Positions 1 to 64,000 of a DNA stretch of 64,000 nucleotides are shown one piece after another. The translations under genes were made by a program, and so were the position numbers. Position 1 is the stretch's first letter; each line of letters begins with the position of its first letter. The stretch is from Botryllus schlosseri. Taxonomy: Eukaryota. Location: positions 8,122,001 to 8,186,000 of the forward strand of contig CM119383.1 of assembly GCA_051294905.1 (NCBI GenBank). Direction: 5' to 3'. The notes under the pieces were generated by a model. It was not told the origin of the DNA. It made no database searches and worked only from the letters and a program-made list of their open reading frames with translations.

Positions 1-354
1 CCACTTTTGGTTCAGTTCCAGGACACATAATGCTGACAGCATCATAACCATGTTAGCTTCAAACACGCTTCTACCATATGTGTAGATAAAATATAAATCC
101 CCTAATTCTACGCATACAGAGAACGAATCTATTTAAGACACGCGCAAATCGTTTTTTATAAGCACACCACTAAAATAATTGAAATTGGAGTGGCCAATCT
201 GAAATCACAATCGTGATCCGAATTACGTCTATCTCGTTTAGGATTTCTGTGATGTTTAGCAGTTGAAACCTTTCAAACTCTGTGGGCCTTGAGATCGGGC
301 TGTCGCGCCAGAAATTAAATAAGAAATATAACATAGGAAGTCTTTACCTTAGAA

Positions 355-673
355 AAGCGGTTCTCGAACTTTTTAAGACATGCCCCCCTCCTTATGATGG
401 CGAAAGATTTCGTGACCTCTTATCGTCATATCACCAAATGCCATGAGGATGCTATAGCAAATCTAACGTATAGTTTGGCGGCATGGGGGGTTACGACTAT
501 TGATGAGAGATTTTTAAATATGAAATTCATACTAAACACAGAGCAATAATTATGAATTGTAAGCAATTCGCGCGGAGCGCGAAAAAAATTTTCGGTTGAG
601 CTCAGCTTCGCGATTCCCTTCAAATGCTTTCACGACCCCAAGGGGCACGCGTCCCACAGGTTGAGAACCAATG
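355..673. mobile_element. hAT (Charlie-like) MITE
   Basis: Ends AAGCGGTTCTC..GAGAACCAATG (variant of the CAGTGGTTCTCAA TIR); identical 8-bp TSD CCTTAGAA at 347-354 and 674-681. Confidence 0.8.
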
Positions 674-769
674 CCTTAGAATTATCACGGTGAAATATAC
701 TAAAAAAAGTTTGATCAGGTCTCTGAATTAATTCGATTTTTAGTACGCAAAATAAGTTTCTTTAGACTC

Positions 770-836
770 TCGCGGGCCGCACAGAAAGGTGTTGCGGGCC
801 GCATGCGGCCCGCGGGCCGTAGTTTGCCCACCCCTG
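770..836. mobile_element. hAT MITE terminal fragment
   Basis: GCGGGCCGCA..GGGCCGCATGCGGCCCGCGGGCCGTAGTTTGCCCACCCCTG, a typical hAT subterminal GGGCCG repeat and CCCCTG end. Confidence 0.55.
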
Positions 837-1174
837 TGATAGAGTAATATAGATCATCCTATTTATTCACATTTGTATTCTTGAATTTATTGATGTTGAT
901 ATTCGTATTTATGTATGTGATATTTAATAATGAAGAAGCTGTATAGTACCAAGTTGTTTTACAATCTTCCATACTGTCTTTCCGTGTTGAGATAACCAAT
1001 TAGGCTACTTCGGGTCACAGTTCACATATTGCTGATGCCATTCAATGCCAACTTTTAATCTTGGTGTTGTATTGTTTATAGACCTTTATAGATTTTCACT
1101 CTTGACGAAGTCTGTATCAAATTTCACCGATAATCTCTCAATGGTAATTTTCATGTTCGTCCATCGGAATTCAG

Positions 1175-1357
1175 GTATTCAGAAGTGGAGAAGGAATGGG
1201 AATACGGCTGGATAGCGCGTCTGCTTTTGCTGGCGCTCTGATTTCACCGCATTACGATTCGTTACTCGTTAAAGTAATCGCCAAGGCGCCTAACATGGAG
1301 TCGGCCGCTCGCAAAATGGATCGGGCACTCAGAGAATTTCGTATCCGTGGAGTTAAG
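1175..1357 (+). CDS. PC: PC exon (biotin carboxylase C-terminal part)
   Basis: ttcag|[46 protein letters not shown]|gtttga. Confidence 0.96.
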
Positions 1358-4300
1358 GTTTGATATTGCTACCGAGCATTGTTTTTAATCCAATTTCAAA
1401 AGGAACATTTTATAAGCCACCTGTGATTATCTCATTGACTATAAATGTGGGAATACTTAGTCTTCGGTAATTTGATACCACTTTTTGGCAGCGTACCACT
1501 TAAGCAGTAACGTCTGCCTGATTAACATGCTTGTTGCATATGTACGGGTATCATTTCTCTCCTACAATGACATCGTTATAATTGATACTATACTCTCGTG
1601 CGAGGCCTTTCATTTTCTACTCGGCAATTGCCTTGTATTGTGAAAGTGGTGCGTGTTGTGCGGCCATATTCGATACCGTATATTGCCTGCTATTTGACGG
1701 GCACGCGTATTTTCAGACCAACATCAACTTTCTGTTGAATGTTTTGAACAACGAGAAATTTCTGAACGGGAACGTGACGACGCAGTTCATCGATAGTAAT
1801 CCGCAGGTTTGTGAGCCCTTCTATGTAATGAGAACGGCTTAGCATTTGAAACTTATGATTATATGTCACACTTGGCACGTTGTTAAGTAATCGCATCCAT
1901 CATAGCATATTGACAGAATAGGCAAAGAATTATATTAGGAAATCTATACAAAGAATGGCCTTGTTTTTTACATCCCTATATTTCAAATCCAATGTCTTGG
2001 GAGGTGTGAAATACAAAATTGAGTACGTGAACGAATCACGCTTGAGTCTATCATTGAAGTATCGCCTATTCGGACATCATAACGGCAACTTGAAAAGTTT
2101 TGTATATCTGGATCAAAACTATTTACATATAATGTAAGATCATAACCAATTGAGTACTTCAAAAGTAGAAATGCTTCATTACTCACCACCTCTGACAAGA
2201 ATACAAACCAACAGGCCCACTGTTGACGACATGTTTGAGCTCATGCAGGGATTTCTAAAGGACGGCTTTACAGTTTGAAATGGGCAGGTGGTTCTGACCC
2301 CCAAACAGACTGGCCACACACCTGCATTCGACTAATTATGTTTCTATTCACAAATTTAGCTGTTCAAGTTTCTGCCAAGTCAAAACAGAGCCGGGAAGCT
2401 GATTTATTATCTCGCTGATGTTCTCGTCAACGGTCCCTCAACACCGCTGCCGACTGACTTGCGACCCCCCAGAATCGACCCCAGTCCGCCTCCTACAACG
2501 AAAGGTGAGTATAATTGAAACCCCCGCACATGGGAGGCTTCATCACTTGACGCTGTTCCGCTAGCCTGTACTGCCCCGTGTCGTATTTCAGACGTTCCGC
2601 CGCCCCGTGGTTGGAGGAATGTCCTGGTCGAAGAAGGCCCGGAGGCCTTTGCGAAAGCAGTCCGGCAGCACAAGGGACTGCTCCTGACCGATACTACGAT
2701 GCGCGACGCCCACCAATCGCTGCTCGCCACGCGCGTGCGAACCTACGACCTCGCCAAGATATCGCCGTTTGTCGCGCATAACTTTTCGAATCTCTTCAGT
2801 GTCGAAAATTGGGGAGGTAACTCGATTGCTGGTATTCCTTCTTTACGTGGCTGGTACTCACTGCCAGAGTTTGCCAACTATAAAAACCTTAATTTTTCAA
2901 ATTAGATTAGGATTAGAATTATAGCTACATAGTTTTTTTTTCAAATTAGATTGGAATTAGAATTACTGAATTCGCAAAAACTGGGAAATGGAAGTAAATT
3001 CTGAAAATGTAAGAAATGCGACCAGATTCAAGTTCACTTCATATCAAATCATAATTCACTGCGCCATAAGCATGAGAATGGCAAATTTTAGGACAACCAG
3101 ATATTATATTAGAATTGAAATTAGAACACAGAAAACTTTCCAAATCCAATTAGAATTAGAGTAGCAATAATCTTGTAGTCCAAGTCTGCTTACTGCTCAC
3201 CGTACGTTTCAGGCGCTACTTTCGACGTTGCAATGCGATTTCTTCACGAATGCCCGTGGGAGAGGCTGAGGGTTATGCGGGAAAAAATCCCAAATGTGCC
3301 CTTTCAAATGTTGCTCCGTGGAGCCAACGCCGTGGGATACACCAGTTACCCGGACAATGTCGTGAAAAAGTGGGTATTCTTGGTTTTCCTTTGATCGCGA
3401 GTTGCTAATGGTAATAGTTGTAAAGAATTTGATTGCAAAATAGGTTTGGTTGAAGGTTTACGTGATTCAAAGTTTCTGCAAGGCGAGTGCTGTTGAATTG
3501 ATTTCCAGTAACTTGTGTTTGATTTTTCGGATTTTTTTGAAAGAAATGCAAGTTTTCCATTTTCTAGCCTCTATTCTACTGTTAAATATTGCTAAATTGT
3601 ACTCTCGAAAGTTAATGAACTTCGTGCATGTCTTTTCGCATATAAATGTTGATAAACAAGCCAAAAACGACAATTCTACCTGCCACACACCCCTTTTTCT
3701 AAACATCCAGTGATTTATTTCAGATTTTGTCAATCCGCGTTCGACAACGGCATGGACGTGTTCCGCGTTTTCGACTCGATGAACTACATGCCCAACATGA
3801 TATTGGGCATCGAGGCTTCCGGGGAATCTGGCGGTGTCGTGGAAGCCGCTATCTGTTACACGGGCGACGTATCGAATCCGGACAGAGTCACGAAGTACGA
3901 TTTGCGGTACTACTTGGACTTTGCCGACGAATTGGTGAACGCCGGGACGCATATCTTGTGTATCAAGGTATAGTTATGTATCTTTTGTATGAACCCCAAC
4001 GAGTATTCAAATTTTTGGCCAATGCTAACATCTTCGATGTAGCTGTTCTGCATTAGTCCCAAAGATTCTTTCACTGTGTTCAAAACTGACAGTACTGATT
4101 GAATAGCAAAAGTTGTGAAAGCGATCGTAATTCGTTCGCATGGACTGTCAAAAGCTGCAAATAGAGCTATACGGGAGGTGTAGAGAGCTTGATTCATATT
4201 GATGCATCCCAGGAGGCGTCAATTTTTTACATAATAAGAGGTCGTCCATATCATGGGATGTAAATGATAGTATTGATATGGAAATACTAATCCTTCATGT

Positions 4301-7300
4301 TTACTCTAACACACTGTTTTAGAGAATATCACGGCATGGCGTCCTCCCCCGTATTATAAGGCCCCAAGTTCAGTCGAAAAGCGATACGGAGAAGTTGTGT
4401 CGGATACGGCTTTAACACTTGCGCGATTAGTAAACGTTAATTAAAAATATGGCATATCGTGAAAATGCTATATAGTGTATAGCTTTATTTTCGGAAAATA
4501 TAAGGTATTACTTTTACTACACTTGCTTTTATACTTCAACATGTATGTTCTCCATACAAAAGAACTGATACCATAATCAGAACTCAACGTATAATACTCG
4601 TAATTGAAAGAAAAATACAAATACTACTTCTAAAAAGCGAAAAATATATTTCATGTCTTTTGTACAGAAAGTCTCAACGGTGGTCTGCTAAAACAGGTCT
4701 AACGCTAAAAAGAGTCGTGAGTAAAAGCTAGATTGCAAAACGGTAGTTTTAAACGTTACGGGGGCCCATACTTGCTGTGAAGAAATATTTGATATAGGTG
4801 ACAATGCGCTGTGAACGGAACCACGCAACCCGGTATCTAAATTATATTCAGCGATACTTTAGGTAAAACATCTACTACGAAGGGCAACGAAAATTCTGGG
4901 TATTAGGCCTACATGACTTTTATGAAGTTTGTAGTTCACAAAATATTACGAAGTAGAAGTAGAAGATAAGATCTACTTGAGTAAGTACCAGAAGTAGAGG
5001 AAAACTACTTGAGTACTTCGAAAAAGTAGAAGTACTTCGTTACTGACCACCTCTGACGAAAAGGATGTAACTTCTATACTCGTGTGTTACTAATCACTAC
5101 TCTGTTCACTTTGGTAACGAGCATCAGATACATACGGAAGTAGTCGGTGGCGATGTACGTTGAGTACGCATGAAGTGAAATGAAGGGGTTATAGGTTTTA
5201 GGCTACTTCTACAGGTTTTGTGCAAAACTAAGCCTAGAATACTTAACTTTCCTACTTACTAGGAATTTTCTACCTGTACTTGACTAGAAATTTACGACAT
5301 TGCCTCTGCTTCAGTATCAACGATGAATACTTCAACGATATCTCGACACATCTTGTTGATGACTGTAAAACTATTGCAGGACATGGCCGGATTGCTTAAA
5401 CCGCAAGCTTCCAAAATTCTGATATCGGAACTCCGCGAGAAATACCCGGACATGCCAATTCACGTTCACACTCACGACACGTCCGGCGCAGGTATCGATA
5501 GAGTCCATATGTTTGGCTCTTGATTGCGCTACCTTTATTTCATTTCTATAGTTGAGGGGGCTCTGTTTGGCATCATGATGTGCATATGCGCTCCAGCATG
5601 ATTCTTGATGTGAGACGGGTGAATAAATTCTCCGACCTTAATGAAGCCGGCTAAAATAGCTGTGGTTCGGACAACTCAATACCATGCTTAAGAAACGTCA
5701 AAATACTGACTAGCTTTACTAGACGAATAAGTGTCGTAGAATTTCCCATAATTATAAATTCTGCTTTTCAAGGCAACTACATTGAATGAGATAAGAGAAT
5801 GAATAGTTGCAGAGTATTAAAGGTTTTTATAGCACAGTAGAGATGTACTGTTCAAAATTTACACGTCAATTAATCCATTAGAAGACATATATCTTTGAAC
5901 TGTAGCCCTGAATACGAATAATGCAAATGGGTGCAACTGCTTGAGTACTTAGCTGAAGTATGAGCACCTGAGGTCTTCATATTGGTTCACAATTGACATC
6001 TATATCTGCTCCATTGCAGGCGTGGCTTCCATGATTGCCGCTGCTGAAGCCGGTGCAGACATCGTCGATGTTGCAGTCGATTCCATGTCTGGTATGACAT
6101 CACAACCGAGCATGGGCGCGCTCGTGACGTCGCTGGAAAGAACGCCTCACGACACAGGTCTGTATATTATGTACTTTTCGTAGGATATAATTTGAATGTA
6201 ATTTGTTTTTTGTCTAGGCATTCCGTTGTCTGTCATCGGCGAATATAACGAATACTGGGACAGGACGAGAGAACTGTATGCTCCGTTTGAATGCACAGTA
6301 ACAATGAAATCCGGAAGCTCTGATGTATACGAGCATGAAATCCCGGGTGGCCAGTACACTAACCTTCACTTTCAAGGTATTTGGAAACTATGCATGATGC
6401 CCTCATGACAGGCTCACAAATGTGAAATGAGGCATGAATTCGATATCGGGTCTGTTTTAGCGCACAGCATGGGTTTGGGAGCACAGTTCAAAGACGTTAA
6501 GAAGATGTACATCGAAGCTAACAAGCTCTTCGGTGATCTTATTAAGGTATTTGGTCAAGATGTTAGTTATTCGACGTACACTGTACAGTTATGTGACAGC
6601 GCATCCTGGCACGTTTCGAGTATATCGCTAAGATCGGGTGAAATTAGGATTTGGACGCTAAGATACGATCCAAATTATTGCGTTTGGAATTCGATTCATG
6701 CTACAAGCAGTGGCAGATTACCCCTGTGATTGATCTTAATATGTTGACAGAAGTATATTGGGCATTGAAGTTGAAGTCATTTGAGCGACATTTGTGAAAA
6801 GATCGTGTACTACGCGACCGTGTCCTGTTGTGTCCTTTACGATCACTCGGTTTTCATAGTCATTATAATTATAGAATTACCCACAGTAAAGGAGTTAACG
6901 CTGTTTTTTCACATCCACAATTTTCTACTCTTCTACTGCTGCGGTTTAGAATTGAGCCAGATTTGTTAGCTGCATCATTTTAGGCAACCTAACAATTTCA
7001 TGGGGTAGCCAGTATTTTTTTTTAAGTTGATATTTTTACGGTAAATCCAAAATTTTCTACTCCAATAGCTTTGCTTCGACAGGTTGGAATTGAGTCAAAT
7101 TTGATGTGCAGCATTTGTTCAACAAGCCTTACAATTTTATCAACTAGCCTGTCAAAAAAAATTTTCTAAAGCTATTTTTGAGCAGCCCTAGTGTATATAG
7201 CTGTAATGAAACCTTATGATAACATATTCATACTGATCGAACGCCACTATGCACGTAAATCAAGCCTATTATCATACAGCAAAGATACGTTTACGGCTGC

Positions 7301-10300
7301 AGTTAAAATTATCGACACTTGTGTTTCTTTCAGGTTACCCCTTCGTCTAAAGTTGTCGGCGACATGGCTCAGTTCATGGTGCAAAACAAGTTGACAGCGG
7401 AAGACGTGAAAGAGAGAATTGACGAGCTGTCTTTGCCGTCGTCGGTTATCGAAATGATGTGCGGCGCAATTGGTTATCCGCCTGGCGGCTTTCCTGAAGA
7501 AATACAGTCGAAGGTTAGCGCATTTGCTTTTCCATTTTCCTTTTCCAGATGACTGCAGTAGTTCATCCAACGTACTTTCAGATCGTGAAGGAAAGGCCAG
7601 TATTCGAAGGCCGCCCGGGTGCCGACATCCCGCCGGCGGACTTGGAAGCGCTAAAACGCAAACTCGTTGAAAACCACGTCGAAGTGTCCGACGAAGACGT
7701 GCTAAGCGCGGCCCTGTATCCATCTGTACGGCCGTTTCTATATCTGCACCGTCGTTGTCCATTCTAACGCTAGATCGTTTTCAAGGTGACCGACGATTTC
7801 CTGAGGTTCCGGTCCAAGTGCGGTCCGGTCGACAAGCTGGACACGGCCACGTTTCTGATAGGACCACGTATTGCCGAAGAATTTCAAGTTGAATTGGAAA
7901 GAGGTATGTGATATAATGCGTGCTTGGGCGTGAGGTGCGTATCTACCAAGGGGTGGTCAAAGTAGTCGTTGGTATTCAAGTAGATGTAACGTTATAAATT
8001 TCTACTTTATTATAAGTCTATAGAGATATTTCGAAGCTGGTACAAAAATTGAAAACCGTTTTAAGTGTAGGCAGTCTAAAACATAACCAGCGGAAGTGCA
8101 GCGAAAATGAAGATCTGGAAAGTATTAAGTATGTAGCTTCAAGACTTAGCTTTGATCGAGGAATTGCATAGTTTTAGCGAAGTAGGGCAAGTTTTTGTTG
8201 CACTTAAAACCTGAGAAAGTTGCATGTATTTTTTAAATTTTAACAAAAGTTACAGAAGTTGCATTTTGACCACATTTTTCTCGGTTGACTAAAAAATTTC
8301 CGGCTCAACTCCCGAAATACATGAAAAGCGTTATTTCGGTGCTGATTTACGGTGTTTCAGTCGAATTTGGCCGTGTATTTTATCAAAATCGAAAATACTT
8401 TCATGAAAAATCGCAAAAATTTGCAAAAAGTTTCATGAAAAAAATGGACTTTAAGTTGCAAAAAGTTGCACTATAAGATTCCTTCAACGGGCTTAAAAAA
8501 GAGTTCTACATATCTTACGAGTATTTAGGAAGCTGGCGGAAGCTGTAAAAAAAAGTTGCAAAAACTTGCCCTAAATGTTACTAATGATACAACAAACGAT
8601 ACACAGGTGCGATTTCTGACACGTTCAACTTCTGAGGTGAAGTGCCTGTTGCCAAATTGTTATGATTATTTCTCTCCTAAAAGTGGTGCAGACATGCCAA
8701 AAAGTACTTTATACTTGAAAATTTCAAAGTAATTTTACCTCAAATACTGTAAAGTAGATGTGGAAGTAGTCTTTGAACGTAACCGCTCGGGTAAGCAGTA
8801 AGTAGGCAAGACCTGGTTTAGTACTCTGAAAGAGCGGAAATACTCCGTTACCGACCACCCTGATATCTGCCTTTCGTAGGGAAAACGCTTCATTTCAAGG
8901 CGCTGGCGGTGAGCGACCTTAAAGAAGAGACCGGCGAGAGAGAAGTGTTTGTGGAGCTCAACGGACAAGTCAGATCGGTAATGATACGGGATCAGGAAGC
9001 GATGAAGGTTTGTGGCGTAGCTACGTACCATGTTGCTTGTGCTGCCCCGGTTTCTGACTAGTCTTTCTGTTTTGTAGGAGATGCATTTTCACCCCAAAGC
9101 CAAGCAAGGCGTTAAAGGCTCTGTCGGATCCCCAATGCCGGGAGACGTCGTGTCGGTTAAAGTGAAGGTAATATGAGCCTTGGTTTATCACACACGATTT
9201 CCAGCGAATATTTGTCGTGTGCACACTAGGGCTGGGCAATTCAGCTCGAAGTCGAGTGCCACCTATTAAGACTTAATAGCAGTAATAATGACTTAAATAG
9301 TTCAAGTATGTATCTCTATAGCAACCACGAGGAAAAGGATGCAGTTCGTCGTCATCAAAAAAAAATTTGTAGTGCTTTGTGGCTTTTGGGAGTCTCGTTT
9401 GCTGCTTGACGGAAATCGCCGATCCACGAATATTTGTAGCCTTGTAAACACGTTTTTCAATGCTGATATGGCCTAACTGAGAGTTTCGAGGCTCAAATGG
9501 TGGAAATTTAGTGTTGAAACGGTAATTTTTCGTTGATAAATTATTCAATTGAGCAATGTATCCGTATTGATTGATCACGAATATTTTCGGTCGACGCTCG
9601 CCTGGGGAAATCGTCAGCAATTAACCATAGATTGAAATGAATATTGTGTGTCAACAATCGTATCACAAAATATGACGTCACTGAAATGAAAATTTATATG
9701 ATCGAGGCGACAGATGGCATTAGCTCAATGTACTATATTTTTGGTGTACAAATACACGAACTTCATCTGGTTACACATATGTTCGCATCGATTGTTTGAA
9801 TTTTAATGTCGGTCACGTCGTGATACGATTGTTGTTGAGGGTTACCATATTTTGGAATCGAGAAAGGAAGACACTTTTACCATATCAGAAACGTTAGTTT
9901 ATCAGAACTGAAATCAGCCGATTTCGCTATTTTTGCTGAAAAATTTAGTGGGTCGTTGCGTTCGATCAAACCACGAATTTCCTATTTAGCGTCATTTATG
10001 CCCATTTTCACTCGAATCTGTCCATTATCTTAGCTGTAAAAGCTGTAAAGTAGGAGGAATTGCCGAAACGGAGGACATTTAGGCGTCTCGGACGACGTAT
10101 AGTAACCCTATTGTTGATTTACAATACTTTTTGCTCCCCGAAGGCTCGTAAAGGTTAACGCAATGGCTCCCCACGTTATTAAAGGTTAAAAACCGCTGCA
10201 TTAGTTAGTCTTCGCCTGCGTTACGAAAAATTCAATTCTTAATATTTTCGAGGTCGGGGAACGCGTCGAAAAAGGTCAAGTACTCCTCGTACTGTCGGCG

Positions 10301-10417
10301 ATGAAAATGGAAATGGCGGTCACGGCCCCCGTGTCGGGCGTGGTCAAGGAGATAGCCGTCGAAAACGGCATGCATGTCGAGGGCGAAGACTTGCTCGCTG
10401 ATATTGTGGAAGAATGA
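1175..10417 (+). CDS. PC: Pyruvate carboxylase, mitochondrial; 5'-partial, 16 coding exons in window (787 aa + stop)
   Basis: Exons 1175-1357, 1717-1806, 2360-2504, 2592-2816, 3213-3369, 3724-3967, 5380-5491, 6020-6157, 6218-6376, 6461-6546, 7334-7513, 7582-7725, 7786-7903, 8880-9007, 9078-9167, 10253-10417. All introns are GT-AG and phase-compatible (2364 nt). Motifs: [18 protein letters not shown] (biotin carboxylase), [36 protein letters not shown] (carboxyltransferase), SAMKM (biotinyl lysine). Confidence 0.98.
1717..1806 (+). CDS. PC: PC exon
   Basis: tttcag|[30 protein letters not shown]|gtttgt. Confidence 0.95.
2360..2504 (+). CDS. PC: PC exon
   Basis: tttag|[34 protein letters not shown]..|gtgagt. 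Confidence 0.95.
2592..2816 (+). CDS. PC: PC exon (start of carboxyltransferase domain)
   Basis: ..[32 protein letters not shown]|gtaact. Confidence 0.96.
2865..3188. mobile_element. hAT-like MITE, CAGACTTGG family with (AATTAG)n internal repeats, in PC intron
   Basis: Ends CAGAGTTTG../..CCAAGTCTG; TSD CTCACTGC/CTTACTGC (7 of 8); AATTAGATTAGAATTAGA repeats shared with 17224-18115. Confidence 0.75.
3213..3369 (+). CDS. PC: PC exon
   Basis: [41 protein letters not shown]|gtgggt. Confidence 0.96.
3724..3967 (+). CDS. PC: PC exon
   Basis: [38 protein letters not shown]|gtatag. Confidence 0.96.
5380..5491 (+). CDS. PC: PC exon
   Basis: ttgcag|[37 protein letters not shown]|gtatcg. Confidence 0.96.
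6020..6157 (+). CDS. PC: PC exon
   Basis: [36 protein letters not shown]..|gtctgt. Confidence 0.95.
6218..6376 (+). CDS. PC: PC exon
   Basis: ..[42 protein letters not shown]|gtattt. Confidence 0.95.
6461..6546 (+). CDS. PC: PC exon
   Basis: ttttag|[29 protein letters not shown]|gtattt. Confidence 0.94.
7334..7513 (+). CDS. PC: PC exon
   Basis: [35 protein letters not shown]|gttagc. Confidence 0.96.
7582..7725 (+). CDS. PC: PC exon
   Basis: [34 protein letters not shown]|gtacgg. Confidence 0.94.
7786..7903 (+). CDS. PC: PC exon
   Basis: tcaag|[39 protein letters not shown]|gtatgt. Confidence 0.94.
8183..8573. mobile_element. MITE with 15-bp TIR TAGGGCAAGTTTTTG in PC intron
   Basis: Inverted termini and internal AAAAGTTGCA repeats; no clean TSD recognised. 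Confidence 0.55.
8880..9007 (+). CDS. PC: PC exon
   Basis: [43 protein letters not shown]|gtttgt. Confidence 0.95.
9078..9167 (+). CDS. PC: PC exon
   Basis: [30 protein letters not shown]|gtaata. Confidence 0.95.
10253..10417 (+). CDS. PC: PC last coding exon (biotin carboxyl carrier domain)
   Basis: [44 protein letters not shown]; AATAAA signals follow near 11065-11085. Confidence 0.96.
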   Translation, partial: VGERVEKGQVLLVLSAMKMEMAVTAPVSGVVKEIAVENGMHVEGEDLLADIVEE

Positions 10418-11140
10418 AGAGCTTGCCTGTTTCGTGCCATATGTAGCGCTTTTCTTTCGTATAGCAATTGTGATGTCAATGACTTTTAAAGCGTCGAGTG
10501 CATTATATCGTTCCAAGTACGTGTCGTTTTGTAAAAGTGAACAACAAAGAAAACATTATAGTTACACAGTCCTTTTTTGTCATGAATTTCTAATTTTTCT
10601 TGCATCATGCAATACGATTTCGCAAACAATATTGAAGCCTACCATGAATATTCACTATGGCGCTTAGTATGGTATTTTGCGAGTAGTCGATCCAATTTGG
10701 CGGAATGAAGAACTTGAAGCCGACCTGTTGATAGAACGGGTATTTTGCTATTCCACAGTATAATACAACCTTGGTGCGTGTCGTGTGCATTATTATTACT
10801 TGTGCACTTATATCTACCCATTTTTCTCCGGTGCAAATTCATTATTCAACCATGTATATTTCTGTTCCTTGTAGGCTCCCAATGGTGGCACTAGTGCAAC
10901 TCGTAGTTGAAAAGATTATTACTGCATGTTCTCGCAGTCATGTCGTATATATAGTTCAATTGCATTTTGTCGATGCGTCTTACGCCAATCATAGTGGAAT
11001 AATTATTTCGAAGCCTGTCGTACGTTTTATGTCCGCGTCGGTACCTGAACACTTCATTATTTGCAATAAACCAGTCGCAATAAACAAGATACACAATGCA
11101 TCTGTAGTGTATATGATGTGTCAGTCATAGTCATCTAGCG

Positions 11141-11724
11141 CAGTGACTCTCAAACTCCGGTCAAGTGTCAACTTTCCGATCGTTGTAGGTCGTAGGCTTG
11201 TTCAATAATTCGAGAACTAAAATAAGATTGTAATCAACTGATTTAGAAGACTGTTTCTATTCTGGTATAGAACTAATGGTCCACATTCGACTTATACTAC
11301 GTCGCAATGCTCAACTGACGAAACAAACTTGAAAGTAGCCTACAACTTGTTTATAAGGGCCAGTAATATGTGACAGCAAAAAAAGACGAAATTCAACAGT
11401 ACGATTTAGCGACATTTGACAGTATAATCATAGTGTCCTATAGTATAATAGAATCTAGCGGAGTCGCATTTCTTTGAAAAGAACCCCAACGTCAAAATCG
11501 AGTTCGTGGGTTTTAAGGTACTATATGCATTGCAAAAACTTCAATAAAACCACGCATAGCAGGTGTAATATGAAAAGACATCGGCAAATTTCTCATAATA
11601 TGAAAATTCTAATTCTTAATTTTGAGTTGCGAACTTATGTCGCGATTTCATTCTGGATTTTATTGATTTTTGAAGGCAATATTATTTTGCAAGTCCCCAA
11701 ACTGAAAAAGGTTGAAAACCACTG
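11141..11724. mobile_element. hAT (Charlie-like) MITE
   Basis: CAGTGACTCTCAA..TTGAAAACCACTG; TSD ATCTAGCG/GTCTAGCG (close to the NTCTAGAN Charlie target); internal similarity to 32898-33419. Confidence 0.78.
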
Positions 11725-12493
11725 GTCTAGCGCGATGTGGCTGTCTCAATGAAATACTACAGCAAGAGTCCCACTGCGAAGGCAATTCATCAAAGGACGT
11801 GGTTGTATGACTCAGTCGACCACCAGTGCAGTTTGAAGTTGTTGGCCAAGCTAAAAAATAATCCATGGACAAGGACACGAGGATTGAACGCCACGAATCA
11901 GACAGGTTGATTGTCGATTTGTCCAAGCTACGAATATTCTCAGAATAACAGGTGAATTTTTGCTTGCTACACTTCACGCATTCTATTTGCAACGATTTCG
12001 TCTTTCAAGCGGCTAGAATCTCTTATGCCACTCTAGATTTTAACTATGATACGGGTTTGTCTGGTATCTTTCCTTCGTGCTTGCGACTACGAGGTCGAGC
12101 ATGCAGCTATCCGACGAATAATCTAAATTCATTATGAAAACATTCACTATCGTAAATTTCATCTGAATGGTTTGCTATTGTAACAGGCTGACAATAATGT
12201 CATAGCACGCGGGAGTTATGGAAATTTCGCATTGGAACAGGCCTCGGCCTGCGCGCTGCTTGCTGAAACTATTTGCGAAATTGCGAAACGAAGTGTGAAT
12301 GGCTGCAGCGCATTAATCAATGCGTTTGATTATATCAGTGTCTCTTCTCTGTGCTAGTATTCGTTTTAGCGGTCTGGTGGTGCGAGGCTGTGGGTTGCTG
12401 CCAATCTGTAATAAGTGCGAGTTATTGATCGACGTGTATCATCCTAGGTCACAGCAGACTTGGGATAGTTTAGTCAGCGTTAAATGAGAGGAT

Positions 12494-12565
12494 ATGAGTT
12501 CTCATACAAGTCAGTGGTGGGACTCCGACCTAGCTTTGGATATCCATGAGTGCCTCAAACAAAGG
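12494..12565 (+). CDS. CCNJ: CCNJ exon 1
   Basis: MSSHTSQWWDSDLALDIHECLKQR|gtaagg. Confidence 0.9.
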
Positions 12566-15461
12566 GTAAGGCTTGCATTGTACATTTGTGTGTCTTGGGC
12601 GGATGAAAATAATAGCACCGGTGATTATGATTATGAATTTGGTAGTAGCATGCTTGTATGCAGGAAAATGCAACGAGAAACCTCCACGGCGTTTCGGACC
12701 TCATGTACCTAAGACGATACTTGGTGGATTGGATGGCACTCACATGCCAGAAGTTCAGATTGACAGCAAATTCTCAACACCTAGCTGTAACGCTTTACGA
12801 TCACTTCACCGATCTGTATTCTGTGTCAATGGAAGACTTGAAAGTCCTAGTTATTTGTTGTTTACAAGTCGCAAGTCAGTAGCTGCACTTTGTTATACTA
12901 GCCAAGTTTGGTAACCAATGATTGCTTTGTCGCCTTGTAACAGGTAAATTCGAAGAACGCGAAGAAAGGATACCTAAATTCAACCATCTCATGGACTATC
13001 TGCAGTGGGAGCTGAAGGTGAGTCGTAAAATTGCAATTTTGCAACTATAGCATGGTGGGTAATATTGACGAATCTTTCTATGTGTTTCATTAAGGCGTCG
13101 GATTACTTGCATATGGAGTTGAAACTGTTATCTGCCTTCGATTGGAATATCGGTTTCTCCACGGCCTCGCATTTCAAAGAGTTCTATATGCAGGTATTGC
13201 AAGCTTCCTGATATGAATGGTTGAGTGTTTGATTGCGCAATACACATGCATTGCCGGATTATCTGGAAGATTATATCGCAAATTCATTCTCGGGCTACAA
13301 GTCAGACACCATCATTGCATACAGTGACCCCTCTGGAGCTGCAGTGCGTTATTATGCTATAATTTATACTAGTGCGCGCAAACGGGTAAATTGAGCATGA
13401 ATGAGTAGGGAGACAATTTGCGACGAAGTAAATGCCATTGCATAGTTTTGAATTCGGCATTGCTTTCATTCACCTCGATATAATAGTACCCAGGTCGCCC
13501 TTGATGTTCTTCAGTTTCCCGCGGTTTCGTTTGCCCTTTTTATTAAATTGAAGTCGATATATATATATAGGTCGCCCTCTCAGCCCGTGATCTCCATGTC
13601 GGACGACCGCTGGGCCATAATAGGGAGGAAATACACATGTACATTGAGAAGAATGTCAACTATTTTTTGGAGGTGTCCTTGCAAGGTGTGTATTTACGTG
13701 TACTTTTGTCGCGTCTGCCCTTACTTTTTTTACTTCAGTTTCACGAGTTGAAGACGAAGTGCGTTTGTCTGTTCGTTTTGAACTCTAAAACCGTACGTCG
13801 CGGACCCTATTCCCACTGGCCGCCCAGAAAAACTACTAGTGCCAGTTCCCAAGCACGGATAAATAGGACAGGGGTTTGGCAGGCAGATCACGCAGCTTAA
13901 AACTCGGTCGAGATGTGGACAGCTCAGCAGTGAGCATGAGCACTTACCCGTTGTGGCGGCCCAACACATGAGAAGCCGAAAGACTCCTCTATTGGCCTAT
14001 GTCTTTTACAAAGTGGTCATTTCACAGTCTCAGAAATGGGCGCATAATGTGTTACCGTATAAAGTCATTACAGTCGCAGCATCGTGGCTTGGGATTAGAG
14101 GTTTGGTATTGGAGACCAGCACACAGCAACACATTCTGGACATTCTCAGTGCTGTTTCGTCAATAATTTGGAAAACATCAGATTGCTTACTGTAATTTTA
14201 TTCCATAACAATCGTTGGCGGATTGATATCGTGTCCCACTCAACTACGTCATAATAGTTAATCACAGAGTTGAGCAATGCAACCTTTGGAAAATAGGTAT
14301 GCTCCATACTTCGACGGAGGTAAGTATTAGGCCACTGATCAGGACTGCATGTTTTTTTGGAGAGTCTGCTACTGCTCGTACAGTCGTACACAGAAGTTGT
14401 TTACTAACTTCGGGTAACCTAATAAAACAAGAAATATACCGACAAGGCGATAATCTGTTCATAAACTTTCCATTTCCATGGCAACTTGGCTTCGTAATGA
14501 GCTATAGGTCTATTATTCACTCCATTTCTACTTTACAGACCCGGCTTTTCTCGGATTCAAACCGTCGCTCGTGGCGGCGGCGTGTTTCGCATCGGCTCGC
14601 ATATGCCTCAGCATATCGCCGACGTGGACCGCTGAATTGAGACAACAAACCAACTTTTCTTGGGCCGATCTATCTCCTTGTATCGAGATCATGTTGAGGT
14701 AATTTGCTGTAGTCTACTACGACAGGGGTGTGCAGTGTTCAACCTTGCTGACAAACGCTGAAGATATGAATTGTGTCGCACATCAACACTTCTCATCGCC
14801 GTGTGATCAAAGTAGCTTATGTGCAATTTTCACATTTGAAGGTAAATTTTTCAAGTTGTGAGAATATCGTTCTTTTTTCTTCATTTTTTGTGATATCGTG
14901 ACCAACGTTATGTATGCTTGTTTGTTTCAAGGTTACCTATGGTCAAGATATGACCGGAAGAAAATGACCTCAATTATTTTGAATGTGTAAAATGGACATA
15001 AGCTACTATGGTTCCATCACGACGATATAGGCTTTATATAGTAGTTGCTATGGGTTCCATTTAATTTAACGGTGATTGATGGCGAGACTTGTTAGTAAGA
15101 TTCGATGTCGGACTATACGCATAACTACCGTGAAGCGCGGCAAAAATATGGTCAGACATGCCTGCAGACGCTGCAGTGATTCAAGCAAATCTTGCGTGTT
15201 CTGTGTGAACTTTACAGTTGCATTTGAATTGACATTTCCAGATTACACGATGAAGACCGGAAAGCCACGCAAGAGATGGGGAAATCCAACGCGTTCCCAA
15301 GTAATCAGTATCAAGCTCCTCTGAACAGTACGGGAAACACACCGATCGCTTCACCCGCGGTTTCAAGCGAATTTGACGAAGGCATCGTCTCGCGCCAACC
15401 ACGATATGGATACCAACCACCGCAGCACCCTAACCACGGATATTTGACAAAAAGGGTGTAA
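12494..15461 (+). CDS. CCNJ: Cyclin J, 7 coding exons, 316 aa
   Basis: Exons 12494-12565, 12664-12874, 12944-13017, 13095-13193, 13571-13685, 14539-14698, 15242-15461 (951 nt, phases compatible). N-terminal QWWDSDLALDIHECL, cyclin box LRRYLVDWM..HLAVTLYD..SKFEEREE, NYFLEVSLQD and PSLVAAAC..SPTW match cyclin J as I recall it. Confidence 0.93.
12664..12874 (+). CDS. CCNJ: CCNJ exon 2 (cyclin box)
   Basis: ..MYLRRYLVDWMALTCQKFRLTANSQHLAVTLYDHF..CCLQVA|gtcagt. Confidence 0.93.
12944..13017 (+). CDS. CCNJ: CCNJ exon 3
   Basis: SKFEEREERIPKFNHLMDYLQWELK|gtgagt. Confidence 0.92.
13095..13193 (+). CDS. CCNJ: CCNJ exon 4
   Basis: ASDYLHMELKLLSAFDWNIGFSTASHFKEFYMQ|gtattg. Confidence 0.92.
13571..13685 (+). 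CDS. CCNJ: CCNJ exon 5
   Basis: VALSARDLHVGRPL..MYIEKNVNYFLEVSLQ|gtgtgt. Confidence 0.92.
14539..14698 (+). CDS. CCNJ: CCNJ exon 6
   Basis: DPAFLGFKPSLVAAACFASARICLSISPTWTAEL..CIEIML|gtaatt. Confidence 0.92.
15242..15461 (+). CDS. CCNJ: CCNJ terminal exon
   Basis: tttccag|RLHDEDRKATQEMGK..HGYLTKRV*; phase-2 join; LHDED parallels cyclin J AHDND. Confidence 0.85.
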
Positions 15462-16454
15462 AACGAGAGGAACGCGCGTTATCTTTTTATCTGTTTTCCA
15501 TATGGAAATTACTTGCACCATTCTGTGAACATTGTATTCACTTTATTTTACCTGGGACCGGAATCACCCGACTATTTCTGTGTTTATGCCGAGATTCGTT
15601 ATGTCTTGACCTTTGTTCGGTTCCGTAGGCACCTACAGTACACTGTGGATTTTGCGACGTTCATGTAAGTAACAAGTGAGCGGAAGTGCCGCAATCAGCT
15701 ACTGAACCTTTAACTGTTCCTTGTGTCTGCCGCATGCCAAATCCTTCCTTTCTCTACCCTATCTGTAACGTAACTCCTGGCTGTCATTGTGTTCTTGGGA
15801 TCTCTCTGTTGGTGGCCATAATTTAAATATGTCGGAGAATTGTTTTCGGCTTTACTTGCCCGGTGTCCGCTTCAATGTGGGCAGCATTATTCGTTAAAAC
15901 ACTGTGTCCTTACATTTCTGCGTAAGCCTTGTTGACTCTTTTAAATAGATGGTGGGCGTGTGACTGTAACTTGAAAGTGTTGTTGTAGGCAGCTGATGGG
16001 CTCTTGTGATGGTAACCTGGCGAAATCCGACTGAGAGCGGCATAGTGTTATCACTGTGTTGGCAGCTAGTGGGCATCCCGTAGATTGGGGTGTCGGACTG
16101 ATTCGATTGCGAGTCGTGTGCGAAGCTTCGGGTATCGCTAATTGTGACCTCAAACCAGTACGAATGACCTCGAAATTTAAAATACGAAAGCCTATCTATT
16201 TGTGGTCTTGGGGATATTAATGCCATGCCACACGTCATCCCAACTAATTTTGAACATCTGACCACGATCACCGTGTTCTGATGCCGCTGACTACGCTGCA
16301 GCCTGCTTGCGAAAATGTAGTTGTCATGAATATTTGTGGCTTGGCGCTAATTATTCTGGCTGCTATGATACGATGTTTCGAGGCGGAGCAGGTGATGTAC
16401 TGAAACTGTAATTCAGCTAACATTTCTTTTCTGGGCCTGGGTGTTTAGTTCGGT

Positions 16455-17107
16455 TTACTAGCAATTTTTATCGGTTCAATACACCACAAAAATTGCGATA
16501 CAGTGAAAAGATAAGAAGGTGTCGAAATGACTAGGAGTAGTCTTGGGAATCAGACACTCACCTGGGTTCTCAACCTGGGGGGGGATGGAAGCATCTGAAG
16601 GGGGCTCGAAGTAGCGGTCAACTGAAAATTGCGCGATTTACCTCCAATTCACGCGTGTTTCTATCTAGATCCAGACCGAATTTCATATTTTTGAATTCTC
16701 TCATCAACAGTCATAATCCTCCATGCCATCAAACAACTTGTTGGGGTTGCTAGCATCCCGGTTGGATTTTGTGATATGACGATAAGGGGGCGCGAAATTT
16801 GTCACTATCATAAAAAAGGGCGTGTCTAAAACAAAAGGTTGAGAACCACTGCCCTAGACGATATAAAGTGGAGGCATGCACACTGAATGTAAAGTAAAGG
16901 ATTATAGTATAGAAAAAGCAAGCGACAAAATTGGGGGGGCATATCACAGAAGGCGAGATCGATAGGTCAGGTCGTGGTCCGGCAATCTTGAGGACGGACT
17001 AGTATTTATTTAGTAGAAATTGCTCGTATTTCGACTTCAATGTGGACATGCTCGTCGACTGTCGGATGGCCGGTGGGTTACTGTTCCACAAGTCAGGTCC
17101 GGCATAA
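16455..17107 (-). mobile_element. CR1/L2-type LINE 3' fragment (copy 2), interrupted by a Charlie-like MITE at about 16567-16851
   Basis: Reverse complement aligns by eye with 59642-59665 plus 60259-60590 (YAGP..WN..AIRQSTSMST ORF2 end and 3' UTR). Confidence 0.8.
16567..16851. mobile_element. hAT (Charlie-like) MITE nested in LINE fragment
   Basis: TTCTCAACC..GGTTGAGAACCACTG; right flank CCCTAGAC; left end eroded. Confidence 0.65.
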
Positions 17108-17223
17108 CTGCTACATGCATGCGATTAATGTCGGTAATTATTCGGTACATCTGTCTAGAAGCGCGCGATGGGCAGCGATTACAGCTGCAATGCTGCAAAG
17201 TTTGGTACGGGCTGATCAACAAC

Positions 17224-18115
17224 CAGACTTGGACAACTAGAAAATCTTCAGCTTTTCTGAACTAGATTAGAATTTGAATTAAAGCTCCCCAGTTTTTTTC
17301 AAACTAGATTAGAATTAGAGCTACAAAGTTTTTTCCAAATTAGACTAGAATTAGAATTAGAGCTACACAGCTTTTTTCAAATTAGATTAGAATTAGAATT
17401 AGAGCCACTAAGCTTTTTCCAGATTAGATTAGAATTAGAATTAGAGCTACTTAGTTCGCAAAAACTTGGAAATTCAATGAAACTGTATATGGGAAATGAA
17501 TACAGCAAAATGCAGTTCACAACAAATCACAGTGCGTGGTGCAAAAGGCGATAAGCGCCACATATTTTTGTTTAATAAACAAAAACAACAGTGCAGTCCC
17601 ATAACCATGAGAATGGTTACCTTCTGTACACCAAGCTTAGCTCGATTTTTACTATACTTTAATAAAATATTACTTCTTTTATGGTAACCGTGGGCATCGC
17701 CCATGTTAGTCAGAATGGCGATGTACTGACGTAAATTACCTTTAGAAACTAGAATGTTGTTCGCAGACTACAAGCTGCTCTAGCAGGCTATTATTCGTCA
17801 TGACTCATAATATCTACTATGACTGCACGGTGTAAGTAAGGCGCTGGCGGCTTGGCACTGGATTTCCCTGCGCAAGAGGGATATTCTTTTTAACTCACTG
17901 CAATAGTGCAATATGCCTCGGACAAAGAGCCATTTTCAGGAAAACAATAATTAGATTAGAACTAGAATTAGAGAATACGGACATTTCACAAATTAGATTA
18001 GAATTAGAATTAGAGCATGGAAGCATTTCACAAATTAGATTAGAATTAGATAACTGGCATTTCGCTCTAATTTAGTGAAATTAGACAACTAGAATTATCT
18101 AGTTGTCCAAGTCTG
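17224..18115. mobile_element. hAT-like MITE, CAGACTTGG family, 892 bp
   Basis: TIR CAGACTTGGACAACTAGA at both ends; perfect 8-bp TSD TCAACAAC (17216-17223, 18116-18123); subterminal (AATTAG)n arrays. Confidence 0.88.
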
Positions 18116-18242
18116 TCAACAACAAACGCTATCTCACGTGGTGAAACTATAGGACACTATGGTGAAACTATTTTGCTGTTACGCCACTATTTCGTCACAA
18201 TTGTTTATTATCGGGAATAATTCTTTATTTCTAATCCCGTAA

Positions 18243-18360
18243 ATGTCAAAACTCACTGCGGTGATAGCTGTAGCATCAGGTAGCTGCGATGTTGACGTTA
18301 TTGTTACTGCGTCGCATTTACGTCAATTGGGAATTGAGGTTCTTATTGCTTCTGTTGAAG
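18243..18360 (+). CDS. DJ-1-like gene exon 1
   Basis: MSKLTAVIAVASGSCDVDVIVTASHLRQLGIEVLIASVE|gtatgt. Confidence 0.8.
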
Positions 18361-21300
18361 GTATGTTATTAATACGTAATACTCAAAATAGGACCTGCAT
18401 TCGATCGAACTGATAAACAACTCGCTTTTTTTACACAGGATGGTCTCCGGTGACCCTGCGCAATGGCCTTGTAGTCAAACCACATTGCAGCGTTGACCGA
18501 CTGTTTTACTCTCGAGGCTCCAGGTGAAATTTCTTTGCTTGCGACCCAGGCAAATCACGAGTAAATACTCCTGCTGAGCTGAGACCCATCAGAATATCGC
18601 CGTGCCGTTTAATCTTGTTTGGGAACACAACTCCCTGGGTTTGCTTCAATGGCTTTGTCATATTTCATGTAGAGTAACGAAGTAGTCTACTTCTACTTTG
18701 TAGAGGTAGGCTACTCGAGTAGTTTCCTCTACTTGTAGAACTTACTCAAGTAAAAGTTATTTTCCGCTACTTCTACTTCGTAATATTTGGTTATTCGATG
18801 TTTGCTGTTCGTCAAGTAAAAGTATTATGCTTTTCAATGAGGGAGGGAGAGAGAGATGAAGAATGATAAATTTAGAGCTGTTTACTCGGAAAATCATCAA
18901 AAATTTAATTTTCACAAAAATGAAGTCCAGGATTTTTGTCGTGCTTTCGCGAAATAGATATCGAGTGACAAATCTGTTTTCACGGAAGTATCAATCAATA
19001 TATTTATGACGGGTAGTGTGTTTCATTTATAACCGCATTATTGCCACTCATATGACAGTTTCATCACAGTGAATAGGTAGCCTACCGTAATCTAGCAACG
19101 TATGGCGTGTGCCAAACTGAAAAAGTGGTCCTTGAATTTTGAGCGTTAGACTTTGTTTTGGCAGACCACCGTTGAAGCTTTCGGGACAAAATACCTTAAA
19201 TATATTTGTAATTAATATATACGTGGAATTGTTATGCTGTGGAAAATTCATACATCCTTGGATGTAGCAACACGAACGCAGCAGCTCACTTACAAGCTTT
19301 AGTCCATTAGAGTGCATTTATGAATACTTTTCGCAACTATTTGACTTACTTGAGCAGATTCAACGCCAGTCAATTCTACTTATACTTGACGTAGTTATCG
19401 GTTGCTTTTAAAAGCGCTATACTTCTACTCGTATTCGAGTAGATATTTGCGTCGATACTTCTACTTCTACGTGAGTAGCTTTATTGAATACTTTGACCGC
19501 GTTTGATTATATGTATAAAATACACAGATATAGAGCTGACTCTTCAGGGGATTTCGGTGCAAAGTTAGCATATATGCAGATTTTATTCCCATATTCTCTT
19601 AGCCCACTAAAGCCGATTCCGACCTGAGCTAAATTATAATCCCATTACGCTGGACGTCAACTCAAATCTTTTCATCTCTAGCTTACAGTCTACACAGTGC
19701 ACAGCCGCACACCCTTTGTATATGTCATATGGTGTCACTAAACATTTACGATAGTAACAGTATTATTGAGATATATTGTAGCATGATGTCATTACTTCAG
19801 CAGTATTGTAAAAGCAGCGACCAAATTATCAAGTTAGCAACGACGACCTTCAACATGCCCTACATATTTACAGAATATTGACTATACAATATGCGCGTCA
19901 TTTGCGATGCCCACACTGTAAAGAAATTCGCATTGGACTCAGTTCACATCTTATTAAGCTTGACCGTGGCCATGGCAAAACAGATCCATGAGACAGTTCA
20001 TTAACCCTGACAATTTTGTACTTGCAGGCCGTTTGATTTCCTGTTACTTCCAGACGGAGATGACATCAGCTACGGGCGGCTCCAAAGTCACCCGCAGTTG
20101 GCAGTTGCAGTCAGAAATCTCCTCGGCACGGAATCAACATCGAAGTCCGTAGAGCTCCATTCTAACGACATAACCCCCTGTATCGTTTTCGCCGGAATCA
20201 GCATCAAGCTACACCGTTACTGGTTACCGCACAATAAAAATTCGCGCATTCGCTCAATCAAAAACTGGTTCATATCGAAGGCAAGTGGGTCTCAGATAAT
20301 ATTGCAGGAACACGGCCAATCTGCCAATGCGGTTCTGTGTTGCGGCGCTTCGTCGGAAAATCCAGTTGAGACAGCTGATACATGCGCTAGCATTGCTCAC
20401 AAACTTATACAAAGCAAGGCGCGAAACGATATGAAAGCTAAGATGGGAAATTTGAAATCTTCCGCTATCCAGACCCGGATAAACCGTAACCGGCCAAAAC
20501 CGGTTGCGAGTCAACTGCGCTTGCTGACATACCTCCGAGACTGCGCCTGGATTCCGAGCGGTTTGCGGGCTTTTGTGCTTTCACCTGTATACTCGTTGTT
20601 TGCCGAAGAGAACAAACCCTCCACGTACTATCCCAGTGGTTTGTATCCCGGATTGTCGCTGGACGAAGGAGATCAGCTGAAGAAGGTTCACTTTGATCGA
20701 ACTAGTCTTGGAATCGGATCAAAATCCGCTGCTTGCGTTATCGAAAAGATCAAGCGTTTCATCGGCAAGTCGCTGGATCTTGATAGAAGGTGAGCTAGCT
20801 TTTTGCCTTTACCTTGCAGGGATAAAGTTCGATTATCATTCACAACCTGCAGCTCAGCTGCACGCCTGGTGGCTATCCAACGTCCATATAGCCCTTTCGC
20901 ACCAGATCCATCCAATTCAATTCTGTTAATTAAATTCTTTAAAATGTAAAAATTAGGTGATCCACGGACTTTGTGACGACACATTACCAGAGATTCTTGT
21001 CTGTTGTAATCAAGTGCTGATCATCAAAAATGGTTACTGCGGTTATTACCGACAATAGAATAATAATTTCATTTGTTGAGATTTTAATCGCAAAATTATA
21101 TATTACAATCAAGGGAAACGGAACACACCTTATAAATATAGCCAGAGTAGCCGAGCTCAATAGATTTACAATCGATTCTGAACGAAATTTCAGACCACTG
21201 CCAATGTGCAGTGCGGCAATACTAGTGTGCAACAGAGTCGACGAACAATTACTAGCAGTCCTCGTCCACTCTCTGAGCGCCAAGTTCAAACTGATGACCC

Positions 21301-23230
21301 ACGTGATCGCCTGCGACCGCGCTTTACTTCAAACGAGAGATCCTTTCGTAATTACTCGCGGAATGCTGCAGATAAGAGCCGACAACAATATTGAAACGTC
21401 AGTAAACATTGCTGTTTAATGCTGTACTGCAAGCGTATAAGTTTTAGGCGACCTTTTATCGATGTCATATGTTCGTCACAGAGCAAAACCGTGCTACGAC
21501 GTGGTTATAGCGATTGACAGTGAAGTGGTGGGAGGCGGTCCTGGCATTTGGTATAGAAAGAGCACGTTTGATTATGGAGATTTTGAGATCATACGGAAAG
21601 GCAAACTGCCCCCGCACGTCTCGTGTGTAGCCGCCAAATTCGATGCAGGGGATAAATGCGCTGGGATCATGCAATCTGTCACTGACAAAAGACTCAATCC
21701 TCTGACCAACGAGTGGATTAGGCTGGAGACTAGTTCAGGTCAGTAATATGACCGAGTAGTATTTCATCGCCGCAGCCGCACTCGATGCGTCACAGTATTT
21801 ATCAGGGGCGGGCAGACCTGCTTCATGCGCAAACCGCATATGAAAAATCTTAGTCTCAAAAGAACCATAACACAAAAATTCAAACGTACGAATTTTTTCC
21901 GTCGCAATGAAATTTAGGCTATCGAATTCAGTTTATTATTGTGTGGTGATACGGCTACAAAGTGTTTGAAATCAGGCGGATATGACATCAAAGCAGTGCG
22001 GAGCAGTTCCTTCAAATTCCACTGAGCATTCAAGGTAGATTTCAGCTCGGTAGTCTTACTAACTCCTTAAATCTGTCTTCGTTGGGTAACTAGTGGAAAA
22101 TTTTTGGTGTTTGGTTCAAGCATTAAAGCAATAGCCCACTTTCATTCTAGGCTTTTATAAAACATCACTCATGCGGATCGGATAACAACGAGAAGTCTAT
22201 TGATAATTCTCCAATACCTAGGTTTCGGGATTCTGGAGTAGACCACGACCGAGCTTAAAACTGGCGGGCGATTGATGTTGCAGCAACGTTGCCTGCCACT
22301 ACGCTATACTCGCCACAATCGGCCGCTTTATTTTATTCTGTAGCGACATCGCGTTTTCATTGATGTTCCAGGACATTTACGGTGATACCCCTCTTAAAAT
22401 CCAGTAGCTTTCAAACAAACCAAACTTGTCTATTCAGGTGTGCTATCTAATAGCCCTAAGATTATTATTCCGCAGCAATGTGCCTTTATCTTTATAGTTC
22501 ATATAAAATTACCTTCTGTCGATATGCAATATATATACCAGCCGTCTTCCATAAAAAAGACGAAACGGGAAGCATTTGGACTTTGGATACACTTTGCATT
22601 AATATTAAACAATCGACTACGGCTGTGTGTCGCTACGAAATGAATCGATGGGCTTTTCTTATTTCGCTACAACTTTTCATCATTGTTATTCCTGTTTCCT
22701 ACTTGGCAATTTCTCACATAGTTCGTCTTTGCTAGTATCAACAAATGTAAGCGTATGATTCTGCAAAATTGTGGTCATTGTGCCATTCAAAAGTTTAGGG
22801 TCCAAAATCTTGATCGGATTATTTTAAAGAGGTCTGAAAAAACCGCTGTCTTCATACATTCGTCTGGCACTATTTCGGCACGAATGCATAGCGCTTGGTA
22901 CACTTGACCCTCGTTTCAACTTCTCTACCCCTTTCAGATACTGGCATTGAAAAGAAGACCCCAGACACCACATTTTTCGATGTTTGTCACGACATTGGGC
23001 GATCAAAGACCGGATTGTGGAAAGCAGACAACAGTCACAGTCTGCTATTCCAAACGTTTCGCTCGTTTCACTCAGGATCCGCTTTGCATACCTCTGTTTC
23101 GAGCAGATCGAGTGCTCACGACGCCATGGACTTCTCGCGAGCAGTAACCGACTGTCTGCGCAAACTAATGATGAAAAATGGCCAGCAGTTGGAATCTGTG
23201 CCGCAGTATTCCAGATGCGTAGTTATGTAG
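18243..23230 (+). CDS. Divergent tandem two-domain DJ-1/PfpI-superfamily (PARK7-like) protein, 6 exons, 572 aa
   Basis: Exons 18243-18360, 18439-18523, 20028-20789, 21194-21397, 21482-21738, 22938-23230; all GT-AG, phases 1,2,2,2,1, 1719 nt open. Domain 1: KLTAVIAVASGSCDVDVIV..GIEVLIASVEGWSPVTLRNGLVVKPHCSV..PFDFLLLPDG. Domain 2: AAILVCNRVDEQLL..DPFVITRGMLQIRADNNIE..PCYDVVIAI..TSVSSRSSAHDAMDFSRAVTDCL. Both parallel DJ-1 (KRALVILAKGAEEME..DPVQCSRDVVICPDASL..PYDVVVLPGG..TSRGPGTSFEFALAIVEAL). The family call is by eye. Confidence 0.75.
18439..18523 (+). CDS. DJ-1-like gene exon 2
   Basis: ttacacag|GWSPVTLRNGLVVKPHCSVDRLFYSRGS|gtgaaa. Confidence 0.78.
20028..20789 (+). CDS. DJ-1-like gene exon 3 (rest of domain 1 plus linker)
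   Basis: cttgcag|RPFDFLLLPDGDDISYGRL.. continues through the supplied ORF 20098-20793 to DLDR ag|gtgagc. Confidence 0.8.
21194..21397 (+). CDS. DJ-1-like gene exon 4 (start of domain 2)
   Basis: tttcag|RPLPMCSAAILVCNRVDEQLLAVLVHSL..RADNNIE|gtcagt. Confidence 0.78.
21482..21738 (+). CDS. DJ-1-like gene exon 5
   Basis: cacag|TAKPCYDVVIAIDSEVVGGG..WIRLETSS|gtcagt. Confidence 0.78.
22938..23230 (+). CDS. DJ-1-like gene terminal exon
   Basis: ctttcag|DTGIEKKTPD..LHTSVSSRSSAHDAMDFSRAVTDCLRK..CVVM*. Confidence 0.75.
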
Positions 23231-26061
23231 CAGCTTTAGGAGAAATAAAATCTGATCCGTCTGATAGCAATATTTTGTAGAAACTTATGCTCGGACTGTG
23301 TGTCGCCTTGCTTGTCCATTCCAATAAGTGCTTTCCAGTATGTAACCGTGTAAAAAAAGAAAGCATGTGAATATCCGTGGGTCACATTATTACACGAGTG
23401 GAAATAAAAGTTTCACCGCAAATGTCTACTCGATTGCAAATAGCAGTGGCGATTTCCAAGACATGTCAAAGTTACTACAAATGGAAGTAAAATACGAAGA
23501 ATTGAGAAGTACTCAAGTAAGTAATTTCAAAAAGTAGATTTGGTTGAGATATCGCATAACTTATAAAGCCAATCGAATAACGGTAACTCCGCAATTGAAG
23601 GGTGCATCTTCACGATTAACGCAAGGTGACAAATACGTAGAGCGATTTTTTGACTTATTAAAAAAGGACAAAAGCTGTCAAAATTGAGATTTTACCCACT
23701 GCATTTCATTGGTTTTGTAAAGGTTGCAGTTATCATTTGACATTTTACGCCTTGTAGAATACTTACTCTTGGTCGCCCATTGTCTACTCACTGTGAATTA
23801 TATCACAGCCCATCGAATGAATCAAAAAAATTGGCATGGCGTGATGATCAACGCACGTAAAACAGGTGAAATTTTTATTAAGTCCGAAGTTTTTACAAGC
23901 TCACCTCGATATCTCAAATCTAGATCTGAAACTTGACTACGTGGTGGACATATGCTCCTGTAGTACGGTGGTTCTCAACGTATGGGTGATACGCGAGATG
24001 TTAACAAAACTCAGATTTGGGTTGAGCATGGCCATTGGCCAGTGACCATGGGTTGAGGTCTGAAAAGGGCAACGTTGGCATTCTTGGCAACATTGTCGGT
24101 ATGAAGCAACAAGTATGTTACTACCACTTCAGCAGCATACACTGAACTTTAAGGCTGCAAGCAAACAACTGCTGCTATTGAACATTTTTCTCTATTCTTG
24201 CCAAGCTACTTCGTAAAGACAGACAGTTCCAACCAGAGATGTAGAAAACAACTACAATTCTAACTTTATATCCGACGATGCTAATTTAAATACTTTAGGG
24301 CAAAATTTTGTCAAAATTAATTTTTTTAATATCAAAATTTTCACTTTTTAGAGCAAAATCTTCTGTGTTTTTTGGTTAAAAACCAATCGTCCTACTAATA
24401 TGCAATCGAATATGCGCAATTTTCGAAAATTAAACAGGTCCTGCAATTCGGGACTTATTTCACGCAGTCGCTGTCACAATTTCACTCATAAACGTGATGA
24501 AAACTTATCCCCAAACCAACCATATTCTACTTTACCGCATCTACGTATGTGATACACTGATACATCTTACAGTTTGAAAATCGGGATATTGTTTTGCAAG
24601 CCCTTTCACAATAATTTCCCATCCCCAATATGTTGACGCGCTCGGTGGCGCTATGGAGCACGTCGCATTCCGTTCGTCTCGAACTGGTCTCGTCATGTCA
24701 TCAAAGCTTGTATTTGAAACGCATAAGTAAAATGACAGTGTGTGTACTGTTTTCAATTGCATGTGCAATGTGCATACTGCGCGGTAAATTTGTCGAAGAT
24801 TCCAGAAAAAAAATGAAGTAGCCTACTCTAGCAGTCGAAATGTTATTTATTCCTCATGAGATATTACCACTATTCCGATCGCGTTACGTTCTCGGAGGTG
24901 GGAATATTACCAGATTTGTGAATACTCCTACGTAGGTTGGAGCAGCATTCACAGCTTGTATATTTTAGAACAGCGCAAAATTTACACAATTAGGGCAAAA
25001 TCGGTGCTCATCTGTAGCCGATACTAACCATATCAAAACAGCTATCTATGTCGTCGAGGAAGACGGTCACACAATATCTTAAAGTATTTGGATAAGTAAA
25101 AGAACACCTAAATATACATGTAAGTTGTGTCCCAGTCACTCGCTGAACGGCGCCAGCCGAGCGAAATACGATACCCAGAAAACTCTATCGCCGAGAGATA
25201 TCCTGCGAGAGTACCGTTCCAGTTTAGTCAGACTACGGGAGGCGTTTATGCCGCATCGCGATACCTTCGACCGTTGATCAGGTGGCTACAAGTACACTCA
25301 GGTATTCATCATTCAGGGTATTAAGCAAAACCTTGCATAGGAATATTTTGGACTGAGGTATGTCAGATATTTGCTGAGAATGTACCGAGTATACCGTCTG
25401 ACAAAAACGCTGCTGCTTTAAAACGCACCCTGTTATTACGTGTTTCGTCGTTGCACCTCTGTAATTACTACTACTCAAAATCAAGAATATGATTCTACAG
25501 TTCATTTTATTGTGTCGGGTTTGATATATGAGGATCAGAGTTGAGACGAGGTGCTTTATTTGTCGTTCTGCAACTTGAGAAAGCTGGTAAAATCAACTTC
25601 ACACATGTATCGCAGAGAGATTGAATTTTGTATAGCATTTAAATTATTTTCAAGCACCGAGGCGCTTAAACTTACAAATGTGGTGTGTGAGTTGAACCTG
25701 GATGTCTATTGGCGCGACCATAATGGATTTTAGCATTGGCCGACACTCCGTACTGTTGAAATCTTGTGGAGATACAATATGGACCCTCACTTACGAAAAT
25801 CGCAGAAGAAGCCGGCGTAAACTTCCTCGTGATAGTCGTAAATCGACAACGAGTGATGATGAACGTGATATTTCGGAACAAAAAGCCTATTGTCGGAATT
25901 GTGACGCTTGTAAAGACGGTGATATCCTTGTTGATAATAAGGCCAGATCCAACTTTGCGGTTTTACCAAGAAAATACAGGTAACTCAGGTTTACGTAACG
26001 CAGCGCCGCTAATGTTTACCACGGCTGTGTTGAAATGTTCAGGCGACGGAAAATAGATCGA

Positions 26062-26131
26062 ATGCTTCTCCGCGCACTGTTATCCTGGTGTCTACTTCTA
26101 ATCTGTGATGCGAAAAGTCCACCTCAAGGCA
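26062..26131 (+). CDS. FGFRL1: FGFRL1 exon 1 (signal peptide)
   Basis: [23 protein letters not shown]+a|gtaagt; phase 1 fits the next exon. Confidence 0.8.
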
Positions 26132-29100
26132 GTAAGTAATTGCTACGACTTATAAATATTTCAATGCTTTTGAGTATAATGAACACTGGTCGACATACGC
26201 ATGCAGTTCGTCGGGTGCCTTTATTTTGCACATGCAAGCTAATGAAAAGCTAATGCAGCTAATTAAGCTAAGGAAAAGCTAATTAAGCTAATGAAAGGCT
26301 AAGTAAGCTAATGAAAAGCTAAGTAAGCTAATGAAAAGCTAATGAAAAGCTAATTAAGCTAATGAAAAGCTAAGTAAGCTAATGAAAAGCTAATGAAAAG
26401 CTAATCAAGCTAATGAAAAAGTAAGCTAATGAAAAGTAAGCTAATGAAAAGCTAATGAAGCTAATTAAGCTAATGAAAAGCTAAGTAAGCTAATGAAAAG
26501 CTAATTAAGCTAATGAAAAAGTAAGCTAATGAAAAGTAAGCTAATGAAAAGCTAATGAAGCTAATTAAGCTAATGAAAAGCTAAGTAAGCTAATGAAAAG
26601 CTAATGAAAAGCTAAGTAATCTAATGAAAAGCTAATGAAAAGCTAAGTAAGCTAATGAAAAGCTAATTAAGGTAATGAGAAGTAAGCTAATCAAAAGCTA
26701 ATGAAAACCCAATGAAACAAGGCAATGAAAAACTAATGAAGCTAATGTAACAAGGAAGCTAATTGAACACCACGCATCGAAAAACTTCGCTGATTGCAAT
26801 TGCGAAATGTGTGCGTTTGTTGATTGACGCTGAATTGGTATCTTTGAAATAATAATTATTAACCGACATCAATGCCAGCCTCGTTTATAAATAAACTATG
26901 CTGCGAGTACTATCTCGCGATATTATTGAAAATACTTGTGATATACTCATTTTCGACTATGAAAATGTTGCTACTTTATCGTTCCCAATGACTATGAAAA
27001 TTATTATATTTGGAACCACTACACATCGCCGATTTTGGGTTGAACATTGTGCCAATGAAAACGTAGCTTTCTCTTTACAAAATATATTGACCCTACATTA
27101 AATTACAAAATTACATTACAAAATTAATGTTAGAGACAGTTAGTCACACTTATCAGTGGTCACACCAACGTAGTAGGTTGGTATTAATGGTGTTTCTATT
27201 ACTATGGGATGGTCATTGGTCATTTTACACCAGGCTGGTATTCGTTATTACGGTTCCTGATCCACCGACTAGTATGGGTCGGGGCCTTTGCAAGACACCG
27301 TCTACGCGGATCGTACGAGCAGTACAAGCCCACACCCTACATAAACCAGAAACACTTGGGTAGGAATACTGGAACCGACTTGGGCCTGATTCGAACTCCC
27401 AACCAATTCGTTTTGCAGCTGCGGAGCTGTGAATATATTCAAGCGAACTAAAGCGGAACTAGTCAAGTATATTCCGCGCTAAGCATTATTCTTGTCGGAT
27501 ATTATAATAAAAGATCACGAGCGTCAATGCGTTACGACTCGCTAGTCGATAGGCTATACCTTGCCCTCCCTGTGAAATATTATAAAGCAGAAATGATACG
27601 TGAATATCCCAATTCAGCGCAGCAAATATATGCAATTACAAAGTAGTACATATCCGGACGTTTTAAACGTTAGTTTACTCATTGCTCAGGATGACAATGG
27701 TGCCGATGTCTCACTAGTACGTCATTTAGGTTTCGCAAAGGTAACGAAAAAGAAGTCTTCCCAATTTTGAAATTATGCGCAGAATGATTCAGTTCTAAAG
27801 AAAACGATCAATAATCTAAATTATAATCTGTCGATCATGATGTGAAGTTTATTTGTAAAATAAAAATTACTGTCAAGCCCGCAACCAATATCCACGCGAA
27901 TTCGGTTTACCAGACATATCGCGTGCCCAAACGGGTTAATCCAGTTTTGTATGATGCGTTGATTGATAGCAGGCATGCTGGAGCTTGTGTGACAATGCTG
28001 TTTTCAAATCCTCCTTGCCTTCCTAACTAATTACCATCAAGAAATGAACTCCCTTTGAAATGTCGTTGATGTTCATGTTCGTTCACGCTATCAAATTCAG
28101 TTTGCAAACATAACCGGCCACATTATCATGTTAGACGTGCTGGCACTTTAGCACCGAGTAGGCAGAAAAACTTCGTCAGAGATCACGGCTGTATGTAGTG
28201 CCGAGATAACGTAGTGGTATAATCCACAGCTGCAACACCAATGGGTTGTGGGTTCGAGTCCGACCGAGGTCGACTCCAGAATTCCTACCTAGGTGCCATT
28301 TCATCCGTGTAAGCGGTGTCTTATAAAAGCCAAGAATGCGAGCCGTTGTACAAGTCGGCCGCTACGGAATAGAAATGTAGAAAATTGCCTGGTGTAAATG
28401 ACCATGACCATGACCATATTAGTCGAGACACACCATGAACACCTCAAAACAAACCTGTCGGTGCCGTCAAATCTTCCGGTTTGCAGGGTGCAGTTAGGTC
28501 TGAATTGGCACTATTGCAATCATAATTCAAAAATCCCTATTGAGAATCGAATATCCAGATTCTAAACTTGGATTTAAAATTTCGGATTTGATACATCCAG
28601 AATCATATGAGCAAAATACTAACCTGGACTTACTTCCTTGCTTCATTGGCTTCATTTTTACATTCGCTGGTTTCATTAGCTTTTCATTAGCTTAATTAGC
28701 TTTTCATTAGCTTACTTTTCATTAGCTTACTTTTTCATCAGCGTAATTAGCTTTTCATTAGCTTACTTTTTCATTAGCTTACTTAGCTTTTCATTAGCTT
28801 TTCATTAGCTTACTTAGCTTTTCATTAGCTTAATTAGCTTCATTAGCTTTTCATTAGCTTACTTTTCATTAGCTTACTTTTTCATTAGCTTAATTAGCTT
28901 TTCATTAGCTTACTTAGCTTTTCATTAGCTTAATTAGCCTTTCATTAGCTTAATTAGCTTTTCCTTAGCTTAATTAGCTGCATTAGCTTTTCATTAGCTT
29001 GCATGTACAAAATAAAGGCACCCAGTTCGTCCGACTCGAGACTCTCGATTCAAATATAACACCAACGATATACCACTACAGTTTCTTATTTCCCAAAGGA

Positions 29101-32100
29101 AATGATATATGTGATTAATATCATCACGATACCAGATTTAATAACTTCTTGTGTAATAATTAACTAAAGCTATCGCTCCTTGTTTGCAATGCGTTGTGCG
29201 CCCGATGATAAGTCGTAGCGTTTTCCGAAAATCACTCAATGTACCTTGTAATGTTTGATTGAAGTGCTTGTGACAAACGTCACGTTCGCCGTTGAGAAAT
29301 ATAGATTTCAGCTCCGCGCATTAACTCCGTCCCGGTACACTTCTTGACACTATTGTCCTGTATCAAATGTACCCCCACACGTGATCAAGTTAATTAACTC
29401 CACGCGTTTTGACCTCTCCAAAAGATTATTTCATTATGAAATGTTTAGATAATGAGATTAAGGTCACCAACTAATTTGAAGGCGATATTTACTGAAGACT
29501 TTATGCGAATGCGGCAATTATAGTCGAGGTAATACATCCTGGGTTTCGGCGGATTGTGTCTCTGTATTATTGTGTGATTTATTATTTCTGATAATCCGAT
29601 TCATAGAGCTTCAGATGTTGAATTGATACAAAGTGCGTACCTGATGGGCGGAATATAGTCGTTTTGAAGTACAATTTTCGTATTATGTTCTTTCTGTTTA
29701 AGAGTTTTCAACATGAATTGCATTGATAAATTGATCTGGCATGCACTACGATCACAACTGTCCAGAACATCAATAACTCGGCGTGGCAGCTTACGCAGGC
29801 CTATTTTACAAGCATTATTCAATTGATGAAGATAATCTTTTGTAGATCAAAGTAACATGTAGCTTTGATCTCACTGAGATGCATGAATGGCATTGCATTA
29901 ATCGCCCGCCGTGACGAATACTAGCGTTTGCAGCCAGCCGTCGATAGAATCTTAACAGTTCAAAGGTATAAGCCGGGCGTTTTGAGGACCAAATGATTTA
30001 CTGATATATTACATATTTAAAATGTTTGAATGCTACAAAATTCATCCTGAGTCAACGAGTAAAAACGTTGTTTCATGTTTGACGTAGAATGCGATGAATT
30101 GTAAACATTCTGGATGTAATTTCAAAGTGCTAACGAGGCGTAAAGTCATGCACTGGCTTGAATAATCTATGTATATAATACACATCCTGGTTAATAATCA
30201 TGACTGCAGAAATGTTTTAACGGCTGCTACATAATATCACACAAATCTCGCGGGACCACCTTCGTTCTCTCATGTCGAATGTTACCTACGCATGGTTTTC
30301 CAACTCCTTTGTAGTCCGTGCGATATGATTGCAAGGGACATGTCTACAAAATGATTGACATATTGCATTATTACGATCTGATCATCGGGTGGTGCTGGCC
30401 CTGTCGCAAGAAATCTGCACCGCGACACGTCATCTCGAAGGTTAATCCCGTCTGGTTGGTGCAGCTGCACACCACCGTCTCGAAGCGAATCTCGCTCAAA
30501 TCCTCGTGACACTTACACACGCTCATTTCCTGTTCAAATATATTTTATCGGTATACGACTATGTCACCAAATATCGTGTCTTGGAACAACGAGAAAATGT
30601 TGTTTGCAAGTCGGTCTTTTAACAACGGTCGTCGAATCATATAATTTTGAGTCACGAAAGATATGATCGAAAATGCCTCGTTTTCTGTACACATCGTTAG
30701 TATATCTCCCGGCGTTGTGCAGGTTCTACACTTAAGGAAAGTTTCGGGAAACTAAACACGGATCGTTGACCCAGATTTCTTATTTGGTACGCACACAACA
30801 GTATCTGGTTTAACCTTAGAGGATGTTTCGTGTTTTCTTATCATCATTCACTTGCAATAGCAACTGATCACTGTATCGCGAAAGATCTGCCCTATTTTGG
30901 CCTGATACGCGCATATGACATCACAATGCCAGGGGGTCTTGGCGAAGTTTCAAATCGCAATTTATAAATCAATGTAATCGACCCGCGAACGTAGACTGTT
31001 GGTGTTCAATCTCTACTAACGTAGTACTGCAAACTTTATTCAACCCGTTTTCATATCACAATATAAATCTCTATTCACTCATGTAGTTTATCGTGTGTTT
31101 CCATTTAACGGTAATCGAATTTAGAATGATTCATTTATTGCTATGCCTTCCATGACGCGATAAGAGGTCGCGGCTAATCGCGCTATGTCTTTTTGACTTT
31201 CGGGACTAGAATTAACCTTTTAATTACTCTAAATCCCGTGTACTGTAAACTGGTTTAGCTTTTTAAATGATGCCATTTTAGCGAGGGGAACGAAGCGGCG
31301 TGGAATTTCTTTTGGAGAATGACAAAATATTTGTGTTTGTTTTCGGGATGAATCCATCTTTACGACCGTTCGTAAAATGACCGCATCGCCGAGAGCGACT
31401 TTTCGCTATAATTTGAATTCGCAAATTTTCGGCACTCGCCGGTAATTTTGGGGAATTCTATGTCAGGCGCGTGCCATCGAGATTTGCGAATTGACCAAAT
31501 TGGCCGAATTGGCCTTTTGAGACTTCTATCCTTGACTGCTAAAATATTTCTACTTGGATGATGCCTCGGATTTATTGAGATGTTACAGTATATTGGCTTT
31601 GTCCAAAAATATCAATTTATATTTCAGCGTCGCCTATTGTCGAAAGGCCTCGGGTGAGAATTACGGCAACAGTGGGTCAACCGCGTCTTCTCATGAAATG
31701 TGGTGCCGAAAGCGCCGACCCGCTGCTGATCAATTGGAAATATAACGGTAATAATTCAAATATGATCTCCACGCAATCCCAGATATCGAATTATTTGACA
31801 ATACACTGTCTATATTCCGTGTACTGCACGATTATCAGTGCTCGCAATAAGCGTTGGAGATGCGTCTAGCTGGGAATTACGCGCCGGTCATTTTCTTGTT
31901 AGTACCGAAGAGATTACGAGTACCCCGTGATTTCATTTGGAGTGCTTTGGACTCGGCCTTTTCTTTGATCTATTTCCCGCTTCGGGCACGCCGTTTGATG
32001 TTTATTTACTCACCCGGCACGCGTTCGTACATGCGTATTCCGCACGTTTGAAGGATTCTAGCCTTGCTGCGTAGCACTATTTATGGAGGTGTACATTTGT

Positions 32101-35100
32101 ACAAGTCTCCTTAGTCGCCGATCAAAGAAATAGTTTGGAATGCCCCAAATAGTTGGGCTCGTCGAAAATTTGCTCTCCGCGTCTCGAATACTTGACCTTG
32201 GAATCTTCAGCACCCCGTCAGAGTCGATTTGGAAGGACCACCTACTGTAAAAGCCACGGTATCTAGGTGTCGGGCGATGACGTATGGCGATTTTTGAGAA
32301 AATTAAACTCCAATGGCATCGGTGAAAGCTCTTTAATAGTCACAACCCCAAACTATGTCAACAGTCTCCAAAGGTCATAACGTGAACTTCAACGCGATTG
32401 CAGCCTTACGTTATCAAGCACTTGACGTTGTTGAGCTTCGCTGTCTGGATAGTGTAACGAGGTTATGTTACGTCACAATGTCCTACAATCGGTCGTCCAA
32501 GAGCGAGCGAGCGAGCGAGCGCTGTTGGCCATTAGATCCCTGCCGATATACACATCTTCCCCGCATAACCCTGCTCATACTTAACATTTGCTGCGTTGTC
32601 ACAGGAGTTGCGATTCCAATCGCCAATCCGCGTATCCGAAAAACGTCAGACGATCATTTGCGAATAAAAAACGTAGGGCCTGAAGACGCCGGGACCTACA
32701 CTTGTGTAGCGAACAACATTTACGGACACGTCGAGCAAGAAATCAAACTCGTGGTGAACGGTGAGTAGCATGCGCAATATGCGCATTGAAAATTTGCTGG
32801 GATTTTTGTATCGCAAATGATTTCCGAAAATATATCAAATATGCCGAGATTCTCGCGTCTGTATTCTGTAGTACCAATTTACGTGTGTGCCGTAATATAG
32901 TGGTTCTCAACCGCCGGTCCGTCAAATGTATACATATTTTATTCTACATTGCAAAATGTCAGAGATTGCCTGTTAATTAGAGACATAAAACACCAAATGT
33001 TAAACTGTTTTAGATGCTGCAAGCATTGTAGCAAATGTTAAAAAGTGGCCTGCAAGTCGGTTAAGGCCAGTAATTATATGTGAAAATTAAGAAAACCAGT
33101 CTAATTCAGAGAGACACATAGGCTCCGAGAGACATTTCACAGTATAATAAAATATACCAAATAGCTAAGTGAAATTTGTTTGAAAAGAAACCTATCAGTC
33201 AAAATCGAGTTGTTGAGTTGGCGATTTTAACAGGACTCGCTCGACCGCGTATAACGTTTGTAATATCAAAAAGACAGCGGGAAATTTCTCATAAATTGGA
33301 GTTCAAATTCTTTGTTTGGAGTCCAGTTTGTTGTAATTACATTATGGATTGATTTTGATGTCAGGCAGTTCACCGGTCCGCAACATTTGATTCGAAATTT
33401 GACGAGCTAAGAAACACTGCCGTAAGACACATACGGATTACTTTTTAGTGTGCCGTTAACTCTTGAAAAGAGGCACCCGAAAAGTCTTCGAGGTAATAAA
33501 TATTATTATACAATGAATATTGTATTGAAAGCTGGATTACTTTTTGTTGGGCGGATTATTAAAATTGACTAAATTCGAAACGCCTCACTGCGCTGTCTAT
33601 ACCAGTTGCTGATAATCAATACCCTACACCTTGCATGACTTTGGGAACCCATATCGATACGGTGGTCGCACTCACACAGGACCCGAGATCTTGTGGTGAA
33701 ACGACGTTTTATTGATGACGGTAATTTTATATGTCCCGCTAATTAGCTCGCGACCGAAGTCCCCGTCGCGATAACTCGGCTCCGTTGATCCATGAAGTAG
33801 CTTTCCTTTTCCTGCGCCCCTTGAGTTCACAGTGACATAACGAAAAGGTGCATTCAATGAGCCGTGCGCCGGCAAGCTCGATCTTACTCACGCTTATCTA
33901 GCCTCGCGCAATTTCGGGTAAGGTCCGGACGATACTGTCATCGCGGCGTCACGTTTGCATTAATCACCGACAAGTGTTGCAGCTGGCAGTACCAGGATGA
34001 GGATCTCGTATCGTTGAATCGGCGTGGTTGATCAGAGCGACAGCACTTGTTTCGTATACTTTATATGCAGTTGATCCGAAATTTTCGGATGCATCTTCGC
34101 GAATAACGCAAAATAACCAATGGCACTACAATTACGTGCAATTTTCGAAATACAAGGGCTCTTTTGTCCAGTTGTCACAATTTCGCACATATAAAGCGAT
34201 GCAAGCATATTCCAAAACTATACTTCCCATACCTTACGTAAACCGTTTTGCCAAAAAGAGACCGTTAAGTAGAAGTGGAAGTAATCTTGAGTTAGTAGTA
34301 CAAGTACGCGAAATATACTTGATTATACTCCGAAAAAGCAGGAGTAATTAGTGATAGATCGCCTCTGGTGACACTAGTTATCGTGAAATCCGATATGAAC
34401 TTACATTTGATATTATTTAGTAGGCTGTCTTACGTATATCAGCTATATGTATCTGAGAAATTCCCGGATTTTCAACAATGTTTCGCTCGATTAATAAACA
34501 AACGAATAGATAGATCATAGATAGATAGATAGATCATTTATTAAATTCGTCTCACCAGGAAAATTTGAAACATTCAAATAATCGGTATGGACAGGGAAGG
34601 GACGATACGACCAAGAAGTCAATGCATGCAAATACAATGCATAAGTTGCGAAAAACGTGTTGGAAATACGTTTTTCTGTGATTTTTTTTGAAAAGTCGAT
34701 CGATTTAGAATACCGCTGTCGGATACATTCATCGATCCGCCGACCTTATGTTTGTGCGTTGACGCATACGTTCTCCGTTGTCCTCGCGTTGCATGTAATA
34801 GCCCGGTATCGTCTATAATGACCTCCCTGAAGAGTTTCATATGTCTTGACATCATTCGGTGACAGTGATATTCAGTATTGAATTACTGTCCAAATTGCAT
34901 TTCGCCGCTATATCCATCGCCCGACCCGAGTTCCGTAATTGTACAACGGCACTTTTCAAGGAAACACTACACGTTTGAAAACGATAATGGCGCTATTCGT
35001 TCGCTGTTCGCTGTTACGGCCGTCGTATCGAATGCGGAATTGAAACGCGATACGCGAATATGTAGTAATTTGCACCCCTAGCCCCTTATCATAGTCGCAT

Positions 35101-38100
35101 AATCCGACTCAAATTTCGATATTCCAATCCGGAGGAATATGAACGAAATGCAAGAGATGTTACGCGCTACGTAACTATATGACGTCATACTATTAGTGAC
35201 GGCACAAGGGCTGTAATCTGAAAATTATAGAGAATTGTATTTTCTTGCTGTCTGTATACTTGTTAACGGTGCTGCCAGATTTTAAGATGCTTTTTCCCAT
35301 GCCCTTTTCAATTTGGAGTGGACACTTGTAAATTACGGGAGGTTATCTTATTAGTTCTTCTCGATAACCATTCACGTAACGTCAAGTCCTGCCCGCGCTG
35401 CACGGTGTTTTATTGAGTTTATTGGTGAGTGTCTCTTGAAAGTGTTGACGAGTGGCCCTTCAGGCTTGCTGGCAACACTGGAAAACAAGATCCCGCGGTG
35501 TGCTGGTATGTGGGTCGAGAATGGTGTGACGAAAATTGGAATTCATGACGCCTGGCGTTTCTATAACTTCGTTGAAGCATCCAGTACTCGGCTGCGAAAT
35601 AGAATTCCGGTAGCTCCGCTGATACATAGAATACATAATACAGTCTGCTTTGCAAGACTTGTAAACAGAGATAATGCTCCGCAGTTAAAGCTTCTTACTT
35701 GTCGCGATCATGCGATCGCTGTACAAATCAGATATCAGTCGACACGGATATTCCTCGCTAAAGTTTCATAGTAGCGCCGCATCTTTCATACTGTGTCACT
35801 ATCCGCTCAAGTGCCTACTCGAAACGCGGATCGCATGTCCGTTTCTCATGAGTTATTCACCGACGTGTTTTTCTTAACTAGATGTCTAATTGGATCATAT
35901 CTATGTGTTCCCATACGCTGTCGCATGCCTTGTTGGTACTAACAAAATAAAGGGCGCTTCGTGATGGATTGATACCCTGGATGTGTACATCTGTGTTGAT
36001 GACTGTGTTGTGTGTGTAACTTCCCGATACTTATCCACTCGTGAGCGAAAATCTTCTCGTGAAGTATCCGAGCTTTTCTATTGCGAACGCTGCAGTGAAG
36101 TTGCAAAAACACGAACGCTATTATGCTCGCTTTTATTGCTTATTTTTGGAAAATGGCTCATTTCTTTTCAAACGTGTGTGCAATCTGTGCATTGTGATTT
36201 GAAATTTTGCTTTATACTAGCCTACTTATATTTCATTATTATGCAAATGAAATATTTATCCTACTTTTAGCGTGTCGTTTTGATAGTGCAAACGTTATCT
36301 GCTTATTGCGTTTCTGTGTACCCACCTGTTGACTCGCAAACGACCCGGGGTGTATGGTGCGGAGCTTTTCCCATCAGGATAATCCCGCACCCGCGTGTTT
36401 GCCCACCTTCCGTCTGTGCCAAGAATACGGATTTAAGGATACGGAATGGTTTGAAATTTAACCCGCGTAGTTGCGAAAATCGACTTCCCATCTCTTTTAA
36501 TCCACCCCGACCCTACGTTATCAGTGTTTCATATACAGATACAAGAGCATCGCTTCCTTTCGGAGAACAATTAGTCTTCCACAGCCGACCGCGCGTGCAC
36601 TTGTGCAGATAAAAAGCGACCGTTTAGATATCGATTGGATAAAACAGTCCGAAAGAATAGTCCAGTCGGTGATTAATTGCGTTTTAATAAATCGTGTCTT
36701 TGAAAGGGTTACGGTTGATTAGAGGCCACAATGAATGCTTTCGTCTCGTGCGCGAATGATCGCCTAACTATCAATTCAATTGACCGTGCTGTTAAGATCG
36801 AGGCTTCATTAGTTTTATGATGTTACACTTGCGCCTGGCTGAGCCGTCCAGTAATGTCTTTGATAAGTTGCGTTACGTAGTTGTCGCATACCGGCGTTAC
36901 CCGATGCGTGAAAAACGATAACGAGGGTTTGATGGGTCGCTAGCAAATATATCAAGCGAAACGTTCACTTCGTTAAATATTTTGTTCCCGTAATGTACCC
37001 AATCGATCTAAGTCTTAATCCGTCTTTCGATATCGCCACACCTCGCTCTCGTCAGCTGCGCGAATATCAACACATTATTCCGAAGCAATGCCGCAGAATA
37101 CGGGAAACGCGTGGAGGATTCAGAACTGTTAGACCCCTTGCACAAAATTCCTATGTTATACAATATTCATTCACAAGCCATATTCCGTACGTTAACCGGT
37201 TTCGTATAGGTGAGGCATTTGTATGTTCAAAATGTAGCGCTGTTTTACGGCAATTCAATGAGAATTGTATTAAGTTTACACTTGTACTACAAGCTGAAAT
37301 AAACATACCAAGACATTTTGTAACATTGTTTCGCCTTGCCCGAGAGCAAAATGCATTGGATTCTCCCCCACAAGTCTATAACGATCAGCAGTGTGTTCGG
37401 ATCTTCGGAACTTCTGTGTTATGGTCATATTACAATGCGCGGTACATTCGGCGAAGCGACGCGACCCTGTGAGTCAACGGGGTTTGTGGGTAAATTGCAG
37501 GGTGCAAGTCTGCCAAAATATACAATGACATACCGCACGATTTTAATGTATGACTAGTTCGCACAATAACAACATGTGATGCCAATCATACGATAGGATT
37601 CGTTGAAAATGCGGCATACATGTCGAATATACGCTTCGGGAAAGTAGCCCAACTAGTTGGACCCGCAGTGAATCGCCCTTATTTCAAAGTTGACCCTTCA
37701 CAGCGTCTCCGTTATTGTCGCAGCTTTGTAATACGGATGCAACAAATCGCTTAACACGCCTAAGGCTATTTTTGCTACTATTAACTTTGCAATGCCAGCC
37801 TTATTACGCTTTATCCTAACATTCATCGCCATTTTGACAGATATATGTGGAGTAATTTGTCCCGGCAGTGGGTGGCAGTATTTGGCACGTGTCTTTGTCT
37901 TCGAAAGCTCGTAAAACGATGTAGTGTAAGGATATCCTTGTGGCAGATTACATCTTTTATCGCGCTGATGTTGACCCTGTAAAGGACGCCGGTGTTTACG
38001 TGAATGTAGTGTGCTATCGTCTTTCGTGAAATGATATCAAATCCCAGTTTACGTGTAAAATAATTCGTGTATTGCTGAATGTTTTTCCGACTAGACCAAA

Positions 38101-41100
38101 AGATCCATACATTGACTCTTATTCGTTGGAATGCATAATGACTCTTTCGGTGTTTTATATGACTTTGGAACTATAAGTGTTTCTTAATGAAAACAGCATT
38201 CCCGGGAAATTACATTGTGACATCTCTAAATCTGATTTGTGTGTGGATGTGAAAATTCCTTTTCATGCGCATGCGCATAGTAATGGTTCTTCATTAACCG
38301 CATTTATACAAACCAGATCAACAACCGAAATAAAAACGCTGCAAGTTACGTCCCAGTCATCATTCCATTCAAATGACTTATATTCCGAAACAGGCGTGTG
38401 GTGCATCCGAGGCTATCAATGGTATTTGGATGCCGGCTCTGCAGCGGTATTTTGCATTTCGCGGGCGTATAAACTCGGAAGTATATCTTGTCCGAGACAC
38501 GAAAACGCCTCGCTTATACACAGACCTTGACTTATACAAGCGAAATATTCGCTCCAGATCATATTATTCATAGATACGCATCTAACTTCCCGGACATGAA
38601 ACAATAATCGATCAAGGGTCGGCTAACATTTGATACCTTAGCTTGACTTGATCGCTATCAAACTTCGCAAAACTTCGTAAACAACGGGTCCGTTACATCA
38701 ACGCGTCGCGTATCGGAGACTTATCTTGAACTAACTGACATGAGCTATAGGTCGTTATGCGTGTGATACAGAGCACTGCAATTTAAAGATCACTCCTCGT
38801 CGCCAGGGAAATTCTACGAGGTATCCAATCGCGCCTTCGGGAGGGACCTGATTGCGGAATCGTTGAATTTGTGACGTCATATTGAAACAGTCACGGCATC
38901 TTTAATTGTCAGTGATATTTTTCCCGGACTTTTTTGGGCTTTTCTTCGAACTTGACTGTCATAATACTTGTTGTAATGAAGCTGGTCCGCAAACGGACAA
39001 GGGTGATGTAAAACAGTCGTGTTGGGTTTCCATACGTGATGAACTCATACGCTTAGGTGCTAACTTACGAGATGCAGACGCGAGTGAAAATTTGAGTCGA
39101 TTTTCATTCTTGCATCATTGTAATTGAAATGCATTTCATTAATATGCAAAGCGCTGTCATCGAAATGTACGAGGTTTCATGACTAACAAAATGAAAGGTA
39201 TTTCTATACTCTAGTAACCAGTACACTCGTTGTTACTGTAGTTTACGAAATACAGTATTAACTACGATTAATAATAGTTTGCTGTCACGCTCTATGGAAG
39301 CAATCCAATAATTAATTGAGGGGATTATATCATAAAGGCGAAGTAACCACCTGACTAACAACTCATCCCGTTCGCGCAACACCTGAGATTAAGTTACTGG
39401 TGCAGTACTCTTATTTGAATGAGTACCAGCACCGGAAGTAGATTTCCGAACAGTATCTATCGCTCATAGTATTGCAGCCAATAGTTTTTGTTTAGCAATG
39501 ATCATGGGGAACACGTATCCATTTTTATGTTTTCGGAAAATCAATAATGCAATATCCATTGCGTAGCACGATGTAAAAGTGTCGCACATATAACGCGCAA
39601 GTGCACGGCGGCTTATAATGTCCTACTCAAACATCTAATCTCTCATCAGAGATTACAAGACACAAAGGACCCGAGTATAAGACAACCAAATTGCTCCGCG
39701 AAATGAAAAGAAAACGGGAGTGCACGGTTTCGAATGCAGCCTCCGAGTCTTATTAACATTCCAAATCGGTGATCTCTGTGTATTAGGGCAACTTGTAATC
39801 TCCGGGCTTTCTGTAATCCGCGGTGGCTGCGCGAATAAATCCTTTCCATTCGAGTGGGAAAATAGAACAGATTGTGCAGGTCTTAGTTCTGCTACTAGGG
39901 AGGCTCCGGGCTTAATCGACAATCAAACGGTAGCGACACAGTGACAAAAGCTAGATTTTCTTCTCGGATGAAATTCGAAAATGCCATGAAATCTAAATTA
40001 CGAGCTACAAGAGCATCCTGTTGCGATCGGCATTCACGAATCCCACAAATCCCTTGTAAACTAATGCTAACACAGAAGATAACAATCCGCTTCTCAGCGT
40101 GAAGCTTGAGCTCGATTTCCTGCTGGTGGAAATTATGATGTAATACTTCTTACCGCTGGAAATATGGCTTCCAAGTAAAACGAAATATGTGTTCGGATCA
40201 ACGGGCATGCCCAAGCGACTTAGCGTTTACGGGTATCTTTTTGTTTTGGGGACGTACTTCGTATCAAGTTCACCAACGAGATGAAGTTGTTGGCGGTGTC
40301 ATGACACCAGTCGCAGTTGTGACCCAAAACTGGTGACGAAAGAATTCTATGAACTAAACTGCGAAGTTTCAACGATTTCCAGAATTGCCACCCATGTTGA
40401 AATTTGGTAATGGCGTATTAAATTCACAATGCTATTTCGCGTGACGCGTAAACTTGGACTTGAAAACGCACATTGCATCAACACATTCTCAAATAACGCC
40501 TCGTTGTTGCCTGCAGTATAGTTTTCCCACAACGGTACATATCGCCAATGGTGTTCGTAATCTGCTAAGCGTGAATTGAACACCAATGTCCAATACCTAT
40601 GACCTTGGGACATGTATATGACCTATGTGTAGGTGGTATTACAGTACAATAAAACCAATTTTAACAGAGCTATTTCTAGTAAAATATACGGTATTGTTAT
40701 TTCGCGTGAATTTACGGGTACGTTTATGCATCAATTTATGTATTACTGTTACTAAGTGGGTCAGATAATACTAGAATTATTATATAGTGCTAAACTATAA
40801 GTACCTATAGCTATGTATACAAGTATTCTGTTTATTCCCGTTGACAAAGAAATAAATCTCTCTCTCTTAATCGTATGAACAGTCTGGTTGGTGTGTCTGC
40901 GTCTAGAGATCTATGATAACAAGGTTGTTGTGTTGGAGATACAGAGTATAGTATACAGTCGATTGTCAACTGTCTATAACCGCAACCCGTGTATTCGCTA
41001 CCCCACGGCTGCAGCAGTGCTGCAGTACCAATACTTTGCGATTATTTGTCGCGATTGACGGTCTTTGTTCAGAACTGCCAATAATTTCGACCATTGTAGT

Positions 41101-44100
41101 AATAACTAGCATGGTTGCTAGGATACATATCCGTTATTTATAACCCGCTATGTCGTCACAAGTAATTTTATCCCTATTACGTTAATAATCGTCACTATTT
41201 GAGTATTTACGACGTGACTATGCACAGTTGATATTGAACTGAATCTGATTGGTATTGGTCGTAAATTAGATAAATACACAACGTATCCGTACGACTAATC
41301 TGCAACATAATATATAGATCTGGTGTCATTATATGTTCCGGGCTGTTTGTTATTCTTTTCGGCGGCGTGACCATTCCGACGACTTATCGCGCAACATTGT
41401 ATATTTATTTAATCTCAATCCGAGCACGGCCTGATATATATTTAATTCGATGAAGACAGGTTTACGACTTACATATTCGTATCCAGCGCCATAATGAGCC
41501 GTTTTTGTTGTCGATTACCGCCGCCGTGGCAGGGATTGAAGCCGAGATACCGCAAATGGATGTTTTCTTAACGATATTTACAGCCATAAAGGCCTTCGTG
41601 TTTATCCGATCGCGTAGATCTGCCGTCCGACACCGGTGCTGGGAATTTCTGACGGTGTGTTTGTGCGCCACGTCGTATTTTATCGCTTGCATCGGAGCGC
41701 CTTTCTTTTTATCCAGCTCATAGTCGTGTGCGTCTGGAAATATCGTGATATGTAAATTTTATCAATCAAATCTTTGATATGTCCCCGTAATCCGAGAACG
41801 CTTACTCCCGGGTATCATACGGTCATTATGCTCAGTTCTATTTTTCTAACATAATGTATCATATTCTATATCGTCTGTTCGTCTCAGGGATATCCCTGGT
41901 TCGTCTGTATGACGTTAGCGATACAAAAGTGAAACCGATATTTTGTCACGTGACCGCTCTAAGAAGGAAAAACTTCGAGGATTCGTTACTGCTTCATTTT
42001 GACGTCATAATATTTCGAACCAACAGGACAGCAGCGATAACACCCCGGCGTGCATGCTGCTTTATTTTACAATTTAATATCAACAAATATTTCTATTTAT
42101 TTCCTCTCAATACATTGTCACGCTGTGGGCTATAAGCAACAAGCTGGTCTTGGCGTCTTAAAATGCATAATGAGCGCAAGCCTATACACGATATATTCGA
42201 GGACCTCATTAAATTATCACTGCAGCGTTGTGTACCGTTCATTGAGAAGAGATGGTGTACTCCTTCACTATTAACTCACCCGCGTATATTGTATGACCAG
42301 GTGGAGTGGTCCATTGTGAATTTAGTTACCAACCATCGTCCCATTGTTCTTATTTGTTGGCTGTTGTGTTAATGGGTGGAGCTTTCCATTGTCGGAATCG
42401 GTGCGCATTATTTTGAAATTATTCGCACACACGCTTCATCGGCAATGTGTGCCCCGGCTCATATCCCCTTCCTATACATCGTTCGAAATCCCCCGTATAC
42501 GGTTTCTGCCTTGTTTATTTGCTTTCGAAATCAGCTTTGTAAAACGAAGACCAATGTGCGCCAACGGGTGTTTATCGAGGCTGTTTAAGTCGCCATTAAC
42601 TCGGCGGTTAATCTTCGCTTATCGCGCCCCCGTTAATCTTAACTTGTCTTGCTTGCTCGAAGGGGAATTGTTTCAATTTCGGGAAGTTCGGTGAGGGATC
42701 ACGGCTCTTTAAAACCGACCGCATTGACGTGACACTGGCTAATACTCGTATATCGAACTGCGTATGTCTGAACCATGTATTCACAACATTCATGAGAATA
42801 CGAAGCGTTCAGGTTCGTGGCCAGCACGGACAAAAGAGTCCGAGGACGCGTGAATTACTTCCTACTATTTTTTCTCCCTTGATTCATCTCACTATGACAT
42901 GTATAAATGGCAAATAATGTTTTCAAGTCAACGGTATATTGACAGCGCAAGGTCTCCATAACTTTCCGCGGTAAATGTCGAATGTTTACTGAGAACTCAT
43001 AAAATTTGCAATGAACACAACAGCTATTGATGGATTCCTTATTCAAAATCACCAATTCAAATTCCGATTTAGCACTATATTACAAGAAAAATCATTGCGA
43101 TACAGAGTAACATCTTTGAAGTAATAGTATGGCCGCCTTATCTACTTGTTGTAATAATCCATACAGAGATTGTAGACTTGATTGACCCGATGTACCTTAC
43201 CTCGTTTTGTTTCAATTCATAATATGAAATCGGTAATGGCACTTTTTCCTGAATTCGGGGACCCGGCGCAAAAGCGTTCAATCATTAAAGCACCCAATGT
43301 CACATGAGATTACCGCTTCGCATCCGCGTAGCCCAAGGGCAATCATCTTGGCAGGGCTCATCTGCGTTAATCCTTTGGCAAACTTGGGAATAAAACTAAC
43401 CGCTCGGTGAAGATTGCTCTGCGCCTTGTCAGCGCTTTGCTTGTTTGATAAGAATTGGGTTACTTGCGTCTCGCTATGAATGATGGGCTTTATCAGTTGT
43501 CATCTTATCTGGTGATAAATGAGCTGAGGTCTTCACCGTGTCAGGTGAACGCCGCATACCGATATGGCAAAATGTGCCAGATAATGTCATTATTGTTCAA
43601 GCGCAGTGTCTCGAATGTCACACGGAATGATCTTAAAGTGCAGATTATCCGAATTTTGTTTGCCCTGGTTTCATGAATTGTCAATTACGACCATATATCA
43701 TTTGATGGTTATCCGCTGAAACATATTTCTCGTGAATTCTTGCGTTGATTATTTTGCAATAAGGCGTATACGGTAGCCTAATCAAACTAAGTGCCGTGTT
43801 GAAGTGGCTGTGCAAATTATTTTTAGATTTCTATTGCTATTTATCAGCGAACCCTTCCCAGTTGTTAGTTTATAGGCGGGAAATTGCTTTCGGAACGTGT
43901 TCGCATGGTTCTCCTACAACTCAATTCTCCTGCTTAGTACAAATTTTGTAGACTACATTGCTTCCTTATCATATCCAATGTACAAATTTGTACGTGTATA
44001 CGTGAATGATACTTTGGGGTTCTTGTGTGCCATGGTGATGTGACTGTGAATCCAGATAATCAATATCTACCTTACATTGAAGGTAGAATCACTATGATAC

Positions 44101-47100
44101 ATGCATGTCCTGTTGGGGTTTGCCATGCGAAGGTAGTGACTGTATTTGGCTTGTTATGTGACCCAACAAAGGGTTGAAAATAACGGTCAACTGTGTTGTA
44201 CATCAAATCCTTTCTGTAATTAATAAACTTTTTGTTGTTGCTTGTACAAAACTTACACACGAAAAAGTACGAGTGTACGTCGTTACCACTACCTCTGGCT
44301 CCAGACATCTTGTGCAATACGGGTTCGTGCCTCTGGTCATTTCTGGCACTTTACGTACGGTCGCGTGTACTTATCGCGAGCAATGTCGGAATGCATTATT
44401 GATTCTTCAATCATCGTAAAAGTCGATATCGACGCGGAAAGCTAGAGTTTAAAATACTTGATAGTCGCCAACCACTATTTGTTCATCACATGCCTCGCTT
44501 TTACCCAGCCAAGTCGTTTCGATTTAGTTGCATCTTACATGTTTCCTCACCACGTGTGGCAGGTTAAAATCGGTCTCATAGCACGTTATATAGGCCGCGG
44601 TGACAATACAATCCGGAGCGTGCTCGTGATGTATGTAAATACCCTCAACAACTAGACGAGTTTATGAAGGGAAGGTCACAAAAAATTGTCCACGCCTTCT
44701 TATTTATTTTCAAACAGCATCACAATCGGAGTCGATTGATAAAGATCACACGACACCTACCGTACCATAGAATATGTGCACCGTTCAAAACTCGAGGGCC
44801 GGATTATCCTTCCTATTATGCTCGCCTCATACTTGGTGTACCGTTTCGTATTGTTTGCTATGGGAAGCGACCTTTATAAATTGACACCTGATCCCAACAC
44901 TCCATGGGAGATTTCGTATCATCCGTTTGAGTACGTACGCGATGAATAACTGCGATAACGAATAGGAGAAATCTCGTCGTCTACTTGGCGGAGTGCATAC
45001 GGTGCTTGAGTTCAATAAGTATCCCGTAACTTGAATGTATTGAGTCACGCACAGTCAATGAATTATTATGAATCCGTCACTGGCTTTATGATATATCTAG
45101 TTTCAATAGTATAGCAATCGTCTGTAAAGAATTGACTTGATGTTACGTAGAGACAAATTGAGTAGGTTTAATCTGCGATAATTTTACGCGTGACACCTCA
45201 AAGTATAGTCCAAACATGACTTGATACCAAAAATATTCACATTAGGCTAATGCAGTGTGTAATCCGACCGCGAGACAAATTCGATTTACGTTCGAGATTT
45301 GATGGAGATGAGATCGGTGGATTTGCGGCATGCTTTCTAGAATTGGTTTCTATAATGTTACATAATGTTTGTTGATAGATTTAGATGTCTTTTGTGGCGC
45401 AGTCATTTTCTCCTGACGCGTTGCGAACATGACTTTTCACTCTCCGTGTTTGTGGTTTTGTGTGTTGAATATCTGCGTCTCTTATCGATATGATATTAAT
45501 GACTTCAAAGCGGTTTTGTGCGTACTGCAACTGAGTATATCCAGTGATTACCCACCCATGTTCATAACTTCAACTGTTATAGTATTGTCTAATTCGTTCT
45601 TGTACTGTTTCGATATACGATTCCGTTGACTTCGTTCGGACTCTAGAGACAATTCTTTTGTTACGTCACACATGCGTCATTGTTTCCCTTTCGTCTGCGA
45701 CATATCTTCCCGTATCAAGTTTAGTGTTAAGTAATGTGGGGTTATAGGACACGAGATATCCCAGTGTCTTGCCATCTATGCGATACCGAATGAATCATGA
45801 AGGAGTAACGGTGCTGGTGACCTCGATCGACACGCGCTAGCGACCGTCAAAGGTGCCGGTACATTACCAGCGTGCTTTCCGCGTTTGAGATACTGTTTTG
45901 TTGTCCTGACCTTGGACGAGAGTGCCATTTGTCTTTTTGGCTGCCCAGCATAATCCGATGCGGTCTCCGGTACTGTCTGCGTTGGTTAATCGACGTAGCG
46001 TCTCTATATTGGGTAACTGCGACATTCCGTAGAGATTCTGGGCTTACCAGCGGTGAAACCAAATCTATTTATGTATACTTCTCGTTGGTATTGGCACCTG
46101 CGATTCAGACAATTTTAAGTTTACTCATCGGAGACCCCAAAATGTTGCAGTAGGCTATATCTGTTTGGATAAAATCTGAGGGCCTCAAATGATCGTTTAT
46201 ACTCAAGCAGAAGTAGAAGTTATGTACGCAAGTACAAGTAGCCTTAGCGATGTTCAAGTAAGTAAGTATTCTATAGGTCTAGTTTGTCAATAAAACTGAA
46301 AACTGTGAAGTATAAATATTCTAAAATCATAACCTCTTGAGTAGGTAGTGCAAATAGGCAAAATTTAGTTAGGTACTCCGGAAAAAGTATAATTACTTCG
46401 TTCGTGACCAGCTCTTGTCCTACTGTTTCGAGGGGGCAATTTCGAAGTTGATTTTTTTCGAGTTTTTCATCAATAGTAATAATCCACCCGTGTCAGTCTG
46501 TCATCCGAGGACAGGGTCAATCGCTGGGTGCGCGCGCATCTCACGTTATCACCTCTTCAACCCAATGTATATACGCTGCGTATCAAACACGGTTCGTCTG
46601 CTATAAGGATTTATGTGACATTCATTAAAGCTAATGTTGAGATCGTACTGTCACGCTTGACTTTTCTGCTAATTGATCACGGAAACGATCTGGAAAAGCG
46701 TTTGATGGCACCCAAATTCCTCGCTAGATTAAACGAAAGGACCATGGACAGCGTTTTCTCATTGTCAATCACCCATAGGTAATACTACTGCAGTCCGAAA
46801 GCGAATGCCTTATTTTGATTCACTTTATTAAGAATCCCCTACCGCAAATATCACCGGAACGGCGCCTACCTATCTCGCGCAAATTGATAATCTTTTGTCC
46901 TGTAACCGCACGGACAAAGGCTGTACTCTGTTTTTCACCCCTCCATAAACAATCGACTTGTGTGGCCCCTGTAACATAAGGCTCCGCGGATATTATATCG
47001 CCAGTCACATGCAATCATGCATAAATGAAACACATCTCCTGCTGTGTTACCGTTCTGCTGTGATTCTTGATGTGATTATTGTCGTTATAAACATAGGGGC

Positions 47101-50100
47101 TCAGTTGTGAAGTACTAACATAGGGGCTCAGTTGTGAAGTACTTCAACTTTCTCCGAGTAATCACGTAGGTGATGCCTACTTGTAATTGTTCTGCTCCCT
47201 CAAGAGATAATGATTTATACTACTTTCACTGCTACTTTATAGTTTTTATGCAAACTATCTACTTTTTACATTTTTGATTTTGTAAAGCATAAACTAATTT
47301 GGGGATATGCCTACATCACCACGTTTATCAGCGAAATGGTCATAACAAGTTGACGAAAGAGCGCCTATGTCATGATAACTGAATATATGTTCAAAAATTG
47401 CAGCGATTTTGTCGTATCAATCATGGTCGGTCATTTTTCGTCAGTCGCCAAGATGAACCTGTAATTTTGATCGGATATGATTTTTGAAACTATACTTAAT
47501 GCTTCAGTACTTTTAAGATTCGCATTATCTACTTCTTGTAGAAGTAGTTTTACCATGTCTTTGAAATTGCTACTTCGACTTGTAATTGTGTAGAAATTTA
47601 CGGCGGCACTTCTAATTCTACTCGAGTAGCAGCGCTGAAGACTGAGACCACCTCTGGTTCTAAATCACAACTGCGAAGGGAAATTAGTCTTTAAGATAAC
47701 AAGCTATAACACGCGGCGTTGTAACAACAGTTTAAGGTGTATCTCATCCAATGCTGTACCCAATTACGCGCATGAAACTTCCGCTTGTTATTCTGCGAGT
47801 GACCAAGTCGACAAGGGTGATTAGCAAACACGTCGGTTTTAAGGCGTGATGTTTTTATTCTATTGAGGATTTAATCTGAAACATGTCTCATAAATTGGAT
47901 TGTTGTGACGGCTTCCGAGTGGAATTTCGCAGAAAATCTATTTCTTATGCTTTCTACGTCACACTGGCATTTGTTCATGTCGAGCAATTTCGGGCTGAGT
48001 ACTTTTGCGGTTCGTGCGTACTTCGTGACGAACTTGCAAGTTAGTGCCGCACACGTCCTTCGTATTGAACCGTGATGGCCTCTGCTGTTGGTAGATGCGC
48101 CGCGATCAATAACTTTTATTGTCTTCAAGTGTATAAGTGGCGGTGTGATAAGGATACTCCCCGGCTTTTAGAAAGTCGTACGCCCCCACAGGGCAATCGA
48201 CACTTTGTTATGAAAAGTGTGCGCATTCTCGACGCACCAATTGTAAATAGGCCGTAACTAAAAGGCTGTTTTAGCCCGATATCTGTTATAATACACGATA
48301 TCTTAATGTTCTTACTTCGAAGAGTTGGTGACGAGAAAATGTCAATTATTCACGCCAATATTCGTTTCCGTGACAAGGTCTGAAAATTGTGGTTGTTTCC
48401 GCGTCATCTGCTCTAAGTGGCGATCTTATCTCCTTCTCGTATATAAAGCTGGTCCCCCCGAACGCGTCGGAAAATTTATTTTCGGCGTTTGAGGTTCTAG
48501 TCCAGCGATCACTACCAATGGATATCAAAAAGATTTTCTAATCAAGTTAATATGTCTGTACAACGCCTTAACCGTTCATCTATCCCATCCGCTTCTAGCA
48601 CCTTTCGATATAGAAATCCTCAATCGCTTTTCTCTAGCCTGAAATGTAGTCTATAGCAAGTTGAAGGGAAAATCTGTAATCACCTATTTTATTGCTCAAC
48701 CGGAAGGTCGCATATCATGGAAGCATGGCTCTTGATTTTCAAAGCGAGCCCTGTCCAACAACAGCATCGCTCAATACACGATACCTATTCTCACAACTTT
48801 TTTTCGGTAACGCATCCTGTGCATGTGTCTGCGTTTTCACATTTTCTCAAGTACCAAAATTGCGGCACTCTAATTACAGTGGAATCCCGAGTTTTCAGTC
48901 GGTTTTGATACAACTGAAAATGCACATATGTGCAAGCGGTAAAAATCAAAATCAAGTAAGCATAATGCGTGTTTGGTATGCAAGGACAGGAGAAACCCAA
49001 AGCAACGATTTTTCGAACAATTCATTGCAACGAACAGCACATTCATATTCGCAATTTATTCACTATAAGCTTTTCAACTGACCCTCGTCGGTAGTGGCCG
49101 TCAGTATAACACGGAGATTGCAATACGAAATATAAAGATGAAATAGGTAGTGTGACGTAAGAATGGTATAACAACAACAACGAGAGAATTCACCTAACGA
49201 TTCAATAGGGAACATATCACCACCTATCTTAGACCCTGGTGCGTCTTTTCTGGCCTATGATGTTGAAGTTCACCCTTGACCGCATAAAGTACAGACAAGT
49301 CTAATAATATATTTGTGAGACATCACGAAAGAGACACCCGGGGCCTACGAGGCCCCGAGACACCCTTCTTAACGGTGCCTATCTTTTTTTTCATGTGCTC
49401 CACGCGAACAGACTTGGGAGGAAGATTAGCTATTTGTAAGTATCACCTCACCGCTCGTTTTCTCAAGCGGAATAATAATTGGCTACGTTCTTTGCTACAG
49501 CGAAACCGAGATTCACGAAGCCCGCGAAAATGCGACGGAAACGCCTCACGAAGCCTTCCAACAGCATGCTAAAACTGAGATGCGCCGCTTCCGGACATCC
49601 GAGCCCTCGAATCGAATGGTATGTGAAAGTTGGTCAAATGGGTCGAAAATTTCTACTCGAGTGCATATATAGGTAACGATTTCCGAGACTTGTCAAAACT
49701 ATTTCATATGGAAGTAGAAAATAAAATTCTCAAAAGTACTCAAGAGAATTGTTTCAAAAAGTAGATTTGAGCGAAGAGACGGATAATTTTAGAGGTGAAT
49801 CGTAGTCAGGAATAAATAGTTTTGAAATTACGAGATGCATCTTTGCGACTAACGGAAAATTATTAATGACGCCACAAATAGGCGCAATATTCGAAAATAA
49901 TGTCAGTTACCCTGGCGCAGGAGCTATTTCACTTGATTGGTAGAGGAAGTGGCGAGATAGCGTGTCGTGGTATAATCCACAGCTGCAAGACCAATAGATG
50001 CACTTTCGCGTCCGACCGAGGTCGATTCCAGAATTCCTACCTAAATATTGGAGGTTTATCTAGGCTTCTCATCTTCATCACATCAGGTTAAGCGGTGTAT

Positions 50101-53100
50101 TATAAAAGCGTAGAAGTCGGCCTTGCTACAAGTCGGCAGCTACGCAATAAAAATGGATAAAATTGGCCTGGTGTAAATAACCACCATAGTAGTCGACAAA
50201 CACCATGAATACCACAAACAATAACAACCCGGTTGGTATGGTAATCTAATTCATGAAACTGATGCAGTCATATATACCCAAAAGCTGCTATACAAAATCA
50301 AAAGTCTAACAAGTAGTTATACTCAAGTCGAAGTCGAAGGTGAAGTAGTAGTGCAAGGAGGCAAAACCGGCTTGAGTACTCCGAAAAAATAGTACTTCGC
50401 TACTAACAACCTCTGAATGTATGCTATATTTGGTGATCTCCTTTGGCCAGCGATAAAATCTCTGCTTCGCGATTTCCCCCAGGTATAAAGACGGAAACTT
50501 GACGAAACCCTCTGCGAGAAAGCCCCTCTGGACTTACAAGATCAGGAAGTTACAGGAGAAAGACAGCGGCGTGTACATGTGCCGAGTTTGGAACAGCGAG
50601 GGCGAGATCAACTACACGTACGAGGTCCGCGTTGTCGGTGAGTGTCGGTGTGACGTTACTTTTTCGACGGGTTCACAAGTGGATCGGGACGATGCGCAAT
50701 GCGCAATCGTTATGCGTCACACCTCACTTACTGCTGTGCGCTTAACAGAGAAAGATATCGAGAAATAGGCGATTGTTAAGTGTATAATCAGTCTATAAGT
50801 GTTGTCGTCTACCTGTCATATTTCAAATCGACTGGGTCCGCTAAAAATGCGTTGCCATATCCACGCGTTCGGGTTCATAATCATAATCAACGGTTCAATT
50901 TATTGTTATGCGCTCAGGACACGCAATGTACAATGTGATACAAAAGACACAATACTCTTGGCGCCTATTTAGCACTTGATTTGGATTTTATCAGTGATTT
51001 GTCACTTGATTAAGTAAAAAAAAAATACAATCATCTGGATATTTTGCAGACTATAATATCACTCCCATATTTCCTAATGAATATATCCCGTGGTATATAT
51101 CGTTACATCTGATGCCTTCATCGGTTACAAAAATCGCAGCTGATATCCAGCTTGCTGTAAATCCATCAATTTCTGCCGGATTGGCACGTGGTGTCGTTTG
51201 CCGTACAAACACTGAACTCGAGAATACAGATGGATTATGGAATATATCACAAAGAAAACATCTTCGCGTGCGGCCATAATTCATCTTCAATTTTATTCCA
51301 ATCAGGTTATCGATTAGACAAATGTTTCCGTAGCGCGCCGGATATAATACCCCGCATATGCTCAGTCAATTCGAATGCTCGGGGCTAGGAAATCTCACAC
51401 AAGTCGAAGTCGGCGTTCCGACCGTGACTTACAAGTTGATGATGATGATGGAATGTCGCTCTTTGACGGAATTACGAACCGCAAAACTGGCGCCGAAAAA
51501 CATGTGTGCAGTTTTCGCGGCTATCCGTTGTGAAATAAGAGATAATCGACCCCGAAATCAAAATTTCATAGCATCGTCCTGACGTCCCGAAGTCTGACTG
51601 TATACATTTGCCGTAGCAATCCACAATACACGTCAGTCAAATATGGCGAAGGATTGAATGTAATATGTCTCTTTGGTGTTTCACTCGGATACTGTGAATT
51701 TAGGTCTTATATACAGTCAGGGAAAACCCGGTTTCCAAAATATTCCGCGTAAAATTTACACTCACTCCACAGGCCGATGGCATTTATAGAGACATCGACA
51801 CATAGGCATTACCGCAGATCGAAATATGGACATATTGTGGCTAAAATACATTCTAGTTTTCGGGAGTATGCAGAGATTGCAGACATAATATCAAGAAAAC
51901 TAGCATTCTTATATTGGTATGGGCACCTATCTCGTGCACAAGGCCGCTCATGATACCGGTGCGCCATCGTCTAGTCTGGTATGTATAGCCAATAGTTCCC
52001 CGCCCGGGTTCGCGAATATCAAAGCTATTTCTCATGCGTCGCATTAGCGATAAAATTGCCCGCATATGCGTCGTACGTTATCTGCGTCTGTTGCGCTTTG
52101 GTCGGTTATACGAGCGATTAGTAATCCGGTTTACTTTGTAAGAATTGGAAAACAAAATATTTAGGGTATTCAAAGTTAATGATTGACCGCCACAGACGCT
52201 TGGAACCGCGCGTTTGGATTCGTCATCATGATTTCCAAACCTGTTTGTGTGCGCAGGAGTGTTTGCAACAATGATGGGAATGCTCATCGGACCTCCTTAT
52301 AACAACCGTTGAAACTATTGTGTGTACAACTTTAGCGGCCGTTTACACTGTCAGCTTCACGGATACGCAATACGCATGTTGTATGAACTTTACTGATGTT
52401 ATTTTGCCATTTTGATCGGTTCAATGGAGTTCAAGAACTCGATGGGCGAAGCCAAAAGTTTTGATTGCTTCGGTGTGACATAACAAATATTATGGATTAA
52501 TCTCAGGAAACTTGTAAATTGTGCAAATTACTGGATCTTCAAAATCCGCAACTAGTACTAAAATTAGGACTACCCAAGATAGGTGTTTTGTTCTGGTCTG
52601 TCTGCTTGTATGAGATTGTGAATCTGCACTTTTGTACCGCAAATAGAACTTAATGATTGTTGCAAGACTGTTATTAGGGCTTACAACATGTAATATCTTA
52701 ATTTAATGATGCATAATAATGTATTATCCATGATACTTTATTTAGTCCCGCGGGCTGTGCTGTTCCTTCGACATTATCAAGTGTGAACTCTTTGCAGAGC
52801 AACTCAGCAAGAAACCGGTGGTGATAGCGCCCCATCCGATGAACACGACCGTGCAGGTCGGCGGCATGACATCGATACAATGTCGCGTGCAGAGCATGGT
52901 GCGTCCGACAGTGAAGTGGATCAAGAAAATCGAAAAACACGAGATGGCCGCCGGCTCCAACCGAGAATCGGCCGGGAATTTGATCAACATCGACGGCTCG
53001 CATTTCCTGATATTGCCTACGCAAGAGGTATTGTGGCGTCTTCTGACTCTGTGGTTACGTTGCTTCAATAGATTATTATACTGCATACGTTCACGTCACA

Positions 53101-56100
53101 TTGTTCAGTTCTGTTTCGAGATTGTCCCGTACTGTAACATTTGTAGCAAGACAACGTTGGCGTTCAATAGGTATGCCTGCTGATTGCGGTTATGACTATA
53201 TGCGGCCATCTGGCGGTTATCGATGGTGCGCGTCGTAGCAGACTTGCACATTCTAGAAAATTTTCAGTATTTTTCCAAATTAGATTAGAATTAGAATTGC
53301 AGCTACAAAGATGTTTCCAAATTTGAGTAGAATTAGAATTATAGCCACACATTTTTACCAATTTATGTTAGAATAAGAATTGCTGAATTCCCGAAAACTT
53401 GATCCATGGTTCATTCTTATGGGCTCGAGAATGGCAAATGTCTGTACAGAAAGCTTTGCCCGTTTCGCACTGTAACCACTAGTTCTAAACCGTTTTGTCT
53501 TCACGGACCCCCTTTGGACCATCAAGAACCCCCTAATTGTAGAAAATAAGCTCTATTATAGTGTAAATATTAACCGTAGACTAGTGATAAACAGCAACAT
53601 AACGACTTTACTTGAAAATAAGATCATATTATTTGTGTAGAACCTGGGTAGACTTTTAGTATTCCAAAGCGAATTCTGTATAGCTGCATTTCTGGAAATA
53701 AGCGGCCGTGTCTTGAAAACGGCCATTCTGTTTATGTGAGTCCTGAAGTTTTAGCAGTTATAAAGCGAAAGTGATTCGCGCTTTCTCTAATCAAAAAGAA
53801 ATACAAATTAGTTTTTCAACCATTTTGCATATTCGGAGGTTTCGCGGACCCCCTGAAAATGCTTCGCGGACCTCCGGTTGAGAAACACTACACTGTGCAG
53901 ATCTCCAGTAGCATTTACCGGAAACCAGAAATTAGATTACGATTAAAATTAGAGCATAGAAACATTTCACAAATTAGATTAGAATTAGATTACCGCCATT
54001 TCGCCATTGATTATTAAATATCTATAATCATCTAGTTGTCCAAGTTTGCGTTATAGTCCCCCTATGTTGCAGCTAGGTAATCAAAGTGTTCATCGTTGGT
54101 GCTGCAATAGGAGTAGAAGCAGAAGTAGCCTAATACATTTCTACTCAAGTACTAGTAGAACTTGATATTGCCAAGTACTGACAAAAATTAACCTTCTCAG
54201 CATAGTTTGGCCTGTGTAAAACTGTCTAGAGGATGTAGAAGTTGATAGGTCTGGTGAAAGTCTAAAACCGTAGCCACTTCAGTAATGGTGCAAGTGGGGA
54301 AAACTTACTACGTATTAGTAGAAGTACTTCGTTACTGACCACCTCTGTTATGTGACTTAGTCCGGACAAGCTGATCAGACGCCAGTCTGGTTCGATCTGT
54401 TTTCTTTTCGTAATCCTGCCTTGCTACTTGCTGTAGCGAACAGTCTGTCATCCACATCGCGTTATGTGTTACCTAGGCGTTTGTTCTCTCGGTATTTATG
54501 TGCTCTCTCGCATTTTAGATGGCCGTCTTGCCGAACGGAATGTATCTGAACAAGCTGATCATCAGAGGAGCGACGGAAATCCACTCAGGGATGTACATCT
54601 GCTTGGCGGCCAACCCGATGGGATACACTTTCAGATACGCTTTTCTTAGTGTTGTTCCAGGTACGTTATCCTTAAATTTGCGGGACGCTTTTTAAGTGTA
54701 TCTTTTCTATCGGATTTTACATCGAACAAACTTGCTATAGGCCCCCTAACTCGAATTCATTCACAAATCAGCGTCTACGTTGATTATTCCATCCGCTCAA
54801 GACACAGCAATATACAATACGCAAGACGCAATGCGCCAAAACGATGTCATCATGAGCGTAAAAGGAAACCTCAATTTCATGGTGACGTCACACAATGACC
54901 ATTCTGAATATGGCGTGCTGACCGTATCGCAGAACATCAGTTCGCAAACAGATTTTGTAACTATTTCCAAATGATGACACGCGGCAGTAAGCATTATTCG
55001 TAAGTGCCCCGAATTTTCAGAAATTACTCCATTTCATTGGTTGTTACGTCCAGATGTGGTTAATAACCAAATAGTTCTACCGTTTGGAATTACTCAAGTA
55101 GGTTCGGCTTACTTGCACAACTTATCCCAGTGGTTATGAATGTTGACTGCTATTACTTCTACTTGAGAGTTTTCAGTTTTTAGACAAAACTAATCCCAGG
55201 ATACTCACTGAGAAATTTGACTTTTACTTGAGTAGAAATTTACGACACTACTTCTACTTCTACCCGACTATCAACGATGACTTCTTCGTACACCTCTGGT
55301 TACGCCACAAAAATGCGGCTTAGTTTTCTAAATCTAAAATTTTTCCGGGGGCAAGAGTCGAATTCCTATCGAGCGCTAACATTGAGCATTCCCTATGCTA
55401 AGTTTCGTTGTTTCATAGCATATAATGCGTATATAAGCCGATACATTGCGTTTTTCAACTTCACAGGTCCGTTGAACGCTTCGGGCACTACCTCACCCAG
55501 GACCATACTCTTGCCTCCGAGTGACAATCGAAACGCCGGGAGCTCTTCGCTGTTGCCTGCGATGATCGGAATCCCAGCGGGTATCGGGCTTCTTCTAGTT
55601 GTCCTCGTAGCATGGTAATTGGCGCTTTTTCGTGCTGGTTGTAGTCATATGGAGAGTGCTACATGTGTAGGCCGATAGGGTTTGCGAACGCGTAGTCAGG
55701 TCGAAAACCAGAGGTGGTCAAAGTCGCCATAAAGTTGGTACTCAGTTAAAGTAGAAGTAACGTAATTTTCTGCTCAAGTCCAAGTCGGTGATTCTTGTGG
55801 ATACTGTGATCACTGATCGAGTGATCATTCTTAAGCTCAGTTTATTAAAATGTTGGCCGTCGGGCGAGATGTTTGGTTAACGATAGGATTTATAGAGAAT
55901 TGGAATAACGAAAAAATTCCTATGTCCCAGCATGCTAAAAGCAACATCTTAACAAATTTATTGCTTGAAACTACTTGCTTGAATATGTTGCAGACCTTCC
56001 ATTTCATATTTCCACTTGTAGTAGTTTTTTATGTCCTGTAAATCGCTATCTGTATTTATACCTGGGTAGCAACGGTGATTACTTTTACCCTTCTGATGCA

Positions 56101-57074
56101 GGGATATATTTCTATATGTATAGTTCTATATAGTTCTATAGATCCGTGCTCTGATGTAATGTTAATTCCGCTCAATCTCCGAAGTTGTAAAGAACACCCC
56201 AAAAAGCGATAATCAAATCCAAGGCTGCCCATAAGACTTAAAAAGCCGTACAAGGCTATTTCCGCATCATACTTGTCCAACGGCATGTGTATAACGTGCA
56301 TCATGCACGCATCGTATGCATATGCACATATAGTGTGTATGTGTATAATTGTGTTGCTAGGCTTCACGTGTCGGTGTATATGCCGAAAAAACATCAAAGA
56401 CAAAAGTGCCAAAAGTCGTATTCCTATTGCTATAATACCGCACACGTGATTTTTCAACCACACAAGACTCACCTTCGCTCTTCTTTGACAGCATCTGCCA
56501 GAAGAGAAAGAACCGACCTTTCCAGGCCTCGTCCGCAAAGGCCGCGATGCAGAGGTCGAAACGGCTGTCGGCTTTCAGCTCGTCCGACACCAAATCCTCA
56601 ACGCGTTCCACCCCAGTCCCACACGAATGCGACCAGAGTCCTGGCGAGGATCAATGGCCCGCCGACCGCGCGCTAGTCGCGGACGCCAACGGTGCGCGCC
56701 CGTACCGGACTCCCGCGAACTATTATGTATATAATAATCACAGGCTACCGCCTACAGTGGGTACGCCTTTATTAACTGTCGAAGAACCAGACGATACTGA
56801 CAGTAAATCGCCGTTTTCGGACGATGACATGTATTGTAACGCACCCGTGGCGCCGCCGTGTTCGGAGGTCACGAGTCCGTGTTCTACAGAACACAAATTA
56901 GCAATACACCCCCCTCCGCCACCCTCGCAAAAAAGCGCTTCCTCCGTTTCGTCATACCCCGATATTAGATCGCCGTATGTGCACCATTATCATTACATGC
57001 ACCCGCCCGGGAATTCAAGGCGGCACCATCACCACCACCACTCTCGAAGAGGGCATCATGTCTACAGCCACTGA
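26062..57074 (+). CDS. FGFRL1: Fibroblast growth factor receptor-like 1 (FGFRL1/nou-darake), 9 coding exons, 573 aa: signal peptide, 3 Ig domains, TM, His-rich tail, no kinase
   Basis: Exons 26062-26131, 31628-31747, 32605-32760, 49501-49618, 50483-50637, 52798-53027, 54519-54660, 55467-55614, 56492-57074 (1722 nt, phases compatible). [67 protein letters not shown] and a C-terminal His run match FGFRL1. Confidence 0.95.
26236..26762 (+). repeat. Minisatellite array (AAGCTAATGAA / AAGCTAATT / AAGCTAAGT units), left arm of the foldback element
   Basis: Directly visible tandem array. Confidence 0.97.
28200..28455 (+). mobile_element. tRNA-derived SINE (copy 1)
   Basis: A-box-like TAACGTAGTGG (28207), B-box GGTTCGAGTCC (28251), non-tRNA body, CA-rich tail; second copy at 49951-50230. 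Confidence 0.7.
28640..29000 (-). repeat. Inverted copy of the minisatellite array, right arm of the foldback element
   Basis: TTCATTAGCTT tandem array. Confidence 0.97.
31628..31747 (+). CDS. FGFRL1: FGFRL1 exon 2 (Ig1 N-half)
   Basis: atttcag|[39 protein letters not shown]|gtaata. Confidence 0.88.
32605..32760 (+). CDS. FGFRL1: FGFRL1 exon 3 (Ig1 C-half)
   Basis: ..[35 protein letters not shown]|gtgagt. Confidence 0.92.
32898..33419. mobile_element. hAT (Charlie-like) MITE
   Basis: TAGTGGTTCTCAA..AAGAAACACTG; TSD CCGTAATA/CCGTAAGA (7 of 8). Confidence 0.75.
34508..34622 (-). mobile_element. Retroposon (LINE/SINE) 3' tail with (GATA)n microsatellite
   Basis: On the minus strand: GACTTCTTGGTCGTATCGTCCCTTCCC..AATAAATGATCTATCTATCTATC. 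Confidence 0.45.
49501..49618 (+). CDS. FGFRL1: FGFRL1 exon (Ig2 N-half)
   Basis: ctacag|[39 protein letters not shown]|gtatgt. Confidence 0.94.
49951..50230 (+). mobile_element. tRNA-derived SINE (copy 2, B-box decayed)
   Basis: Shares GTGGTATAATCCACAGCTGCAA, CCGACCGAGGTCGA.TCCAGAATTCCTACCTA, TAAGCGGTGT.TTATAAAAGC and CCTGGTGTAAAT with copy 1. Confidence 0.7.
50483..50637 (+). CDS. FGFRL1: FGFRL1 exon (Ig2 C-half)
   Basis: [43 protein letters not shown]|gtgagt. Confidence 0.94.
52798..53027 (+). CDS. FGFRL1: FGFRL1 exon (Ig3 N-half)
   Basis: [41 protein letters not shown]|gtattg. Confidence 0.94.
53239..54048. mobile_element. hAT-like MITE, CAGACTTGG family, carrying a nested Charlie-like MITE at about 53476-53890
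   Basis: CAGACTTGCACA..GTTGTCCAAGTTTG; degenerate TSD CGTCGTAG/CGTTATAG; nested element ends GGTTGAGAAACACTA with flanks CACTGTAA/CACTGTGC. Confidence 0.72.
54100..54347. mobile_element. MITE family with CAGAGGTGG TIR and (AGTAGA/TACTTC)n internal repeats (representative copy)
   Basis: Right end ..ACCACCTCTG recurs at 2194, 5055, 47656, 50415 and 54347; left end CAGAGGTGGTCA at 55709; boundaries approximate. Confidence 0.6.
54519..54660 (+). CDS. FGFRL1: FGFRL1 exon (Ig3 C-half)
   Basis: [47 protein letters not shown]|gtacgt. Confidence 0.94.
55467..55614 (+). CDS. FGFRL1: FGFRL1 exon (stalk plus transmembrane helix)
   Basis: ..[23 protein letters not shown]|gtaatt. Confidence 0.93.
56492..57074 (+). 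CDS. FGFRL1: FGFRL1 terminal exon (kinase-less cytoplasmic tail)
   Basis: ttgacag|[52 protein letters not shown]. Confidence 0.92.
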
Positions 57075-58009
57075 CGCGATTTTTATGCAGTCGTCAGGAA
57101 GGTTATTCACTTGCCGTTTAGTTGCCATTCCGGATCGGGACTCTATGAGTTTTCCAGACGGGTAGTATAGTGTGACACGCCGCGCATGTAGTCTCGATAT
57201 CGGAAATTCACCGTTTGCAGTCTTGGATGTTTTAGTTTCGTTGCTTCATCTGTGTACAGCTTTTAATGCGAATTAAGGAATATTTTATTTAATGTTTGTT
57301 TTTTCTACTCGTTTCATTTAAAGTTGCTGTTTCAATATTTAGTGCTCCGTTGCATCTCGTGAATGTCTTTTGGTTTCGTCGCGGAATGAAAAATCATGCG
57401 TTTTACGAATGTGTGTTGCCGACCGTGCGGTATCTTTGAGGGATTGGAGTTCATGACGAGAAACAACGATTTCATCGCTATTAGGCAGTTAGCATCACTC
57501 TTTCAATCGTTTGTTACTATTTTTATCATTTAAAAACTTCATAAGATTGCGATATAATGGAAATATGGGAAGATGTTTAACCTTGGCCATGGTTTAACCA
57601 ATCAGACACCTACCTCGGCCTAGATTAAGGGTCGTCTGCTCAAAATGGATCGCGGGATACTTTTCAAATTTTGAAGAACAGAGCGTCAAAAGAAAGGCAG
57701 CCGAAAGATCCAGATCGGACGCTGTACAGTGTACAACCGGCATACATATTAGTTTCATACTAGTAATGACATATGCAGCATAACAGCACTTCGTCAGGCC
57801 CCCCAAAAAACGTTGGTCTTGGGCTCCCATAGGGCGATAAACCAAACTTCGCCCCCAACGCCCTGGGGCACGTTTATGTCACTACTTATCAACGAGATTT
57901 GTTGTGCTGTTTACTGACGTACCTTATTACCCCTCAACGCGCCAAGCGCGAAAATTTTCCATATTTCATCATTCAATCAGTCGAATATCATCGGGAATTG
58001 CATATATAC

Positions 58010-58430
58010 CAGAGATGAGCGGATTTGAAATTTCTATGTCCTAATCCAATCCAAATCCGAACCTTCAAATCCATATCCAAATCCTAATCCATAACTTTTT
58101 CATATTCAAGTCCATGTCCAATCCTAATCCGATTCCAACTGGAAATTCAGAAAAAATACCAATTTATGCAATGGAGGGATTCGAAAATTTTCTTACACAA
58201 CCAACGATTCACTTGATTCAAGATAACTTGGTAACCATAAGTACATTAATAACTGATCTGAATAAATTTTCTCGCCATTCGCCACACGACATTTCAATCT
58301 CCCAGAAAATAGGTAAATCAAATCCTAATCCGTTCTGAAAAAAATGTCTAATCCAAATCCAATCCAAATCCGACAAAATTTCACAAATCCTGTTTTTTCA
58401 AAACCTAATCCTAATCCATGCTCATCTCTG
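58010..58430. mobile_element. hAT-like MITE with (AATCC)n-rich internal repeats
   Basis: TIR CAGAGATGAGC..GCTCATCTCTG; perfect 8-bp TSD ATATATAC (58002-58009, 58431-58438). Confidence 0.88.
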
Positions 58431-59413
58431 ATATATACACATCGCTATCAATTTTTATTCTCACTCTGATCACGTAATCAGAATTACCGGTAGAGCTGAG
58501 TGAGATGTCTTGGAAAATGTAGGGCCTTAATAATAATTAAACATTCAGGCGGACCTGTTGATATAATGACTTCGTTACATGATATTATTTCGTGACTTTC
58601 TGTCTGCTATGTAAAAGCTATTGAAATCGCCCAAAGGTACTAAACTAAAAGACGCACATGATTTCAAAATGGTATTGGTGAATAATTTTTCTCGGCGGGA
58701 GGGCATTTGTCTTGTGGGGTTCAGATTGCCAGGACAGGAACATTTGGCGCCAGTTATTTAGGCGCATATGGACAGTTAAACATACGTGTATATACATATC
58801 GAAGTTTTCGGTCAGTATACGGGCACTCCTTTTCGGCCAAGGCTCTCTCGTTGACGATCGTTCTGGCACACTTCTCGTAGTCGCATGTTACATGGCCTAA
58901 AACTTCATATGACTTGGTGCGTCGTGGCGCGGTAATGGCCGACGCCGAAATGCCCATTTCGTGCGTATTTTTTCTTGGAGGAAGGGCAGCCAATAATCAA
59001 GATATATAGCAACACCAAATTGCATAAATTTTCAAATGGATACTCTATAATTCATGTTAAGTTGGGGCCCCTTCGAGCTCGACCCCCCCAATCGGGGTTT
59101 GGAGTGCGGCAGTTACGGTCCTCCCCATATGGAAGTGCTAGTTGGCAGATGTGGCCATTAGATTGAGAGGCCATACTTGGTCGTTTTGATTGACATCCTC
59201 TTTTCTCTATTTTCAAAGTTCATTATTATGCATTGAGTGTTGGGCTGTAAATTGTATGTCTTGAGCGGATAAAAATAATATATAGAACGGATGATTGTGA
59301 TTATAATCATCAAATCGGTTAATACCTTCCACTGAGCAGACGTGACATCCAACGAGAAAACTGAAGTAAAATTTTATCTGTACAAGTGTACAAATATCAG
59401 CCCAAAGGGGCCT

Positions 59414-60613
59414 GGCTGCCCATCCAACAAGTCGCTGCTGAAGAGATTCGGCGTCCTAAACATAGAAGATACGCGGAAACTAGAAATCGCCAAGTTTGTG
59501 TATCAGTTCCACTGCGGTCGTTGCCCCGAATATTTCAATGACTTCTTTACCTCGGAATCAAAAGCGCACAAGTACAACACACGCGCGTCCACGTTGTCCA
59601 AATATCATATGATCGACCGAAAAGATCATCGCTCTATCAAATATGCCGGACCTGATGTGTGGAACCATTGTGTCCTATATGGTGTCGACACAAGCAAATC
59701 TCACGCCTCAGTGAAATTGTATCACGTCACAATTTCCATTTGGCTACAGGCAATTTGACGGTCATTTTTGACCGGCTTGCCGAGCATTAAATTTGATAAA
59801 ACGGGTATCAATCGAAAGCTGACTCTGCACTGATTACGAAAATATAAATTTTATTCCGCTCGTGACCCTGGAACTCCGGCAATCAGCCTCGAATTTTTCA
59901 TTGTTATGGAGATTGGCATTGGGACGCAACGATGCTGTCTGGCGAAACGAGAGAGTAGCTCAAGAGAAAAAGAGCTAGACAGCATTGTTGCGTCCCAATG
60001 CCAATCTCCATAACAATGAAAAATTCGAGGCTGATTGTGGGAGTTCCAGAGCCACGAGCGGAATAAAATTTATATTTTCGTAATCAGTGCAGAGTCAGCT
60101 TTCGTTTGATACCCGTTTTATCAAATTTAATGCTCGGCAAGCCGGTCAAAAATGACCGTCAAATTGCCTGTAGCCAAATGGAAATTGTGACGTGATACAA
60201 TTTCACTGAGGCGTGAGATTTGCTTGTGTCGACACCATATAGGACACTATGGTGAAACAGTATCCCGACGGCCATCCGACAGTCGACGAGCATGTCCACA
60301 TTCAAGTCGAAATACAAGCAATTACTTCTAAATAAATACAGTCCATCCTCAAGATTACCGGACCACGACTGACCTATCGATCTCGCTTCTCATGACATGC
60401 CGCTAGATTTCTTGTCGTTTTTTTTCTATACTATCTTCTTTACCTTCATTCAGTGTGCATGCCTCCTCTTTACTTCGCCTAGGCCAAGGTGGGTGTCTGA
60501 TTCCATAGACTACTCCAAGTCGCTTCGACATCTTCCTGTCTTTTCATTGTATCGCATTTTTTGTGGTGTGTTGAACTGATCAAATTGCTGATATACCAAT
60601 GATGATGATGATG
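59414..60613 (+). mobile_element. 5'-truncated CR1/L2-type LINE (ORF2 C-terminus, 3' UTR, (GAT)n tail), split by a palindromic DNA element
   Basis: LLKRFGVLNIEDTRKLEIAKFVY..HKYNTR..SIKYAGPDVWN, continued after the insert as SIPTAIRQSTSMSTFKSKYKQLLLNKY; (GAT)n at about 60598-60613. Confidence 0.85.
59666..60251. mobile_element. 586-bp near-perfect palindromic MITE with 7-bp TSD (P-superfamily/Galileo-like)
   Basis: Arms 59666-59942 and 59975-60251 are reverse complements with few mismatches and a 32-bp spacer; ends CATTGTGTCCTATA/TATAGGACACTATG; flanks GTGGAAC/GTGAAAC. Confidence 0.88.
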
Positions 60614-61056
60614 AGTTTTGTCAATTTTATAATTTAGATTTTATAATTTAGAAAACACCACAAGACTGTGATACAATGACAGACATATGTTCAAGTACAG
60701 ACGGAGCCGACTTATTTATTCATTAAATCGCAATCTTGTGGTGTTTTAATCTGATTAAAAATGTTCAAAAATTGATTGACTGAACTGACTGCGCTCATGT
60801 GTAAAGTACGAACCGCAAACTCCAAGTTTATGCAGAATCGTCACGGTACACTGCACTGCAGGTACATTGTTTGTATTCGATGGTCACGTTAGGAGATGCT
60901 TCATGCATCGCCGACTATTCGCCGTCTCGCCGTTATTTGTGTTCAGTGCGAATGTTCTGCAATTCCTCGTAACCCACTCTGTTATTGACTATTTCTATTG
61001 CGGTACCGGCAACATAATAACCTTTATTTCAGTAACAGTTTATAGCTAAAAGAAAG

Positions 61057-61095
61057 ATGCTACGAAGTGCACTTCACCGATGCTTACTCGTGGAG
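61057..61095 (+). CDS. AhpD-like gene putative exon 1 (leader)
   Basis: MLRSALHRCLLVE|gttagt; phase 0 fits the next exon. Confidence 0.6.
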
Positions 61096-63747
61096 GTTAG
61101 TCAAGTTCACTTCCTCCATCAAATCAATAACATGATCAATTCATTTACGACATACCGGTATGATTTCGCGGTTTGCTCTGTTTCCGGCGATCTATTTTTT
61201 ATAATTCACTAAAAGTGAAGTGATGCTGTTCATTTTTTATGTATGCATATGTTTTGATTTTTATTTTTACAGCGATGCACAACAAGACTACCTGGGTTAT
61301 CAACACGCAGGCAACAGTCTGATGCAAGCTCGTTGTATGAGACACCAAATGTAAGCATATGCTTTGCAGACCCGTTGCTATTGGGTTTGAAAATTACCAG
61401 GCAGTAAAGCCTGATATCTCACTCGTTATCTCTAGTTTTATATCATGTTATGTTACTGTCATGAGTACATGATTATATTGATTTGTAGTGAGTTGAGAAA
61501 TTGTTTTTTTCCGGATACCAAAGAGATTTATAATTATATCAATTGACCTCTGTTCCATTTTAAAGGTGAAACAGCTACCAGTTCAGGTACAAAAAAGACT
61601 TCACAAAGCCGAGGACGTTCATGGATTTATACCAAATTTTCTACATATGTACAGCAGAAGACCAAAGGAATTTTCTGCATTTTTTGAGTATCACGACACT
61701 GTAATGTCAGAAGGTAAGGCTGTGTGTTAATGACTTTAATGACGAGGATCAGAAGTCCTAAAACCATGTGTACTTGAGATCACAAAAATCAAACTGTGCG
61801 GTTTATGACTTTTCCAATTATTTTCAAAGTAGATAAAAGACCAATTAGTGTCCCGGAGTGTGGATGCTTCAAAGCTGAATTTACATATAACTCATGACCG
61901 GCAATGTTAGGTTGTTAGGTAACTCATAGTGGAGGGGAGGACTTTGATGTGGGCAGTGTTAGAACTTTTATATTAGTTTTGGTAAATGGTTGGTGATTAG
62001 GGCTGGGCAAATTCGAGTACCTGAGTGATTCGATTCTGAATCACGTAATATGCTTCGAGTCGAGTCGAGTATTAGAGTATCACTCATTATGACGTCATAA
62101 CAGAATGTAATATGTCAAAGTTCAAATAAGTACCTCTTATGCCAACACAAAGAACACGATGCCCGTTAGCCATCACATTAACGATACTTAGTATTTTTCG
62201 ACCATGCCGATTTCATTGAACTTTGTGACAATGTTGTGGGATAATCATGCCTTCGCAAATGTGATATTTCTAGTAACGTTCGTGGCGTTGTACAAGTACT
62301 TTATACCCTGCTTTGTATGCTGCGGTACGGCCAATCAAGGTTTCATGTCTGCCAAAGTGAAAAATAGTATTGAAGCTATAATTTTTGTTGATGAATTAAC
62401 TTTCAGTGGCGAAGAGCGTATAATTTCAGTACTCGAAAAATTCGTCTTTTACTACTCGACTCGAATCATGAAAATAAATACTCGATTCAGATTCGAGTAC
62501 TCGAATCATTGTGCCCAGCCCTATTGGTGATTGAATGGTGTTTTTGCATAGTAGAATTATAATGTAGCTCAAAGCAGCTCTCTGAAGAGAACCAATGTTA
62601 CACCTTGTGGATGCACGTAATCATCCATATTCCCTCTCCAATGCCTTCACTCTGTCAACCTGGCAAAATGTATCATATAACGTTAACTTTCAAAATATAA
62701 TATTATACACTAATGAATTGGTTTGCAATAGTCTTGTTAAGCAACCGAGTGTGTCAATTTCAGTTATGTTCAACTTCAACGTTGCAAAATTCATGAAAGG
62801 GCTTATGGCAAGCTATGAATGTGGTGTTCAATATGTACCATGTCACTTTCACCACTCTCACCTGCTTCGGTCAAATATGTCATTGCCCTGCACCTGCAGT
62901 CTATCAAATTAATCTATGTCCTGAATGCTGGGGTCATTCACTGAACTCTTGCCAGATCACACATACAATTATTTATTTCGTCAACATATTGCAGAACGGG
63001 GAAATTTAACTAGAACGGAAAAGGAGATGATAGCCTTGGTCACGAGTGCGAAACAAGGCTGTGTTTACTGCGCTGTAGCGCACAGCGGATTGTTAAAGAA
63101 GTATTCTGATGACGCTGTCCACCCTGAAGAGGTAACACAGTCATATTTCACAGTTTGCAGTAATATTCTGAAACAACCCTTTAAAAACACTAGCCACAAT
63201 TTGTCTTAACACTTCATTGTGATTGATTTAGCCCTTTTCACTGTGATTGCTGATACCGCAAGTCGTGAAGTGTTGAAAACATGATCAGAACATACAATAA
63301 ATAGCTTTTCAGTTTTCACTGTTCATAGAAAACACATCAAACAATGGAATCTCTGCAAACAACACAAATTTGTACTACCACACTAAATATATACACATTG
63401 GCATGATAAGTTCAATGAAACCAGACACTGGACAATGTACAATACTAGACTGCATAAAATGATTCAGGTTTTAAAATCACCTATTGCCATTTCAGCTGGT
63501 CATCAACTGGCAACAGGCTGACATCACGGATCGCCAAAAGGCAATTCTATCGTTCGCAACAGGCATAACCCACGGAAAGCGTGCCTCTAAAGATGATTTT
63601 GAAAAACTCGCGGCACATGGATTAGATTCAGAGGACGCGTGGGATATCATAGCTGTTATGGGGTTGACCACCATGACGGGTTACATGGCTATCTTGACGG
63701 ATGTACAGCCCAACGAGCAGTTTCATAAAATGGCTAGACGTAAATAG
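61057..63747 (+). CDS. AhpD/carboxymuconolactone-decarboxylase-family peroxidase-related protein with putative mitochondrial leader, 5 exons, 217 aa
   Basis: Exons 61057-61095, 61273-61350, 61566-61713, 62995-63131, 63496-63747 (654 nt, phases 0,0,1,0). GFIPNF..RRPKEFSAFFEYHD..M, LTRTEKEMIALVTS..GCVYCAVAH and INWQQADITDRQKAILSFA..EDAWDI..VQPNEQF match the bacterial uncharacterised peroxidase-related AhpD family. The first two exons are less certain. Confidence 0.87.
61273..61350 (+). CDS. AhpD-like gene exon 2
   Basis: tttttacag|RCTTRLPGLSTRRQQSDASSLYETPN|gtaagc. Confidence 0.72.
61566..61713 (+). CDS. AhpD-like gene exon 3
   Basis: VKQLPVQVQKRLHKAEDVHGFIPNFLHMYSRRPKEFSAFFEYHDTVMSE|gtaagg. 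Confidence 0.88.
61998..62523. mobile_element. hAT-like MITE in AhpD-like gene intron
   Basis: TIR TAGGGCTGGGCA..TGCCCAGCCCTA; perfect 8-bp TSD TTGGTGAT (61990-61997, 62524-62531); a related left end occurs at about 9226. Confidence 0.88.
62995..63131 (+). CDS. AhpD-like gene exon 4 (CxxCxxxH site)
   Basis: ERGNLTRTEKEMIALVTSAKQGCVYCAVAHSGLLKKYSDDAVHPEE|gtaaca. Confidence 0.9.
63496..63747 (+). CDS. AhpD-like gene terminal exon
   Basis: tttcag|LVINWQQADITDRQKAILSFA..DVQPNEQFHKMARRK*. Confidence 0.9.
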   Translation: MVINWQQADITDRQKAILSFATGITHGKRASKDDFEKLAAHGLDSEDAWDIIAVMGLTTMTGYMAILTDVQPNEQFHKMARRK

Positions 63748-64000
63748 GAACTAGTTTTAATACGTTTGGGTACAATTCAACTAATCTCAATTGTCATCGT
63801 CAGTGAGAAGATGCGGAGGAGGTGGAACTGGTGGGCCTCTGCACGCATCTCACCCCGTCTTTCAACATTGGAGTTCCCTGGTCCCGACCTGGTACACAAC
63901 GATACACTCTAGTTTCCACAAGTTACACAAATGAGAAGATATTGCGCTTTGACTACTGGGAGCAAGCTGTTATTTAATAATTATGCCCTTTACTTGCATA

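What the first reader, a model, noticed from the sequence alone, without database searches (positions are those of the whole stretch)
18243..23230. Hidden six-exon gene encoding a tandem double DJ-1/PfpI-fold protein with eroded catalytic sites
Seen: six exons splice into one 572-aa open frame that the ORF track shows only as four unrelated fragments. It carries two DJ-1-like units, each with the N-terminal strand plus acidic helix, the P(Y/F)DxxxxP/I strand and the C-terminal helix, separated by an unexplained ~110-aa linker (SSAIQTRINRNRP..KSLDLDRR). Known: metazoan DJ-1/PARK7 is a ~190-aa single-domain homodimer that needs Glu18 and Cys106; tandem DJ-1 fusions are typical of plants. Seen: unit 1 has GSCDVD where DJ-1 has GAEEME, and no AAICAG elbow (PCIVFAG instead); unit 2 has NRVDEQ and HVSCVAA, whose Cys may or may not be in register. 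Inference: a lineage-specific intramolecular pseudo-dimer, probably a pseudoenzyme or neofunctionalised DJ-1 paralogue that automated annotation would likely leave uncharacterised.
Basis: partly seen in the sequence, partly recalled or inferred. Interest (0 to 1): 0.72.

Follow-up and report, generated by a model that had tools for sequence, protein, structure and literature searches.

The report
Spliced two-domain DJ-1-like gene, lipid-anchor tail
The six predicted exons are one expressed gene for a 572-residue protein: its front part is a DJ-1 (Parkinson-protein) fold without the catalytic cysteine, its back part is probably a second, very diverged DJ-1-like domain, it ends in a lipid-anchor (CaaX) signal, and its only named relative is an uncharacterised sea-squirt protein.

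Summary
Observation confirmed. Six GT..AG exons (18243-23230, + strand) join into a 572-aa frame. Spliced RNA contigs from two studies cover all five junctions, including exon 3 to exon 4, so this is one transcript and not two genes.

The protein aligns end to end (43% identity) with Styela clava 'uncharacterized protein LOC120339501'. All other relatives are a few anonymous contigs. In one of them both halves lie in a single uninterrupted ORF.

The gene is single-copy in its genome. Variants seen in the RNA contigs give pN/pS 0.21. An intact canonical PARK7 lies on another contig.

- **Unit 1 (residues 1-205)** is a DJ-1 fold: hhalign probability 97-98%; the orthologue passes the Pfam cut-off; its model fits human DJ-1 at Z 16.5. 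It has Asp at the Glu18 position and no Cys106.
- **Unit 2 (323-572)** is only probably DJ-1-like: in-register hhalign P 0.002, nothing against three control folds, but both structure predictions failed. It keeps a cysteine (C438) in 5 of 6 sequences.
all four known C-termini end in a CaaX box (CVVM, CCIL, CNIQ, CLVQ). This predicts prenylation and membrane anchoring.

Verdict: a new variant of a known kind, an animal tandem DJ-1-like architecture with a 117-aa linker and a lipid anchor. Its biochemical function is untested.

The parts
18243..18360 (+). Exon 1 (ATG; residues 1-39). First strand and helix of DJ-1-like unit 1, including invariant Asp18 (codon 18294-18296).
   Evidence: model; X1 contig joins 18360 to 18439; DJ-1_PfpI E 0.016, profile 3-36; Asp18 invariant in 5 sequences.
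18439..18523 (+). Exon 2 (residues 40-67).
   Evidence: The intron sits at the same place in the relative's contig L007.
20028..20789 (+). Exon 3 (residues 68-322). Rest of unit 1 (to about 20439, residue 205, with the Cys-less 'IVFAG' elbow), then the 117-residue predicted-helical linker (20440-20789).
   Evidence: 4 homologue clusters; unit 1 against a DJ-1 profile; linker 30% identical to Styela; long helices predicted in the orthologue.
21194..21397 (+). Exon 4 (residues 323-390). Start of unit 2, with the conserved NRV[DN]EQ and ACDR motifs.
   Evidence: junctions 20789/21194 and 21397/21482 in RNA contigs; in-register hhalign match to the DJ-1 N-terminus, P 0.002.
21482..21738 (+). Exon 5 (residues 391-475). 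Unit 2 core: YDVVIAIDSE strand, GPGIWYRKSTF, conserved Cys438 (codon 21624-21626), LNPLTN.
   Evidence: Cys present in 5 of 6 sequences; 5 synonymous against 1 non-synonymous variant in residues 323-475.
22938..23230 (+). Exon 6 (residues 476-572 plus TAG). C-terminal strand and helix of unit 2, and the CaaX box CVVM (23216-23227).
   Evidence: junction 21738/22938; Cys at -4 in all four known C-termini: CVVM, CCIL, CNIQ, CLVQ; weak co-linear match to the last DJ-1 helix.
23231..23379 (+). 3' untranslated region (at least), with an AATAAA about 15 nt after the stop.
   Evidence: X1 contig 4 runs to 23379; sequence.

Best explanation
This is a real, expressed, single-copy, six-exon gene under purifying selection. 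It encodes a 572-residue cytosolic protein of the DJ-1/PfpI superfamily with an architecture not described in animals.

Shown:
- The N-terminal domain (residues 1-205) has the DJ-1 fold. It has lost the nucleophile cysteine and carries Asp where DJ-1 has Glu18, so it cannot work as a canonical Cys106 enzyme.

Inferred:
- A 117-residue, mostly helical linker leads to a second, better-conserved alpha/beta domain (323-572) that is most likely a strongly diverged second DJ-1-like unit.
- The two units probably pack against each other as an intramolecular counterpart of the DJ-1 homodimer.
- The conserved C-terminal CaaX box is farnesylated or geranylgeranylated and ties the protein to the cytosolic face of membranes.
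- The mostly conserved Cys438 of unit 2 is the best candidate for a reactive (redox-sensing or catalytic) thiol. I therefore expect a membrane-tethered sensor or scaffold, or a non-canonical thiol enzyme, rather than a glyoxalase of the PARK7 type.
For: Gene and transcript:
- Exon model and frame.
- All five junctions in spliced RNA contigs of two studies.
- Variants in those contigs are 16 synonymous and 11 non-synonymous: pN/pS 0.21, binomial p 7e-5.
- One locus only in the genome.

Family:
- End-to-end 43% identity to Styela clava XP_039263574.
- P0003 carries both halves in one uninterrupted ORF, and contig L007 shares the intron positions.

Unit 1:
- The orthologue scores 39.3 bits (32.6 for its N-terminus alone) on Pfam DJ-1_PfpI, above the 26.6 cut-off.
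- The window protein, residues 5-99, scores 20.4 bits (E 1e-7) against my DJ-1 HMM built from 30 bacterial sequences.
- hhalign gives probability 97% (E 1e-10) locally and 97.9% over the whole domain.
- Residues 1-211 of the orthologue's model fit human DJ-1 residues 2-180 at Z 16.5, rmsd 3.8 A, 165 residues. The top Foldseek hits are nearly all DJ-1/PfpI-superfamily entries.

Unit 2:
- hhalign against DJ-1 scores 27.4, P 0.002, aligning 4-78 to 5-72 in register. Two hundred column shuffles gave mean 13.4 and maximum 21.2. GATase, flavodoxin and CheY control profiles scored 11-12.5.
- Pfam DJ-1_PfpI hits unit 2 of P0003 at E 0.0024, profile 2-66.
- There are weak co-linear HMM matches at both ends of the domain.
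- Its language-model neighbours include named DJ-1/PfpI clusters (score 0.85), and no named cluster is left once that family is excluded.

CaaX: cysteine at -4 in 4 of 4 C-termini, with an aliphatic residue at position a2.

Packing: complex prediction for unit 1 plus unit 2 scored 0.50 against a best control of 0.00, rated 'weak support'.
Against: - Unit 2 could not be folded. AF2 gave mean pLDDT 41 twice and ESMFold2 gave pLDDT 32-39. Its model matched nothing specific.
- Profile searches of both units against PDB sequences found no DJ-1, and Pfam gave nothing for four of five unit-2 sequences.
- The hhalign probability for unit 2 is only 13%, and the region around Cys438 is not aligned reliably.
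- One paralogue (P0003) has Arg in place of Cys438.
- The two units show no detectable similarity to each other.
- Structural evidence for unit 1 comes from the Styela orthologue's low-confidence model (pLDDT 50-60), not from the window's own protein.
- Prenylation, localisation and any activity are untested. Only four C-termini are known.
- The complex score is in the band where passes are 'more often wrong than right'. The runs shared no contacts and the partner's pLDDT was at least 32.
Confidence: 0.6

Rival explanations
1. The C-terminal half is not a DJ-1 relative. The protein would then be one degenerate DJ-1 domain fused through a helical linker to an unrelated or new alpha/beta domain that carries the CaaX tail.
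For: There is no confident fold and no specific structural match for unit 2. No Pfam hit was found for most unit-2 sequences. hhalign probability is only 13% and covers 75 residues. The two units show no similarity to each other.
Against: The only family that gives any signal is DJ-1. The match is in register from the first strand, with a second co-linear match at the last helix. Three other alpha/beta control families and shuffled or reversed controls give nothing. The language-model neighbours include named DJ-1/PfpI clusters, and nothing remains once that family is excluded.
Confidence: 0.25
2. The protein is an active thiol enzyme of the glyoxalase III, deglycase or esterase type. Cys438 of unit 2 would sit on the nucleophile elbow, and the dead unit 1 would only supply the dimer partner.
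For: Cys438 is kept in 5 of 6 sequences. By my reading it lies about 35 residues after the 'IDSE' strand, close to the ~31-residue spacing in DJ-1, and 'LNPL' follows where DJ-1 has 'THPL'. Unit 2's core is the best-conserved part (59% identity to Styela) and carries almost only synonymous variants.
Against: The global profile alignment does not put Cys438 on the DJ-1 cysteine column. The residues around it (S-C-V-A/T) lack the small residue usual two places after the nucleophile. His126 would be Asn. The Glu18 equivalent is uncertain (Leu or Gln, depending on register). The paralogue P0003 has Arg at this place.
Confidence: 0.25
3. Exons 1-3 and exons 4-6 are two neighbouring genes. Exon 3 runs into TGA right at its donor site, and exon 4 has an in-frame ATG.
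For: Reading through the exon 3 donor gives an immediate stop, and 'MCSAAIL' could start a protein.
Against: One 1580-nt RNA contig has 675 nt of exon 3 joined to exons 4, 5 and 6, and a second study shows the same join. P0003 has both halves in one ORF without an intron. The Styela mRNA model is full length.
Confidence: 0.02
4. The locus is a decaying, transcribed pseudogene of a duplicated DJ-1.
For: Catalytic residues are lost in unit 1. Expression is low in the two bulk RNA runs sampled (0-2 reads per bin).
Against: The 572-codon frame is open across six exons. pN/pS is 0.21. Orthologues are 43-77% identical in several organisms and keep the full length.
Confidence: 0.02

Closest known systems
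Animal DJ-1 / PARK7 (Pfam PF01965, DJ-1_PfpI), e.g. human DJ-1; E. coli YajL
   Same: Unit 1 has the same fold over the whole domain: Z 16.5 to human DJ-1 for the orthologue's model and hhalign probability 97-98%. An acidic residue sits at the Glu18 place. The 'P-[FY]-D-x-hydrophobic' strand and the C-terminal helix are recognisable in both units.
   Different: The protein is 572 residues in two units, not ~190 in one. Unit 1 has no Cys106 (Phe/Thr/Ala there) and Asp instead of Glu18. Unit 2 is diverged beyond Pfam's reach. There is a 117-residue linker and a CaaX tail. The genome has its own intact PARK7 on contig C9, with the motifs that hold Glu18, Cys106 and His126 in human DJ-1 intact, so this gene is not its replacement.
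Plant tandem DJ-1 proteins (Arabidopsis AtDJ1A-C; AtDJ1C lacks the cysteine in both domains), PMC3160306
   Same: Two DJ-1-like domains lie in one chain and are expected to form a pseudo-dimer. At least one domain has lost the hallmark cysteine but is still maintained by selection.
   Different: That paper calls the tandem architecture apparently unique to plants. Here the host is an animal. The two units are not recognisably similar to each other, they are separated by a long helical linker, there is no organelle-targeting leader, and there is a C-terminal CaaX box. Nothing suggests common descent with the plant fusions, though I did not test that.
Styela clava 'uncharacterized protein LOC120339501' (XP_039263574, 584 aa)
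   Same: It is the orthologue: 43% identity end to end, with the same two units, linker and CaaX (CCIL).
   Different: It is an automatic gene model without name, function or publication. A search for the locus name and the three run accessions found no paper.
CaaX-prenylated proteins (Ras/Ral-type tails; established knowledge of farnesyl- and geranylgeranyltransferase rules)
   Same: Cys lies four residues from the end, followed by mostly aliphatic residues. X = M or Q predicts farnesyl; X = L predicts geranylgeranyl.
   Different: The prenylated body would be a DJ-1-superfamily protein, which I have not seen described. That rests on my own knowledge, not on an exhaustive search.

Membership tests
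DJ-1/PfpI superfamily (PF01965), unit 1, residues 1-205 | Significant match to the family profile | tested here: met
   The orthologue P0002 scores 39.3 bits against a cut-off of 26.6. The window's spliced protein scores 20.4 bits (E 1e-7) against a local DJ-1 HMM. hhalign gives 97-98% probability, E 1e-10 to 3e-12. The window's whole protein could not be given to Pfam itself; exon 1 alone scored 15.5 bits.
DJ-1/PfpI superfamily (PF01965), unit 1, residues 1-205 | Flavodoxin-like alpha/beta fold that superposes on DJ-1 | tested here: met
   The model of the Styela orthologue, residues 1-211, fits human DJ-1 at Z 16.5, rmsd 3.8 A over 165 residues. Foldseek E is 1e-7. Caveats: pLDDT is only 50-60, and the protein is a proxy, not the window's own.
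DJ-1/PfpI superfamily (PF01965), unit 1, residues 1-205 | Nucleophile-elbow cysteine (Cys106 of human DJ-1) | tested here: not met
   The aligned segment reads IVFAG, IITAG, VIAIG or IVAAG in the five sequences. No cysteine is conserved there.
DJ-1/PfpI superfamily (PF01965), unit 1, residues 1-205 | Glutamate at the Glu18 position | tested here: not met
   Asp18 is invariant in 5 sequences, an acidic but shorter side chain.
DJ-1/PfpI superfamily (PF01965), unit 2, residues 323-572 | Significant match to the family profile | tested here: inconclusive
   hhalign P 0.002 (probability 13%), in register over 67 columns. This is above all 200 column shuffles and above three control families. Pfam gives E 0.0024 in P0003 only and nothing in four other unit-2 sequences. 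There is no PDB sequence hit.
DJ-1/PfpI superfamily (PF01965), unit 2, residues 323-572 | DJ-1 fold | tested here: inconclusive
   The AF2 domain model has pLDDT 41. Foldseek gives no match below E 0.16, and the wide VIA-align search gives best Z 4.5, generic alpha/beta hits on residues 1-90 only. The order of predicted strands and helices is compatible with DJ-1.
DJ-1/PfpI superfamily (PF01965), unit 2, residues 323-572 | Nucleophile-elbow cysteine | tested here: inconclusive
   Cys438 is conserved in 5 of 6 sequences at a plausible spacing, but the profile alignment does not place it on the DJ-1 Cys column.
DJ-1-type dimer (here intramolecular) | The two units contact each other | tested here: inconclusive
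   Complex prediction scored 0.50 against a best control of 0.00, rated 'weak support'. The mark was reached by 51 of 78 solved complexes and 2 of 108 mismatched pairs, but scores of 0.60 or under are more often wrong than right. The runs share 0% of contacts and the partner's pLDDT is at least 32.
CaaX-prenylated proteins | Cys at -4 followed by two mostly aliphatic residues and a transferase-compatible last residue | tested here: met
   CVVM (window), CCIL (Styela), CNIQ and CLVQ (two copies on L006).
CaaX-prenylated proteins | The lipid is actually attached, and the protein sits on a membrane | not testable with these tools
   This needs labelling or localisation experiments.
Plant-type tandem DJ-1 fusions | Two mutually similar DJ-1 domains directly in tandem | tested here: not met
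   The units show no detectable similarity to each other and are 117 residues apart.

The most novel reading that the evidence does not exclude
Sea squirts (and perhaps only they) carry a prenylated, membrane-anchored intramolecular DJ-1 pseudo-dimer. This would be the first tandem DJ-1 architecture in animals, arisen independently of the plant fusions. A dead N-terminal unit would serve as built-in partner for a C-terminal unit whose conserved Cys438 acts as a membrane-proximal redox or electrophile sensor.
Probability: 0.3. Interest if true: 0.55.

Novelty: new variant of a known kind. Interest (0 to 1): 0.45.

Why it matters
DJ-1 is heavily studied because of Parkinson's disease, yet its biochemical role is still disputed. 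Natural variants that keep the fold under selection while losing or moving the reactive cysteine show what the fold can do without canonical chemistry; plant AtDJ1C is one such case.

Tandem DJ-1 proteins have been described as apparently unique to plants (PMC3160306). An animal case with a lipid anchor would widen the known range of the superfamily. It would also give a tractable test of whether DJ-1-type dimers can work as membrane-tethered sensors.

On the practical side, this is a gene that ORF-based views split into unrelated fragments. No protein for it turned up in the large collections searched. The interest is limited by the narrow, apparently tunicate-restricted distribution and by the lack of any functional data.

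Tried and rejected
- **First exon model.** My first model (exon 4 ending at 21400/21401, exon 5 starting at 21448) broke the frame. The donor at 21397 and acceptor at 21482 restore it and are the sites used in the RNA.
- **Pfam on single exons.** This gave only a faint DJ-1 hit for exon 1. The window's own protein was analysed only in local scripts.
- **PDB sequence searches.** Profile searches of both units against PDB sequences found nothing. Those alignments were weakened by exon fragments used as rows, as was the first hhalign of the two units.
- **Structure prediction.** AF2 of the full orthologue and of unit 2 alone both gave pLDDT 41. The unit 2 model matched nothing useful.
- **Complex prediction.** Complex prediction gave only 'weak support'.
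- **Attempts at a diverse DJ-1 profile.** A protein search seeded with E. coli YajL and a scan of genome contigs returned only near-identical enterobacterial YajL. The profile finally came from 30 proteobacterial loci.
- **More family members.** Searches with the full orthologue and with a unit 2 profile added only P0003 and a 107-aa fragment.
- **Linker.** It has no Pfam or language-model neighbour and no membrane-spanning stretch.
- **Literature.** Nothing was found for the Styela locus or the run accessions of the anonymous contigs, so their organisms stay unknown.
- **Rejected readings.** Two separate genes, and a pseudogene (see rival explanations).
- **Not attempted.** dN/dS between species, because the sequences are too diverged (41-85% protein identity even to the nearest contig). 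Variants within the RNA contigs were used instead.

Full report
**1. The observation**

Between 18243 and 23230 on the + strand six segments with GT..AG borders can be joined: 18243-18360, 18439-18523, 20028-20789, 21194-21397, 21482-21738 and 22938-23230. An in-frame TAA lies directly before the ATG. My first choice of the exon 4/5 borders broke the frame. The correct pair (donor after 21397, acceptor before 21482) is the one seen in RNA.

**2. Is it one transcript?**

Exon 3 runs into TGA immediately after its donor, and exon 4 holds an in-frame ATG. Two three-exon genes were therefore a serious rival.

I laid contigs and reads of four public runs on 17900-23600.
- In run X1 a 1580-nt contig carries 675 nt of exon 3 joined to exons 4, 5 and 6 and then 150 nt past the stop. 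It skips exactly 20789/21194, 21397/21482 and 21738/22938 (GT..AG).
- A second X1 contig joins exon 1 to exon 2 (18360/18439), and exon 2 to exon 3 with three extra letters that keep the frame (one more Arg).
- X2, from another study, repeats the 4/5 junction and shows the 3/4 join with mismatched letters at the junction. A further X2 contig is compatible with the plain 2/3 junction.
- These runs are only guessed to be RNA, but intron-less contigs with canonical borders can hardly be anything else.
- The two bulk RNA runs read as raw reads gave almost no reads on the exons, so expression there is low.

Independent support comes from relatives. In one anonymous contig (L006) both halves lie in a single uninterrupted ORF (P0003, 511 aa as called). 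In another (L007) the introns sit at the same places as in the window. The two-gene rival is rejected.

**3. Is it functional?**

The RNA contigs differ from the window at 27 coding positions, 16 synonymous and 11 not. That gives pN/pS 0.21, p = 7e-5 against neutrality. In the core of the second half there are 5 synonymous changes against 1.

The genome holds only this one locus. The gene is not a pseudogene.

**4. Relatives**

An exhaustive HMMER search of 1.84 billion representative proteins with exon 3 found four clusters only.
- The one with a name is Styela clava 'uncharacterized protein LOC120339501' (584 aa). It aligns with the window's protein from the first to the last residue at 43% identity.
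- The others are anonymous assemblies of sequencing runs. L006 carries two tandem copies; L007 is the closest (74-77% identity in the conserved parts); L008 is the third contig. A 107-aa fragment was also found.
- Further searches with the whole orthologue and with a profile of the second half added nothing else.
- The window's own protein is not in these collections.
- Notes by other agents of this scan call this genome a sea squirt. I did not verify that. It fits with Styela being the only named relative.

Conservation between the window and Styela is uneven:

| Region | Identity to Styela |
|---|---|
| Residues 1-100 | 60% |
| Residues 323-475 | 59% |
| Residues 101-205 | 25% |
| Linker, 206-322 | 30% |

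**5. Unit 1 (residues 1-205) is a DJ-1 fold**

- The Styela protein passes Pfam's DJ-1_PfpI cut-off: 39.3 bits overall, 32.6 for residues 4-100 alone, cut-off 26.6.
- For the window's own spliced protein I built a DJ-1 profile from 30 proteobacterial family members. Residues 5-99 score 20.4 bits, E 1e-7.
- Profile against profile, hhalign gives 97% probability (E 1e-10) locally and 97.9% over the whole domain. Reversed controls give nothing.
- The AlphaFold2 model of the orthologue is of low confidence (mean pLDDT 41; 50-60 in this domain). Even so, its residues 1-211 superpose on human DJ-1 residues 2-180 with Z 16.5, rmsd 3.8 A over 165 residues. The top Foldseek hits are nearly all DJ-1/PfpI-superfamily entries. 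ESMFold2 folded this unit at pLDDT 63-72.

On the catalytic places:
- The residue aligned with Glu18 is Asp18, invariant in five sequences.
- The elbow that should hold Cys106 reads IVFAG, IITAG, VIAIG or IVAAG, without a conserved cysteine.

The acidic residue, however, is kept in shortened form.

**6. Unit 2 (323-572) is probably, not certainly, DJ-1-like**

For:
- hhalign aligns its first 75 residues with positions 5-72 of the DJ-1 profile, in register from the first strand. The score is 27.4, P 0.002, but the probability is only 13%.
- Two hundred column shuffles of the unit 2 alignment gave mean 13.4 and maximum 21.2.
- Control profiles of three other alpha/beta families that I built in the same way scored 11-12.5: class-I GATase, flavodoxin and CheY.
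- Pfam's DJ-1 model hits this unit in P0003 at E 0.0024, profile 2-66.
- My HMM gives weak but co-linear matches both at the N-terminus and at the last helix ('...dAvdFa..V.D.L' against the DJ-1 'GPGTa.dFal.li..L'). The global profile alignment keeps both.
- Language-model neighbours of this half include named DJ-1/PfpI clusters (score 0.85, a lead only). With that family excluded no named cluster is left.

Against:
- Both AF2 runs failed here (pLDDT 20-45; mean 41), and ESMFold2 gave pLDDT 32-39.
- The domain model matched nothing specific.
- PDB sequence searches and most Pfam scans were blank.
- The two units are not detectably similar to each other.

The middle of the domain is not aligned reliably. 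Whether Cys438 (HVSCVAA) sits on the nucleophile elbow therefore stays open.
- It is conserved in 5 of 6 sequences; P0003 has Arg.
- By my reading its spacing from the 'IDSE' strand fits.
- 'LNPL' follows where DJ-1 has 'THPL'.

I put the odds that unit 2 has the DJ-1/class-I-amidotransferase-like fold at about 70%.

**7.

All four sequences with a known C-terminus end in a CaaX box: CVVM in the window (23216-23227), CCIL in Styela, and CNIQ and CLVQ in the two L006 copies. By the established rules for protein prenyltransferases these predict farnesylation (X = M or Q) or geranylgeranylation (X = L).

There is no signal peptide and no membrane-spanning stretch. The protein is therefore expected on the cytosolic face of membranes. 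This is an inference from four sequences.

**8. Linker and pseudo-dimer**

Residues 206-322 are predicted as long helices in the orthologue. They have no family or language-model neighbour.

A complex prediction of unit 1 with unit 2 scored 0.50 against 0.00 for the best control. The tool rates this as weak support. The mark was reached by 51 of 78 solved complexes and 2 of 108 mismatches, but passes at 0.60 or under are more often wrong than right. The runs shared no contacts, and the partner's pLDDT was at least 32. It does not settle the pseudo-dimer idea.

**9. Context**

The genome has an intact four-exon PARK7 on contig C9 (17013390-17015115, minus strand). It keeps the motifs that hold Glu18, Cys106 and His126 in human DJ-1: GSEEIE, AICAAP and TSHP. 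A further cysteine-less DJ-1-like gene lies on C2. The window's gene is thus an additional, specialised member and not the organism's DJ-1.

**10. Comparison and verdict**

The nearest described analogues are the plant tandem DJ-1 proteins. They are thought to be pseudo-dimers, and one of them, AtDJ1C, lacks the cysteine in both domains and is still essential. The same paper calls the tandem architecture apparently unique to plants (PMC3160306).

The present protein differs in four ways: the host is an animal, the units are mutually unrecognisable, a long linker separates them, and the protein ends in a CaaX tail.

I file it as a new variant of a known kind.
- Established: the gene, its splicing, its conservation and the DJ-1 fold of unit 1.
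- Probable: the DJ-1 nature of unit 2 and the prenylation.
- Open: whether it acts as a sensor, a scaffold or an enzyme.

Noticed in passing
window 17308-17475 and 17942-18050; high depth 17900-18120: A 42-nt minisatellite (ATTAGAATTAGAG... units) occurs in two blocks just upstream of the gene. The stretch 17900-18120 is covered at very high depth in RNA contigs (about 1700) and by reads that fit only partly and run on into many different sequences. It is evidently a high-copy repeat carried in many transcripts.
   Followed up: partly
window 18523/20028 junction (run X1): One X1 contig has three extra letters at the exon 2/3 junction, in frame (one more Arg). This may be an allele, a shifted splice site in that strain or an assembly slip. 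An X2 contig fits the plain junction.
   Followed up: partly
own genome, contig C9:17013390-17015115 (-), loci L001/L005: Canonical four-exon PARK7/DJ-1 gene with the motifs that hold Glu18, Cys106 and His126 in human DJ-1 intact (GSEEIE, AICAAP, TSHP).
   Followed up: partly
own genome, contig C2:36368862-36369020 (-), locus L004: Another weak DJ-1-like gene whose elbow reads AIGYG (no cysteine). It may be a relative of the GATD1/PDDC1 type.
   Followed up: no
locus L006:3-848 and 1247-2984: In an unnamed organism with a compact genome the family is tandemly duplicated, with about 400 nt between copies and only one tiny intron. One copy (P0003) has Arg where the others have Cys438.
   Followed up: partly
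window 20591 (codon 256): A Tyr/Cys variant in the linker. The Cys allele matches the residue found in all four aligned relatives (Styela, L006b, L007, L008).
   Followed up: no
window 61057-63747: Another first-stage note on this window reports a bacterial-type AhpD-like gene with introns. I did not examine it.
   Followed up: no

What the first reader, a model, noticed from the sequence alone, without database searches (positions are those of the whole stretch)
61057..63747. Bacterial-type AhpD peroxidase-related gene with spliceosomal introns and a mitochondrial-type leader
Seen: a 217-aa spliced ORF with GFIPNF, EFSAFFEYHD, LTRTEKEMI..CVYCAVAH and ADITDRQKAIL. The first ~35 aa (MLRSALHRCLLVERCTTRLPGLSTRRQQ) are Arg/Leu/Ser/Thr-rich with almost no acidic residues and sit on two separate small exons. 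Known: AhpD/CMD proteins use a Glu..CxxC..His relay (M. tuberculosis AhpD E118/C130/C133/H137), this subfamily is mainly bacterial, and vertebrates have only the distantly related sestrin domain. Inference: a horizontally acquired or patchily retained gene, domesticated by intron gain and addition of a targeting peptide, that could give this animal a mitochondrial thiol-redox activity vertebrates lack.
Basis: partly seen in the sequence, partly recalled or inferred. Interest (0 to 1): 0.7.

Follow-up and report, generated by a model that had tools for sequence, protein, structure and literature searches.

The report
Divergent sea-squirt AhpD-like redox gene
This is a real, expressed five-exon animal gene for a bacterial-looking thiol-redox (AhpD-like, CxxC) protein with a probable mitochondrial leader. 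It was not recently acquired from bacteria: it is a fast-evolving sea-squirt duplicate of an old, unstudied gene found from corals to birds.

Summary
Five GT..AG-bounded exons (61057-63747, + strand) give a 217-aa protein. All quoted motifs are present, and all four splice junctions, including those joining the two small leader exons to the domain, are seen in RNA from independent studies.

The family is not confined to bacteria, and vertebrates do not lack it. Orthologues ("uncharacterized protein", si:ch211-175m2.5) occur in cnidarians, molluscs, a brachiopod, an annelid, echinoderms, hemichordates, amphioxus, sharks, fishes, amphibians, reptiles and birds. A few mammals carry copies with a degenerate CxxC.

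One intron position and phase is shared exactly by all eight genes mapped. A second is shared, to within two codons, by seven of them. The basic N-terminal extension is a trait of the whole animal clade.

The genome holds a second, canonical copy about 70 kb away. In the tree the window gene groups with Styela clava LOC120339374 (54% identity) and then with that canonical copy. It is therefore a tunicate-specific, rapidly evolving paralogue.

It keeps the Glu-x11-Cys-x2-Cys-x3-His relay but has lost several family-invariant residues. Mitochondrial targeting and thiol-reductase activity are inferred, not shown. The scan had not noted this gene on other DNA.

The parts
61015..61056 (+). 5' UTR (minimum extent)
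   Evidence: Transcript contig 8 of run X4 starts at 61015. X22 raw reads also cover 60900-61001, so the true start may lie further upstream. There is no ATG between 61015 and 61056.
61057..61095 (+). Exon 1: start codon and the first 13 aa of the leader
   Evidence: ATG at 61057 with A at -3, and a GT donor at 61096. Junction to 61273 is seen in the X4 contig and in 5 X22 reads.
61273..61350 (+). Exon 2: rest of the leader (aa 14-33) and the first residues of the conserved domain (aa 34-39)
   Evidence: AG acceptor and GT donor. Junction 61350/61566 is seen in the X4 contig only. Aa 33-39 align with the family's N-terminal S-R-F-P-x-P motif, here degenerate.
61566..61713 (+). Exon 3: N-terminal helices, including GFIPNF and EFSAFFEYHD
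   Evidence: TIGR01926 profile positions 10-55. Phase-1 donor. Junction to 62995 is seen in X1, X4 and 7 X22 reads.
61993..62525 (.). Dispersed ~527-bp repeat inserted in intron 3 (not part of the coding gene)
   Evidence: Very high read and contig depth. More than 5000 first-look candidates in the genome, with copies 87-99% identical on many contigs.
62995..63131 (+). Exon 4: active-site exon. Glu99 at 63024-63026, Cys111 at 63060-63062, Cys114 at 63069-63071, His118 at 63081-63083
   Evidence: TIGR00778 AhpD core (41.1 bits) and PF02627 (31.8 bits). The residues were read directly from the sequence.
63132..63495 (+). Intron 4 (phase 0). Its position is conserved in all animal orthologues examined, and it is frequently retained in RNA
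   Evidence: Spliced in an X1 contig and in 6 X22 reads. Retained in the X4 contig, in X1 record 5, and at a depth comparable to the exons in X22. Retention would end the frame at 63207-63209. The position is shared by all 8 genes mapped.
63496..63747 (+). Exon 5: C-terminal half of the domain plus the stop codon
   Evidence: TIGR01926 positions 104-177. PDB 2PRR at E 4.7e-12.
63748..63890 (+). 3' UTR (minimum extent)
   Evidence: Contigs of X1 and X4 run to 63890.

Best explanation
The stretch is a functional, transcribed nuclear gene of a tunicate (sea squirt). It encodes a 217-aa protein of the 'peroxidase-related enzyme' branch (TIGR01926) of the AhpD/carboxymuconolactone-decarboxylase superfamily.

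Shown:
- It is one of two copies in this genome. The other, about 70 kb away on the opposite strand, is the slowly evolving canonical orthologue of a gene present across Cnidaria and Bilateria.
- The window gene belongs to a fast-evolving, tunicate-specific duplicate lineage that also includes Styela clava LOC120339374.
- The gene entered the animal lineage, or was inherited by it, before cnidarians and bilaterians split. Its introns and its N-terminal extension are ancestral family traits, not local innovations.

Inferred:
- The 32-aa basic extension is a mitochondrial presequence that is cleaved on import.
- The mature all-helical domain probably forms an oligomer, as its bacterial homologues do in crystals.
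- It acts as a CxxC thiol-disulfide oxidoreductase through the retained Glu99 / Cys111 / Cys114 / His118 relay. It would reduce a peroxiredoxin-type peroxidase or a small oxidised substrate, with reducing power from a matrix dithiol donor such as dihydrolipoamide or thioredoxin.
- Loss of several family-invariant residues suggests that its substrate or partner differs from that of the canonical copy.
For: Gene and expression.

Family: TIGR01926, TIGR00778 and PF02627. The nearest solved structure is 2PRR. An AlphaFold model of the Styela orthologue has pLDDT above 90 over residues 45-228. It matches 2PRR at TM 0.93 and rmsd 1.2 A, and its first 40 residues are unstructured.

Two loci in the genome.

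Animal distribution.

Trees:
- Animals plus both own copies against the 40 closest bacteria: 96/98.
- Window gene + Styela clava: 100/90.
- Adding transcript fragment P0013: 100/99.
- Adding the own canonical copy: 97/86.
- Holding the window-type clade with bacteria costs 12.8 lnL, p-AU 0.037.

Introns:
- The phase-0 intron after the A-D-Q column lies in the same alignment column in all 8 genes. These are a frog, a fish, a sea urchin, Lingula, Haliotis, Mytilus and both own copies.
- A phase-1 intron lies within 2 codons in 7 of 8.
- The two own copies share a private phase-0 intron.

A further window-type exon 5 lies on metagenome contigs, with the acceptor at the same codon.

Catalytic spacing E-x11-C-x2-C-x3-H is kept. 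43 of 65 highly conserved columns are kept, against 58 of 65 in the canonical copy.

Leaders: animal members carry 18-64 aa extensions that are nearly all net positive. Bacteria have a median of 6 aa before the same column.

Function of a related bacterial member: deletion of DR_1765 (PDB 6K40) sensitises Deinococcus to H2O2, and rescue depends on the CxxC (PMC8945050, citing Zhao et al. 2020).
Against: - No targeting predictor or localisation experiment was available. 'Mitochondrial' rests on composition only: net +4, 6 Arg/Lys against 2 acidic residues, a moderate hydrophobic moment of 0.52, and the clade-wide presence of such extensions.
- No member of the animal clade has been studied. Five library searches for the family or its names found no paper on it.
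- The window gene has lost residues invariant in the family: Asn two before the first Cys, Arg123, Asp133, the S-N-R motif and the N-terminal S-R-F-P motif. Its activity may therefore be altered or reduced.
- Its branch is very long: 2.92 against a median of 0.22, and 1.47. Before the Styela sequence was added, AU tests could not fix its place. The final AU p of 0.037 is only a marginal rejection.
- Depth over the leader exons is 3-5 times lower than over exons 4-5, and intron 4 is often retained. A sizeable share of transcripts may therefore encode something else.
- The tunicate identity of the genome comes from other agents' notes and from the Styela best hit. I did not verify it independently.
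Confidence: 0.72

Rival explanations
1. One reading: a bacterial AhpD-type gene acquired horizontally by this animal or its near ancestors. It was then domesticated by intron gain and addition of a targeting peptide, giving an activity that vertebrates lack.
For: Bacterial homologues are very similar: 50-58% identity to the canonical animal proteins and up to 44% to the window gene. Before the Styela sequence was added, AU tests could not exclude the window gene lying just outside the animal clade (p 0.52 and 0.24).
Against: Orthologues occur in Cnidaria, Mollusca, Brachiopoda, Annelida, Echinodermata, Hemichordata, Cephalochordata and all vertebrate classes. Intron positions and phases are shared with frog, fish, mollusc and brachiopod genes. 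Leaders are present across the animal clade. The gene is sister to a canonical copy in the same genome (97/86). Grouping it with bacteria is rejected at p 0.037.
Confidence: 0.03
2. Ancient transfer: the whole animal family descends from one bacterium-to-animal transfer into the stem of Eumetazoa (or earlier in Holozoa). The alternative is descent from the mitochondrial endosymbiont or the eukaryotic ancestor. This rival concerns the origin only and is compatible with the best explanation.
For: Identity to marine proteobacterial proteins such as those of Thalassobius and Magnetovibrionaceae is unusually high, at about 50-58%. The bacteria form one clan that attaches next to the cnidarians. No fungal, plant or protist protein appeared among the named top hits of three searches.
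Against: Only the best 120 hits of each search are listed, so other eukaryotes were not searched for systematically. Sponges, ctenophores and choanoflagellates were not examined. The tree is unrooted, so the direction of any transfer is not established.
Confidence: 0.35
3. The window gene is a redundant duplicate under relaxed constraint: an expressed relic on its way to loss, with no distinct function.
For: The branch is 6-13 times the median. 22 of 65 near-invariant family columns are changed, including the S-N-R motif. Retention of intron 4 is frequent and truncates the frame. Five of the 9 listed exonic variants change the amino acid.
Against: The open frame is intact across five exons with canonical splice sites. 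The catalytic Glu/Cys/Cys/His are kept. Derived motifs are conserved with Styela clava and two further sources: Y-x-x-P-N-V-K-Q-L-P, G-F-I-P-N-F-L, A-H-S-G and T-T-M-T-x-x-M. Against the metagenome orthologue dN is 0.35 while synonymous sites are saturated. A rough pN/pS is about 0.35. The intron carries far more variants than the exons.
Confidence: 0.1
4. The N-terminal extension is not a mitochondrial presequence. The protein is cytosolic or goes elsewhere, and the extension is a linker or regulatory tail.
For: No predictor could be run. The hydrophobic moment (0.52) is at the low end of the animal set. There is one acidic residue at position 13. No clean R-2 or R-3 cleavage motif was found by eye.
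Against: Extensions with the same character (basic, Ser/Thr-rich, nearly acid-free, variable in sequence and length, unstructured in the model) precede the domain in nearly all animal members and are absent from bacterial ones. There is no hydrophobic core typical of a signal peptide and no C-terminal peroxisomal tripeptide.
Confidence: 0.25

Closest known systems
Styela clava LOC120339374 (uncharacterized protein, 228 aa; P0402)
   Same: It is the best full-length match: 54% identity over 181 aa, and sister to the window gene in the tree (100/90). It shares the derived motifs and a basic leader, here 44 aa long. The AlphaFold model of its domain is confident.
   Different: It is less diverged: end branch 0.34 against 1.47. 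Its gene structure could not be fetched.
Canonical animal family annotated 'si:ch211-175m2.5' or 'carboxymuconolactone decarboxylase-like domain-containing protein', including the second copy in this genome at contig C13:8110605-8112900 (minus strand)
   Same: Same domain, same CxxC relay, an N-terminal basic extension and shared intron positions.
   Different: The window gene is only about 40% identical to it. It has replaced the invariant N-x-C, R, D and S-N-R residues and the S-R-F-P-V-P motif. The canonical members evolve slowly: 56-67% identity between the sea-squirt copy and echinoderm, hemichordate or fish proteins.
Bacterial TIGR01926 'peroxidase-related enzymes' with solved structures (2PRR, 2PFX, 2OYO, 3C1L) and Deinococcus radiodurans DR_1765 (6K40)
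   Same: Same subfamily profile and fold: TM 0.87-0.94 for the Styela orthologue model. Same CxxC motif. DR_1765 protects against H2O2 in a CxxC-dependent way (PMC8945050).
   Different: The bacterial proteins have no N-terminal extension and no introns. Apart from DR_1765 they are structural-genomics entries without known partners.
Mycobacterium tuberculosis AhpD (1KNC, 1GU9)
   Same: Same superfamily and the same Glu-x11-Cys-x2-Cys-x3-His spacing.
   Different: Only a distant structural match (Foldseek E about 0.3, TM about 0.5, 10-12% identity). No hit to the classical AhpD model was reported. AhpC reduction through lipoamide is therefore an analogy, not a membership.
Sestrins (PA26, PF04636)
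   Same: A distant AhpD-like helical fold. Weak PA26 Pfam hits are recorded for some family members.
   Different: Sestrins are 480-aa two-lobed cytosolic proteins. The structural match is weak (E 0.3-0.5). This is a different family.

Membership tests
TIGR01926 peroxidase-related enzyme (AhpD/CMD superfamily) | Full-length collinear match to the 178-position profile above the 81.8-bit cut-off | tested here: met
   Exons 3, 4 and 5 match positions 10-55, 59-99 and 104-177 with 24.2 + 45.9 + 40.1 = 110 bits. The spliced protein itself could not be submitted, so this is a sum over pieces.
AhpD core domain (TIGR00778) / Pfam CMD (PF02627) | Domain score above the curated cut-off | tested here: met
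   Exon 4 scores 41.1 bits against 27.8, and 31.8 bits against 23.
AhpD-like thiol oxidoreductases | Glu-x11-Cys-x2-Cys-x3-His proton-relay and redox motif | tested here: met
   Glu99, Cys111, Cys114 and His118 were read from the spliced translation and lie in the family's invariant columns.
TIGR01926 / animal clade | Other invariant residues of the clade: Asn two residues before the first Cys, Arg five after the His, Asp of the A-D-Q motif, S-N-R in the last long helix, and the N-terminal S-R-F-P-x-P | tested here: not met
   The window gene has Gln109, Lys123, Glu133, T-G-Y at 195-197 and S-L-Y-E-T-P at 33-38. It keeps 43 of 65 conserved columns, against 58 of 65 in the canonical copy. It is a divergent member, not a typical one.
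TIGR01926 fold | All-helical AhpD-core fold superposable on 2PRR | tested here: met
   Tested by proxy. The AlphaFold model of the Styela orthologue (54% identical) has mean pLDDT 86 and matches 2PRR at TM 0.93, rmsd 1.2 A. The window protein itself was not folded, because a spliced sequence has no reference.
Classical AhpD (M. tuberculosis type) | Close sequence or structural similarity to 1KNC/1GU9, and partnership with AhpC and lipoamide | tested here: not met
   The Foldseek match is only E 0.3 with 10-12% identity. The partnership cannot be tested with these tools.
Nuclear-encoded mitochondrial matrix proteins | Cleavable N-terminal presequence: basic, amphipathic, acid-poor, absent from bacterial homologues | tested here: inconclusive
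   The extension is 32 aa with net charge +4 and 7 Ser/Thr. It is absent from bacteria and present across animal members, and it is unstructured in the orthologue model. No TargetP or MitoFates run and no localisation data were available.
Recent bacterium-to-animal horizontal transfer | Nested within bacteria, absent from related animals, and with introns and leader not shared with other animals | tested here: not met
   The distribution among animals is broad, the introns are shared, the animals form one clan, and AU p is 0.037 against a bacterial grouping.

The most novel reading that the evidence does not exclude
Animals from corals to birds carry an unstudied, probably mitochondrial AhpD-like CxxC reductase. 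It would be a thiol-redox component missing from the mammalian textbook picture; the few mammalian copies seen have a degenerate CxxC. Tunicates duplicated the gene and remodelled one copy, keeping the catalytic relay but rewriting the conserved surface motifs, which suggests a new substrate or partner.
Probability: 0.35. Interest if true: 0.55.

Novelty: new member of a known kind. Interest (0 to 1): 0.3.

Why it matters
The horizontal-transfer story does not hold, so the finding does not bear on gene transfer into animals.

What remains is modest but real. A conserved eumetazoan gene family with a bacterial-type AhpD/CxxC domain and a presequence-like leader has no experimental characterisation in the library searched. 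It appears to be decaying in mammals. It may add an unrecognised reductase to mitochondrial peroxide or disulfide metabolism in most other animals.

The sea-squirt pair offers a natural comparison. One copy is conserved. The other evolves fast but keeps its catalytic residues. Comparing them could show which residues set partner specificity.

Tried and rejected
I worked exon by exon, in local scripts, and through the Styela orthologue P0402.
- AU tests on the first tree did not discriminate (p 0.52 and 0.24), because the window gene was a lone long branch. Adding the Styela and fragment sequences resolved this.
- dN/dS against the metagenome orthologue failed: synonymous sites are saturated.
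- The gene structure of the Styela orthologue is not on record.
- The first alignment for the window-type profile misplaced exon 4 and was discarded.
- Literature searches for the zebrafish gene name, TIGR01926, AhpD-like plus HGT, and CMD in animals found nothing on the animal family.
- A bacterial promoter/terminator scan of the 3' end is irrelevant to a eukaryotic gene and was ignored.
- The first exon of the canonical paralogue could not be fixed without RNA data, and the reads tool was already used. That model therefore starts at its second exon.
- A signal-peptide reading of the leader was rejected for lack of a hydrophobic core. A peroxisomal reading was rejected for lack of a C-terminal PTS1.
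Full report
**1. Observation.**

Reading window 60500-64000 and splicing 61057-61095, 61273-61350, 61566-61713, 62995-63131 and 63496-63747 gives a 654-nt frame of 217 codons plus a stop. All four introns are GT..AG.

The three domain exons hit NCBIfam TIGR01926 ('peroxidase-related enzyme') collinearly at profile positions 10-55, 59-99 and 104-177. The summed score is 110 bits against a cut-off of 81.8. Exon 4 alone passes the AhpD-core model TIGR00778 and Pfam CMD.

**2. Expression.**

I laid two sets of transcriptome contigs and two raw RNA-seq runs of the same species on 60900-63950.

- All four junctions appear at exactly the predicted bases.
- One 1197-nt contig (run X4) starts at 61015 and joins the 5' UTR, exons 1, 2, 3 and 4. 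Raw reads of X22 cross junctions 1, 3 and 4. So the leader exons are transcribed and spliced onto the domain in at least two independent studies.
- Caveat: junction 2 is seen only in the contig.
- Caveat: depth over exons 1-3 is several-fold lower than over exons 4-5. This could be 3' bias, allelic divergence under the 95% likeness filter, or some downstream starts.
- Caveat: intron 4 is retained in the X4 contig, in one X1 contig and at exon-like depth in X22. Retention would stop the frame at 63207-63209, giving a protein that lacks the C-terminal half.

**3. The family is not confined to bacteria.**

An exhaustive search with exon 5, followed by cluster look-ups and three word-index searches, found named orthologues in many animal groups:

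- Cnidaria: Acropora, Montipora, Porites, Orbicella, Actinia.
- Mollusca: many bivalves, gastropods and a chiton.
- Brachiopoda (Lingula) and Annelida (Owenia).
- Echinodermata: sea stars, a sea urchin, crinoids, a sea cucumber.
- Hemichordata: Saccoglossus, Ptychodera, Glandiceps.
- Branchiostoma.
- Vertebrates: elephant shark, coelacanth, bichir, gar, sturgeon, dozens of teleosts (gene name si:ch211-175m2.5), frogs, caecilians, lizards, snakes, turtles, crocodilians and birds.
- A few mammals: star-nosed mole, opossum, dolphin, sand rat, woodchuck.

All are annotated only as uncharacterised or 'CMD-like domain-containing'. Five searches of the paper library found nothing on this animal family.

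**4. A second copy, and what the window gene is.**

A six-frame search of the whole assembly with TIGR01926 finds two loci only. One is the window gene. The other is at C13:8110605-8112519 on the minus strand, about 70 kb upstream and just outside the window.

I spliced that copy from its second exon onward. It is 56-67% identical to echinoderm, hemichordate, Lingula and fish proteins, so it is the canonical orthologue. The window gene is only 40% identical to it and at most 45% identical to any canonical animal or bacterial protein.

A profile built from window-type pieces (A3) found Styela clava LOC120339374, which is 54% identical over 181 aa. It shares the window gene's derived motifs and has a 44-aa basic leader. 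Further window-type pieces are:

- a 133-aa transcript fragment (P0013);
- a 73-aa piece (P0012);
- an exon-5 ORF on two metagenome contigs, whose acceptor site lies at the same codon as in the window.

Other agents' notes call this genome a sea squirt. The Styela hit is consistent with that.

**5. Phylogeny.**

With 27 animal and 40 closest bacterial sequences, animals plus both own copies form one side of a branch with 96/98 support. However, the window gene is a very long branch (2.92 against a median of 0.22). AU tests on that tree could not exclude a position just outside the animals.

I then added the Styela orthologue, the fragment and more phyla:

- window gene + Styela: 100/90;
- adding P0013: 100/99;
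- adding the canonical copy of this genome: 97/86;
- 29 bacteria form a single clan (100/98) that attaches beside the cnidarians, roughly as a species tree rooted on bacteria would predict.

Forcing the window-type clade to join the bacteria costs 12.8 log-likelihood units (p-AU 0.037). One JGI 'metagenome' protein that I had labelled bacterial (P0445) falls among the gastropods and is probably mollusc DNA.

**6. Introns.**

I mapped exact exon structures for Haliotis, Mytilus, Lingula, Diadema, a frog and a sea bass from their genomic loci.

- The phase-0 intron after the A-D-Q column is in the same alignment column in all eight genes, including both copies here.
- A phase-1 intron just before the N-L-T-K motif is present in seven of eight. 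It keeps the same phase, within two codons, in a loop that has indels.
- Six of six outside genes have a phase-0 intron before G-F-L-P-N-V. The two sea-squirt copies lack it and share a private phase-0 intron 18 codons upstream.
- Most genes also have a phase-0 intron inside the leader.

This evidence is independent of the protein tree. The exon-intron structure was already in place in the bilaterian ancestor, and the duplication happened in the tunicate lineage after its own intron change.

**7. Leader.**

Measured up to the conserved Ser column, animal members carry extensions of 18-64 aa. These are basic, Ser/Thr-rich and nearly acid-free but unrelated in sequence. Bacteria have a median of 6 aa.

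The window gene's extension is 32 aa, with 6 Arg/Lys, 2 acidic residues and net charge +4. In the AlphaFold model of the Styela orthologue, the first 40 residues have pLDDT below 50 while the domain exceeds 90.

This is the pattern expected of a mitochondrial presequence inherited by the whole clade. No predictor or localisation data were available, so it stays an inference.

**8. Active site and divergence.**

The window protein keeps Glu99, Cys111, Cys114 and His118 with the E-x11-C-x2-C-x3-H spacing of AhpD. It has changed 22 of 65 columns that are at least 85% conserved in the family, including five that are invariant:

- Asn109 to Gln;
- Arg123 to Lys;
- Asp133 to Glu;
- Asn196-Arg197 to Gly-Tyr.

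The N-terminal S-R-F-P-V-P motif is also degenerate. The canonical copy keeps 58 of 65.

Several of the new residues are shared with the Styela and metagenome orthologues. dN to the latter is 0.35 with saturated synonymous sites. The intron carries many more variants than the exons. Of the nine exonic variants listed, four are silent. The gene therefore looks constrained in a new state rather than decaying.

**9. Structure and function.**

The nearest solved structures are structural-genomics entries of the same subfamily: 2PRR, then 2OYO, 3C1L, 2PFX and 6K40. M. tuberculosis AhpD and the sestrins are only remote matches (E about 0.3).

The one studied relative, Deinococcus DR_1765 (6K40), protects against H2O2 in a CxxC-dependent way (PMC8945050).

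By analogy, the animal proteins are most likely matrix thiol-disulfide oxidoreductases that feed a peroxidase or reduce an oxidised small molecule. The donor and acceptor are unknown.

**10. Verdict.**

The HGT/domestication reading is refuted, and 'patchily retained' is what survives. The gene is a divergent tunicate paralogue of an old, annotated but unstudied animal family.

Whether the family entered animals by an ancient transfer or is older was not resolved. Non-animal eukaryotes were not searched systematically.

Noticed in passing
window 61993-62525 (inside intron 3): A ~527-bp dispersed repeat. The genome holds more than 5000 first-look candidates, with copies 87-99% identical on many contigs. 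RNA contig and read depth over it is very high, and there are short inverted repeats near its ends. It looks like a recently active non-autonomous element.
   Followed up: partly
window 63132-63495 (intron 4): Intron 4 is retained in transcripts of three studies, at a depth close to the flanking exons in the raw-read run, whereas introns 1-3 have no unique coverage. Retention adds 25 codons and a stop at 63207-63209. That would give a protein with the CxxC but without the C-terminal half. It may be regulated retention or slow splicing.
   Followed up: partly
G000:C13:8110605-8112900, minus strand (loci L001, L002, L005), about 10 kb before the window start: The canonical copy of the same family. 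It is 56-67% identical to echinoderm, hemichordate and fish orthologues and shares three intron positions with the window gene. Its first exon and its expression were not determined.
   Followed up: partly
proteins P0408 (Condylura), P0443 (Psammomys), P0476 (Marmota): The mammalian homologues that surfaced have a degenerate active site: C-L-Y-N in two and S-L-Y-H in one, instead of C-x-Y-C. This suggests loss of redox function or pseudogenisation in mammals.
   Followed up: no
protein P0002 / P0152 (Biomphalaria glabrata and B. pfeifferi, 384 aa): A snail paralogue fuses two BED-type zinc fingers to the N-terminus of the CMD domain in place of the leader. Its second Cys is also replaced (C-K-Y-F).
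   Followed up: no
protein P0445 (JGI metagenome, 223 aa): This protein is labelled a bacterial 'peroxidase-related enzyme' but groups with the gastropods Biomphalaria and Elysia at 100/99 support. It is probably mollusc DNA in a metagenome.
   Followed up: no
window 63890-63895 (3' UTR): 26 raw reads diverge from the reference right after 63890 into an unrelated, consistent sequence. A 2-nt deletion at 63894 is seen in 14 of 22 reads. This may be a structural haplotype difference or a further splice in the 3' UTR.
   Followed up: no
window 18243-23230: Another first-stage note places a tandem double DJ-1/PfpI-fold gene between the two AhpD-like copies. Two redox-related gene families thus lie in one 75-kb neighbourhood. 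I did not examine it.
   Followed up: no
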